Below are positions 1 to 64,000 of a stretch of DNA of 64,000 nt, one piece after another (position 1 is the first letter of the stretch; every line of letters begins with the position of its first letter). Position numbers and translations under genes: made by a program. Source of the DNA: Leucoraja ocellata (Eukaryota); NCBI GenBank assembly GCA_036785375.1, contig JAWMAR010000210.1, positions 1,426,001 through 1,490,000 on the forward strand, written 5' to 3'. The notes under the pieces were generated by a model. That model was not told the origin of the DNA and searched no databases. It saw only the letters and a program-made list of their open reading frames with translations.

Positions 1-305
1 TCCCGATGTTGGGGGACTCCAGATCCAGGGGCCACAGTTTAAGAATAAAGGGTAAGCCATTTAGAACGGAGACGAGGAAACAGAGTTGTGGGTCTGTGGA
101 ATTCTCTGCCTTGGAGGGTGGTGGAGGCCGGTTCTCTGGATAATTTCAAGAGAGAGCTGGATAGGGCTCTTAAAAATAGCGGAGTCAGGGGATATGGGGA
201 GAAGACAGGAACGGGGTACTGATTGGGGATGATCAGCCATGATCCCATTGAATCGCGGTGCTGGCTCAAAGGCCGAATGGCCTACTCCTGCACCTATTGT
301 CTATT
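1..305 (+). mobile_element. CR1 (HER1-like) LINE 3' fragment
   Basis: End of ORF2 (SRSRGHSLRIKGKP...LWNSLP) plus the 3' UTR GATCAGCCATGATC...GGCCGAATGGCCTACTCCTGCACC and a CTATTGT tail. Confidence 0.9.
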
Positions 306-525
306 GCAGTGCAAAACTGTTGCTTCCTGATAGGAAGCTCCATGCTGAAATGAGTGACACTCAGACACATCGGCCCATCTTTATCAAGCCGTTTTTGTCC
401 CCCCCCCACTCTTTGTAATCATCACCGCCCCTTACCTCATCTATGCTGTGTCTGCTTGGTTGTTTGCATGATATGCACTCTGCTTTTTCTGAGGATATAA
501 TTGGATTGTTTGGGCATTTCCACAG

Positions 526-609
526 GGAGAAGATTCAGTTCATCCGGAGTGAGGGGACGAGTGGACTGGGGCGACTATCCAGTGATGCAGATCTTGTTAT
601 GCTGTTAAG
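526..609 (+). CDS. HECW2: HECW2 internal coding exon (1st in window)
   Basis: cacag|G GAG AAG...TTA AG|gtaggt. Translates [27 protein letters not shown](S), matching recalled vertebrate HECW2 ([28 protein letters not shown]). Confidence 0.93.
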
Positions 610-727
610 GTAGGTTCAATTCACCAGTCTAGCTGATACTTGCAGACAGGCAAGGTGGGGCAGGGGCATCTAATCATAGTCGGGATTCTCTACATCTGGT
701 GAATCCTGCATTGCGCTCGTCCCATCA

Positions 728-1032
728 GCACGATGGCGCAGCGGTAGAGCTGCTGCCTTACAGTGCCAGAGACCCGGGTTCAATCCTGACTACAGGCGCT
801 GCCTGCATGGAGTTTGTACTTTCTTCCTGTGACTGCGTGGGATTTTCTCTGGGTGCTCCATTTTCCTCCTACAAGCCAAAGATGTACAGGTTTGTAGGTT
901 ACTAAGCTTCGGTAAAATTGTAAATTGACCCTAATGTGTGTCGGAAAGCGCGTGTGTACAGGATGATCGCTGGTTGGCGCGAACTCAGTGGGCCGGAAGG
1001 CGTGTTTCTGCACTTAAAGTCTAAAGTTTAAA
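728..1032 (+). mobile_element. tRNA-derived SINE (HE1/V-SINE type)
   Basis: Box A-like TGGCGCAGCGG, box B-like GGTTCAATCC, V-SINE-like core, GGGCCGGAAGG...CTAAA tail. Same family recurs in the window. Confidence 0.88.
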
Positions 1033-1312
1033 ATCTGTGTGGAGCTGGTTAGAATAAGTGTAGAATTACAAAGTGTTTTTGCATTTATGGGTTCTTGGTG
1101 TCCGAACAGTCTCGATGGGTCAAAAGCAGTCTTCAAGATGCGGAGAGAGAGGAAAATATAATCATAGTGAAAATAGCCTCAGGAAACTGGAGTTATATAG
1201 CATGACATGGAGGATATGTAGAGCTGCTATTTAAAGCCTTCCTGCTCAGATTGGGTGTTGCCCTCAAACGGAAAATATTAACTAAACAGGATAGTGTCAT
1301 TCCACTTGATAT

Positions 1313-1987
1313 TAGACAATAGACATTAGACAATAGGTGCAGGAGGAGGCCATTCGGCCCTTCAAGCCAGCACCGCCATTCAATGTGATCATCCCAAATC
1401 AGTACTCCTTTCCAGCCTTCTCCGCTAACTCCGCTATTTTTAAGAGCCCTATCTAGCTCTCTCTTGAAAGCATCCAGAGAACCTGCCTCCACGGCCCTCT
1501 GAGGCAGAGAATTCCACAGACTCACCACTCTGTGAGAAAAAGTGTTTCCTCGTCTCCGTTCTAAATGGCTTACTCCTTATTCTTAAACTGTGGCCCCTGG
1601 TTCTGGACTCCCCCAACATCGCGAACATGTTTCCTGCCTCCAGCGTGTCCAAACCCTTAACAATCTTATATGTTTCAATGAGATATCCTCTCATCCTTCT
1701 AAACTCCAGAGTGTACAAGCCCAGCTGCTCCATTCTCTCAGCATATGACAGTCCCGCCATCCCGGGAATTAACCTTGTAAAACCTACGCTGCACTCCCTC
1801 AATAGCAAGAATGTCCTTCCTCAAATTAGGGGACCAAAACTGCACACAATACTCCAGGTGTGGTCTCACTAGGGCTCTGTACAACTGCAGAAGGACCTCG
1901 TTGCTCCTATATTCGATTCCTCTTGTTATAAAGGCCAACATGCCATTCGCTTTCTTCACTGCCTGCTGTACCTGCATGCTTACTTTC
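1313..1987 (-). mobile_element. CR1 LINE 3' fragment
   Basis: Frameshifted minus-strand ORFs LYRALVRPHLEYCVQFWSP...LWNSLP plus 3' UTR. Confidence 0.92.
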
Positions 1988-2069
1988 TACATTATTAAAA
2001 CAATAGATCCAAATAGTTAACCATAGGGTAACATAATGTCCATACCATTAAGTTTTGATATCTGTAAAT

Positions 2070-2680
2070 TTCAGCTCTGTGTGTATCAAAGGCCAGAGCA
2101 GACTCTTTTTCCTCAGAAGGCTCAAATCCTTCAACGTGTGTAATGACATGCTGCACATGTTTTACAACACTGTGGTTGCAAGTGTTATTTTCTACGCTGT
2201 TGTCTGTTGGGGCAACAGCATTAGTGCGAAAAACAACAAGAAGCTGGTCAAACTGGTTAAACGAGCTAGCTCAGTGCTGGAGGGGAGAGTAGACTCTGGG
2301 ATGGATGTGCTTGAGAGGCGTATGAGGCACAAGGTGCAGGTCATCCTGAAAAACCCCGGGCATCCCCTCCATGTAATTCTGGAGAGTCAAAAGAGCACTC
2401 GGAACAACAACCGGCTCCTCTCCCTGCCCTGTAGAACGGAGCGGTTCAGGAGATCCTTCACCCCTGCAGCTTTAGATTTTATAATTCGGACCGCTAGGCT
2501 GTAGGGGGATGCATTCTTGCAATTTTGAATTGTTAATTATTGGTCTTTTTAAGTATTTATTGCTCTCAGGTAGTGTCCACAGTGTATTCTATGTATTTTC
2601 TGTCTGCGTTCTTTTGAATCTGTGGGTTTGTTGGTTGGGGGCTTCTGGACATCTGAATTTCCCTGAGGGGATCAATAAAG

Positions 2681-2736
<56 letters not shown>

Positions 2737-2737
2737 T
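2070..2737 (+). mobile_element. Rex1/Babar-type LINE 3' fragment with (TAT)n tail
   Basis: ORF KGQSRLFFLRRL...YAVVCWG...HPLH...CRTERFRRSF, then AATAAAG and a (TAT)n microsatellite at ~2685-2737. Confidence 0.85.
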
Positions 2738-3006
2738 GTATTGGTGAATAGTTATTTTCATAAATTCAGATTATTTATTCTGTAACTGTTCTTTTAAAAT
2801 CTCCCTGTCGTTTTGAGTAATTAATCTCCTATTTGATACATACTCGTCTCCTGCTCCCACCTTATTCTCTGGATGCCTCATTATCCACATTAACCACCAA
2901 TGACTTTGACAGACAAAGTTTTTACAGGACATCATAAGGTTGTTGCAAGGATGATAATTCCACAGATGAAGTGTCTGGAACTAGGCATCACAGTCTCAGA
3001 ATAAAG

Positions 3007-3230
3007 CAAGGGTTCCCAACCTGGGGTAAATATACCCCCAGGGGATATATTTCTCCTACCCAGGGGGTAAATTTGTTGATTCTAGATTTGTACATTTTTT
3101 TTTCATTGACTGACTGTGTTTGGTTCTGGTATACCGGTTCATCATTAGTTCATAAATAAGTGAAATAACATTGTTATGTGCTATTAAAGTTGCCAGGGGT
3201 AAACGGGACGAAAAAGTTTGGGAATCCTTG
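3007..3230. mobile_element. hAT (Charlie-type) MITE
   Basis: TIRs CAAGGGTTCCCAA / TTGGGAATCCTTG. Perfect 8-bp TSD GAATAAAG (2999-3006, 3231-3238). Inserted in an old CR1 fragment. Confidence 0.9.
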
Positions 3231-3308
3231 GAATAAAGGGTTCACTATGCAAGACAAATCTGAGAAGAAATGTCTTCACCAAGAACCTTGTCGACATTTA
3301 GCATTCTC

Positions 3309-3611
3309 AGTTTAGTTTAGAGATACAGCATGGAAACGGGCCCATTGTCCCACCATGCCAACCATCGATCACCCGTTCACACCAGGTCTCTGTTTTCCCA
3401 CTTTGCTTTCCACTCCCTACACACCAGGGGGCAATTTACAGAGGCCAATTAACCTACAAAGCCGCATGTCTTTGGGATGCGGGAGGAAACCGGAGCAGCT
3501 GGAGGAAACCCACCCTGTCACAGGGAGAACGTGCAAACTCCACACATAAAGCAGTCAAGGTCAGAATTGGTCATAGTGGTGTGAGACAGCAGCTCTACCA
3601 CTGTGCCACCC
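3309..3611 (-). mobile_element. HE1/V-SINE
   Basis: Reverse complement of the SINE at 728-1032, with the tail seen as AGTTTAGTTTAGAGATACAGC. Confidence 0.88.
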
Positions 3612-3614
3612 TAA

Positions 3615-3820
3615 TGCCCCTGTCCCACTTAGGAAACCTGAACGGAAACCTCTGGAGACTTTGCGCCCCACCCAAGGTTTCCGTGCGGTTCCCGGAGGTT
3701 GCAGGTGGTGGAAGCAGGTAGGGAGGCTGACAAAAACCTCCGGGAACCGCACGGAAACCTTGGGTGGGGCGCAAAGTCTCCAGAGGTTTCTGTTCAGGTT
3801 TCCTAAGTGGGACAGGGGCA
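3615..3820. mobile_element. Palindromic MITE (PIF/Harbinger-like termini)
   Basis: ~85-bp near-perfect inverted arms, TGCCCCTGTCCCACTTAGG... / ...CCTAAGTGGGACAGGGGCA. Confidence 0.85.
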
Positions 3821-4507
3821 AATAATTCTCTTCCTTTGTAGGCTGTAGAGCATCAGTTATTGAGTATATTCAAGACCGAGATTGATATATTTTCAGATAT
3901 TAATAAGATCAGTTACTGCCCTCTATCAAATATTCAGGAGATAAAATTATATTACTTATGAAATTATTTTGTCATATTTACATTAATTACATTTTATTGG
4001 AAATAGCCTAACATGAGCAGTTTTTTTGTGTGTGTTTAATCAGTTTCCTTCAGTTACTGAGGTAACTATTGATTAGTGCAATGAGCATAAAATGATGCTG
4101 CGACAGTGTTTTCCAGCTGGATGGTCATAAAGATGTATAATTCCCACCAACTGCTTTTGTTTCTTGGACCTCTCAGTTAAACCTCTTATCAAAAAGTTAG
4201 CAAAACATCAGCTATCATCTACGAAAATAATTTTAAAAACGTGGTCATGTTTCCTTGACCAAGTGTTGACTTGGCGGCGGCTCCGTGTCTGTAACGATGT
4301 CCCCACCGATCACACTCCGGCCTCCTGACCCGCCTGTCATTGGGACAATGCCAGTGATCATGGGGCAGAAGCTGGGTCTCTGGAGCCCGGAGACTGCGGA
4401 GAGGAGTGGAGTTCAGCACAAAACAGGCCCTTCGGCCCACCTTGTCCATGCTGCGTTTGGCCCATATCCTATCCATGTACCTGTCCCGATGTCTGTTAAA
4501 TGTTCAG

Positions 4508-4730
4508 CCAGAGAGTTGTGAATCTGTGGAATTCTCTGCCACAGGAGGCAGTGGAGGCCGATTCACTGGATGTTTTCAAGAGAGGGTTAGATTTAGCTCT
4601 TGGGGCTAACGGAATTAAGGTATATGGGGGGGAAAGCAGGAATGGGGTACTGATTCTGGATGATCAGCCGTGAATGGCAGTGCTGACAGGAAGGGCCGAA
4701 TGGCCTACTCCACCTATTTTCTATGTTTCC
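4508..4730 (+). mobile_element. CR1 3' tail fragment
   Basis: GTGAATCTGTGGAATTCTCTGCC...GGCCGAATGGCCTACTCC...CTATGTTTC. Confidence 0.85.
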
Positions 4731-4769
4731 GATGTAAATTGTACCATCATTATAAGGATATAATGATGC

Positions 4770-4931
4770 ACTCCATGGGCTGCACTACATCGGGACGGGT
4801 GAGGCGGGGCCGGACGCTGCGCTCCGACCCGACAGTCCCTCGACCCGAGTAGTAGCAGTCAAATGCGGGACAAACCAATTTAACCCAATAGACACGATGT
4901 CCCAGCTAATATGGGACAGTTGGTAACCCTA
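4770..4931. mobile_element. hAT (Blackjack-like) terminal fragment
   Basis: Ends GGGACAGTTGGTAACCCTA (reverse complement TAGGGTTACCAACTGTCCC) with repeated GGGAC motifs. The other end was not found. Confidence 0.5.
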
Positions 4932-4982
4932 CCCGTGACAGTACAGTAAATCCATGATAAGGAATGTCGGATTTTATTTTAA

Positions 4983-5134
4983 AGGGCGGCACAGTGGCAC
5001 AGCGATAGAACTGCTGCCTCACAGCATCGGAGACCTGGGTTTGATCCTGACCACGGCTGCTGTCGGCCTGGGATTTGCAAGTTCACCGACCGGGTGCTCC
5101 AGTTTTTTACTGCATTCCAAAGATGTGCGAGTTT
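4983..5134 (+). mobile_element. HE1/V-SINE 5' half (split by CR1; 3' half at ~8505-8635)
   Basis: The tRNA head ends at ...CCAAAGATGTGCGAGTTT. The SINE resumes at ~8505 with GAGTTTGTAGG...GGGCCGAAGGGCCTGTTTCC...CTAAACTAAA. Confidence 0.8.
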
Positions 5135-8100
5135 ATAGAAACATAGAAAATAGGTGCAGGAGTAGGCCATTCGGCCCTTCGAGCCTGCACCGCCATTCAA
5201 TATGATCATGGCTGATCATCCAACTCAGTATCCTGTACCCCCTGATCCCTTTAGCCACAAGGGCCACATCTAACGGGATCTTAAATATAGCCAATGAACT
5301 GGCCTCAACTACCTTCTGTGGCGGAGAATTCCACAGAGTCAACACTCTCTGTGTGAAAAACGTTTTTCTCATCTCGGTCCTAAAAGACTTCCCCCTTATC
5401 CTTAAACTGTGACCCCTTGTTCTGGACTTCCCCAACATTGGGACCAATCTTCCTGCATCTAGCCTGTCCAACCCCTTAATAATTGTGTAAGTTTCTATAA
5501 GATCCCCCCTCAATCTTCTAGATTCTAGCGAGTACAAGCCGAGTCTATCCAGTCTTTCTTCATATGAAAGTCCTGCCATCCCAGGAATCAGTCTGGTGAA
5601 CCTTCTCTGCACTCCCTCTATGGCAAGAATGTCTTTCCTCAGATTAGGAGACGAAAACTGTACGCAATACTTCAGGTGTGATCTCACCAAGACCCTGTGC
5701 AACTGCAGTAGAACCTCTCTGCTCCTTTACTCAAATCCTCTTGCTATGAATGCCAACATACCATTCGCTTTCTTCACTGCCTGCTGCACCTGCATGCCCA
5801 CTTTCAATGACTGGTGGCGGCAGGCGCAGGCACACCGCGACGCCCTGTGTCTCCCTTTCAAGGGAGATGCTAAAAATGCATTTCGTTGTCTCTGTACTGT
5901 ACACTGACAATGACAATAAATTGAATCATTTCATCATTTTTTTTTTGGTGTACCATGACACCCAGGTCTCATTGCATCTCCCCTTTTCCTAATCTGCCAC
6001 CATTCAGATAATAGTCTACTTTCCTGTTTTTGCCACCAAAGTGGATAACCTCACATTTATCCACATTATACTGCATCTGTCACCTTGCAGCCTCCTAGCA
6101 TCCTCCTCACAGCTAACACTGCCCCCCAGCTTCGTGTCATCCGCAAACTTGGAGATGTTGCATTCAATTCCCTCGTCCAGATCATTAATATATATTGTAA
6201 ATAGCTGGGGTCCCAGCACTGAGCCTTGCGGTATCCCACTAGTCACTGCCTGCCATTGTGAAAAGGACCCGTTTACTCCTACTCTTTGCTTCCTGTCTGC
6301 CAGCCAGTTCTCTATCCACATCAATACTGAACCCCCAATACCGTGTGCTTTAGGTTTGCATACTAATCTCTTATGTGGGACCTTGTTGAAAGCCTTCTGA
6401 AAGTCCAGATATAGCACATCCACTGGTTCTCCCTTATCCACTCTACTAGTTACATCCTCGAAAAATTCTATAAGATTCGTCAGACATGATTTACCTTTCA
6501 TAAATCAATGCTGACTTTGTCCAATGATTTCACCACTTTCCAAATGTGCTGCTATGCCATCTTTAATAACTGACTCTAGCATTTTCCCCACTACCAATGT
6601 TAGACTAACTGGTCTGTAATTCCCCATTTTCTCTCTCTTTAAAAAGTGGGGTTACGTTTGCTACCCTCCAATCCTCAGGAACTACTCCAGAATCTAAAGA
6701 GTTTTGAAAAATTATCACTAATGCATCCACTAATTCTGGGGCTACTTCCTTAAGTACTCTGGGATGCAGCCTATCTGGCCCTGGGAATTTATCGGCTTTT
6801 AATCCATTCAATTTACCTAACACCACTTCCCAGCTAACTTGGATTTCACTCAGTTCCTCCATCTCATTTGACCCCCGGTCCCCTGCTATTTCCGGAAGAT
6901 TATTTATGTCTTCCTTAGTGAAGACAGAACCAAAGTAGTTATTCAATTGGTCTGCCATGTCCTTGTTCCCCATGATCAATTCGCCTGTTTCTGACTGCAA
7001 GGGACCTACATTTGTTTTAACTAATCTTTTTCTCTTCACATATCTATAAAAACTTTTACAGTCAGTTTTTATGTTCCCTGCCAGTTTTCTTTCATAATCT
7101 ATTTTCCCTTTCCTAATTAAGCCCTTTGTCCTCCTCTGCTGGACTGAATTTCTCCCAGTCCTCTGGTAGGCTGCTTTTTCTGGCTAATTTGTACGCTTCA
7201 TCTTTTGTTTTGATACTATCCCTGATTTCCCTTGTTATCCACGGATGCACTACCTTCCCTGATTTATTCTTTTGCCAAACTGGGATGAACAATTGTCGTA
7301 GTTCATCCATGCAGTCTTTAAATGCCTTCCATTGCATATCCACCGTCAACCCTTTAAGAATTAATTGCCAGCCTATCTTGGCCAATTCACGTCTCGTACC
7401 CTCAAAGTTACCTTTCTTTAAGTTCTTTAAGTTCAGAACCCTTGTTTCTGAATTAACAATGTCACTCTCCATCCTAATGAAGAACTCAACCATATTATGG
7501 TCACTCTTACCCAAGGGGCCACGCACAACAAGACTGCTAACTAACCCTTCCTCATTACTCAATACCCAGTCTAGAATAGCCTGTTCTCTCGTTGGTTCCT
7601 CTACATGTTGGTTTAGAAAACTATCCCGCATACATTCCAAGAAATCCTCTTCCTCAGCACCCCAGCCAATTTGATTCACCCAATCTATATGTAGATTGAA
7701 GTCACCCATTATAACTGTTTTACCTTTGTTGCACGCATTTCTAATTTCCTGTTTGATGCCATCCCCAACTCCACTACTACTATTAGGTGGCCTGTACACA
7801 ACTCCCACTAACGTTTTCTTCCCCTTAGTGTTTCGCAGCTCTACCCATATCGATTCCACATCCTCCAAGCTAATGTCCTTCCTTTCTATTGCGTTAATCT
7901 CCTCTCTAACCAGCAACGCTACCCCACCTTTATTTATCCTCCACCTTGCTCCATTCCTACTCTCACTGTCACGTGGCACAGGCAGTAATCCTGAGATTAT
8001 TACCTTTGCGGTCCTTCTCCTTAACTCTCCTCTTAACCCCCTAAATTCTCTTTTCAGGACCTCTTCTCTTTTTCTACCTATGTCATTGGTACCTATATGT

Positions 8101-8504
8101 ACCACGACCTCAGGCTCCTCTCCCTCCCATTTCAGGATATCTTGGACACGTTCAGACACATCCCAGACCCTGGCACCAGGGAGTCAACTACCATCCGGGT
8201 CACCTGACTGCATCCGCAGAATTGCCTATCTGACCCCCTAACTATAGAGTCCCCTATTACTATTGCCCTCCTCTTCTTTTCCCTACCCTTCTGAGCACCA
8301 GAGGGCTATCAGACTCCATGACCTCCCACTTCTGACATCCAGAACAGAAAACTGCCCTGGATACAATACAAAGTGCTTCCTCAGGCCCACTTGTTTTGAA
8401 ATGTGACTAGAATGTGAATGGAACGTTACAGATTTGGGAACAACGGCTCCTGGGCCTCTGTGAATCGAAGCCCCGCGCTCAGTTTTTGTACAGAGTTTGT
8501 ACAG
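5135..8504 (-). mobile_element. Near-full-length, internally deleted CR1 LINE (ORF1 Zn-finger/esterase remnants, APE, RT, 3' UTR)
   Basis: ORF1 N-terminal AVFCSGCQKWEV (~8300-8360); esterase VVVHIGTND; APE VYRPP, GDFN, SDH; [25 protein letters not shown]; C-terminal LEYCVQF-like motif. Frameshifted. Confidence 0.95.
5817..5945 (+). mobile_element. Short Rex/Babar-type 3' end inserted in CR1
   Basis: Matches the 3' UTR of the element at 34730-35403 (AAGGGAGATGCTAAA...CTGACAATGACAAT). Flanked by duplicated TGGTG (5812-5816, 5946-5950). Confidence 0.75.
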
Positions 8505-8918
8505 AGTTTGTAGGTCAATTGTTTTCTGTAAATAGTGGGATAACATGGAACTAGTGTATTGATGGTAGATGATTAGCATAAACTCAGTGGGCCGAAGGGC
8601 CTGTTTCCATGCCGCATCACCTAAACTAAAACTTAAAAACTAACCAAGTTTGAAACAATCTACCAATAAAACAATCACTTATTTTCCCTACTTCTTATCT
8701 CACTTGAACTATGTTGGTTGGATCAAAGGTATTTATGATGTGAAATAAAATCAACAATTGTGGAAAAACTCAAGGTCTGTTGAATCAGTTGAATTTGAAA
8801 AAAAAAATTGTGTCATTTTAGACCGTAAAATATTATGATACGATTGGGGAAAAAAAATGAAATGGAAATGTACATTAAAAAAAATAATAATGTATGCTTC
8901 GTCATCTCTCCTATTTAG

Positions 8919-9028
8919 CTTGTTTGAAGATGAGATTATGTCTTATGTGCCACCTCATGCCTTACTTCACCCCAGTTTTTGCCAATCTCCACGTGCTTCC
9001 CCTGTGTCATCACCTCAGAATTCCCCAG
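8919..9028 (+). CDS. HECW2: HECW2 coding exon 2 in window
   Basis: tttag|C TTG TTT...CCA G|gtaagg. Translates [36 protein letters not shown]; phase matches both neighbours. Confidence 0.95.
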
Positions 9029-9144
9029 GTAAGGAAAAGATAACCTGAAAACAGTAATGAACTCCGGTGGAAAATGTAATTAAGAACAATCCTCTATTCA
9101 GCGTGTTGTAATGATGTAATTCCTGTCGAGCGATTTGTCAGTTG

Positions 9145-9273
9145 TGCGTGAAGGAACTGCTGATGCTGGTGTACACCGAAGATAGACGCAAAAAGCTGGA
9201 GTAACTCAGCGGGACTGGCAGCATCTCTGGAGAGAAGGAATGGATGACGTTTCGGGTCGAGACCCTTCTTCAG
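9145..9273 (-). mobile_element. Penelope-like element terminal repeat fragment with intact minimal hammerhead core
   Basis: Reverse complement of 9246-9273 is CTGAAGA-A-GGGT-CTCG-ACCC-GAAA-CGTC. Same family as the GIY-YIG-bearing copies at ~15 kb and ~62 kb. Confidence 0.8.
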
Positions 9274-10017
9274 GCTTGCTGATTAGCGGCATGTTGGAGT
9301 GCGAAGCTAATCTCGATTGAGAAAATTTTCAAAAAAGAAGTTGGAAAAAATCGAAGTGGGAAGTAACTAAATAAAAGGAGGTGTAAAAAATCTGGAAAGA
9401 AATTTTAGAAAGCCAGGACTAAGTTACAGTTAAGAATTAACTAATAAAGAATCTTAATTGCCTGGAGATTTACCTTATATATGACGGGGACATTATAACT
9501 GATTTGTGTAGAAGAAATTTTAATTCAAAGGAGTTGGGAAAATAATAGTTTTACATTCTACTTGAGGAAGGATTAAAGGATTTTCTGAAATGTGACAGCT
9601 GTCCAATTTCTGATATTTTTATGAAATAATTCATATAATGAGTGCATAAGACTTCCCATGCTGGCTGCAAGGATTTACTTTCTTATTAATCTTTGGCCAG
9701 TTGTGGTTTCTCTAACAGTAAAAATGGGCAAACTCACTTCATAAAGTATTGTACAATTTATAGTATAGTTATTTATATATAGTATACTTATTTGTATATA
9801 GTACACTTGTCACTGACAGTATGCTTTATAGTATACGTATTTATCTATTGTACACTTTATAGTTACTTTATTGTATACTTTAAATGCCAACAAATAGCCT
9901 TTATTAGGAGAGATTGATTTTTATTAGCCATCTTATGTTTTGAGTGAAGTATTCAATACTCTTATCGGGAAGCACAGGGTCAGTTGTGCTCGATGCGATT
10001 TATTTAATTTGTGTAAA

Positions 10018-10243
10018 TGGCCTGTCCCACTTTCACAACCTAATCCACGACCTTTTTTACTCGTGGACATTTTTCATCAGGCTATAAAAAACGCCCCGAC
10101 CTACTTGATGCCACGAGTACCTACGACTAGCATCACGGCCTGCTACGACCTACCTACGACCTTGTGACGACCATACTGCGAGTGTGAGTCAAGGGCAAAC
10201 TCGGCAGAGGTCGTGATTTAGGTCTTGAAAGTGGGACAGACCC
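10018..10243. mobile_element. Harbinger-like MITE (family shared with 42216-42443)
   Basis: TIRs GGCCTGTCCCACTTTCA / TGAAAGTGGGACAGACC, with internal CTACGACC repeats. Confidence 0.85.
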
Positions 10244-11089
10244 GTAACGCATTCTGCAAAACTGTTGCTCTTCCCATTACATTTTGTTTGGATTTGTCAG
10301 CATTCAATGGGTCACTTTTAATTCACATGAACAAAACCATAAAGCAATCAAGTAATTGGGACTGTTTGTTCGTCAACAGTCTTAAACATTATCTCTGCTT
10401 TTCTCTCTATAGTTGCAATTTCTCTCTACTGCCGAGTATGTTTAGCATCGTCTCTATTCTTATTTCAAATTCCTTCCATTCACAATATTGTGCAAGGTTG
10501 TAACCTTTAATATTTTCATTTTTTCCCTTTCAGATGCTGTAAGAATTACTTACATTTCCAGCATTTGCTGATTTTTATTTTTCCTGAATTGCCTCATCTC
10601 TTATTAGTTCTGTAAAATAATAGAATATAACGATAGGAAGAACTGACACTATTTCACCTCGTCCTTGCAGCACAAGGCACTGGCTATTCCTTTCATCACT
10701 TTGACAGCTAAAGGCATCATGGCATTTAAACACAATTGATTTGGTGCAGTCTGTAAAAAAAAGTATGTGAGAAAATTAACCATTTAATCCCATTACTGCT
10801 TTTCCCCTTTCAAGCTCACTTTCATACTTTCAGATTGGCTGTGAGTGGAGTCATCCCTAACATCTGCAGCAGCAGAGTGGACGACAAAGCACAAGAAAAT
10901 TGGTAAACAACTAGTCACCGAGCCCCACAAGCTGCCCTGCCATTCAACATGCGCATGGCTGATCTGTGCTGGTCTCAACTTTCTTCAGTGCCACTTCTCC
11001 ATAACCGTCAATTACTTTTGATCTTTCAAAAATTTATCAATCTTCATCTTAAATATATCTAATGATCTGACGACTTCCACCCCGCTTGG

Positions 11090-11387
11090 GAGGCACGGTG
11101 GCGTAGTGGTAGAGTTGCTACCTCACAGTGCAAGAGACCCGGGTTTGATCCTGACTACATGCGCTGTCTGTATGAAGTTTGTACGTTCTCCCCTGTGACC
11201 ATGTGGGTTTTCTCCGGGTGCTCTGGTTTCCCCCCACACTCCAAGTATGTAGGTTAATTGGCTTTGGTAAAATTGTAATATTATCCCTAGTGTGCAGGAT
11301 AGTGTTATAGTGTATGGGTGATTACTGATATCACATACTCAGATGCCTGAACGGCCCGTTTCCGTACTGTATCTCTAAAGTCTAAAG
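11090..11387 (+). mobile_element. HE1/V-SINE
   Basis: GGCACGGTGGCGTAGTGGTAGAG...GACCCGGGTTTGATCC...CTGTATCTCTAAAGTCTAAAG. Confidence 0.88.
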
Positions 11388-11791
11388 AGAATTCCTAAGA
11401 TTCACTGTCCACTGAGTGAAGAAATCTCTATGCGCCTCAGTTTTAAAGGACCGGCCCCTTCTGACCAGTCTGTTGCTTCCTCATTACTTGATGGTGTGAT
11501 CTTCTTCAGCCTCATTGAACTTGCCAAAAATAAAACAGAAAATGTCTGATGTTATTCAGCATCTTAAAGAGAAGCATATGTTAATTTCTGAGATCAGACC
11601 CTTTATCAGCACAACATTGGAAGTGATTTATAAAGTGTAATGGGATGTGCAATAGCAATATCAGCTGTTAAACTTGCAAATGATGATAAGTTTCACTTAT
11701 ATGATAATGACAATGATAAGTTTCACTTGTTTTGGAATGCAGGCATGGGGATGATGAGGATCTTGAGTTTCAAACACTTTTTTTCTTACAG

Positions 11792-11912
11792 GCACCCAGA
11801 GAGCCAACGCCAGGGCTCCAGCTCCTTACAAGAGGGACTTTGAAGCTAAGCTCAGAAACTTCTACAGAAAGCTTGAAACAAAAGGCTACGGACAAGGCCC
11901 AGGAAAGTTAAA
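11792..11912 (+). CDS. HECW2: HECW2 coding exon 3 in window
   Basis: ttacag|GC ACC...TTA AA|gtgagt. Translates [40 protein letters not shown]. Confidence 0.96.
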
Positions 11913-12457
11913 GTGAGTCAGTTGCAGGGAAAATTGAGAAAACAGTGCACTGAGCTGTGAATGTTGAAGTGTGAAGACAAATGGAGTGGTTGTCTTCAAC
12001 TATGAAGCTGATGTGCTGTTTTTGACCAGTAGCTTGGGCCGAGTGAAAATTATTCTGATGTTTTACCACTACAGAAAACCGAAGTTTCATAAAATCTTCG
12101 TCAATAGTGACATTAATAAGAAACCACATTCTTAGCTTTAATTTGAAGAACATGTTATTGTGTTCGACCCATCCTCATCCATTGGATGTACACTCCATTG
12201 TATCATCCAGAGATATGGCTTTATATTAGAGCTCTTGAAAACCCAGCTGGTACGATGTTGGGTAATTTGACCCAATGTTATCACCACAACCAGAAAAAAT
12301 CCAGCAAATGTTGTATTAGTCGGGAATCCAGGAAATTGACTTGGGTGACCTGCACACTCTCATTTGAAGGTTTTGGTAAAACTGAGATTTGCATGGTTTG
12401 TACTAATATTGCATATTTTCAAATATAAATGTGCATTTTGATCATTTTTTACAATAA

Positions 12458-12574
<117 letters not shown>

Positions 12575-12682
12575 TGAGTATGTAGACAACTTAGCGTAAC
12601 ATTATTGGAATCATCTTTAAAATTGTATGCGGCCAGGATTTATATCATAGATAAACTGGCAAATGACAGTGGTTGGACCAAG

Positions 12683-12724
12683 GTAGTGTGAAGCAGTAGT
12701 GTGAAGCAGTAGTGTGAAGCAGTA
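12683..12724. repeat. 13-bp tandem repeat (GTAGTGTGAAGCA)x3
   Basis: Three exact copies visible. Confidence 0.9.
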
Positions 12725-12761
12725 TCTACAAGGAGAAATCCTTGGAGAGATTTACAAGGAT

Positions 12762-13066
12762 GCAGTGGTGGATGTGCTGCCTTACAGTGCTTGCAGCGCC
12801 AGAGACTCGGGTTCAATCCCGACTACGGGTGCTGTCTGTACGGAGTTTGTTCGTTCTCCCCGTTTCTACGTGGGCTTTCTCTGAGATCTTCGGTTTCATC
12901 CCACATTCTATAGACGTACTGGTTTGTAGATTAATTGACTTGGTATAAGTGTAAATTGTCCCTAGTGTGTGTAGGATAGTGTAAATATGCAGGGATCGCT
13001 GGTCGGTGAGAACTCTGTGTGCCGAAGGACTTGTTTCTGCACTGTATCTCTAAACTAAACAAAACT
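12762..13066 (+). mobile_element. HE1/V-SINE
   Basis: GGTTCAATCC box B, V-core, CTGTATCTCTAAACTAAA tail. Confidence 0.85.
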
Positions 13067-13499
13067 CAATTAAAGGTACACAAAAATGCTGGAGAAACTC
13101 AGCGGGTGCAGCAGCATCTATGGAGCGAAGGAAATAGGTGACGTTTCGGGCCAAAACCCTTCTTCAAACTAAATTAAATGCAGGATAAAAACTTAGGGAG
13201 GGAATTTCAAAAATTGGAGCTCGGGCAACTGAAGGCGTGGCTGCTAGTAGTCAAGTGATTGGTGCTGCAGATGTTCAAGTTGACTAGAATTATGGAAGCA
13301 CAGATATGGTGGAGCACTGTACAGTGCTGAGGGGAGAAAACATTTGAGGGATTTGAAAACTGGAACATTGTAAAATTGAGATGCAGCTCAGTTGGAGTTC
13401 ATGTGGGTCAATGAGCACAGTCATAGATGATCAGGATGTAATGCAGGACAGATAATTGGCACTGTTTTAGTTGACCTTAAGTTTACCACGGATAAAATG

Positions 13500-13790
13500 A
13501 AGAAGATAGACACAAAAAGCTGGAGTAACTCAGCGGGTCAGGCAACATCTCTGGAGAAAAGTAATCGGTGACATTTCAGGCTGAGACCCTTCTTCAGACT
13601 GAGTCAGGGGAAAGGGAAACGGGAGATAGAGACGGTGAAATAGAGAGATATAGAACAAATGAATGAAAGATATGCAAAACATAACGATGATCAAGGAAAG
13701 ATCGAGCACACCATGATCCATTGTTGGCTGTGGGCTAGGTATTAATGTGGGCTCCACATTTCCTTGATCATCGTTACTTTTTGTGTAATT
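13500..13790 (-). mobile_element. Penelope-like terminal repeat fragment (degenerate hammerhead)
   Basis: AAGATAGACACAAAAAGCTGGAGTAACTCAGCGGG...CCCTTCTTCAGACT family. Confidence 0.7.
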
Positions 13791-13820
13791 AACCACATTA
13801 CTTTTATGTCCATGTAATAA

Positions 13821-14000
<180 letters not shown>

Positions 14001-14694
14001 TAGGCATTCCTCTCTGCAATTATGCAAAAAGTTGTGTTGAAATTCAAGCTAGATCGCAAAACATTTTTTGTTAGTGCGATAGCTATAATGGAGAAAGAGG
14101 AAATCTGGGTTTAAATAAAATACAATTGTTACAATTGGATGACATGCTGCCAATGGAGGTGTTAGAATCAGATACAATTACTACATTTGAGACATTAGAA
14201 CAGACAATAAGAAAGGCATCGAAGGATATGGTCCTAATGCGGGCAAATGAGATTTGAGTCGAAGGATAAAAAGCTCAGCATATGTAGGAAAGACCTGCAG
14301 ATGCTCGTTTGAACAAAATTATTTCAAGCTCAACCAACCAAGATCTTATATCAGATTGTCATAAAAATAATTGTTCGTGACAAGAATTCCTTGATATTGA
14401 GATTTGAAAAGCTGAAATTAAAATAAATTGTACAAGAGAAAGGATAATGAAAATGAGAAATTAATGTCTTAATATGCTAAGTCACTGATTTACCCAATGC
14501 TCTAATATCCTTAATGACAGACTTTGAAATTTAATTGCAAAATATGTCATTTTTGTTTAAAACCATTGGTGAACAAGATGGACTCTAGGTGAAACTCTGC
14601 ACAAAGAGTTGGAATCAGACAAAATCAATGGGCATTGGCTTGATTGTTCAACATTGTGCAAGTTGCTACAAATGAGATGACACTGGATTTAATT

Positions 14695-14903
14695 AAAGAT
14701 AGACTCAAAATGCTGGAATAACTCAGCGGGACAGGCAGCATCTCTGGGGAGAAGGAATGGGTGACGTTTCAGGTCGAGACCCTTCTTCAGACAGAAGCGT
14801 CACTCATCCCTTCTCTCCAGAGAAGCTGCCTGTCCCGTTGAGTTACTCCAGCATTTTGTGTCTATCTTCGATTTAAACCAGGATCTGCAGTTCGGTCCTA
14901 CAC
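14695..14903. mobile_element. Fold-back of two inverted PLE terminal fragments
   Basis: 14697-14770 is the reverse complement of ~14797-14870. Confidence 0.8.
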
Positions 14904-14922
14904 ATACTGGATATAATTATGT

Positions 14923-15577
14923 TTAAGAAGGAACTGCAGATGCTGGAAAATCGAAGGTAGACAAAAATGCAGGAGAAACTCAGCGTGTGAGGCAGCATCT
15001 ATGGAGCGAAGGAAATAGGCAACGTTTCGGGCCAAACCCCTTCATCAGACTGATGTGAGGGTGGGGGGGGGGGGGGGGGGGCTGAGGGAGAGCTGAGATG
15101 GGGAGGAGAAAGTAAGGACTACCTGAAATTAGAGGTCAATGTTCATACCTCTGGGGTGCAAACTGCGTAGGCTTGGCGATTGCTTCGCCGAACACCTCCG
15201 CTCGGTTTGCAATAACCAACCTGATCTCCCGGTGGCTCAGCACTTCAACTCCCCCTCGCATTCCGAATCCGACCTTTCTGTCCTCGGCCTCTTCCATGGC
15301 CAGAGTGAGGACCACCGTAAATTGGAGGAGCAGCACCTCATATTTCGCTTGGGCAGTTTGCACACCAGCGGTATGAACATTGACCTCTAATTTCAGGTAA
15401 TCCTTACTTTCTCCTCCCCTTCTCAGCTCTCCCTCAGCCCACTCGCTCCACCTCTTCCTTTCTTCTTCCTGCCCCCCTCCCCCAACCCTCACATCAGTCT
15501 GAAGAAGGGTTTCGGCCCGAAACGTTGTCTATTTCCTTCGCTCCATAGACGCTGCCTCACAGGCGGAGTTTCTCCTG
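14923..15577 (+). mobile_element. Penelope-like element: GIY-YIG C-terminal fragment with an inverted copy of its 3' end upstream
   Basis: ORF 15139-15390 RRLGDCFAEH...PVAQHFNSPSH...RKLEEQHLIFRLGSLHTSGMN is the C-half of a PLE GIY-YIG endonuclease. 14925-15167 is an inverted copy of 15352-15577. Hammerhead cores at 15499-15526 (+) and 15021-15048 (-). Confidence 0.88.
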
Positions 15578-15942
15578 GATATAATGATGTTGGTTGCAAT
15601 ATATTGGAACAAGCTCATGACCAGGCAGGCCTAATTGTGACCAGAACTGGTAGGTGCGAATCACCAAGATAAATATCCAAAAAAAGCTAACAATAATAAT
15701 AAAAAAAGGTAGAAAAATAATCTCTGGTCGCTGGAAACGGGCCCACCTGCCATTATGTTTGCCAGAGACTGAGATTACCTTCACTGATCTCTGGCGTTTG
15801 TGGTCTCTTTCATCAGCCATTGATTTTCAGTATTGGCAAAGGTGTTTGACAAGCTGAAACATTTAAAACCTTCCTGAAGATCATAGATCTGATCACTGTC
15901 CTGTTCTATTTCCCTTGTTGGTACAAGCCCCCTTTGTCCAGC

Positions 15943-16314
15943 TGTAGCGTCTGGAAGAGGTCAGGAAAAGGCCAGACGTCAGGCAGGTTCAAACGGTATT
16001 TTTTAATGACACAGCGAGAACACACACACCCCCGAGAGGGACCTCGGGAAACCCTGTGGCAGACCAGCGCCCCTATCCCTCAATAGCCGAGGGGTATGAC
16101 CCAAGGAGTGGCCTAACCCTCAGAGACCGCCACAGGACCCCCCCAAGTACCCGAGGCATGAAGCGGCCCGGAGGGCGTATCCGACGGCCAGCCCGGGTGC
16201 ACACCTCCCCCTGGCACAGGAACAGGCAACTGACCAACAGGTGCAGGGGACGGAGTAGCCAGAGGAGGAGGTACCCTAGACGCAGAGCGCCCTCGCTTAC
16301 GGGGCCACGCTACA
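15943..16314 (-). mobile_element. Solo LTR (372 bp, probably Gypsy-type)
   Basis: TG...CA termini with an 8-bp inverted repeat TGTAGCGT/ACGCTACA; ATTAAA on the minus strand near 16001-16006; GC/CpG-rich. TSD is imperfect. Confidence 0.7.
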
Positions 16315-16799
16315 AGCACCGGCTGATCAATGTCAATATGCGCCGTCTTCAGCCGCGCAACCTAAACAGTCTCACACTGCCACAAAGCATTGCTTTACTG
16401 CAACTTGCCTGGTTTTATAGTCCAAACTGCTGATGATGCAAATAAAGGTGGACCAGCACATTCCGTGTTGCTTACACTGGAGATTCATGCAGATGTTAAA
16501 GTAAATGAGAACTGATTTAAAACCCGAGGACATAAATTACCACTCTAAATTAGAGAAATTATAATACAGTCTGAGAGCTCATCATAAGATAATTTGATAA
16601 AAACAATTTACAATGGCAAGAGACTCCATAATTTGGCATTAATGTACTTTCCGAAAGGATCAAAGAGAAAGCCTGGTCATATTCCATTTTGATGAAAAGC
16701 CCATGAAAATCCAGAAACATCTTTAAAGGCGAAATGGACATGTATATCTTGAAAAAATAATGAGAAGACTGGAATATTGGAGTCTGCTACATAGAGAGT

Positions 16800-16925
16800 C
16801 TATATCTCTTGTTTCCCTTATCCCTAACCTGAAGAAGGGTCTTGACTCGAAACGTCATCCATTCCTTCTCTCCAGAGATGCTGCCTGGCCCGCTGAGTTA
16901 CTCCAGCTTTTTGTATCTATCTTCG
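16800..16925 (+). mobile_element. PLE terminal fragment with sense-strand hammerhead core
   Basis: 16829-16856 reads CTGAAGA-A-GGGT-CTTG-ACTC-GAAA-CGTC. Confidence 0.78.
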
Positions 16926-17739
16926 GAATATTGGAGTGCTTACTTAGCAAACATATAATGGTGGCTTTTTTATTACCAGTAATATCCTTGTTTGTGTGGG
17001 CTTTGGCATATGCAGCCCTGGTTTTGTTGTTCTTGTATAGCGAGGTTAATGAAAACAAATATTTTGCTCCTGGTGTCTAAAAGTGGTTCAGTAAAAATGC
17101 TGCAATGATTCAAGAACTAGGCGTGACCACCAGAGGGCACCGTAACACTACTGTATTGTAATTGTTTTAAACTGAAGCAGATTCAGGGAGAGGCAGAACT
17201 ATTAAGCAAAATACTGCATCATATTCTGCAGCTTCCCTGATGCTTGTAATGGTTGCCTGAATAATTGTCTTCTTAAGAATCAAAAACAAATGCCTTTGCC
17301 TTTGGTAAAGTTATTTAAGACCAAAAATGTTGATTGGCTAGAATCCCATCCCAAATTGATACTACTATATATTTAGTGTTGCTGACTGGATTTCCAGGTT
17401 TTTAAGCATTAATTTAAAAAAAAGGAATTTTCTGTTGACGTTATCACTGATTATCATATCTTGTTATCATTAATGGTATTTTTTAGTTATTTGTGTAAGA
17501 AATTATTAATCACTTACAATTCTGGCCTTAATGTACATAAAATATTGTCTTAAGACATATTTGATTTTGCTCAAGGTGACTGATCCACCATCATCACACC
17601 TGCGTATAATTTCTTATTTACCTCACATTAACTCAAATATTTTATTGATGTGGAAGTCAGCAATGTTGTAAAACAGTTTATATTTTAAAGGAGGTTTTTA
17701 TCAGGGGACCACAAAAGGATATTCATTATGAGTATTGGT

Positions 17740-18430
17740 ATTGATTTATTATTGTCATGTGTACTAAGATACAGTGAAAAGCATTGTTTGCCTGTCATCC
17801 AGTCAAATCATACTATACATGAGTATCATCTAGCCATGCACAAGTAATACAGGGAATGCAAAGAGAAAAATACCAGAGTGCAGAATATAGTGTTACAGTG
17901 GTATAGCATTACAGTTACAAAGAAAGAATGCCAGGTGCACAGTGAGGTAGGTTGGAAGATCAGGAATGCACCCTAGCTTATGAGAGGACCATTTCACTAG
18001 TCTGATAACACTCGGGAAGAAGTTGTTCCTGAATCTGGTGGCACGCGTTTTGAGTCTTTAGTTTCATCTGTCTGATGGGAAAATGAAGAAGAGGGAATGA
18101 TCGGGTAAAAATGGTCCTTGATTTTGTTGGCTGCTTTCCTGAGACAGCATGAAGTGTTGATGGAGTCAATCTGAGGGTGGTTGGTCTGTGTGGTGGACAG
18201 GACTAAATTGATAATTCTCTGCAATTTCTTACTTGAGCAAAGCTATTGCCAAACCAAGCTGTGATCATCCTGATGGGATGTTTTCTGTGGTGCATCTGTA
18301 GAAGTTGGTAAGAGTCATTGGAGACATGCCAAACATCTTTAGTTTTCTTAGGAAGTAGAGGTGTTAGTGTGCTGTCTTGGCCGTAGCTTCAATATGAGCG
18401 CTGTAGGACAAATTGTCGGTGATGTTGACA
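17740..18430 (-). mobile_element. Degenerate Rex/Babar-type LINE 3' fragment
   Basis: TTTATTATTGTCA tail; decayed IDSINTSCCLRKAANKIKD peptide similar to 52450-53280. Confidence 0.7.
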
Positions 18431-18964
18431 ATATGATATGATGGAACTTTGTTTATCCAAGGAGGGAAATTGATCAAAACTTCCATGAGCTGTGGCTGAA
18501 TGGTGAATATGTTTCTGCACTCATAATCTGAAGGGTTAGACCACTGATGCAGAGAAGGTACTTTGAGAACTGGAATACTGTTGATATTAATAAAAGAGAT
18601 TGGTATCACTAAAGGGAGCAATGAAACTTTTCAGATTATTTTGAGAAAATAACTGCTGGACAATGAGGTGTGGCCTTGAAGAAACTTATTCACACTACCT
18701 GGCCTGGCCACATGTGGCTCCAGTCCTGCTCATTTTGGTTGACTTTAAAACTTCTTACTGGTGGCTCACCATCGTATTCTCAATGTGTGAGTTTGTTTAA
18801 GGCATAGACCCATGCCAGTATATTGTACAATGGAAGCAACAGACTATTGCACTAATGTGAATACCAATCTGTAAGTTGTTAATGTTCAAGTATCATATCT
18901 TGATATTAATTTCCACAAGGTAGGATTAATATGTTAGTGCAAGCAGCTATTCCTTGATGCAAAC

Positions 18965-19355
18965 CACTTTTGGGCTTGCCCCCTCCTACATTAAAAGTCT
19001 TCTCACCCACCACTCCACCTCCAGGTCCCTCAGATCGGCTGACTTGGGGCTGCTGAATATCCCGCAGTCTAGGCATAAGCTTAGGGGCGACCGCGCCTTT
19101 GCGGTTGCAGCTCCTAGACTGTGGAACAGCATCCCCCTTCCCATCAGAACTGCCCCCCTCCATCGACTCCTTTAAGTCAAGACTAAAAACTTATCTATAC
19201 TCCCAAGCCTTTCCTGACGTCCACTGAGCGAGGGCTATATGTGTATATGTATGTAGTTTGTTTGTTTATACTATTCTTATAACAAATGTAAAGCACTTTG
19301 GCCAACAAGAGTTGTTTTTTAAATGTGCTATATTAATAAATGTGACTTGACTTGA
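18965..19355 (+). mobile_element. L2 LINE 3' fragment
   Basis: GLAPSYI...RSLRS...GDRAFAVAAPRLWNSIP...FKSRLKTYL; TGTAAAGCACTTTG...AATAAA...(GACTT)n tail. Confidence 0.88.
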
Positions 19356-20270
19356 TTGCCCTGACACCGTCAAGTTCTTCGTACCAGCCACAAACTCAGA
19401 GCATGTTGTGACTTTGGTCACATTACCTTCATCACCCTGGTCTACAGCATCACAGGACTTCATGTTGCCTTGCGTGGATGTTACTGCACTGCTAGCTCCA
19501 AACTCGTTGCCATATTCTAACATTGGCCGAATAGTGTTCAGGAAACTCCGTCTGCAATCACTGCAATGTAATCCACAGCAAATCAGCTACTTGCCATTAT
19601 TCTTGAAGCTGCTGCCACCGGGCTATGGCCCGTCTCCAAAGTCAATGTAAGACCATCTACCTGCTTCCTCTTTCTTTTGATCAACATGCTCACCATTTTT
19701 AAAGTTAGCATGTAAGAACAGTCAAAATGGGTATCGTTCAATGTTTGTTACTGCTGTGATTTTATACAAAACTGAGTCTATTAATAGCCAGACAGAGCGT
19801 GCTGACAAATAATTCACTTATATGCTGCAAAACATCTGCTAAGTTCACATAATATGTGTTTATATTCTGGTTTGAGAGTGCTATTACTCAGTGATAAGTC
19901 TCATTTCCAGTTATGCACTGTTTTATGTTACCAGAATGGATCCTGTGGTTCCTTTACATCACAAAAACCTAATAGTTCATCATTGTTTTTGAAGGTGCCA
20001 TTATAATTTAACCATGAGCTTGATAGATAAAAGCCTGTATGAGGTGTCAAAACAAGACCCTTCAAAACATTTTTTACATGCATTTCAGTAATTTACGATA
20101 ATTTACAATGATAAAATGAACAAATTTGAATGAAGTGTTTTTAAAGGAGAGAAAGCTAGAATTACTTAGAGATAAAATCCTAGTTTATGGGCCATGCAAT
20201 TGGAAGCACAGCTGTGTTAGAAGTGCAACCTGGTGCCTTTGGAGCCAGTACGACTTTTGTTGGTCTCTGA

Positions 20271-20787
20271 GGGGCTGTCCCACTGCGGCGACTTAATCCT
20301 GCGAATTCAGAAGAGTTTGACTTCGACTCGTACACGCAGCATGGTCGACACGAGGTCCGAGGAGGTCTTTGTAACTCTCCTTCATGCTTAAGTGTAGTCC
20401 CCGCGTACTCGAGGCCTCAGCTAGAATGCGGCGTATTTTTCAACACGCTGAAAAATGCCCGCGAGTAAAAAAAGGTCGTCATGGAAAAAAAAAAAATTCT
20501 TTACTCGTAGGTTTAATTGTAGTAGGTCGGCATGTTAGTTGTAGGTAATCGAGGGTAGTCAAAGGTAGTCGAAGATAGTCGGAGATAGTCTTCAACATAG
20601 TCGAAGGGAGGTCGAAGCAGATCGAAGGAGGTCGTCTTCACTCTCCACTATTTGGTGTCCAATTTTCCCAAAGCTAATCGAAGCTGGTCTTCCACATAGT
20701 CGAAGAAGGTCTTCAACATGACACTTTTTCAAACTCTCCAAAACTCTTCTAAACTCGACAATTAGGTCGCCGCAGTGGGACAGCCCC
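20271..20787. mobile_element. Harbinger-like MITE
   Basis: TIRs GGGGCTGTCCCACTGCGGCGAC / GTCGCCGCAGTGGGACAGCCCC; flanks TGA/TTA; internal TAGTCGAAG repeats. Lies ~100 bp upstream of the exon at 20889. Confidence 0.85.
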
Positions 20788-20856
20788 TTAAGCTAGCTCA
20801 GATGCGTGATGAGCATTTTTACAAAGCAGAACATAACTGTGACTTTTACTTTTTAA

Positions 20857-20988
<132 letters not shown>

Positions 20989-21484
20989 TAAGTATTTTTG
21001 CTATGAGGAGGAAATGTTAATTGGTGTAAGTATTACAAAATGTTATTCAATACTATTATTTTTCATTGTCCCGCACACATCAACTGTCATAAAGTTGTAC
21101 CTTCAGGTATCTACCTATTGCAAGAATTGATTTTTTTTTGTAATCTTTGTAATATATTTCCATATAACAAAGTAAATGTTGATGTTACAATTATCACTGA
21201 GTGAAGTCTGTCACATTTTTATTGATTTTATTATGGTAAATTTATCCACTTCCAGCTATAATATCAAATAAAGAATATTATAGCCACAAAGATCCTGATA
21301 GAATGAGTCTGACAGAGACCAGGAAGGAAAATTTGATTTTGAACAGACCAGCCTTTGCTACCTCATTTGCCACCTTTTGAATACATTCCACTTCTGATGA
21401 GACCAAACTCTGATACCTTCTTCTCCATCTTCTGAACACATTCCACATCCTGAGCAGACCAAACTGGTGCCTCATTCTCCACTA

Positions 21485-21645
21485 AGACACAAAAAGCTGG
21501 CGTAACTCAGCGGGACAGGCAGCATTTCTGGAGAGAAGGATGGGTGAAGTTTCGGGTCGAAACCCTTCTTCAGGGTCTAAAAGCGAGAGTGGATGTTGTA
21601 GAACTCTTTGGTTTAAACCAGCATCTGTTGTTCCTTCCTACACAC
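21485..21645 (-). mobile_element. PLE terminal fragment with hammerhead-like core
   Basis: Reverse complement of 21546-21573 is CTGAAGA-A-GGGT-TTCG-ACCC-GAAA-CTTC. Confidence 0.72.
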
Positions 21646-21901
21646 CTCATTCCCCACCTCATGTACCTTCTTGCCAGGGCTTTCAAGACTTAAATTAACT
21701 GCTGCACACCTTTAAAACTGACACCTAGGTTTAGCAAATTAATTAATCAGACAAGTTCATTACTTGATATTTTTCCTACATAATTTCACAAGACTGTGAT
21801 TTAGTTCTTGTGTACATATATATGTCTTCAGAAATCTTGAAAAAGAGTCATGATATTCTGTCATAACATTCTGGCCCTCCTGTGAGCTACTGTTTCCCCC
21901 A

Positions 21902-22058
21902 GTTAGATATAGCTCTTTGGGCTAACGGAATCAAGGGATATGGGGAGAAAGCAGGAACGGCGTACTGATTTTGGATGATCAGCCATGATCATAAATGAAT
22001 GGCGGTGCTGCTCGAAGAACCGAATGGCCTACTCCTGCACCTATTTTCTATGTTTCTA
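21902..22058 (+). mobile_element. CR1 3' tail
   Basis: GATCAGCCATGATC...GAATGGCCTACTCCTGCACC...CTATGTTTCTA. Confidence 0.85.
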
Positions 22059-22274
22059 CCTCTTCAAAACTGACCATGTTTTCTCCCAAGTCCTATCACC
22101 AAACCTGGGTTGAATTGTTTATTAATGGGAGACCTGGCAGAGGAAGGACATTTGATTGTGTTTCCCTGTGCCGATTCTAGCACTTATATGTTTTGGGTCA
22201 CATGATCAAAAACAATGCTGCTGATTAAACTGGCAAGGATGAATTTCTTAGGCCCACATCTATCATCACAGTGT

Positions 22275-22470
22275 GTTGGATGGAGCTGCAGATGCTGATT
22301 TACGAAGACAGACAAAATGCTGGAGTAATTCAGCAGGTCAGGCAGCATCTCTGGAGAAAATAAATAGGTGGGGTTGTTTCTGGTTGAAAAAATGTCTCGA
22401 CCTGAAATGTCACCTGTTCCTTTTCTCCGGGGATGTTGCCTGACTTCACTCAAGCCATTTTGTGTCTATC
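22275..22470. mobile_element. Degenerate fold-back PLE fragments
   Basis: GCTGGAGTAATTCAGCAGGTCAGGCAGCATCTCTGGAG followed by its decayed inverse. Confidence 0.65.
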
Positions 22471-22979
22471 ATCACTCTAGCCATTTACTCTAGCCATTTT
22501 GTGCCTATCTTCAAAATGGTTTGCATTAGAAACAAGAGGAGAATTATTCAAAAGCCTTGAATTGCCTGGAGGCATGTCAATGATTGCATTCCTTCTAAAT
22601 GTTCACCACTGGCAAGTTACAGACATCAAATTATGTTGCAGATCATTGGGTAGCTTCTTTACAATTCAGTGTTGGATTTAGTTCAGCAACATCTCATTTG
22701 GTTCTGCTGGTTCATGGGATAAAGACTGCAAAATAGTTTCAGTGTTGATCATTATTTTTGCCTCGTTTTTCACAAGCCAATTACTAGGAGTTAACCCGGA
22801 GAATCAGCATTTTTGCTAGATCTACGATCTTGTGAATTGGATGGTTCCTTTTAGCTAAATGAGTTACATTTGGTCCTTTTTAGGGGCGAGATATTTTCCA
22901 GAAAATAAAATGTCTAATTTTTTTTTTAATATTAACATTTTGGTTTATCATTAAGGAACCAAGATAATACAACAGTCAT

Positions 22980-23425
22980 CAGTCATACAGGATTAAAACA
23001 GGCTGTTCGGCCAAACTCTTCCATACCAACCAAGATTCTGCATCCAAGCTAGTCCCTTTTGCCTAAATTTGTCTAAGTGTCTTTTAAATGTTGTAACTGT
23101 ACCAACATCAACTTCCTCTGCTGGTGTCACATTCCATATACCCACTATCCTCTGAATGAAAAGTTGCCTTTCAGCTTCCTATTAAATCTCTCCCCTCTTG
23201 CCTTAAACTTATGTCCTCTGGTTCTTGATTCCCCTACCCTGGGTAAAAGACTCTGTGCATTCACCCTATCCATTCCCCTCATAATTGCATACACCACTAT
23301 TAGAGCACACATTAGCCACCTATACGGAATAAAGTCCAAGCCTGTCTAATCTCTCCTGACAATAACTCAGGTCATTCTCATCTAAATCATTGATATAAAC
23401 CACAAACAGCAATGGACCCAACACC
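22980..23425 (-). mobile_element. Older CR1 family fragment
   Basis: MRGMDRVNAQSLLPRVGESRTRGHKFKARG and VLGPLLFVVYINDLD on the minus strand. Confidence 0.8.
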
Positions 23426-23924
23426 ATTCTTCTTCTTCTTCTATATAGTGTTTTTTGGCGGTTGGCAAACAACTTTTTTGGTGCATTACCGCCACCAACT
23501 GGCATGGAGTGTGGATCAAACAACACCATTACATATTCTAATATCCTATATCCTTCCGAACAAATTGGTTACCCTAAGAAAAAGCAACAGGATTTGATAG
23601 CACTTATTTGAACTCCCTTGCAAAATATCTACCAAATCAAATTGTACTCCATCTTTACTGAACTGCTCACTCATCCGTTCTCTCTCCTCCTCACAAAACC
23701 CAACACCATTCCTCAGGCGCATCACTATTGAAGCCCCCCAGTTTGAAAAACTGGAGGGTGTGGGGGTTGATAGGCAGATGGTTGACAAAGGCATTTCTCT
23801 GTGATTGGGACTAATGAGGTGATAATAACCAACTGGATTGGATTGGATTGGATTTGCTTCCTGTGGGCAGGACATAGCAGACATTCTTCTGCAGGTGGAG
23901 ACTTGCAGATTCTTGATTAGTAAA

Positions 23925-24552
23925 GGGCCTGTCCCTCTTAGGCGATTTTTTTCAGCGACTGCTGGCGACTGTCACAGTTGTAGCAGGTCGCCGAAAAGGT
24001 GTCGACTGGACCCCTCCCCTACGACAATGTCTACGACAACCTACCACCTAGTCGACGTCAAGCTACAGCAAGCTACCGACAACCGGCGACTCAATCATCG
24101 CGACTTAGGACGTCCACCTACGACCACACAGGCGACAACCAAAGTCAACCTACGTCCACCCACAACAAGCTACAACAAGCAACGACCCTGTCGGCGACAA
24201 CTGAAGACATATCTGAACTGAAGCAGGTTGGCGTAAGTTGACGTAGGTGGTCGCCAATGGAATTCACCGAAGTCAGCACCCGGCGCCAACCAACGTCACC
24301 TGGTGACAACCTGCGTCATCCTGGCGACAACCTCCGACAGCATCTACTTCAGGAGAAGACAAGCTACGTCAAGCCCACAGTCGCCAAAATGTTTTGAACA
24401 TTTCAAAATCCAGCGGCGACCAGAAAAATGTTGCAACCCTTTAACCGACTTAAAGAGACTACTCACGACCATACAGGCATCACCCCGTGACCATATGAAA
24501 ACAGCCTAGTCACCTATAGATGCTGCAAAAATCACCTAAGTGGGACAGGGGG
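23925..24552. mobile_element. Harbinger-like MITE inserted in a CR1 tail
   Basis: GGGCCTGTCCCTCTTAGGCGATTTTT / AAAATCACCTAAGTGGGACAGG; internal CGACAAC(C) repeats. Confidence 0.8.
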
Positions 24553-26037
24553 GTTAAGGGGAGAAAGCAGGAGAATGGGGTTGAGAGGGAAAGATAGATC
24601 AGTCATGATTGAATGGTGGAGTAGACTTGATGGGCTGCATGGTCTAATTCTTCTCCTAGAACTTGTGATCTTATGAATTTATATCAGGGCAACATTCCAT
24701 TTCCACGTTGCCATGCAGTACAATGGAGTCACCGTTTTGTTAGTGTCATAGAAAATTGGTGACTCTTTGTTCTACATGACCACAGTTGCATTGAATTGGC
24801 TGAAGACCGACTAGTGATGCTGAGGTATATATCGTCCATGCATACTTTTGGCTGAAGATGTCTAAGTGTTTGGGTTAAAGAACGATTTGGCAGAGTTATT
24901 CCAAATAATGAAGGATTCTAATGGAATAAATAAGGAAAAAACTATTCTGGTGGCAGAGGATATACATTTTGGATAATAGACAAAAGAAGCAGAAACTGAG
25001 GAAAAAAATATTTTCAAGTAAATAATGTCTAAAGTGGACTCTACCATCCTACCAGGAAGGTGATGGAAGGAGCTTCACAAGGGAAATTGAAAAATGCTGA
25101 AGTACAAATACATTTTTGAATTCGGCAGTGTGCTTAATTTTAACCTTCCATGAAAGGCAAATTTTACAAGTAAACATAATTGGCACATTAAATTTAACAT
25201 GTTCAATGTTGGTCAAATGAAATAAAAGGAGATATTGAGATGCATGAGTAATGAAAGATGTTGCTTTGATAATATATTTTTAATTGGGTTGAACTATGGA
25301 TTTTTGCAACCTTTGATCATTGCAGAAATGCCTAAGGCTAGGATCAATTGCAATTCTATTAACAATTAAATCCATTATTAATTTCTCCTGGTGGACAAGA
25401 TATCTAAATTATTACATATAATATTCTTGCTTCTTAATAAAGAAGATTATGGATTCAAACCGCAGCTCAGTAATGTGAGCACTTTATCTAAAGTGGTACT
25501 CAAGTATAATCCTGAAGGAATGTTTTACTTTCAGATTTGCTATCCAAATATGATTTTAATATTGATCCTATGTTTTTTTCAAACATGGAGACTATTGGGG
25601 AGAGAGTAGAGGAGTTATTTTATATTTAAAAAATATTTAAATTGGTCAAAGGTTTGCAATGACTAGTGATTGCAAAATACATGATGTGAATCAGGCTTGT
25701 TTTCTTGTGGTGACATCCATTTCCAAAATCAATCAAGCAATTTCTTTCTTTCATCTAGCCTGTCAGTTCTCTAATTTACCCAGTTGGCTGCACAGTTATC
25801 GAATTACAGGAGCTGACGAATTTAGTTTGAAATTAAATAAATTGAACAAGCTCCTACAAGGCTCTATTTGCACATCTTACAAATGTTTGCGGAAGAGACC
25901 GATGTATAATATAGTCTTAGCATATTAATGCAATGGTCATTTTCATAAGACGTAAGAGCAGGAGTAACCCATCGAGCCTGCTTTTCTAAAAGATGGCTGA
26001 ACCTTATGAAGCTATATCTTGCAAATCTTGTGATCCT

Positions 26038-26545
26038 ACATTCTTGCTATTGAGGGAATGCAACGTAGGTTCACCAGGTTAATTCCCAGCATGGCGGGAC
26101 TGTCATATGTTGATAGAATGGAGCGGCTGGGCTTGTATAATCTGGAATTTAGAAGAATGAGAGGTGATCTTATTGAAACATATAAGATTGTTAAGGGATT
26201 GGACACGCTAGAGGCAGGAAACATGTTCCTGATGTTATGTGAATCCAGAACCAGGGGCCACATTTTAAGAATAAGAGGTAGGCCTTTTAGAACGGAGATG
26301 AGGAAAAACGTTTTCACCCAGAGAGCTGTGAATCTGTGGAATTCTATTCCTCAGAAGGCAGTGGAGGCCAATTCTCTGGATGGTTTCAAAAGAGATAGAG
26401 CTCTTAAAGATAGCGGAGTCAGGGGATATGATGAGAAGGCAGAAGCGGGGTACTGATTGTGGATGATCAGCCATGATCATATTGAATGGCGGTGCTGGCT
26501 CGAAGGGCTGAATGGCCTACTCCTGCACCTATTGTCTATTGTCTA
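26038..26545 (+). mobile_element. CR1 3' fragment
   Basis: QRRFTRLIP...RGDLIETYKI...LWNSIP ORF plus 3' UTR. Confidence 0.92.
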
Positions 26546-27607
26546 AATGATGGGAACGTCACCCATTCCTTCTCTCCTGAAATGCTGCCTGTCCCACTGA
26601 GTTACTCCAGCATTTTGTGTCTATCTTCAGGCTGAAACTTTTTGGGTGTTGCTGTTTGAATCCTCCTGGGAACTCTATAATCAGTTGACATATTCTAATA
26701 TGCAATGAATTTTTTTTTTTTAAGTTATGATAAAGAAGTGGACTTCTGGAGAAAATGTTTCAGTAGATTAGCAAAACATATGTTCTAAAGTTTCCAGGTT
26801 GTTGTTAAGGATAGTAGTGCAAACTTTTTCCCCCAGGCATATAATTAAAGAAACCTGCCAATGTTAAGGATAGCCTCCATTAATCTAATTCAATGCCATG
26901 TAACATCTCAAGCCTTTTCTACCATTTATTGATATCATTGCTGGTCCATGAATACCATTTATCTGCCTTTGCCCTATATTATCTCATAGCATAAACCACA
27001 AAATCGCTCAATCTCACATTTAAAGTAACAATTGATCTGGTGGTCATTTGCACAAGTAGTCAAATCTTTTCTTACAACCTTTGGGTAGAGGGGCTTCCTA
27101 ACCATTCTGGAACGGACAGACTCTAATACTCATTTTATATAGTAATACTTTATTTATATTTCAATATTCTACATATAAATAGAGTACAATTGATCTATTA
27201 AGATTTGTAGATAACAAATTTGTGATCACCAAATCCTAGATTGAGAACTCCTGATAATTCAGGATATAATTTTTATCTTCCTTGCCCAATCATCGTAAAT
27301 ATCTAAATGTCTTGATGAATCAGGCTTAGAGTCATAAAGTCATACAGTACATCAGCTCAACGTTCCCACCCAACTCATCCATGTCAACCAAGTTGCCCAA
27401 TTAAGTTGTGCCATTGGCCTGCTTTTGGTTCCTATCCCTCAAAACCTTTCCTTTCTATGTACTTGTCGAAATGTCTTTGAAACATTGTCATTGTACCTAT
27501 CAGTACCACTTCATCTGGCAGCTCGATTCATACACCCAGCTCACAACAATTGGCCCCTCAGGTCTCCCTTTAAATATCTCACCTTAAACCATTGCAGGGG
27601 AGAGATA

Positions 27608-27765
27608 AAACTTTGCCTTCCATCACAGTGAGGACGAGATTCACTGTGATGGATGTTTGTGTAAATTGTGGTGTGTCTTGGTTCTTCTTGTTTGTATGAC
27701 TGCAGAAACTAAATTTTGTTTGAACTTCTGGGTTCAAATGACAACAAATAAAATCTAATCTAATC
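27608..27765 (+). repeat. Dispersed repeat with 13-bp hairpin (second copy at 37727-37900)
   Basis: TCCATCACAGTGA...TCACTGTGATGGA in both copies, ending ATGACAA plus a short pentamer tail. Confidence 0.7.
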
Positions 27766-29789
27766 TTCCCTATCTTTGGCAGAAGATCAGAAAAACAATA
27801 TTTTTCAATGTTAGTTAGATCTGGAATAGTCTTGCTGAAATCGTTGATTCCATTAATAATTTTAAGAGTGTATTGAACAGTTAGTTCAGGTTGAAAAACT
27901 TGCATCATTATAGAAAAAAAAAGTGGAACCACTCCTTTAAAAAGCTATCACAAATACGATAGATTAAGTACCCCTCTTTGTTATGATTTGCTTTTAAGTT
28001 TAGAGCATGGTGCTGGAATGGATCTTGACCTTAAACTTCTGATTCACTGTTACAATTGTAGCTGATATCATCAAATGATGCGATTGATTTGTTTATTTAC
28101 AGAAACAGAAATAGTCCTTTAACCAATTAAGCCTGTTTACTGAATAAATCGTATTACATGTATCTCCATCCCATCTCCATTTAATAACTACATCTTCATC
28201 ATTCAATATTCACAAATCAATCTTGAAGCTGAACTGACCAATCAAGCATTTTTAATGTAGCAATTTATTTCCTCCACACATTCCAATCTTTTGTCCTCCT
28301 TGTACAATCCTGGTGCCTTTGCCAGACCCCAAAAATAATAATATCAGTTTTTGTTTATTTCAGGGGTCCAGGATTGCAATATTTTGTCGAAGATAATTTT
28401 TTTTGCATTTTCATTATCTTTCTTATTAGGGAAGATTTCAAGTCTAATTAGAATAGTTCCAGTCATTGAATTATTCTTGCTTGATTATTGCGCTTGATTA
28501 TTCCTGATTTCTACATTGTTTCCTCAATTATCCTGAGAAAAGAGCCCAGATACTCATTTACAAAATGTGATCGTTTTGAAATGCAATGTGAAAATGAATC
28601 ACTGGCATTTTGTGCATGTACCAATGTATGAGGATTGAACACAGAAAGAATGTAGATATTATGTGCCGTGACTGCCATGTAGGTCTTGAGGCGAAGAGAT
28701 AAATTAAAATGTACTCTTATGGCTAAAGTGTTGTTGGATATCTACCTCTGAAAGCAGCTACTGAAACTTCACCGATTAATCAGTGTCTCTACGGTCAAGG
28801 TAATGCCATCACCTCAGGCAGAACAAAGTGCTGGAGTAACTCAGTGGGTCAGGCAGCATCTCTGAAGAAAAAGGATGGGTTACATTTCGGTCAAGACCCT
28901 TCTTCAGACCTTTCTTGGCTGGTGCTTCACCGAGGCATCCATGTCTGTGCTTTATAGTTATGGGTAACTGCCACGATCTTCAAGCTGCCATTACTGTTTG
29001 GGCATTCCAGTTGAAGCCTCTAAATCGTAGGTGGCAGTTCACATTGAGGAGCAACTCTTTAAAGATTCCCATAATGCAGGAGATCATATGTATAAGTTCA
29101 TACTTCTCGCCAGACTCTTGGTTACCATGTATAACTGTGCTGATGCTCCAAGGATTACTCTATGTAATTTACTTACCGACAGGAAATATATCCACTTGTG
29201 TCAGAATGTATAATTGTTCTTTGGCAGGGAGTGGATGAGCAATAGAATAAGATGCTAAAATAGGAAAATCAATTTTGTACTTCAAATGAGTATATTGTAA
29301 TTGAGATCAATAACATTTACTGCGCTGCTGCCATTTAATATATTCCTTGCATGACAAGAATGAGTTGACGATGTTTCATTCCAAGGGTTTTGAGGACTTA
29401 GCGACTGGCCAGTGATGCCTGTTTGCTGGGAATTATTCACAGATCATGATGTGCCGTGATGTGGCTCTGATTCCTCAGCTGAGCATAAACTGCAACACAT
29501 CCAACCTCTCAGCACATTGTTCAACATTATACATGGTGGGCTAGGTAGAAAATACCATTATTATTTAATGCTGTCTCACACAGCGACTAAAGTACTGGTA
29601 AAGCACTGTATTGGAATTATATTAGGAATCAAATTCAGCATTTAGTTTGTAAAACATGACCATACCAACAATCATGCATTTTGAGCAATTGATTAAATAA
29701 TGTTGAATGTTCTTCTTTCAATTGCCTTTTATAACTGTGTTTGTCAAAGATCGAGGTGGTGCAATGTGTGGTATAGTATTTTGCAAGGG

Positions 29790-32185
29790 TCAAATGCAAA
29801 GTGGTGGTATACAATAAATAGAGGAATTCTTTAGATCATTGATGCACAGGGATGTCCATTGTGGTCAGAAAGTGACTGCACATGTGGGTGGGGCGACAAA
29901 GGAGGCTGGGCATGCGACAAGCTTGTTTCCTTCGGTTTGGACACCGAGTATAAAAGTTGGGAATTTACGTTGCAGCAATATAAAACATTAGTGCATATTT
30001 GGAGTATTATGTGCAGTTCAAGTCATGCATCACAGAAAGGATGTGGAGGCTTTGGAGAGGGTGCAAAAGAGGTCCACCAGGATGTTGCTTAGTTTAGAGA
30101 ATATTCACCACAAGGAGAGATTGGGCAAACTTGTCTCTGGCATGTCAGAGGCTGTATATAAAATTATGAGAGGCATAGATGTTCAGAGTCTTTTTCCACA
30201 GGGTGCAAAGGTAAAAAACCAGAGGGCATGGATTTAAATCAGTGGTTCTTAACCATTTTGGCCACACAACCCCATCAGACATTCTTGGTCAGTTTCGTGG
30301 CCCCCGAAACAAAAATTGGAGAAAAAAAAACAGCCCGATTTATTAAAACATGTCTGCCAATACTCAGTCAATGGGATGGTTAAAATTGCTTCACAGCCAT
30401 CACGCGATCAAAACGAGGACGAATGCTCATCCTCATGTCAGCATCGATCACAAGCCTATTGCGTGCCTTCGTTTTCAGTTACCATGGTTGAGAATCCGGC
30501 CTCACAGCAATAGGTTGAGGGGGGCTGGTCCAATAGGGTCAGGGCACTCTTTGAAAGAACAGGACAGTCCTTCACTTTCAGCCAAAACGTGGCGAGCTCT
30601 TGTTCCATGAAGTCACTCTTGAGCTGCGCATCTTCATGAATTCAGTAAAATTCAACCTTCGCAGCCACGTCAGTATCGCTGATGGCACCGTCTTCAACGG
30701 AAATGAGTCAGATGATCCACTCATCACGAGAGCAATTGTCCAGTCCAGGGAAGTAACCTTCGATGGCTTCACTAATTGCTAGAGGGTGGGTTGAGATCTC
30801 CTCGTGGAAGTGACAATCAGCATCTGGCATAGCATCCAGGAGAGTCATCATCTCAGGGAAGATAGTTGTGTCACCATCCTCGACTCTTCTCTGGTAAAGG
30901 TGAATCTTCGTCCTGAAAGTTGCCACTTTGTCATGAGCCGTGTGTAGCATTGGGAGGTTTCCTTGAAGTGGCAGGTTCAAGGAATTCACCTCGGGCGAAG
31001 AAATCAGCCAAGTAAGCAACCTTCTTCACGAACAGTTCATCCTGTATCGTTTCATGAAGCTGATTCTCCTTCTCGGTACACCCTCTCTCCAAGAACAGCG
31101 CTATTTCCTCTCGAAGTTGAATCACACGATTGAGAACTTTACCACGTGAAAGCCAGCGCACCTCTGTGTGGAATATCAGAACAGAGAAATCGGCGCCCAT
31201 TTCTTCACACATCGCTTTGAAGATTCTTGAGTTTGTTGCGCTCCCTCGGATGTGATTCACAATCTCCACCACATCTGAAAGCACTTCTCGAAGACCAGGA
31301 GGGAGAGACTTCATCGTTAAAGCATGGTGATGTATCATGCAGTGGGTGAAGGAGACATGGGGAGCGACATCCTTCACAAAGGCTTTGGAGCTGGATCTGC
31401 ATCCGACCATGGAAGGTGCCCCAAATGTACACACCCCAACAAGTCGTTCCCAGCCAAGCTCATGTTTGATGAGGAAGACTTCCAGCATTCTGAACACATC
31501 TTCTCCCCGAGTGGTAGTGGCCAATGGCTCTGAGAACAGCCCTTCCCCGCCAGGTCGCTGTGACAAGACACCAAATGGAACTTCAGTTTGCTGGGCTTCA
31601 TGCTCTCTTTGCTCAAAACCTTGGCACAGATAATACATTGCGGCTTGACCACGGATTTTTGAACAATGCGTGTGAAACCGAACATGGTTCACAACACAAA
31701 CAGTTTGTGTGCGTATATGTACGCGCATACGCGAACAAAATACTGTATGTGGTATGTACCTTTGTTAGGTTCCTAAAAATGGGCTCAACAAATTGATATG
31801 TTATTTACGACCCCTTCATGACCCCCGGAAAAACCCGAAACGACCCCCATGGGGGTCACGGCCCCCAGGTTAAGAACCGCTGATTTAAAGCAAGAGGAGG
31901 AAAATTTAAAGAAGATGTGCATGGTAATTTTTTTTCACACAGAGAGGTATAGAAGCCTGTTGAAGTGGAATATGAAAGTGACATTTAAGAAGCATTTGGA
32001 AATGCACATGAAAATGCAGGGAATAGAGGATGCAAAGGGTGGTTAAATATCAGAAGACATAGGTTTAACACCAGAGGTGGAAGGTTTAAAAGAAACGCGC
32101 CTGGAAGATGGGATTAGATTAGATTGACATCATCATCAAGGAGGGCTGAAGGGCATGTTCCTGTACTGTACTGTTCTATGCTTTA
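29790..32185 (+). mobile_element. Old CR1 fragment interrupted by the hAT element
   Basis: RKDVEALERVQKR...YKIMRGID; RGHGFK|ARGGKFK reads across the insertion point. Confidence 0.72.
30240..31882 (-). mobile_element. hAT Charlie/Buster-type DNA transposon with decayed transposase
   Basis: TIRs CAGTGGTTCTTAACC / GGTTAAGAACCGCTG; TSD ATTTAAAT/ATTTAAAG. Minus-strand motifs [52 protein letters not shown]. Frameshifted and internally deleted. Confidence 0.93.
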
Positions 32186-32189
32186 GTAA

Positions 32190-32570
32190 CATACAAGAAG
32201 TAAAGAAAATAGGATCAGGTCTGTCCCACCATTCAATATAATCATGGCTGAACTACGATGGCCTCAACTCCTCTTCTGTGTCTTCCCACAATCCTCAATA
32301 TTTCAAATATTTATCTATCTCCATCTTAAATATATCCAATGGTCTGATCTCTATGATCCTCAGGGGCAGAGAGTTCCAAAGATTCGCCACATTCTGATAA
32401 AAGGAGTTTCTACTCACTCCTGTTTTAATGACAAACCTTTGCATGCAGCTATATCGCGTTGATTGTCGATCTCCCACTACAGTGACCATCTTAACATCTA
32501 CCCTGTCAAACACCCTTGGGTCTTATATTTTTAAATAAGGTCTCTAGTCGTTCTTCTAAATTCCATGAGA
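32190..32570 (-). mobile_element. Old CR1 3' fragment
   Basis: FYQNVANLWNSLP...FKMEIDKYL. Confidence 0.72.
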
Positions 32571-33829
32571 TATGACTATTTATATGGCATGCGGTATTTC
32601 ATGTGTTCAATTGACAAAACCCAAATCATGGACTCCAGCTGAAATGTACGTACCCGACATTACTCCTACCTTGATTGAGCGCGTGCTTTTTTCCCCCCTC
32701 ATCATCTATCACCGTTCTGTCATGAGGTTCCTGTCACCAATTGTTTGTGTTTGCTCTACCACGTCTGTTATTAGATAATTGTCCATTTCTATCTATCAAT
32801 TATCTTTCACATTTACACTTATTACAAACTAATTTGCTACCATCCAACGTGTGTTTCATGTCAACTAAACAGGAGAAAAAAGGACCATCATTTCAAAAGT
32901 TAATTGTTGCTTGTCCGTCCCAGTTTTGGTCAGCTGCCATACCCTTCTATTTAATTGCACCAAGAATGCTGATGTAGAACCCATTAAACAAACATATTTT
33001 CAGTGAAGTTAGACACCTATGCCCTGTGGTTGCATCACTAGAGGTGAATTTTTTTTAGAACAAATCTTGAAAACAGTTTGTCTGTATTTGGAATTTCTAT
33101 TACATTCAGATAATAGACACGCCAGAGCATTTTGTCCCATCTCTCCATCAATGTTGTTACGTTCCTCTGCTTAACTCGGGTGAAATAATGATAAACGATG
33201 TTGAGAAATTCTTGACATATAAATTTCCAGAGCAATGGTGGGTGCCGTCAGAAGGAGACTAATATGTTTTCGATAACAGGGAATTCAGCAAAAGTCATTT
33301 TCTGCAGATGAGATTCTTCAAGAGGCTGTTGTGAAGAATTGCGTTCAATTTGTGGAAATTTATCCTGGAACAATGAACTAGGCGTGCCCAATACCCATAT
33401 AGCTTCACTCTGCTTCACCCAGTGTCAGAAAATGAAAATGCCAATGTGTCTGTCAGACTGCAATATCATTATAGTCATTATAGCCATCTGCTTCATCAAA
33501 TAACACTTAATGCTGCTTCAATGACTTGAACCTATTTATAGCATAAGAGTAAAATATCTTTATATGGTTCATACTTCATGACTTGAGACCAATTTCCTCA
33601 AATTAAACTCGGATTAATCCTGATAACCTAAATATGGTTTCATCAGTTTTCTGAGTGCTGGCCTATGTCCTTCCATTTATTGAGAAATGCTGACTTAATT
33701 ATTCCGATACAGAAACATATCATCAGCCTATACTACCTCCCAGCAAGACAATCCCATCAATTCAACCCTCCCCCACCTCTTATTTCTCTGTAATTCTGCA
33801 ACTTATCTCTCTCGCACATGCAGAGTTCA

Positions 33830-34290
33830 CAAGTTATAGGAGTAGAATTAAGCCATTCGGCCCATCATGTCTACTCCTTCATTATTCAATCATGGCTGAT
33901 CTCATTTTCCCATTTTCCTGCCTTCTCCCAATAACCCTTGACACCCGTTCTAATCAAGAATTTGTCTATCTCTGCCTTAAAAATATCCACTGATTTGGAC
34001 TCCACAGCCCTCTGTAGCAATGTGTTTCACAGATTAACTACCCTCTGACTAAAGAAGTTCCTCCTCACCTTTCTAAAAGAGCGCCCTTTAATTCTGAGTC
34101 TATGACTTCTGGCCCTAGACTCTCCCACCAGTGGAAACATCCTTTCCATATCTATTCTATCTATGCCTTTCATTATTCTGCGAGTTTCAATGAGTTCCCC
34201 CCCCTTAACCTTCTAAACTCCAGTTCGTACAGGGCCCAGTGCTGTCAAACGCTCATCATATGCTAACCCACTAATTCCTGGAATCTCTAC
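33830..34290 (-). mobile_element. CR1 3' fragment
   Basis: AGCCATTCGGCCC...CATGGCTGATC tail and decayed ORF2 end. Confidence 0.78.
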
Positions 34291-34729
34291 TCCCCTTTTG
34301 ATTCTTTTCCATTTACATATGACACGGATAATCTATGGTGGCAATTAATCTGCTCGCACATCTTTTGGAATGTGGGAAGAAACCAGAGCACTTGGTGGAA
34401 AGCATAGAGTTACATGGAGGAAGTCCATCTAGGCAACATCTCTGGCCAGGGATGAACATAGGGCTCTGGAGCTAGGAGGCAGCTATGCCACAACAGCGAA
34501 TAAATACCATGAATCCATAAAATGTTAGGGATTCAGTTACCACATACCATGGAAGTAAAGTTGGACTTGTTTCAATATAGCTCTTGGGGCTAACTGAATC
34601 AAGGGATATGGGGAGAAAACAGGAACAGGTTTTTGGATGATCAGCCATGATCATATTGAATGGCGGTGTTGGCTCGAAGAACGGTAAGGCCTACTCCTGC
34701 ACTTATTTTATAGGTTTCTATAATCATCC

Positions 34730-35403
34730 GATTCAGATTCAGATTCAGATTCAGATTCAATTTTAATTGTCATTGTCAGTGTACAGTACAGACACAACGA
34801 AATGCATTTAGCATCTCCCTTGAAGAGCGACATAGCAAACGATTTGAATAAAAAAATAATAAGTGTCCGGGGGGGGGGGGGGGCGGGTGGTGATTGGCAG
34901 TCACCGAGGTACGTTGTTTAGTAGAGTGACAGCCGCCGGAAAGAAGCTGTTCCTCGACCTGCTGGTTCGGCAACGGAGAGACCTGTAGCGCCTCCCGGAT
35001 GGTAGGAGGGTAAACAGTCCATGGTTGGGGTGAGAGCAGTCCTTGGCGATGCTGAGCGCCCTCCGCAGACAGTGCTTGCTTTGGACAGACTCAATGGAGG
35101 GGAGCGTGGAACCGGTGATGCGTTGGGCAATTTTCACCACCCTCTGCAATGCCTTCCGGTCGGAGACAGAGCAGTTGCCATACCATACTGTGATGCAGTT
35201 GGTAAGGATGCTCTCGATGGTGCAGCGGTAGAAGTTCACCAGGATCTGAGGAGACAGATGGACCTTCTTCAGTCTCCTCAGGAAGAAGAGACGCTGATGA
35301 GCCTTCTTGATCAGAGTAGAGGTATTGTGGGTCCAAGAGAGGTCATCGGAGATGTTGACTCCCAGGAACCTGAAGCTAGAAACACGTTCCACCTCCGTCC
35401 CGT
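34730..35403 (-). mobile_element. Rex1/Babar-type LINE 3' fragment (young)
   Basis: Intact 163-aa ORF ERVSSFRFLGV...KKAHQRLFFLRRL...NFYRCTIESIL...RNSFFPAA; tail visible as (ATTCAG)n on +. Confidence 0.9.
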
Positions 35404-35480
35404 TAATGCCGTCCCGTTAATCCCGTTCTATAATCATCAAAGCAGTATGAGGTTAAAGACTGATACTACTCAGAATCTGT

Positions 35481-36158
35481 TACAATAGACAATAGGTGCT
35501 GGAGTAGGTCATTTGGCCCTTCGAGCCAGCACCGCCATTCAATGTGATCATGGCTGATCATCCACAATCAGTGCCCCGTTCCTGCCGTATCCCCATATCC
35601 CTTGACTCCGTTATCTTTAAGAGCTCTATATAACTCTCTTGAAATCATCCAGAGAACCGGCCTCCACCACCCTCTGAGGCAGAGGATTCCACAGTCTCAC
35701 AACGCTCTGTGTGAAAAAGTATTTCCTCATCTCCGTTCTAAATGGCTTACCCCTTATTCTTAAACTCTGGCCCCTGGTTCTGGACTCCCCAAACATCGGG
35801 AACATGTTTCCTGCTTCTAGCGTGTCCAAACCCTTAGTAATCTTATATGTTTCAATAAGATCCCCTCTCATCCTAAATTCCAGAGTATACAAGCCCAGCC
35901 GCTCCATTCTTTCAACATATGACAGTCCCGCCATCCCGGGAATTAACCTTGTGAACTTACGCTGTACTCACCCAATAGCAAGAATGTCCTTCCCCAAATT
36001 TGGAGACCAAAACTGCACACAATACTCCAGGTGTGATCTAACTAGGGCCCGGACAACTGCAGAAGGACCTCTTTGCTCCTATACTCAACTCCTCTTGTTA
36101 TGAAGGCCAACATGCCATTTGCTTTCTTCACTGCCTGCTGTACCTGCATGCTTACTTC
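35481..36158 (-). mobile_element. CR1 3' fragment
   Basis: GLSYVERMERLGLYTLE...LWNPLP plus 3' UTR. Confidence 0.92.
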
Positions 36159-38353
36159 ATATATGGTATATCATTATTTTAGTATGTGGTTATCTCACAT
36201 AGTTTGACCTCTTGACTCCTGTCCAAGCCATAAAGGTATTGTTGCTTTAATCCTGCCTGCGATGTTAGATGAGGGAGCCAAGCAGTGCTTTATTAGCTTT
36301 GGAGTCTGGAAGATTGGTAGATGTTCATTATGACCTACTCTGCAAGTGGGAGCATGTAGAAACCAACTTGTGAATAATGGCGGCTTCAGGTTGGTACCTA
36401 GGCCAGTTAGAATCAACAAACAGACTAAGGAAAAAAACAAGAGCTTTCCGAATAATGTAAGATCTTCCTTGGTTTAATATGAGAACAGTTTTTGACTGCA
36501 ATAATATTATTAATTCATAGATTATAATAAAAATGTCATAGGCTTAGTTAGTTCGTCTGTTATAGTTTAGCACAATTCAGATATTAATTTACATTGAGAT
36601 ATCATAACCAGATTTGGAAATTAGTCTAATATGCTCCCGTCCTTTAAAGATGGCATATGGGCCTAAATGTACATTTTTATGAAGATACCAGCAGCAAAAT
36701 ATTTCTTATATCAATGGTTGAGTGGAAAAAGTCAAGCACATGGCAGGAACTTTAAAACTGTTGTCAACAGGCAAAATGTATCTCACAACAACCATACAAA
36801 TTTGGGTGAATGTGTAATATCGATCCCTTATCCAAATGTTTCTTCAACCTTTTTTAAAAGTCAATAGTTTTTTTACATCTGTGTTTAATATATAAAGTAT
36901 AATCTCAACATGCTAGAATCAATTTCCACTCATGTAAGTTGGCTTCAGAAATTCTTGGGTGACCGAAAGGCACATTAAACAGATGAGATACTGTATCGTG
37001 GGCTGCCACTGCAAAATGTTATCCTGCACAAGGGCCAAGATATCAAGCACCACCTAATCAGTTGCACACCACCAGCATGCTCAAAAGTAGGCACTTAGTA
37101 CTCGGGATATATTCTCAGCAACAGGGGCACTGATGGACTCAGCAGGAAAAGAGGTAATTATGACATTTTGCCTGGTCAGATACATCACTGACAGCACTGC
37201 AAGTCCCGGAACCTGCACTCAACAGCTAGGTGTGAATCCCTGCCCTCCTTGTGGCTACACACTGCTGTACCGGGGTGTCGCAGAGGGCTGGTGTTGTGTA
37301 GGCTGGGGTGAGTGGTGTGGCTGCTTGAAGCTGAGATGTGGGACTCATGCTTGCAGTCTGGATCACAGAGTGACTGTAGACCATTTCTGAGAACAGACAG
37401 CACCTTTGCCGATAGATTGCCCAGAGTCGACAATCTCTCTCTGTTGCAGCTGATGAAAGCTTGCTTCTTCCCACCTTCATCTCTTTGTTTAGCTGCCTAG
37501 CTCTCTGCAGCCCAGAAATTTCGCTTTGGTAACAAGCTCAACAGCCAGTGACTGCTACCAGGGTGAGCTGTGAAGCCAAACTAAATGAGGGGTTTAAGGC
37601 GGCATCCATAATAGCCAACGGGATGTGATGAGGGAGGTGGAAGTATCAGGGTAATATGCCAACACTGGGAGCAGGAGCTGCCATTCCCCAGCAATGGATC
37701 ATACTAACTTTGATAAGATAAGATAAGACTTTGCCTTCCATCACAGTGAGGAGGTGTTGGAGGTTCACTGTGATGGATGTTTATGTAAACTGTGTTAAGT
37801 GTGGGTCTTAGGGTTTTTTTGTAATGTAAAAAACTGTAGGAAATGAAATTTTGTTCAGACCTAGTTGTTTGAATGACAATAAGTAGCATTCCATTCCATA
37901 ACTACACTGGCCTGGGGTACTGCATTTTACTAATGAGTAACCACTCCACTCACCCCAGTTTGCCCAACACGTGTTCACTCTCCACACTGAGCCATGAGGG
38001 TTTATTACTGCAGATGCCGGTTGATGAAGACCCTGATATAGATATGTGACGTTTTGACTCCTTCTGTCCATTCTTATTTTACCAACAATAAAACCATCTA
38101 GTTTGGCTGCCTCCTTTTGGCGATTCAAGTAAAACTCTTTTAAAGCTACAGGTGATTATGTAATCAGAAAAAGACGAACAACTGGCATAAAGTTGCCTTT
38201 GGATAACTTTCCGTTACTTTAGAAAAAAAGCTAGTATAGGAATAGTCTAAGGTAATTTGATCTCATTATACTGTCTACCCTTGAATAGCTTTCCCTGCTC
38301 CTCAGTCAACTGTCCAGCCTGGTAACAACTTTAGTTGTGATAACAGTAGTGTA

Positions 38354-39277
38354 ACACTGGGGGGCAGTATTAGCTGTGAGGAGGATGCTGGATGCTAGGA
38401 GGCTGCAAGGTGACTTGGATAGGTTGGGTGAGTGGGCAAATGCATGGCAGATGCAGTATAATGTGGATAAATGTGAGGTTATCCACTTTGGTGGCAAAAA
38501 CAGGAAATTAGACTATTATCTGAATGGTGGCCGATTAGGAAAAGGGGAGATGCAACGAGACCTGGGTGTCATGGTACACCAGTCATTGAAAGTAGGAATG
38601 CAGGTGCAGCAGGCAGTGAAGAAAGCAAATGGTATGTTAGCATTCATAGCAAAAGGATTTGAGTATAAGAGCAGGGAGGTTCTATGGCAGTTGTACAGGG
38701 TCTTGGTGAGACCACACCTGGAGTATTGCGTACAGTTTTGGTCTCCTAATCTGAGGAAAGACATTCTTGCCATAGAGGGAGTACAGAGAAGGTTCACCAG
38801 ACTGATTCCTGGGATGGCAGGACTTTCATATTAAGAAAGACTGGATAGACTCGGCTTGTACTCGCTGGAATTCAGAAGATTGAGAGGGGATCTTATAGAA
38901 ACTTACAAAATTCTTAAGGGGTTGGACAGGCTAGATGCAGGAAGATTATTCCCGATGTTAGGGAAGACCAGAACTAGGGGTCACAGTTTAAGGATAAGAG
39001 GGAAGTCTTTTAGGACCGAGATGAGAAAATCATTTTTTACACAGAGAATGGTGAATCTGTGGAATTCTCTGCCACAGAAGGTAGTTGAGGCCAGTTCATT
39101 GGCTATATTTAAGAGGGAGTTCAATGTGGCGCTTGTGGCTAAAGGGATCAGGGGGTATGGAGAGAGGGCAGGGATGGGATACTGAGTTGGATGATCAGCC
39201 ATGATCATATCGAATGGTGGTGCAGGCTCGAAGAGCCGAATGGCCTACTCCTGCACCTATTTTCTATGTTTCTATGT
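38354..39277 (+). mobile_element. CR1 3' ~0.9 kb fragment
   Basis: LQGDLDRL...KCEVIHFG...RPHLEYCVQFWSP...LWNSLP plus tail; one in-frame stop. Confidence 0.94.
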
Positions 39278-39894
39278 AATGAGCTGGAATACACTCTGTG
39301 TGGAAAGCTTGTTGCTAATCTATTATATTCTATGATCTGTACAGAAGCTAACCATGAAATCAAATCTATCATGCAAATAATGAAATTGAATTAATTAACT
39401 CTGGCAATTTGTTGGAATAATCTAACTGATTCACAAATGCTGCTCATTGCAAAGATCTTGGCAATCCCTACTTCATCTGTTCTACATACAACTCTGGTTC
39501 CAAACTACTGCATGCAATTAATTTTTAATGTTCTCAAATTGCCTACTGATGAACAATGATCTGCATTATGAAATAAATACACAGGCATCATTTTAGTATA
39601 CTCTCTAACTGATCGTATAAATTTAAATTGTCAACATGAAATGGTTGGTTCCCAAGAAGGAAGAAATAATCAAAAGAACTGCAGCCTGACCAAATAATGT
39701 TCAGAAATGTGCATCTATCATATAACATCCAATTTTTCATCTTCACTCTTGCTTTCCATTCCACTTCTTTGTTGACCAAATATTGACTGGAAGAAGTGTG
39801 GTGCAATGAGGTACTATGGGTGGGAATGAACCTGAATCTTCAGATTGGTTCCACACTACATGGTGTTATAGCCAATGTGAAAAAGATACATCTT

Positions 39895-40048
39895 CTAGAT
39901 GCGCTGGGACGCATCCTCAGTGATGTGACCTGGGGTCATCGGGTGTTTCGGGTCTCACAACATCAGACACCCTTGCCCAGGTGACCCAGCCGGGGTTGAT
40001 CAGGCCCCGACTTGCATCCCAGCAGCAACCGCCCACGGATCAGCCCTC
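39895..40048 (-). mobile_element. 3' end of a non-LTR retrotransposon (probably HERO/R2-Hero type), highly structured
   Basis: Minus strand ADPWAVAAGMQVGA* followed by ...GGGTGTCTGATGT...GACCCGAAACACCC...ACATCACTGAGGA resembles my recollection of fish HERO 3' ends (not verified by search). Multiple complementary blocks. Confidence 0.55.
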
Positions 40049-42215
40049 TAAATAACTACTCTGTAGTGATTGGGAGACTCTAGTGCGTGGAGGGACTGGG
40101 CTCTGTGGGGTGAGTCCCGGACGGGCTCCTCCTGCATCTCACCAGGTTCAAGGCCTGTGCGGTGCACCTCTTTCTCTTTCTCCGAGCATTTCATTCTCAT
40201 CTCATTCTCGCCACGGTGGTTGTCATCTTAGTACTTTCCAAATTGGCACAAACTGCTGTAGTAACTCAGCGGGACCGGCAGCATCTCTGGAGAACATCGA
40301 TGGGAGATGTTTCGGGTCAGGAAACCTCTTCATCTCTTTCTTAGTTGTGTTTTCCTTGTTGTTCCATAGTAGAAGCTTTGCGGAAAGAAGGGAACATAAA
40401 CATGTAACAAACAAAACTGACTGCGGTTAGATTGACCATCACACAAGGTTTGAGAGGACAGCTACCTTTTGAGTGGATTTAATCTCGCATGATGTAGATC
40501 ATTCGGATACATGTCTAACCATCAAAATGAACGTAGGAGATACTCTGGCCAATCACATGCAGCAAAATTGTATCCGATCCAAAAACGTAACTAATTCCTC
40601 ATCAAAATCATGTCAGGAACCCAAACCTGCTGTTCTGGAGACAGCAACAGGCTTTTCTTAATACTGTGTATGGACTTAGTGAAGCTGCTTCACAGGTTTG
40701 CTTGTAATCTAGATACCGAATGCAGGTAGTAGTGAAAGCTAAGTAGTTCCACAATTTGCAGCAAAAGACTGCAGCCCCCGAGCCTGACCTAAAGTAATAG
40801 GCTACAACTAAGCAATTAAAAAGAAGTAGAAACAAAGATGCTGGTTAATATGCGAAACGACACAAAGAGCTGGAATAATTCAACGGGTCAGGCAGTATCT
40901 CTGGAGAACATGGATAGGTGAGAAGGGTATGGTCGAGGCCTGTCTACAGGAGGGTAGTGGCTCCTCCAACCATGTTGTGTGCGCAACAGACAAGGCTGAA
41001 GTGCCTGAAAGTATCACTGACTGAATTTGTGTGATTTTGTTCCAAAATCCTGACCCACCAATCAACTTAGTTTTCTCCATGAAAATACAAAGAATCAGCT
41101 GAATGCCAGGGCACAATGAGGGCCATGGGGCCAGACACCCAGATAGTTATGCTGGGGACCAACAAACAGGTGCAGTTATAGCCTGCCAATATATTGATAC
41201 CACTGTAGCACTGCCATCTACCCAACAATATTGAATATTGCCAAGAAATCAGATAAAAAACAAACACATCCAGCTACTGTCCTTTAAGCCCCTTCCCAGC
41301 TGTCAGCACTGATTTGGAGTCAGGAAACATGTCGTGAATTAAAGAAGAAAGAAGAAACTATAGATGCTGGTTCATTGTTCAAAAGACTCAATGTGCTGGT
41401 GTATGGGAGCTTTTGTTTCGGGTCAAGATCCTTCCTCAGACTTGTTCAACCTGAAACATCACCAATCCATGCAGTCCAGAGATGCTGCCTGACCCGCTGA
41501 ATTACTCCAGCACTTTACGTCCCCTTGTCAATTGAGCACCTGTTTGCTGATATTTTGCTAAGTATTGTAGCTAGTGGGGTTTGATTCTATCAAAGTCTCG
41601 ATCCAAACATGGATGTTCAAAAACACACAAACATTACAGAAGAGTTGAGAGTAGCTGACTGGAACCTCACTTTCACTTGGACTTGCAGAAAAGGAATCCA
41701 AGCAAAACTGAACAATGAAACTCAAAACAGAATTGCTTGTGGAACCTTTGTCAGTTCAAACATTTTCAGTTGTGCCATCAGTGACTTTTCATTGGTATTC
41801 AATTAAAAAAATAATTATATCTGGTGTTCATTCCAATGTGACTCGTAATGCTGAAACTATTCCAGACAGCCTCAAGCAGGGCCTGAAGGACATGCAAAGT
41901 TGTGCGACGAGTTAAAATCAGCATTTCCGGCCACTAGGTTCAACATCATTACAATGCTGAGCATCAAGAAGCTCTTCTATCTCCCCATGATCTTCCATGA
42001 CACCCCATGCCTTTGATCTCACTGCCAGAGACATCTAGGATTCGTTGGTGGCCTGGAACAGTTGTGTCAGCACCTAGGCAATAAGTAAAAGATGGTGTTC
42101 GGGTACTGTGGATTGTGCAGCTTGCCTCATCTCTGAAAACTTAATAATCGTCTTTAAAATCTGAGTCAAGTGTAATGGAAACATTGTCACTCGCCTTGAA
42201 TGGGTAAAACTGGAA

Positions 42216-42443
42216 AGGGCCTGTCCTACTTTCACGACCTAATTCACGACCTTTTTTACTCGTGGACATTTTACATCATGGTAGAAAAACGCCCCAACCT
42301 ACTTGATGCCACGAGTACCTATGACTAGCATCACGGCCTACCTACGACCTACCTACGACCTTGTGACGACCATGCTGTGAGTATGATTCAAGGGCAAACT
42401 CGGCAGAGGTCGTGAATTAGGCCGTGAAAGTGGGGCAGGCCCT
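42216..42443. mobile_element. Harbinger-like MITE (same family as 10018-10243)
   Basis: TIRs AGGGCCTGTCCTACTTTCACG / CGTGAAAGTGGGGCAGGCCCT; internal sequence closely matches the 10 kb copy. Confidence 0.88.
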
Positions 42444-43079
42444 TTACTGTACTTGAAAGATATAGTTTATTGATCAAAACTCTACTTTTCCTGCAAATGA
42501 ATCCAACTAAAACAGCGTTTCCTATTCATTGCAAGGTGTCTTCAGCAGAATCCCATCGACCAGTACATTTCCAATAACCGAGCAAAACATTTCTTGGGTC
42601 ACTTTAGCTCCAGGCTTTGATTGAGGTTTAGGACATCAAAACAGGAAAGCAAACAGAAACAAATATTTGTTTGGGTATTTTTCAAATACTAATGGATGTA
42701 TTAAATGGACAAGGAGACTGCTGATGCTGGAGTCTTCAGAACAAAAATAAAATGTTGGAGGAACTTGGTGGGTCAGACAGCATCAGTGGAGGAAAATGGA
42801 CAGACGACATTTTGAGTCCAGACCCTTTAAACTGAAAAAATTCCCGAACCAAAATGCCATCTGTCCTTTTCCCTCCACCTATGCTGCCTGGCCTGCTGAA
42901 TTCCTTGAACACAGTGTTTTCTGCCCATTGAATATATTAAGCCATATTTCACAAGACATCGTATTTGCCAGTCTTTCTATTTCCACCTTGGGTTACCCAG
43001 TCATTGGTAAGAACAGCATGTCAAAACACTGTTTCAACAGAATTGGAAATGGCTTATGTAATGACATTGAATCATACAG

Positions 43080-43815
43080 CAATGAAACAGGCACTTCGGT
43101 CCAACATGCCCCATCTAGACCTGCATTTGGCCCTTATCCCTCTAAACCTGTCCTATCCATGTACCTGTCCAAATGTCTCCAAAAGCTTTTGTGATAGTCC
43201 CTGCCTCGGTAGCTCATTCGATACACTCACCACCCTTTGTGTTAAAAAGTAACCCCTCGGATTCCTATAAAATCTTTCCCCCCTCACCTTAAATCTATCC
43301 TATCCCTGTACCTGTCCAAACGTGTTTTAAATGTTGTTATAGCACTACCTCCTCTACAGCTCGTTCCTTATACCAATCACCCTTTGTGTAAAAAAAAGTT
43401 GCCCTTCAGGTTCATATTAAGTCACCCCCCGTTCACCTTAAACCTATGTCCACTGGTTCTTGATTTCCCTACTCTGGGTAAAAGACTCTGCATTTAACCT
43501 ATCTATTTTCTTGATCTTATACACTTCTATAAGATCATCCCTCAACTTCTTGAGCTCCAAGGAATAAAGTTCTAGCCTCCTCAACCTCTCCCATATTGCT
43601 CAGGCTCTTGAGTCCTAGCAAGATCCCCGTAAATCTTCTCTGCACCGTTTCCAGTTAGACATCATCTTTCCTATACCATGGTGACCAAAACTGAACACAA
43701 TACTCAATGTGGCCTCACCAACATCTTTTATAACGGCGACATGACCTTCCAACTTCTATGCTCAATACTCTGACTGATGAAGGCCAATGTGCCAAAAGCC
43801 TTTTGCCAACCCTAT
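43080..43815 (-). mobile_element. Older CR1 family fragment
   Basis: GACCAAAACTGAACACAATACTC...GCCTCACC (reverse of RPHLEYCVQFW), with a duplicated 3' segment. Confidence 0.75.
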
Positions 43816-44911
43816 TGTATTCCCTTAAAATTCAGCAGCAATTGAAAAATAGGCCTTAAATTTAGATCCATCAGACATCACGCATGTTACAGCACATACT
43901 GTTTTGATTCCAACATGAGTGCACATTTGGTGACTCATGATAGATGTCATTTGGTGAGAGTGTAGTCATGCTCAGTGAAGGTCTGCAGAGTTGGCAGATG
44001 TTAGTAAGACTTGTGTTGCAGAGCTCAACACTTCAGGTTACAACGTGTCTAAACCTCATACAGCTGAACCTAAGTATTTCAATGGATCACCAACTTGTTT
44101 TGGATTGCTTGCTGGTTGATTCTACTGGCTTTGGCTATGATTGCACAAGTATTTGGGAGGTTTTAAGAGTTCTTTAAAGTTGCAGAATACTACAATGAAT
44201 GATAACCAGGTGCCACTGGACTTAATTCTGACATCAAAGCTTTTGAACACATCAGATGGTCCTAGATGGTGTGCGCTTATAAAGTGCATGAATGGGCAAA
44301 TGTCATGCAGAGCTGGGTAAACACCTGGATGTGGGCTTCCTGTATGAAGCTGTATACACAAGGGGTGTTCAGGAAGCATTTTTCCCATTTTAACGTTAGC
44401 CTGGAACAGAGTGAGGACTTGATGAAGGAGAACATCAATGAAATTTAGCATCTCCTGTATCCACAATTGAACATGACAAGAAACATGTTGCTAATGATCA
44501 TCAAGATGGTGGTGGCTGTGAACTCTGACATGGTGGGCTCCTTCTGGGATGGAGCTGGAGATATACCTCCACTATTGCAATAAGGAAGGTTACTGGTGTT
44601 CTCTTTTCCAAAAGAGATAGCTACATTTATTTTTATTTTTCCCGAGAATAGAATAGAAGGCAGAATAAGCACGTAAATCTCATCATAGTTTTGGATGTCG
44701 TCAACTGTTGGTTGTGGCACCCATTGTTTTAGATAAGTAAGTAATTTCTTGCCTATGGCAATGGGTAAGAATGGGAAGTGCGTGTCACTGGTTGACAGTG
44801 GTGAAGGATGATGTATCAAGCTTATTAAGAAATAGAATCCAATCACACTGTATTTGCATGTTTTCTTTTAATCTGCAAACTGTTTCACACTAAAATAATA
44901 TTAATTGTGAT

Positions 44912-45207
44912 ATAGACACAAAAAGCTGAAGTAACTCAGCAGGACAGGGAACATCTCTGAAGAAGGAATGGGTGATGTTTCGGGTCGAAACCCTTCTTCA
45001 GACAGAGTATAACATTAACGCTAGAGTCAGATGACATAGTCTGAAGAAGGGTCTCGACCCGAAAATTCTGGAGTAAGTCAGCCAGACAGGCAGCATCTTT
45101 GTAGAGAAAGAATGGATGATACTTCATGTCCCGACCCTTCTTCAGACTGACTGGATTTTAAGTCTATTTTCAGTGTCAACCAGCATCTGCAGTTCCTTCC
45201 GACACAA
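44912..45207. mobile_element. Cluster of rearranged PLE terminal fragments
   Basis: Hammerhead-like cores at 44974-45001 (-) and 45041-45064 (+), plus further inverted pieces. Confidence 0.75.
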
Positions 45208-47429
45208 TATTAACCGAGCGTTGAACGTTTACAGCGCTCTAAAGGGCATCAAAATGGCAACAAAATTGGTTTATATTTAATTTCCTACTGCATCAACTTG
45301 CTCTTTCCTACCTTAAGCTGAGCAATAAGGCTGCAAGGGACAGGAAAAGAGAAATCACCTTTGTCAGATTTTCACTTCTGCTGCAGGGACAGAACAGTTG
45401 AGTCTACTATTGTCAAGTGTACCGAGGTACAGTGAAAACATTTTTTTGTTGCGTGCTATGCAGTCAGTGAAAGGACTGCATGATTACGATCAAGCTGTCC
45501 ACTGTGTAGAGATACAGGATAAGGGAATAAGATGAGCATAGTTAGGATAAGAAATGCTGCTATTGAAATAAGTGTGTGCTGTAAAAGAGTGGAGCGATTG
45601 TAATGAATGATTGCAGATCTACCTCTGGGAGCCGCAGGTAGAGAGGCATCTGGCATCAACACCATCTTGAATATGGCACTGATTGGATGGGGGGAAAGCA
45701 TAGATGCATAAGATGCATATGAATTTGTTGAATAGTGCTTTATTTATCATTTATGCAACTGCACAGTGAAATTCATTTTGCATATATTACACATGCAGGC
45801 TCTGCCATTTCTGACGCCATTAGTCAAAATCTAAACTCTGGTCAGCCCATCTTGACCATCTTGTTGTCTTGCAGCCGACCTTGAAAGTGCTGGAGGCATT
45901 ATCGTGGTTCACCCTCCTACCGGCTCATGGTCCTCATGTTCGATGTCTCCAGCTGCCACCCAGTTACGCTGTCTGCCGAGCCTCCGGGCAGGTCCCTGGT
46001 CCCACCCACTGACGAACCTTCAGTCGGGACCCGACGACGACATGCTTGAGGACGTTTGGGAAGGGAAAGGTGGTTAGAGCTAGGATAGGCAGCAGTTCAC
46101 CATGACTGGAACGTCAGGATAAGTTCTTTGAGGAAAAATTGGATGGCAGACTTGAAGGGGAGTTGTTCAGTAACTGGTGAGGGAAAATTTTACAAAATCA
46201 GATAACTTAAGGTCAGGATGGCCTTTTCGACAGTGGTGTCAAAGTTCAATTTACCGTTAATATTATTTGCTGTGAAACATAATGTAGATTAAAATAAAAC
46301 AATTAAGCAGGAATGTCATTTTGTGCTATTTCTTACCAACATACTGTATAAGGAATTGGATTATATGCATGTAAAGTCCCACAGCTGAGCTGATGGAAGA
46401 GTTCATTCCAGGTTGTTGAGTAGTTTGTGTCGGAAGGAACTGCAGATGCTGGTTTACACTGAAAATAGACTTAAAATCCAATCGGTCTGAAGAAGGGTCT
46501 GGACCTGAAATATCACCCATTCTTTCTCTCCAAAGATGCTGCCTGGCTGGCTGACGTAGAAACATAGAAAATAGGCGCAGGAGTAGGCCAATCGAGCCTG
46601 CACCACCATTCAATATGATCATGGCTGATCATCCAGCATGTTCAGTCTGTTGATGTTGAGTAGTGTGATCGAGTGTTGTATGAGATTGGGGGTGAAGACT
46701 GTATTCAACTAGAGTTGAGGGATATAGATGGGGTCAGGTAAGATCATTTAGATTGGGGATCCAGGGGTTGGGGACAGAGTGATCAGAGGTTTGGAATATA
46801 GAAGTTGGGGCAGAGAGATAATCATGCAGTAAAGAAATAAATTATTTGGAGCCACATTATTGTGATGGACTCTTACATGTTCACTGAAATAGCCTCGCAA
46901 GTCATTCCCTGGGATTAAAAAACCTGCACTGAAAAACAAAAGAATCAAAGAAAACCAAACACTTGATATGGATGTTGACACTGGATCTGGATAAGACAAC
47001 GTTTACATTTGGTCAAGTCAACCCTGCAAAATTCCTCATAAACCTCTGAATAATGATTTCTTAATTGGGGAGCTTTCCCACAGATTTATCAAATGACATC
47101 CCAGACATACTTGCACTCAGAGAATACATCATCCATCATAATCCCGGTATGTGTTTTATCCCACCAGCATTAAAGATCCACTAGAACTAGCAGCACTATG
47201 GGATACTTTATCCAAATGTTATAAGGAGGCATGTTTTTAAATGAAACGTAACTCAAAAGTTATCTCCATGAGGTTTCAGAAGGTTGTATCTGTTTGAAAG
47301 CCTTTGATATTTGATATTTGAAATTCTAGGGAAAGTGCAATGTGTCTTTAAAAAGGTGCAAAATCCTTATAATATTTTTTTTGGTTAACTCTTTACCATA
47401 AACGTATCTGGACTGTCAACAGTCTGGAC

Positions 47430-47775
47430 CAGGGGTGGGGAACCTTTTCATGTAGGAATGCGGCATTGTTAGCTGTAATCTAACAAGGCCGCATCCAAGA
47501 AACTTCAATTAAATATACTTCAAAATGTACATTATTACTAATGATTTAATTGTGGCCGTCAATCGGGGAGGATTATTTCGTTGAATCTTCTTTTACTCTT
47601 TGGTATTTTAAATATGTTCATTTTAAGATTAAAATAAAAATAATAATAAACGAACAAAAACGTATTAATGAAAATAAAAGGATTTGTTCTACAAAATCTG
47701 GATTCATTCAAAAGGCCGCACTTGATGGCCTAGAAGGTCGCATGCAGCCTTAAGGCCGTAGGTTCCCCACCTCTG
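47430..47775. mobile_element. hAT (Charlie-type) MITE
   Basis: TIRs CAGGGGTGGGGAACC / GGTTCCCCACCTCTG. Perfect TSD GTCTGGAC (47422-47429, 47776-47783). Confidence 0.92.
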
Positions 47776-47910
47776 GTCTGGACAGTAACTTAAGCAAAAA
47801 ATCATAGATGATGGAAATCTGAAACAGATGCTGGAAATACTCAGCAAGTCGGACAGCATTCGCAGTGCAAGAAACAGGTTTATCATTTCATGTCAATTAT
47901 CGCTGTTTGA

Positions 47911-48111
<201 letters not shown>

Positions 48112-48652
48112 TAATGATTTTGAAATGTACAGTCACTTTTGAAGCACAGATAGAATTAATAACTCATTAAGGGAAAGATTGCAAGTTATTACCTGCAAGG
48201 TGGATTCAATTGCTGTTTTTTCTTTTTGTACACATGATATATTCTTTTTTATTAGGAGTTTATATAATTTCTCTTGGTTATTCTTTCACTGCTATCCTAC
48301 CACATGACATATATTTTCCACAGCTCTTTTAACCTTTTACTTCATAATACTAATGAACCCATTCTGACATTTAATTCCTTCAGCATGTACTTTGCCTGAA
48401 GCAATTTTCTCAGTCATTGTTTTCTTTCTGTATCGTCTATTTTTAATCTGACTGTTTTGTCCATTTTGGCCTCATGGATTGGCACTTCCATGAGATCCAT
48501 ATTTTGAAACATCAACCACCTCACAGTTTGGATGTGGAAATCTTTTATTGACAATAATATTAAAAGTTCTAAGATATAACAACACCAGATTTTGGTTTAC
48601 AATGGGAATTCAGAGGTTTTATACCATTGTAAAAGGCACCAATTTTAAATTT

Positions 48653-48883
48653 AGAAACATAGAACATAGAAATTAGGTGCAGGAGTAGGCCATTCGGCCC
48701 TTCGAGCCTGCACCGCCATTCAATATGATCATGGCTGATCATCCAACTCAGTATCCCGTACCTGCCTTCTCTCCATACCCTCTGATCCCCTTAGCCACAA
48801 GGGCCACATCGAACTCCCTCTTAAATATAGCCAATGAACTGGCCTCAACTACCCTCTGTGGCAGAGAGTTCCAGAGATTCACC
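48653..48883 (-). mobile_element. Young CR1 3' end
   Basis: Near-identical reverse complement of ~49553-49780. Confidence 0.92.
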
Positions 48884-49225
48884 GCATTTAGTCTTTGTTA
48901 CCAGGTCTCTCCTGACCTGTCCCACAGTTCTAATAATTGCTCAGTTGAATGTAGAGTACAGTTGTTCAAAACATAAATGTCACATAAGATGTCAATGAAA
49001 ATAAAATTATTTTGGCAGTCTGAGAAACGACTACTGGAGTTTTCAACAAAACTTTATTCGAAAGCTCAAGTTGCAGCATACAGGTTAATCAAACACGTCT
49101 GCCCACATCGGTGGTCAGTGTTGAATTCACACATGCAAAGGAAAAACCGCGCGAAAACAACAGCCCCTCCCGAGTCACGTGACCGCGGCTTCCGAACGCC
49201 GGGTATGATATCTGCGTGCGCTAAC

Positions 49226-49780
49226 TGTATTGCGTACAGTTTTGGTCTCCAAATCTGAGGAAGGGCATTATTGCCATAGAGGGAGTGCAGAGACGGTTCA
49301 CCAGACTGATTCCTGGGATGTCAGGACTGTCTTATGAAGAAAGACTGGATAGACTTGGTTTATACTCTCTAGAATTTAGGAGATTGAGAGGGGATCTTAT
49401 AGAAACTTACAAAATTCTTAAGGGGTTGGACAGGCTAGATGCAGGAAGATTGCTCCCGATGTTGGGGAAGTCCAGGACAAGGGGTCACAGCTTAAGGATA
49501 AGGGGGAAATCCTTTAAAACCGAGATGAGAAGAACTTTTTTCACACAGAGAGTGGTGAATCTCTGGAACTCACTGCCGCAGAGGGTAGTCGAGGCCAGTT
49601 CATTGGCTATATTTAAGAGGGAGTTAGATGTGGCCCTTGTGGCTAAGGGGATCAGAGGGTATGGAGAGAAGGCAGGTACGGGATACTGAGTTGGATGATC
49701 AGCCATGATCATATTGAATGGCGGTGCAGGCTCGAAGGGCCGAATGGCCTACTCCTGCACCTTATTTCTATGTTTCTATG
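49226..49780 (+). mobile_element. Young CR1 3' fragment
   Basis: Intact QRRFTRLIPG...GYGEKAGTGY ORF end plus tail. Confidence 0.94.
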
Positions 49781-50860
49781 CTACATTATATTATTAGAAT
49801 CCTTTTAGACAGATAATCTAGGAAAATATATGGAGCAGATTCTTCTGACTTGCACGCAAACCTTTAAAGAATTCCTTTCACCTCCCTATTACACTGCAGC
49901 TGATCACTCATAAAACTCCATAAAACTGGTTTTCTTTTTGTTACACATGCATAAGATGGCTTACTGTATGAAACAATTACTTACCGGCACGTGAATTCTT
50001 AATTAAGATTTTCAATTTGGTGTTGGCCTTTACACAATATTTTGGAATGAGTTACAGAGATTGACTATTCAGAGAGAAATGTTTGATACGCCTTAATGCA
50101 TGTTGTTCCAAATAAGACAATTACATACCTGTCGAGTAAACCACAGGAATCAGTACAATTATGCAAACTATTTGGGCAGTTTCCAAATAAGGCCAATTCA
50201 TGTTAGTATCAGTTCTGTCAAATCTAAAACATACATATATTCTCCAGGTGAAAGCGGCACATCTTGTGTATTTGCATATATTTCTAAGGTGTTTATATTC
50301 GTAACAAAGCTCTTAAGAATATTGAGTCTAATGCACAAATTGTAGGGTCTCACAGATATTGGTCAACAATAGTTAGTGTTCAACTATTGCCAAAAGTAAG
50401 GTAAGTATTTCAATTTGATGAGGATGTTCGTTGTTACAGATGTTCATGGTTGTGAGTAATACTACATTGAAAACACCAGACCAGGGCCAGGAGAATAACA
50501 ATGCAGCGCCTATCTTATGGTGAATTGTTGAGGGCATTATTTAAATTGTTCATTGCTGTCAGAATAAATTCTATCCACTGTGATACCTTATATTCTGCTA
50601 GTTCATTAAAATAATCTTAGTCTAAATATGCCTTTTAAATTACCATTGTAGTGTATTTCATATTTATTCAATTTAAGCTTAATATTTATAGTTTCCAATG
50701 TCAAAAAAACAATGCAACTACCATCATAAAACTGCCATGGTTACAAAGAATAATTTTATTTTCATTGTTTAAAATATAAACAAAACTGAGTTGAGCAAAT
50801 ATTTTCAACTCGTGTGAATAGGTTCGTCTCTACCTTTTGGGAATTGAGATTTATAGTGAA

Positions 50861-51520
50861 CTAGACCAAGTGCAGACCCGTTGGGTCTGTTCCCCCAAAG
50901 TGCGGTTGTGGGGGGGGGGGGGGTGGAGGCGGCATGCAGCGTCACACACTAACTATCCCCCCCCCCCACACTCACGCTAATTACCCCCCTTGATATTATA
51001 TTAATATTATTAATTTGCTCCTTTTACCCCATAACCACCCTATCTACTGACGCATAGCCCCCAACTTGCAGTCACATCTAGAGAGAGAGAGACAGAGACA
51101 CAGAGAGAGGGGCAAGAGGGATAGGGGGGTGGAGAGGAGGGTAAGAGGGAGGGTGGGTGAGGGGGGAAAGGTGGGGGATGAGGGGAGGAGAGAGAGGGTG
51201 AGAGTGAGGGGGAGGGTGAGGGGGAGAGGTGGGGAGCAAGGAGGGGGAGCGTGGAGGGAAGAGCGTAGGGGGTGTGAAGGGGAGGGGGTTTAGGGGAGGG
51301 AGGAAGGGTGGGGGAGGGGAGAGAGAGAGAGAGAGAGGGAGCAGGAGAGGGAGAGGGGGGGAGGAGGAGGAGAGAGGTGTGCTGAGAGGGGGGGGAGATG
51401 AGGGGAAGGGGAGAGGTGGGGAGCAGGGAGGGGGAGGGAGGGTGGAGGGAAGGGGGTAGGGGTGTGTGGAGGGGAGGGGTGTTTAGGGGTGGGATGGTGG
51501 GGGAGGGGATGGATGGGAGG

Positions 51521-51558
<38 letters not shown>

Positions 51559-51926
51559 TTTAATTCAACCCAAACAACCATTTGCAGGCAGTGCTTTTGT
51601 ACTTCAACTGACTATATGTGTCATTTTCAAACCAAATTAAGGGTGCTCACAGTGCTGTAAACATTTGTTCAGCACCTCACACCACTTCCTGGTCTATAGT
51701 CCCTTCCCCTGCCTCCAGCGGGGGCAGCAAAGAGAATGAGGGATTTTGTAAAAACATTAATATCTCTGTCATATTTCATCGACGGGAAAAATCCTCGGCA
51801 CACATACGGCGGAGGGGGGCTCTGAGCGAGGTGGCCAAAAATAACGGCCATAGGTGGCGGCGTTCTCTCGGAAATTGCAGCACGGATCGCCAAAACCGGT
51901 CAAGAACAGAGTTTTAGTAATATAGA
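50861..51926 (-). mobile_element. Non-autonomous Helitron
   Basis: Minus strand starts A|TC (TCTATATTACTAAAA) and ends CTAG|T. Subterminal hairpin CAGACCC-GTT-GGGTCTG (50873-50889) sits 8 nt from CTAG. No TSD. Confidence 0.85.
51080..51556 (+). repeat. G/A-rich polypurine tract bracketed by (GA)n
   Basis: Almost entirely G and A, with dozens of GGG runs; lies inside the Helitron. Confidence 0.9.
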
Positions 51927-52449
51927 TAGCTTAAATGTCAGTGATTAATTACTCGCAATATTTTCATTGGTGAAGGTCCATATTATCTGACAATGGTGCA
52001 GATACTCCCCAACGTACGCAATAGGCAACATATGTAATCTTGCATTTACATAATCAATTCTGTACTCAGTCCCTAGAGCAATCAGTTTACATTTATATTT
52101 CCAGTTTACGTTTCCAAGCTGCATCTCTAAACTAAACTCAACCAAAAGACTACTTGCCCACTATGTGCTGAGGGGGCAGATTACAGAAGGGACCATCACT
52201 GAGAGACAGATTACACATGGGCACACCATTCCCGATCCAACAACTGAAAGGAGACAGAGATGTACCTGCAAATCTTGGTTTCTTTCCCATCCTGAGCTCA
52301 CTTCAGACTGAAGGTTCTAAACCTGTAAGAAGAAAAAACCAAGAGTACTTAAAACTCAAATGCATTTCCAAACTCTCCTTCCCCTTCCACACTTATGAAA
52401 CGCGACTTGCAATTTTGCTCTGGTGGGACCCACTGGAAATTAAAACTAA

Positions 52450-53280
52450 ACTACGACACGACCATTGTGGGCCGGGTATCAAATAATGATGAGACGGAGA
52501 TTGAGAACCTCGTGTCCTGGTGTCGAGAAAACAACCTTTCTCTCAATGTCAGCAAGACAAAGGGGATCGTGATCGACTTCAGGAAGTGAAGTGGTACACA
52601 TACCCCAGTTTGCATTGACGGTGCCGAAGTAGAGATGGCTGAAAACTTCAATTGCCTAGGAGTCAATATCACCAACAACTTCTCCTGGACCACCCATATT
52701 GAAGCAATGAGCAAGAAAGCACACCTACACCTCAATTTCCTTAGAAGGCTTAGGAAGATCACCATATCCCCAAAAGCTCTCGCCAACTTCTATAGATGTG
52801 CCATTGAAAGCATTTTATCAGGATGTATCACAGCTTGGTTTGGGAACGGCTCCATCCAAGATCGCAAGAAATTGCAGCGAATTGACTCCATTTATACCTC
52901 ACGCTGCCTTGGCAAGGCCAGCAGCATAATCAAGGACGAGTCGCACCCCGGCCTCCTGTCTCCCATCGGGCAAAAGGTTTAGAAGTGTGAAAATGCACAC
53001 CTTCAGATTCAGGGACAGTTTCTTCCCAGTTGTTATCAGGCAACTGAATCATCCTACCAACAACTAGAGAGCAGTCCTGAACTACTATCTACCCCATCGG
53101 TGACTCTCGGACCACATTTGATCGGACTTTACTGGCTTTATCTAGCACTGAATGTTATTCCCGTATCTAACACTGTAAATGGCTTGATTGTAATCATGTA
53201 TTCCCTTTCTGCTGACTGGTTAGCACGCAACAAAGGTTTTCCACTGTACCCCGGTGCACGTGACAATAAACTAAACTGAC
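52450..53280 (+). mobile_element. Rex/Babar-type LINE 3' fragment
   Basis: WCRENNLSLNVSKTK...IDFRK, LGVNI...NFYRCAIESIL; TGACAATAAACTAAAC tail. Confidence 0.85.
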
Positions 53281-53664
53281 GGATAGTGAGGAACCGGTTG
53301 AGTTCAGCAATCCAGTTATTTCACTGCCATCCGTTAGAAAGCGCACAGGCTCACTCCGGTGAATCTGGTTAACTTCAGACATGCACCTCACCTTGTGCCT
53401 GGGCCAAGTGTTAACATCCATACACTTATCGTGTGCCAGGCCGAGTGTCAGCATCCATCCACTCACCACGAATGTTCATAGGACTGACTGGGATTCATCG
53501 TCTCACAGACAGTAGGATGGCAACATCACAGGATGGAATGGAAATTACCATAGACCAAGAAATGTTCAACAATTAGCAGGTCGGGCCCTGAGATTTACTC
53601 AAATTAATCCCATCCCAATTATTGTGTACACTGCAACCAGGTAACTGAAGGGGAAAGGTTCCAA

Positions 53665-53730
53665 GTTACGTAAAATCTGACTTGCGTTGGGTTCATGGGA
53701 CGTAACCCTTATGTAAGTCGGGGAGTGCCT
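53665..53730. mobile_element. Tigger/pogo-like terminal fragment
   Basis: ...GTAAGTCGGGAGTGCCTG|TA end; only one terminus seen. Confidence 0.45.
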
Positions 53731-53947
53731 GTAATCTAAATTGCCTTTAGACAATATTCATCAGTTAAATCAAGTTGTCCAGTAGATGTTATTTGTCGGA
53801 AAAACCTTTATGCTCATAACTCATCGCTGATAAAGTTTTAAATGTGTCACTGAAGATGACTATTTTTAGAACTGTTAAACAATGTTACAGATTTAAAGTG
53901 GATTAAATGTTCCAAGGAGAAATGATTGCATTTTTATTTTGGAATAG

Positions 53948-54094
53948 ATTACAGAGAGAGAGCTAAAACCAGGTGGAGCAAACATTCCTGTGGCAGAAAA
54001 AAACAAAAAAGAATACATTGAAAAGATGGTAAAATGGCGTATCGAGAGAGGTGTTGTACAGCAGACAGAGAGTTTGGTCCGAGGCTTCTATGAG
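53948..54094 (+). CDS. HECW2: HECW2 coding exon 8 in window (HECT)
   Basis: gaatag|ATT ACA...TAT GAG|gtaagg. Translates [49 protein letters not shown]. Confidence 0.96.
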
Positions 54095-54221
54095 GTAAGG
54101 ATAGCAGATGCCAAACACATTACTAGAAGGGGCTACCAAGACTAACATAGAATAGCCCTTATCAGAAGCCCTATCAGATTATCCCTTGATGGTCTAATGG
54201 TTCTTTATAATCTTTATGATT

Positions 54222-54810
54222 ATTTTTTTAAATAATATGTTTATTAGAAGCATGTACATATCATAATCAAAACACATTTAGTATATCAATCACATATTGT
54301 TAATAGATGGGATTCCAGCTATCAGAATAATAGGGATCCTCATTTATCAATTACATATTAACTCTGCTTCTATTTGTTTATTTATTTTTTAATAGACAGT
54401 GAGAAAGAAGAGAAAAAAACACGATAAAAAAGAATAGAATAAATTACCAATAATACAATTTTGGAGATAGGTCTGTAGATTATGAAACATAACTTCATCT
54501 AATCCTGGGTTCAAGCTTCAGTCACTTCCGTGCCAGACCTATTTACACTTTCAAAAAGTCAATAAATGGAGACCATATTCGAGCAAATAATTCTTGTTTG
54601 TCAATCAAGACAAGTCCAATTCTTTCCAAATGTAAGGTCTCCAACATCTCCATAATCCACATTTTAATTGTGGGGGTTGTTGGGCTTTTCCAAAATGTTA
54701 ATATTAATTTTTTCCCAGTTGTTATACTGTAATCAAGGAAGCTCCAGGTTGTTGTACGCAGGTTGTTTTCAGGATTTTGTGAAATCTTGTTCGGTATCTC
54801 CAAATGCTTC
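54222..54810 (-). mobile_element. L1-type LINE 3' fragment
   Basis: KKLILTFWKSPTTPTIKMW...LHLERI...FARIWSPFIDFL, then a T-rich tail on +. Confidence 0.75.
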
Positions 54811-55197
54811 GTATTAGTTGGATCAGTTTTCCAGTCCTTTTTTTGAAAATGAGAAAATAAATCTGCATATTCCTATGAACGAGAGGAAACAGAGAATATG
54901 GGAATCAGGGTTTGGAACTGAGAGACGATTGCTCATTCTTTCTGATGTACGAATTTTAAATGAAGTCACTTTTAGTCCAAAATCACTTTTAATAATAAAA
55001 TCTAAAGAATAATACTGGAAAATCAAGGGATAGTAATTGTTATAAATAAAAATATGCCTAATGGAGAAAATGAAGTTGTCTGTGTGATTTATAGTCGCTC
55101 TAGGTCTGGTCTAATTAAAACTCGTTGATTCCTTTTACACCAAAAGTAAGCTCCAATTGCAAATATGGGACAACTTTGAATTGTTAATTGATGTTAA

Positions 55198-55362
<165 letters not shown>

Positions 55363-55409
55363 TAATCAAACACAGTTACATCTAAGTATTTGGAAACAAC
55401 ACCTAATAA

Positions 55410-55523
<114 letters not shown>

Positions 55524-55602
55524 TAAAATCAATGACACTGGATACTATACTAAACAGTTGCGTTACCCACTAATAGTACTAACTACTTCATTTCTTTGTT
55601 AG

Positions 55603-55716
<114 letters not shown>

Positions 55717-56202
55717 TAGGAGCAAAATAAAATAGTCATTGCTTCCTATCAATTACTGCTACAGAGTGGTAATAATGTACGATGGCATATGGTTTGTTTT
55801 GATGACGGTGAAGTACATTTTTTGTTTTTGGATTGGACAAGATCACAAATAATTTTCGAAAATAACTAGATTTATTTTTGCATTACATTCTGAAGTGCCT
55901 AAAAGGGGCTGCTTGACATCATCCTTGTTGGAACGATTTTTCATTGAGAAAGGATTTTACTTTTTCCATCAATTTTCACAACCGGCCTTTCGAAAAATAT
56001 TTTTCACCCTTTGAACTAAGCTAAACTACATATTTTTAAACATTGTTTTAAATACATGGCAGGCTTTGTTGATATACCTTCTTTGATGTAGAGCATAAGG
56101 AACTCAATTTTGAAGCATGTTGAGTAACTTTGAATAAACAGATAGATGAAAGAGAGAGGAATTAATGGAAAGGACAGGTAAGCTTCATTTGATCGTCTAG
56201 TC

Positions 56203-56644
56203 CAGTGGTTCCCAACCTTTTTTGGCCATGCCCCACCTAATCACCTCTAAAATCCTGATGCCCCCCCCCTTGCTTTCCCTTGAGAAGAAACGGAGGAGAT
56301 AGATATTATAAGGGTAACTTAGCAAAAGCTCTTTGAATCGCATTTCGAAATACAATTCAATAAATAAGGTTCTCCCATGACCTCGCGCGCTTCGTGCGAC
56401 GTGCATGAAGTGCAATGGCGCGGTGATTATGTAATAACTACCCAATAAAGACCTTTTTTACCCCAAAAAAATTATTTACTCAAAATAACATCTGAAACAT
56501 AAACTACATATGTTTACCTGATGGAAAATCCAAAAAAAATAAAAATCAAAAATTTGGACCAGACCTCCTCAGTCGCGCTCAATTGCCCCCCTTAAAAATC
56601 AAATTGCCCCCCTGTGGGGCGTACGCCCACGTTGGGAACCACTG
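56203..56644. mobile_element. hAT (Charlie-type) MITE
   Basis: TIRs CAGTGGTTCCCAAC / GTTGGGAACCACTG. Perfect TSD GTCTAGTC (56195-56202, 56645-56652). Confidence 0.93.
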
Positions 56645-56892
56645 GTCTAGTCCTTTAACTGTCTGAAATAGGACACTTCCCGATATCTGGAATCATCATT
56701 ACCCTTTGGTAGTTGTGCTTCAGCTACTAAACCCCTTAACATTGGAATTCCTTTCTCAATTTTCCACTACTGTATTTAACTTTTTCTTTACATCCTTTTT
56801 ATGCTGATTTTTGTTTGGTTTTCTTCTCTGATATTCTTTTGTGGCTTGATTTCAAATTTGATTTCACATTCTCCATCAAAGTGCCTTGGGAT

Positions 56893-57295
56893 GTCAAGTC
56901 AAGTTTATTCGTCACATACACATACGAGATGTGCAGTGAAATGAAAAGTGGCAATGCTCGCAGACTTTATGCAAAAAGGCAAACAAACAAACTACAAACG
57001 GAATGGAACAGAATCACATATTCTTTTAAATATTAAATATTGTGGGCGGAAGGAAAAAAGGGAAAAAAACAGCAATTTTAAAAAAAGCAGTAGAGTGGTA
57101 CAGTAAAGTTAGTCCCTGGTGATGTAGGAGTTTACAGTCCTAATGGCCTCTGGAAGAAACTCCGTCTCAACCTCTCCGTTCTCATAGCATGGCAACGGAG
57201 GTGTTTGCCTGAACGTAGCAGCTGGAAAAGTCCGTTCCAGGGGTGGAAGGGGTCTCCATGATCTTATTGGCTAGGTGTAATACCTCCTGATGTAT
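56893..57295 (-). mobile_element. LINE 3' end (Rex/Babar-like)
   Basis: (GTCAA)n-GTTTATT tail on +; decayed CYENGEVET/RTERLRR-like end. Confidence 0.6.
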
Positions 57296-57701
57296 AGTTT
57301 TGCTAGTTTAATTGATTTGTTGTTATTGCTGATGGATGCATTTTAAGGCATCAACAAATGAGATGATGCAGATTGTGAGGAGAGGAGAACTAACCTGGAA
57401 ATTCTATTGGCATGTCCTAAGATAGATATACGCCGCACATTTCTGCCACAAAATAAAATCTAGGCATCTATGGAGTTATGGAATTGGAATCTTTACAGAA
57501 TGAGGTGTTCTCAAGAGTTGAAGCTTATTTCAGTATAACTGAATGGGAACTTGGTTGAATGGGGCCATCCTTTGTGCTCTGAGTCCCAGAGCTGATTTCA
57601 CATGTGTACCTTAAGTTAATAGCTCGCTGACTACAGCTGCCTCTGAGCTATCATCTCCACCCTGAAAAAAACTATGCACAAATAACAGGGATTACAGAGA
57701 A

Positions 57702-57998
57702 GGGCAGCACAGTGGCACAACTGGTAGAGCTGCTGCCTCATAGCCATAGACCAGTGTTCTGTCCGTGTGGAATCTGCACTGTGACCGCATTGTTTTCTCT
57801 AGATGCTCCGCGTTCTTCCCTCATCTCAAAGATGTGCGGGTTTGTAGTTAATTGGTCTCTGCAAGTTGCCCCTAGTTTGTAGGGAGTGGATGTGAAAGTG
57901 GGATAATATAAAACTGGTGTGAATGGCTGATTGATGGTCAGTGTGGACTCAGTGGTCAGAAGGGCCAGTTCTATGCTGTATCTCTAAAACTAAAACTA
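57702..57998 (+). mobile_element. HE1/V-SINE
   Basis: GGGCAGCACAGTGGCAC...CTGTATCTCTAAAACTAAAACTAAA. Confidence 0.85.
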
Positions 57999-58884
57999 AA
58001 AAAAACTGCCCACATCCTACCTACATGTGACTCAACCCTATGTCCCCTAACCCAGCAGATAATCATGACGTTATTCTGCCTCTCTTCTTGATGCTCTGGT
58101 TGATTGTGCGAGCACCATTTCTTTTCAGCTGTATACAGACCCCATGCCTTAAGGTCTGAAAGTGTCAGCCCCTTGTAATTTGTCTGCTAAATGCAATGCT
58201 TGCAGATGCCCAACACTAGATGGTGTTGATGAATAAGGATGTAGATGAGTTCAAGTCTACTATATCATTTCTGTTTGGGAGTAGGGTGTAGAATATATTT
58301 GAAACATGGATTCATCTGTGAGAAATAAGCTATTCAGTTCAATATGCTATTTCTAAATACTGCTAAATCTGAAAAATTGTCATCTGTACTCAAAGGAAGC
58401 ATTAGATTTGTACACCACAGATTTTCAGTCATACGTAATATCATAAACTCTTTTGTGCTTCAACAGGTAGCTATCAAATAGATCAAAATCAGTCTGCGGA
58501 AAGTTTTATCCAATCTTAAAGATGGTAATAAACATCAAAATATGGACATAAAATGATGAGCTATTCCCATTCATGACACCTGCAAACCAGAAGTGAATAT
58601 TAAGGAAGAAAGCTTTGTTGCATATAATTTATTTTAGGTAGAAAAAGCATTTCCTTGTGGATTTAATATCAGTATACATGGAAACAGATATTTTAATAAA
58701 CATTCTTATTTGCAAAGTGAGAAACTCATAATATTATGAGAACTCATAAATGTGCTTTTAACAAATAACTCCCAAAGGTTTGTTCCTAGGTTAATATAGT
58801 ATGGAATGTGATAACTGATCCAACTCGTGTGACATAGCCACTTGCAACACTGCTACAAAAACAAAACTGTGATTACAATTTGGG

Positions 58885-60270
58885 CCACTTTTTAAAAAAA
58901 TATACTCTTTTATTGGCATTCCACAGCAAACACATTTCCATAAAACGGGTTTCAGGTATAATGCTATGTGTATACATCATCCACTTATGTTGGTCTTGAA
59001 TTGCCTCTTTTTGAAATTTGTACAAACAAATATAGAAACAGGAACACAATAAAAACTCCAAGCACTTGGGGAGTGATCCTTTCTTTACCATATAATCAAA
59101 AAATTGTAAAAATAAAGTCTGGCCTCTGAGGCGTTACATAGTTAACCCAGTTTTCCCAGCCGTACACAAATAAATCCAGTTTAAAGTTAACATATGCTGT
59201 TATTTTCTCCATTTTATAAATGTCCATTGTGATGTCCATCTATGCATTCAGAGTTGGGCTCTCCTGTGATAACCATTTCTTTGTGAGATCTTTTTTACCA
59301 GCTACCATCAATATATTCAGAAAGTATTTGTCTTTTTTCCGCCAGTCTTCAGGTATGTCCAAAAAACATGGTCATACTCTCCAGGGGCACATGACATCTA
59401 AAAATGTCTTGTAAGGCATCATGTAACTCTCTCCAAAAATCTTTAATAACAGGGCAATCCCAGAGAACATGGTAATGATCTACCTTTTAAAATTCCACAT
59501 TTTCTCCAGCAAACTGGAGAGTTCCCACTGTAATGGGCTTTCTGAAAAGTGGTAATAAAATACCGTATCAGACTTTTCCAACTAAACCCCCTCTAGTTTT
59601 GTAAGCTGGTACACTCCATTGATTTCAAAACTTAACAGTGTTCCTTCTTTCATTATGTTACAAAGAGCAGTTATGCCTTTAACTGTCCACTCTTTAAACC
59701 TACTATCTAATTTATTGGGAGTAAAGTCTGTGTCATATGCGCACCATTTAAGGATTGTAATGTCTTCTTCTAAATTATACTCTGTTATAACTGTTTTCCA
59801 TATTTTAAGAGTCAATTTTACCCAAGGATTTTCAATAGCATTTATATAGTCTTGGAGGTTGCATTCAGCTATGATCGCTTGTACAGGAATGGCGAGTGTT
59901 CTCTCTTCAATATTTTGCCATTGAGCATCATATGATGGGTTGCACCAGCATATCATAGGTCTTAAATGTGCTGCCTGCTAATAGTCTTAGAAAGAGGGTA
60001 GACCCATCCCCCCCCCCCCTTTAATTTCATTAACTGTAAGGTTTTAAGATGGGTCCCAGGCCTTTTACCTTGCCATATTTATCTTGACAATATTTTGTCC
60101 TTCTTTAAATTGTTGTTGGTTAATCTCTATTTCTAGGGTCTGAAATAAATATAAGTCTTGGCAATGTTCATTTAAATAGATTCAATTCTCGAGCTGAGCC
60201 TTAAGAAAGGAATTAGGTTCCATCTAGCTATATCCTCCTTAATTTTTTGGTGTAGAGGTGAATAGTTGCA
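58885..60270 (-). mobile_element. Decayed L1-type LINE ORF2 3' region
   Basis: NPWVKLTLKIW...FKEWTVKGITAL...LLSFE peptides and a decayed HVLWDCP zinc-knuckle region. Confidence 0.78.
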
Positions 60271-60384
60271 TTCTGACAAAGGCGAAACCTTCCTTGTTGT
60301 TCCTTGAATGACGCCTTTAGAACTTTGATATTTAATTCAACTAGCAGACAATGCCTTCTGAAGAACTTCTCCCTACAATAGGGA

Positions 60385-60708
60385 GGTAGACAAAAATGCT
60401 GGAGAAACTCAGCGGGTAAGGCAGCATCTATGGAGAGAAGGAATAGGCGACGTTTCACATTGATTTCTCCAATTTCAGATAGTCCTGGCTTTCTCCCTCC
60501 TTCCCCTCCCTTCCCAGCTCTCCCGCAAGCCTACTGTCTCGCCTCTTCCTTTCTTTTTCCTGCTCCCCCCCAACATCAAGTCTGAAGAAGTTACAGACCC
60601 AAAACGTTGCCTATTCCTTCTCTCCATAGTTGCTGCCTCACCCGCTGAGTTTCTCCAGCATTATTTTCAACCTTCGATTTTTCCAGCATCTGCAGTTCTT
60701 TCTTAAAC
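60385..60708. mobile_element. Inverted PLE terminal fragments
   Basis: GGTAGACAAAAATGCTGGAGAAACTCAGCGGG... and its inverse ...CCCGCTGAGTTTCTCCAGC; damaged hammerhead at ~60582-60608. Confidence 0.75.
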
Positions 60709-61454
60709 CTACAATCGGGAAGTGCCTTTGTATTAGAACACAGAAGACAAAGTGGAGAACAGGGATTCATGCCTGCTGATTCATAAAACAATGATATCTA
60801 CATAAGCATATGCTGTTGCATGTATCTTAGATGGGGTTGCAGGTATCCAAGATGGGAAACCAAAGTGTGAGCAATAAATCCCCATAATATGTACTCAAAT
60901 ACGACTATTTTGCCAACCATGTCAAATATCACATGCCCTGTCTGAGCATTGAAATTAAATAATTGTATCCTGCTAGTGGATCTTACATGTGGAATTAACG
61001 TAGACATGAGTGAGCCACCTCCCCGCTCCCCCATTTTACAGCCAGCATCCGTGATCTAGGGAGAATTGACTATTCCTCATTTCACCCCACAGGAACTACA
61101 TCATTTAGTTCAGATTACACAAATTGAAACTTATCATCACATTTGCAATACTATTTACCCGTGCACATTCATAAAGTTAAAAAGACGCATCAACAGAAGA
61201 CTGATTCTAATTGAATAATTTACTGCAATGGAAACTTAGGAAATTCCATGTTTATTCAGCAAAAAAAAAAAAAGAAATGCAAAGACAGTTTATTTTTATT
61301 TGTGGATATTTAAACTAATCCCCAATGAATTTTATCAGTATAAATGTGACGTAATATTTTTTCAACACCATTAATTCAAAATTATGTTGGGCATTCTGCA
61401 TGTTCTGTGCTGAAAAAAATTAGGAATAATTAATTGAGCAAATGATAAGAGTAT

Positions 61455-62480
61455 GAACAAGGAGTTGCAGATAGATGTTGGTTGATACACAAAATGACAC
61501 AAAGTGCTGGAGTAACTCAGCCAGTATCTCTGGAGAACATGAATAAGTGACGTTTCGAGTCAAGACCCTTCTTCAGACTGATTGTAGGAGGGTAGGTGAA
61601 AGCCACCTAAGGTTGGAGACAGAACAAAGCATAACTGGCAACCAGCCGATGCAAGGGGTGCGGGGGGGGGGGGGGGGGGGGGGGGTGTTTGATAGACAGA
61701 TGGTTGGAACAAAGGCCAGAGATAAAAACAGGTGAGATAGGGTTGAAGAGTAGTAAATTGCAAACCCAGAGGGCAGAAAATATCAGGAGGGGCAATATAG
61801 ATGGGTCTAGGTGGGGAGCAGCGTGGGATGTGGGGGAAGAAAAATGAGGATGTGGGACAAAAGGGGGGGAAGGTTGTGGGGGGGTTTAGTATGTTACCTA
61901 AAATTAGTGAAATCAGTGTTCATACCCAAGCAGAAAATGTGGTGCTGTTTCCCCAGTTTGCATGGCAATGGAGAAAGCCCAGTGTAGAGAGTTCAGTATG
62001 GAAATGGAAAGGGGAGATTTAGCAACCGGGAAATCCGATGGACCCTACGGGACAGTGAGCAAGTGTTCAGTGAAATGGTCGCCGAGTCTACGCTTGTTCT
62101 TGCCGATATACAAGAGGCCACATATGGAACACTGGATGCAGTATATAAGGTTAGAAGAAGTGCATGTGAACCTCTTAGGGCCTGTCCCAATTGCCGATTT
62201 TTTTTGGCGACTGCTAGCGTCATATCAGTGTCGCCAAAATATTTTGAACATTTCAAAATCCAACGGTGACAAAAAAAATCTTGCGACACTTGAAAAACAC
62301 ACCGCGTCACCGCCGCAAATTTTTTGGTGACCTGATGCCAGTTCAATGAAGCCGCCGGTCGCCGAAAAAATTGGCAAGTGGCCGTTATCTCACCTGGAAG
62401 GACTGCTGAGTTCCCTGGATGGAGAAGGTATAGGGTCATGTATTACATCTCCTGCGGTTGCAGGGCAAAATACCTAGCAG
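61455..62480 (-). mobile_element. Neptune-type Penelope-like element 3' part (Cys linker, GIY-YIG, hammerhead)
   Basis: Minus-strand translation GILPCNRRRCNT*P...RFTCTSSNLIYCIQCSICGLLYIGKNKRRLGDHFTEH. Hammerhead core at 61549-61576 (-). Confidence 0.85.
62178..62384. mobile_element. Harbinger-like MITE nested in the PLE
   Basis: Left TIR GGGCCTGTCCCAATTGCCGATTTTT; damaged right TIR AAAAATTGGCAAGTGG. TTA duplicated at 62175-62177 and 62385-62387. Confidence 0.78.
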
Positions 62481-62669
62481 GGGGTGGTTTGGGTGGGAAG
62501 GGATCAGTGCATCAAGGAGGTGTGGAGTTAAACACATTAATTATTCATGTTGAGATACTTTATGTATATTTTAACTAAAAACTGTCAGGGAATTTAAACA
62601 GATACAATTTACTCAAAAGCTGTTATTGTATCTTAAAAACATTTTGCTGGCTTTTTGTATTATAATTTA

Positions 62670-63373
62670 AGACCTGGGTGTCATGGTACACCAGTCATTG
62701 AAAGTAGGCATGCAAGTGCAGCAGGCAGTGAAGAAAGCGAATGGTAAGTTAGCTTTCATAGCAAAAGGATTTGAGTATAGGAACAGGGAGGTTCTACTGC
62801 AGTTGTACAGGGTCTTGGCGAGGCCACACCTGGAGTATTGCGTACAGTTTTGGTCTCCAAATCTGAGGAAGGACATTATTGCCATAGAGGGAGTGCAGAG
62901 AAGGTTCACCAGACTGATTCCTGGGATGTCAGGACTGTCTTATGAAGAAAAACTGGATAGACTTGGTTTATACTCTCTAGAATTTAGGAGATTGAGAGGG
63001 GATCTTATAGAAACTTACAAAATTCTTAAGGGGTTGGACAGGCTAGATGCAGGAAGATTGGGGTCACGGGGTCACAGCTTAAGGATAAGATGGAAATCCG
63101 TTAAAACCGAGATGAGAAGAACTTTTTTCACACAGAGAGTGGTGAATCTCTGGAACTCTCTGCTGCAGAGGGTAGTCGAGGCCAGTTCATTGGCTATATT
63201 TAAGAGGGAGTTAGATGTGGCCCTTGTGGCTAAGGGGATCAGAGGGTATGGAGAGAAGGCAGGTACGGGATACTAAGTTGGATGATCAGCCATGATCATA
63301 TTGAATGGCGGTGCAGGCTCGAAGGGCCGAATGGCCTACTCCTGCACCTAATTTCTATGTTTCTATGTTTCTA
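62670..63373 (+). mobile_element. Young CR1 3' fragment
   Basis: 197-aa open ORF2 end plus (CTATGTTT)n tail. Confidence 0.94.
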
Positions 63374-63807
63374 AGTTATTCACAAATACTCATACAAACT
63401 TTACTACTACATTGAACTTTGTGAATTTTGGATTTCATAAGACCATCAAATAAAACATGTCAAATGCTTTAACATACTTTGTGTAAGAAAGTCTGAGAAC
63501 ATTGAACGTGACTATGGTAACAGCACAAAAGGAGACCATGTGGCTCTTTGTATCCAAGCTGGTATTCTTCAAAATCAGTTCAGCTGTTTTTTTTGCATTA
63601 TTTTTAACAGTGCTGATCTAATTTCCTTTTAAAAGTCAGAATTGGTTTGGGGCTTCATTACTTTGCACTGCACTGCATTTGATATGTTATTCACTCACTG
63701 CTTATAAAGTTTTTCCTCATGTCACCATTGATTATTTTACCAATCACCTTAAGTCTATGTCCTCTGGTTCTTGAGTCCTCCACTACAGGGAATAATTTCT
63801 ATCTGGT

Positions 63808-64000
63808 CTGTTTAGTTTAGTTTAGAGATATAGCGCGGAAACAGGCTATTCGGCCCAGCGAGTCCACTCCAACCAGCAATCATCCCGTACATAGCTCTGT
63901 CCTACACACTAGGGACAATTTACAATCTTTACTGAAGCCAATTAACCTACAAATTGTGGGAGGAAACAAGAGCACCCAGGAAAAACCCACGTGGTCACAG
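63808..64000 (-). mobile_element. HE1/V-SINE 3' part (runs off the window)
   Basis: TTTAGTTTAGTTTAGAGATATAGCGCGGAAACAGG...GCCAATTAACCTAC. Confidence 0.85.

Follow-up and report, generated by a model that had tools for sequence, protein, structure and literature searches.

A Split Hammerhead-Type Core in the Tail of HERO-like LINEs, Predicted to Self-Cleave and Possibly to Yield a Circular RNA Template

The tail of a HERO-like LINE, one copy of which lies on the minus strand of the window (the whole stretch of 64,000 nucleotides that was analyzed), appears to carry a split-core, hammerhead-type RNA that is predicted to cleave itself and that, on balance, probably serves to turn the RNA of the element into a circular template. 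Covariation among distant relatives makes it almost certain that the fold is real and deeply conserved. Self-cleavage is predicted from the same comparisons and is very probable. The cyclic order of the core elements has already been published, while the split of the A9-G10.1 link appears to be new: this wiring was not found in the open literature searched.

Identification of the Motif

The minus strand of the locus contains a GUC^ triplet with a predicted cut at 39966/39965, GAAA at 39949-39946 and CUGAGGA at 39920-39914. Stem III is formed by 39972-39967/39946-39941, stem I by 39965-39960/39926-39921, and an 11-bp helix by 40023-40013/39913-39903. A first-pass annotation of this DNA had reported these letters, stems and coordinates, and all of them were recovered as given. 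The strand order at the locus is substrate, GAAA, CUGANGA. It had been described as one that no permutation of types I, II and III gives; a non-circular cyclic order of this kind is already in print (PMC10085705).

The window was scanned with a strict descriptor of the motif, which matched once and gave no matches in 60 Markov-resampled windows or in 120 viral control loci. No protein relative was found in viral contigs, and pattern-scan matches there were at chance level and were used as controls only. The core of dead family-A copies (see below) decays approximately like its surroundings (9/510 vs. 142/5533), as might be the case if the motif were a chance resemblance within a decayed repeat, but such decay is expected after insertion. 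Chance resemblance is ruled out by the empty control scans, by core conservation and by covariation across distant families, and its probability is practically negligible. No Rfam family covers the site (nine matches at E ≤ 5 in 36000-46000, none overlapping). When compared to shuffled sequences, the minus strand folded with a z of -3.66 and the plus strand with a z of -2.54; folding without pseudoknots recovered helices P1 and P2 and mispaired the core.

The window copy has an intact core and three CpG-site changes (40016, 39982 and 39974). One of these accounts for the G-U wobble at 40016 in the 11-bp helix, to which a strand-specific meaning had been attached: it is a change in the window copy at a CpG site, and family copies have C (34), T (14) or A (1) at this position. 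At 39974, the window copy has A where most copies have G.

The Host Element

On alignment with its relatives, the locus is the 3′ end of a dead, truncated and internally deleted copy of a HERO-like LINE. The earlier suggestion that a hammerhead core in noncanonical order sits at the end of a HERO-like element is supported. The copy belongs to family A, whose 533-nt unit derives from an RT+RLE non-LTR retrotransposon by internal deletion; the deletion joint is at u354|u355 in the family and near 40054|40053 in the window copy. A short further match extends to ~40221, beyond the 5′-truncated family-A copy. Family-A parents with RT/RLE were found in genome G000, as was a second, longer family (B). 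The repeat is represented by at least 40 scored copies with 93-100% identity (among 1306 first-look candidates in G000). Family-A copies have a fixed 3′ end and variable 5′ ends, and LTR-retroelement genes are absent.

The reading frame of family A fuses an N-terminal zinc-finger-like piece, which matches teleost RT proteins, to the last codons of those proteins. The P1 5′ strand overlaps the last codons of this ORF remnant, with the stop codon at 40002-40000. The teleost RT relatives carry RVT_1 (E ≤ 6e-19), and columns P86 D87, E102, and E113 K118 are invariant in the C-terminal endonuclease region of relatives. The parent elements encode an RT plus a C-terminal CCHC and a PD..D/ExK endonuclease and are, by this composition, RLE-type non-LTR retrotransposons. 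Both ends of the 533-nt unit derive from the RT+RLE element and not from Penelope. HERO is used as a name on the basis of 57% identity between the endonuclease region and BAC82599, a Tetraodon protein that, judging by the species, we take to be HEROTn (AB097131). The element ORFs have an N-terminal Cys-His motif, which is reported to be absent from HERO (PMC2790886).

Several other repeats were noted along the way. A second copy (~99%) of 3.2 kb around the locus is present on another contig (L002) and is either a segmental duplication or an uncollapsed haplotype. At five loci (L037, L039, L040, L050 and L052), family-A pieces are repeated with a period of ~1840 bp together with ~1270 bp of other DNA. 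The window itself also contains an ORF for an APE-type endonuclease (7113-8183, minus strand, PF14529), an ORF with PF09004 (34901-35416, minus strand) and a LINE 3′ fragment (38355-39270, plus strand), which presumably resembles cartilaginous-fish CR1-like repeats.

Table 1. Features of the family-A copy and of the proposed RNA fold in the window.
Feature	Position	Strand	Evidence
5′-truncated family-A copy, unit positions 218-532	39876..40190	-	BLAST 93.7% to L010 unit; alignment
P1 5′ strand	40013..40023	-	11/11 pairs changed on both sides; 74.4% of cells paired
P2 hairpin, 8 bp	39988..40012	-	8/8 pairs with double changes; 82% paired
Stem II 5′ strand GGGUC, G39987 = G10.1	39983..39987	-	97.2% paired with 39954-39950; covariation 0.835; 0/500 shuffles
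Stem III extension 5′ strand and non-bulged k-turn strand	39973..39981	-	Arm 85.4% paired
Stem III 5′ strand with GUC; predicted cut 39966/39965	39966..39972	-	Stem III 95.3% paired
Stem I 5′ strand	39960..39965	-	96.6% paired; 5/5 pairs with double changes
Linker between stems I and II; length and sequence vary	39955..39959	-	Relatives' alignment
Block G: stem II 3′ strand, GAAA (39949-39946), stem III 3′ strand	39941..39954	-	Core-letter counts
K-turn bulge and GA (39940-39936), stem III extension 3′ strand (39934-39929)	39929..39940	-	K-turn pattern, pairing
Stem I 3′ strand and CUGAGGA (39920-39914)	39914..39926	-	Core-letter counts
P1 3′ strand, directly after A9; contains the stem II strand of the first-pass annotation	39903..39913	-	Covariation
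Terminal hairpin (39902-39888) and fixed 3′ end, putative priming region	39876..39902	-	Hairpin in families A and B; fixed 3′ ends

Sequence Sets

Relatives were collected as 79 metagenome loci that were fetched by endonuclease protein only (best 80 of 274 stretches). Eight were too short, 58 were parsed and 13 were not; when the latter were compared to our own covariance model, nine matched at E < 1e-7, one matched weakly and three did not match. A set of 60 rows, less 2 incomplete and 16 redundant ones, left 42 rows for core and stem counts. Covariation was calculated from a structure-blind MAFFT alignment of 43 rows (median protein identity of the relatives 47%), and kinship was controlled for with 19 phylogenetically independent pairs on the endonuclease tree (34-84% protein identity). 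Since the parser placed the cut site so as to maximize stems I and III and used the core letters for selection, the core-letter and stem I/III counts are partly built in.

A Split-Core Fold of Six Helices

In the six-helix model, 86.1% of 1667 cells are paired and double changes occur at 37 of 40 pairs; this was equaled in 0/500 shuffles, and slid controls reached 35-41%. The elements follow one another in the order P1a, P2, stem II 5′ strand, arm with k-turn, stem III 5′ strand-NUH^-stem I 5′ strand, linker, stem II 3′ strand-GAAA-stem III 3′ strand, arm, stem I 3′ strand-CUGANGA, P1b. Hammerheads join A9 to position 10.1 directly or via 1-2 nt. According to the model, A9 here runs into P1 rather than into G10.1, and G10.1 is delivered by P2, which stacks on P1; on the covariation data, the A9-G10.1 link is split by these two stacked helices. 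In 30/42 rows, P2 adjoins both P1 and stem II without any intervening unpaired base (0/0-nt junction).

The first-pass annotation had proposed that covariation of stems I and III and invariance of the core letters should be sought among copies, and both are seen across the relatives. The three stems (I, II and III) show 95-97% pairing, with double changes at 14/16 pairs. The GGGUC/GACCC helix of stem II has 62 compensatory cells in 43 relatives, and its closing pair R10.1-Y11.1 is G-C in 38 of them, G-U in 3 and unpaired in 2. In 32/42 rows, stem III is extended by a k-turn (C stem, 3-nt bulge, tandem G-A/A-G and NC stem), as judged by sequence pattern. The P2 loop (39995-40004 in the window) frequently contains the palindromes UGAUCA, UGGCCA or GACGUC across relatives, which hints at loop-loop dimerization.

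A different wiring had been put forward in the first-pass annotation, which amounts to a type-SGC hammerhead with stem II (GCGUC/GACCC) placed after CUGANGA, possibly switched off by the 11-bp helix and possibly processing the 3′ end of the element. Four of the five pairs of that stem can form in the window copy, its pairing is slightly above the shuffle control (54.9% vs. 46.9%, 1/500), and the published SGC-1 shows the same U-G after the core (PMC10085705). However, GCGUC/GACCC is worth 0.0 kcal/mol compared to -7.1 for GGGUC/GACCC and is paired in 54.9% vs. 97.2% of cells (43 rows). In the 42-row set, the upstream strand forms 197/210 pairs (swap control 126 ± 6) and the downstream strand 114/210 (98 ± 6); perfect 5/5 stems are formed by the upstream strand in 34/42 rows and by the downstream one in 0/42 at any of three offsets. 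Among the 19 independent pairs, the split stem II keeps 13/16 double changes and the downstream one 4/12, the latter being broken by 28 single changes. Between families A and B, there are four compensatory changes in the 11-bp helix, and the downstream stem II is mismatched in both. The 11-bp helix had been suggested as a possible on/off switch that sequesters stem II; since it covaries at 11/11 pairs and is compatible with the upstream stem II, it is a part of the fold (P1) and not a switch. As insertions do not end at the cut site either (see below), the type-SGC wiring with a switch is very improbable.

Conservation of the Catalytic Core

CUGANGA, GAAA and NUH are found in a three-helix arrangement, as in hammerheads, with letters present in 40-42 of 42 rows, counts that are partly parser-selected. 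U4, G5, A6, A9, A13, A14 and A15.1 were found in 42/42 rows and G12 in 40/42. Free variation is confined to N7 and H17: all four bases occur at N7, and position 17 is U in 17 rows, C in 16, A in 9 and G in none of the 42. C3-G8 is an established pair of the hammerhead core. The sole change of G8 is accompanied by C3>U, giving U3 with A8 (L290:3734-3856). This conservation pattern argues for catalysis. A natural core variant with U3 and G8 was also observed (L265:2129-2251).

Raw RNA reads of a related species (1-6% of six runs) cover both strands, mostly continue into host sequence and have no end pile-up or junction excess; because fragmented libraries cannot show a cut, the RNA reads are no evidence either way. 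In short reads, the head-to-tail junction described below is seamless. Approximately 25 bp hold the two predicted cleavage products together, so product release is not obvious. None of the hammerheads with demonstrated activity in the literature searched has its A9-G10.1 link split.

Insertion Ends and Head-to-Tail Copies

The 3′ ends of insertions lie 88-91 nt downstream of the cut site. All 60 copies retrieved with the 3′ fragment extend across this site, and it is the start of none of them: 30/30 family-A copies continue at least 124 nt upstream of it (duplicates included), and 30/30 family-B copies at least 98 nt (duplicates included; the query began one base early). The ribozyme defines neither the inserted 3′ end nor the 5′ end, and the processing of the 3′ end by cleavage, as initially envisaged, is not supported by these data. 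No target-site duplications were evident.

Out of 30 copies that reach the unit start, 27 carry the element's own tail in front of it, with a precise junction; in 11 of these 30 loci, the sequence in front extends upstream beyond the cut site, and no locus begins at it. The 3′ ends are ragged, extending 0-6 nt into 5′ sequence (41 of 53 were anchored), from which it follows that the template ran on past the priming point. The upstream repeats span the internal deletion, the same as in the downstream unit, and thus both turns carry it. In family B, upstream repeats are up to ~3 kb long. Of the metagenome loci with room, 12/42 re-enter the ORF start, a layout that short-read collapse could mimic. 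In other species, predicted public proteins include translations of the ribozyme region (N-termini of P0009 and P0018, C-terminus of P0005), with the same head-to-tail layout.

The two repeats of one insertion were compared in each family. For family B, which is autonomous, 33 loci were fetched and 17 had enough overlap; L392 was dropped as a probable DNA-level duplication, leaving 16 (the result is similar with L392 in). The two repeats diverge by 4.19%, compared to 5.52% for permuted partners (16 loci; 0/3000), share 24 non-majority bases (16 loci; 0/3000 permutations) and are discordant at 12 of 91 frequent sites vs. 27.4 expected (16 loci). In the short family A, the two repeats are no closer than random pairs (8.5% vs. 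8.65%; 21 loci, a comparison of low power in a star-like family). At family-A site u479, repeats disagree in 7/17 loci (hand count; P ~1e-5 at 5% decay), which is not expected from two faithful passes over one monomer circle. Two family-B copies, L383 and L402, look mosaic. On our reading, the repeats were probably copied for the most part from a single source, with multimers, jumping or a hot spot contributing some mosaicism.

Insertion of the element into its own copies was considered as a source of the tails at 27/30 unit starts and was rejected, as the flanking DNA on the 3′ side is unrelated and variants are shared between family-B repeats. Frequent non-CpG polymorphisms occur at family-A unit positions 25, 110, 152, 160, 330 and 479 (L001-L102), with weak or absent linkage (330/479, p = 0.009), which suggests mosaic templates or hot spots. 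At two loci (L070:1052-1549 and 4894-5391; L392), a family-B element has on either side a 498-nt repeat, 187 nt of which are AT-rich and host-like; this has the look of a long duplication that took in both flank and tail.

Comparison with Known Systems

Hammerhead types I, II and III have the cyclic order C, G, S without a core pseudoknot, unlike the RNA described here, in which GAAA precedes CUGANGA. The closest published relatives are the non-circularly permuted type-SGC/CSG hammerheads, in which the substrate is followed by GAAA and then by CUGANGA (Eckert et al. 2023, PMC10085705). With these, the present RNA shares a noncanonical cyclic order, a short stem I-to-stem II linker and two core pseudoknots (PMC10085705). 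The strand order is thus that of type SGC, but block C (CUGANGA and both flanking paired strands), which is assumed to be uninterruptible there (PMC10085705), is not intact (54.9% paired, 0/42 with 5/5 pairs) and appears to be split, with P1/P2 bridging A9 and G10.1. Also unlike in type SGC, the 5′ strand of stem II lies on the 5′ side, and a k-turn arm extends stem III. Visual inspection of families A and B did not reveal the SGC helix "I" (distal stems I-II). Eckert et al. describe SGC RNAs from metatranscriptomes and, with the exception of one GCS candidate, report none from known organisms' genomes (PMC10085705). The search pattern of that study requires a paired stem II after CUGAUGA(U)G (PMC10085705). 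Since block C is split here and no paired stem II follows the core, the pattern would miss the motif.

Animal retrozymes are cut to monomers and circularized mainly by RtcB in vitro (PMC7229834). Non-LTR retrozymes consist of units a few hundred nt long, arranged head to tail and each bearing a single hammerhead (PMC7229834); family A (533 nt) has such anatomy. They differ in carrying type I hammerheads and in being tied to Penelope, whereas the split-core RNA belongs to an RT+RLE LINE and lies in the autonomous element itself (PMC7229834; bioRxiv 10.64898/2026.07.22.740005). The Penelope/retrozyme preprint contains no mentions of HERO, Zebulon or RLE (bioRxiv 10.64898/2026.07.22.740005). The elements studied here resemble the HERO clade, including Zebulon, in having a single ORF, an RT with a C-terminal CCHC and a PD..D-type endonuclease, no fixed target and variable 5′ ends (PMC4640811, PMC2790886, PMC3636483). 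In the open literature searched, neither a ribozyme nor a circular intermediate was reported for HERO-clade elements.

Bouneau et al. (2003) are said to have described partial tandem arrays and to have given the name Zebulon. The tandem structure of a pufferfish (Tetraodon) non-LTR element is in print, as the title of that paper indicates (PMC7599744). R2 is likewise an RLE LINE with a self-cleaving RNA on its transcript, a 5′ HDV-like ribozyme (PMC13725137). Here, in contrast to R2, the cut site is the start of no copy, and the ribozyme is of another class. The cut made by the R2 ribozyme defines the 5′ end of a linear template.

Discussion

A circle produced by cleavage and ligation, as in animal retrozymes, would explain most of the copy pattern. 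In such a scheme, a longer-than-unit copy would be transcribed, the transcript would be cut at both ribozymes, and the monomer would be closed by the ribozyme or by a tRNA ligase. The RT would then prime inside the circle and copy more than one turn, which would regenerate the repeat, much as LTRs are regenerated. Variant sharing between the family-B repeats fits a circular template.

One can also imagine an active ribozyme without a covalent circle, which would trim host co-transcripts or control RNA level or translation, head-to-tail copies being made by template jumping or from uncut multimers. End-to-end template jumping by the R2 RT is known, copies that read through the cut site are likewise compatible with uncut templates, and the mosaic repeats (u479 discordant in 7/17 loci; L383 and L402) are readily accommodated, as are two small deletions that touch the cut site (L068 and L469) and an internal join in L401 that lies 0-5 nt from it. 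The last is a single case, a family-B copy with an internal deletion, in which the downstream piece resumes near oriented position 4184. Yet the junctions are precise in 27/30 copies, the frayed 3′ ends show that the template continued past the junction, 0/60 copies start at the cut site, and the sharing of family-B variants needs repeated regeneration from the same source. We regard an active ribozyme without a circle as unlikely, though it is the strongest competitor. It is improbable that the RNA is, instead, a conserved protein-binding or priming structure with a hammerhead-like core and no useful cleavage rate. K-turns are protein-binding motifs, and a k-turn is present; the fold lies just upstream of the priming site, and the cut site bears no genomic or RNA scar. 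Against this stand the catalysis-type pattern (G5, A6, A9, A13 and A14 invariant, N7 free and H17 never G), maintained at 34-84% protein identity, and the U3-A8 compensation.

Extended to the family, the preferred reading, a self-cleaving tail that yields a circular template, would mean that a whole clade of autonomous RLE LINEs replicates via circular RNA generated by a seventh hammerhead topology, with the RT priming internally and copying more than one turn and thereby regenerating a terminal repeat, i.e., rolling-circle target-primed reverse transcription. We give this broader proposal an even chance. If true, a hammerhead topology would exist outside the six-permutation scheme, block C would no longer be uninterruptible, and animal genomes would contain non-circularly permuted ribozymes in at least hundreds of copies. 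For the tandem layout of HERO/Zebulon-like LINEs, there would be a testable mechanism, which would also tell how a LINE with no obvious fixed 5′ end keeps full-length copies. Priming by an RLE retrotransposase inside a circular RNA would, in addition, be relevant to the engineering of R2-type gene insertion.
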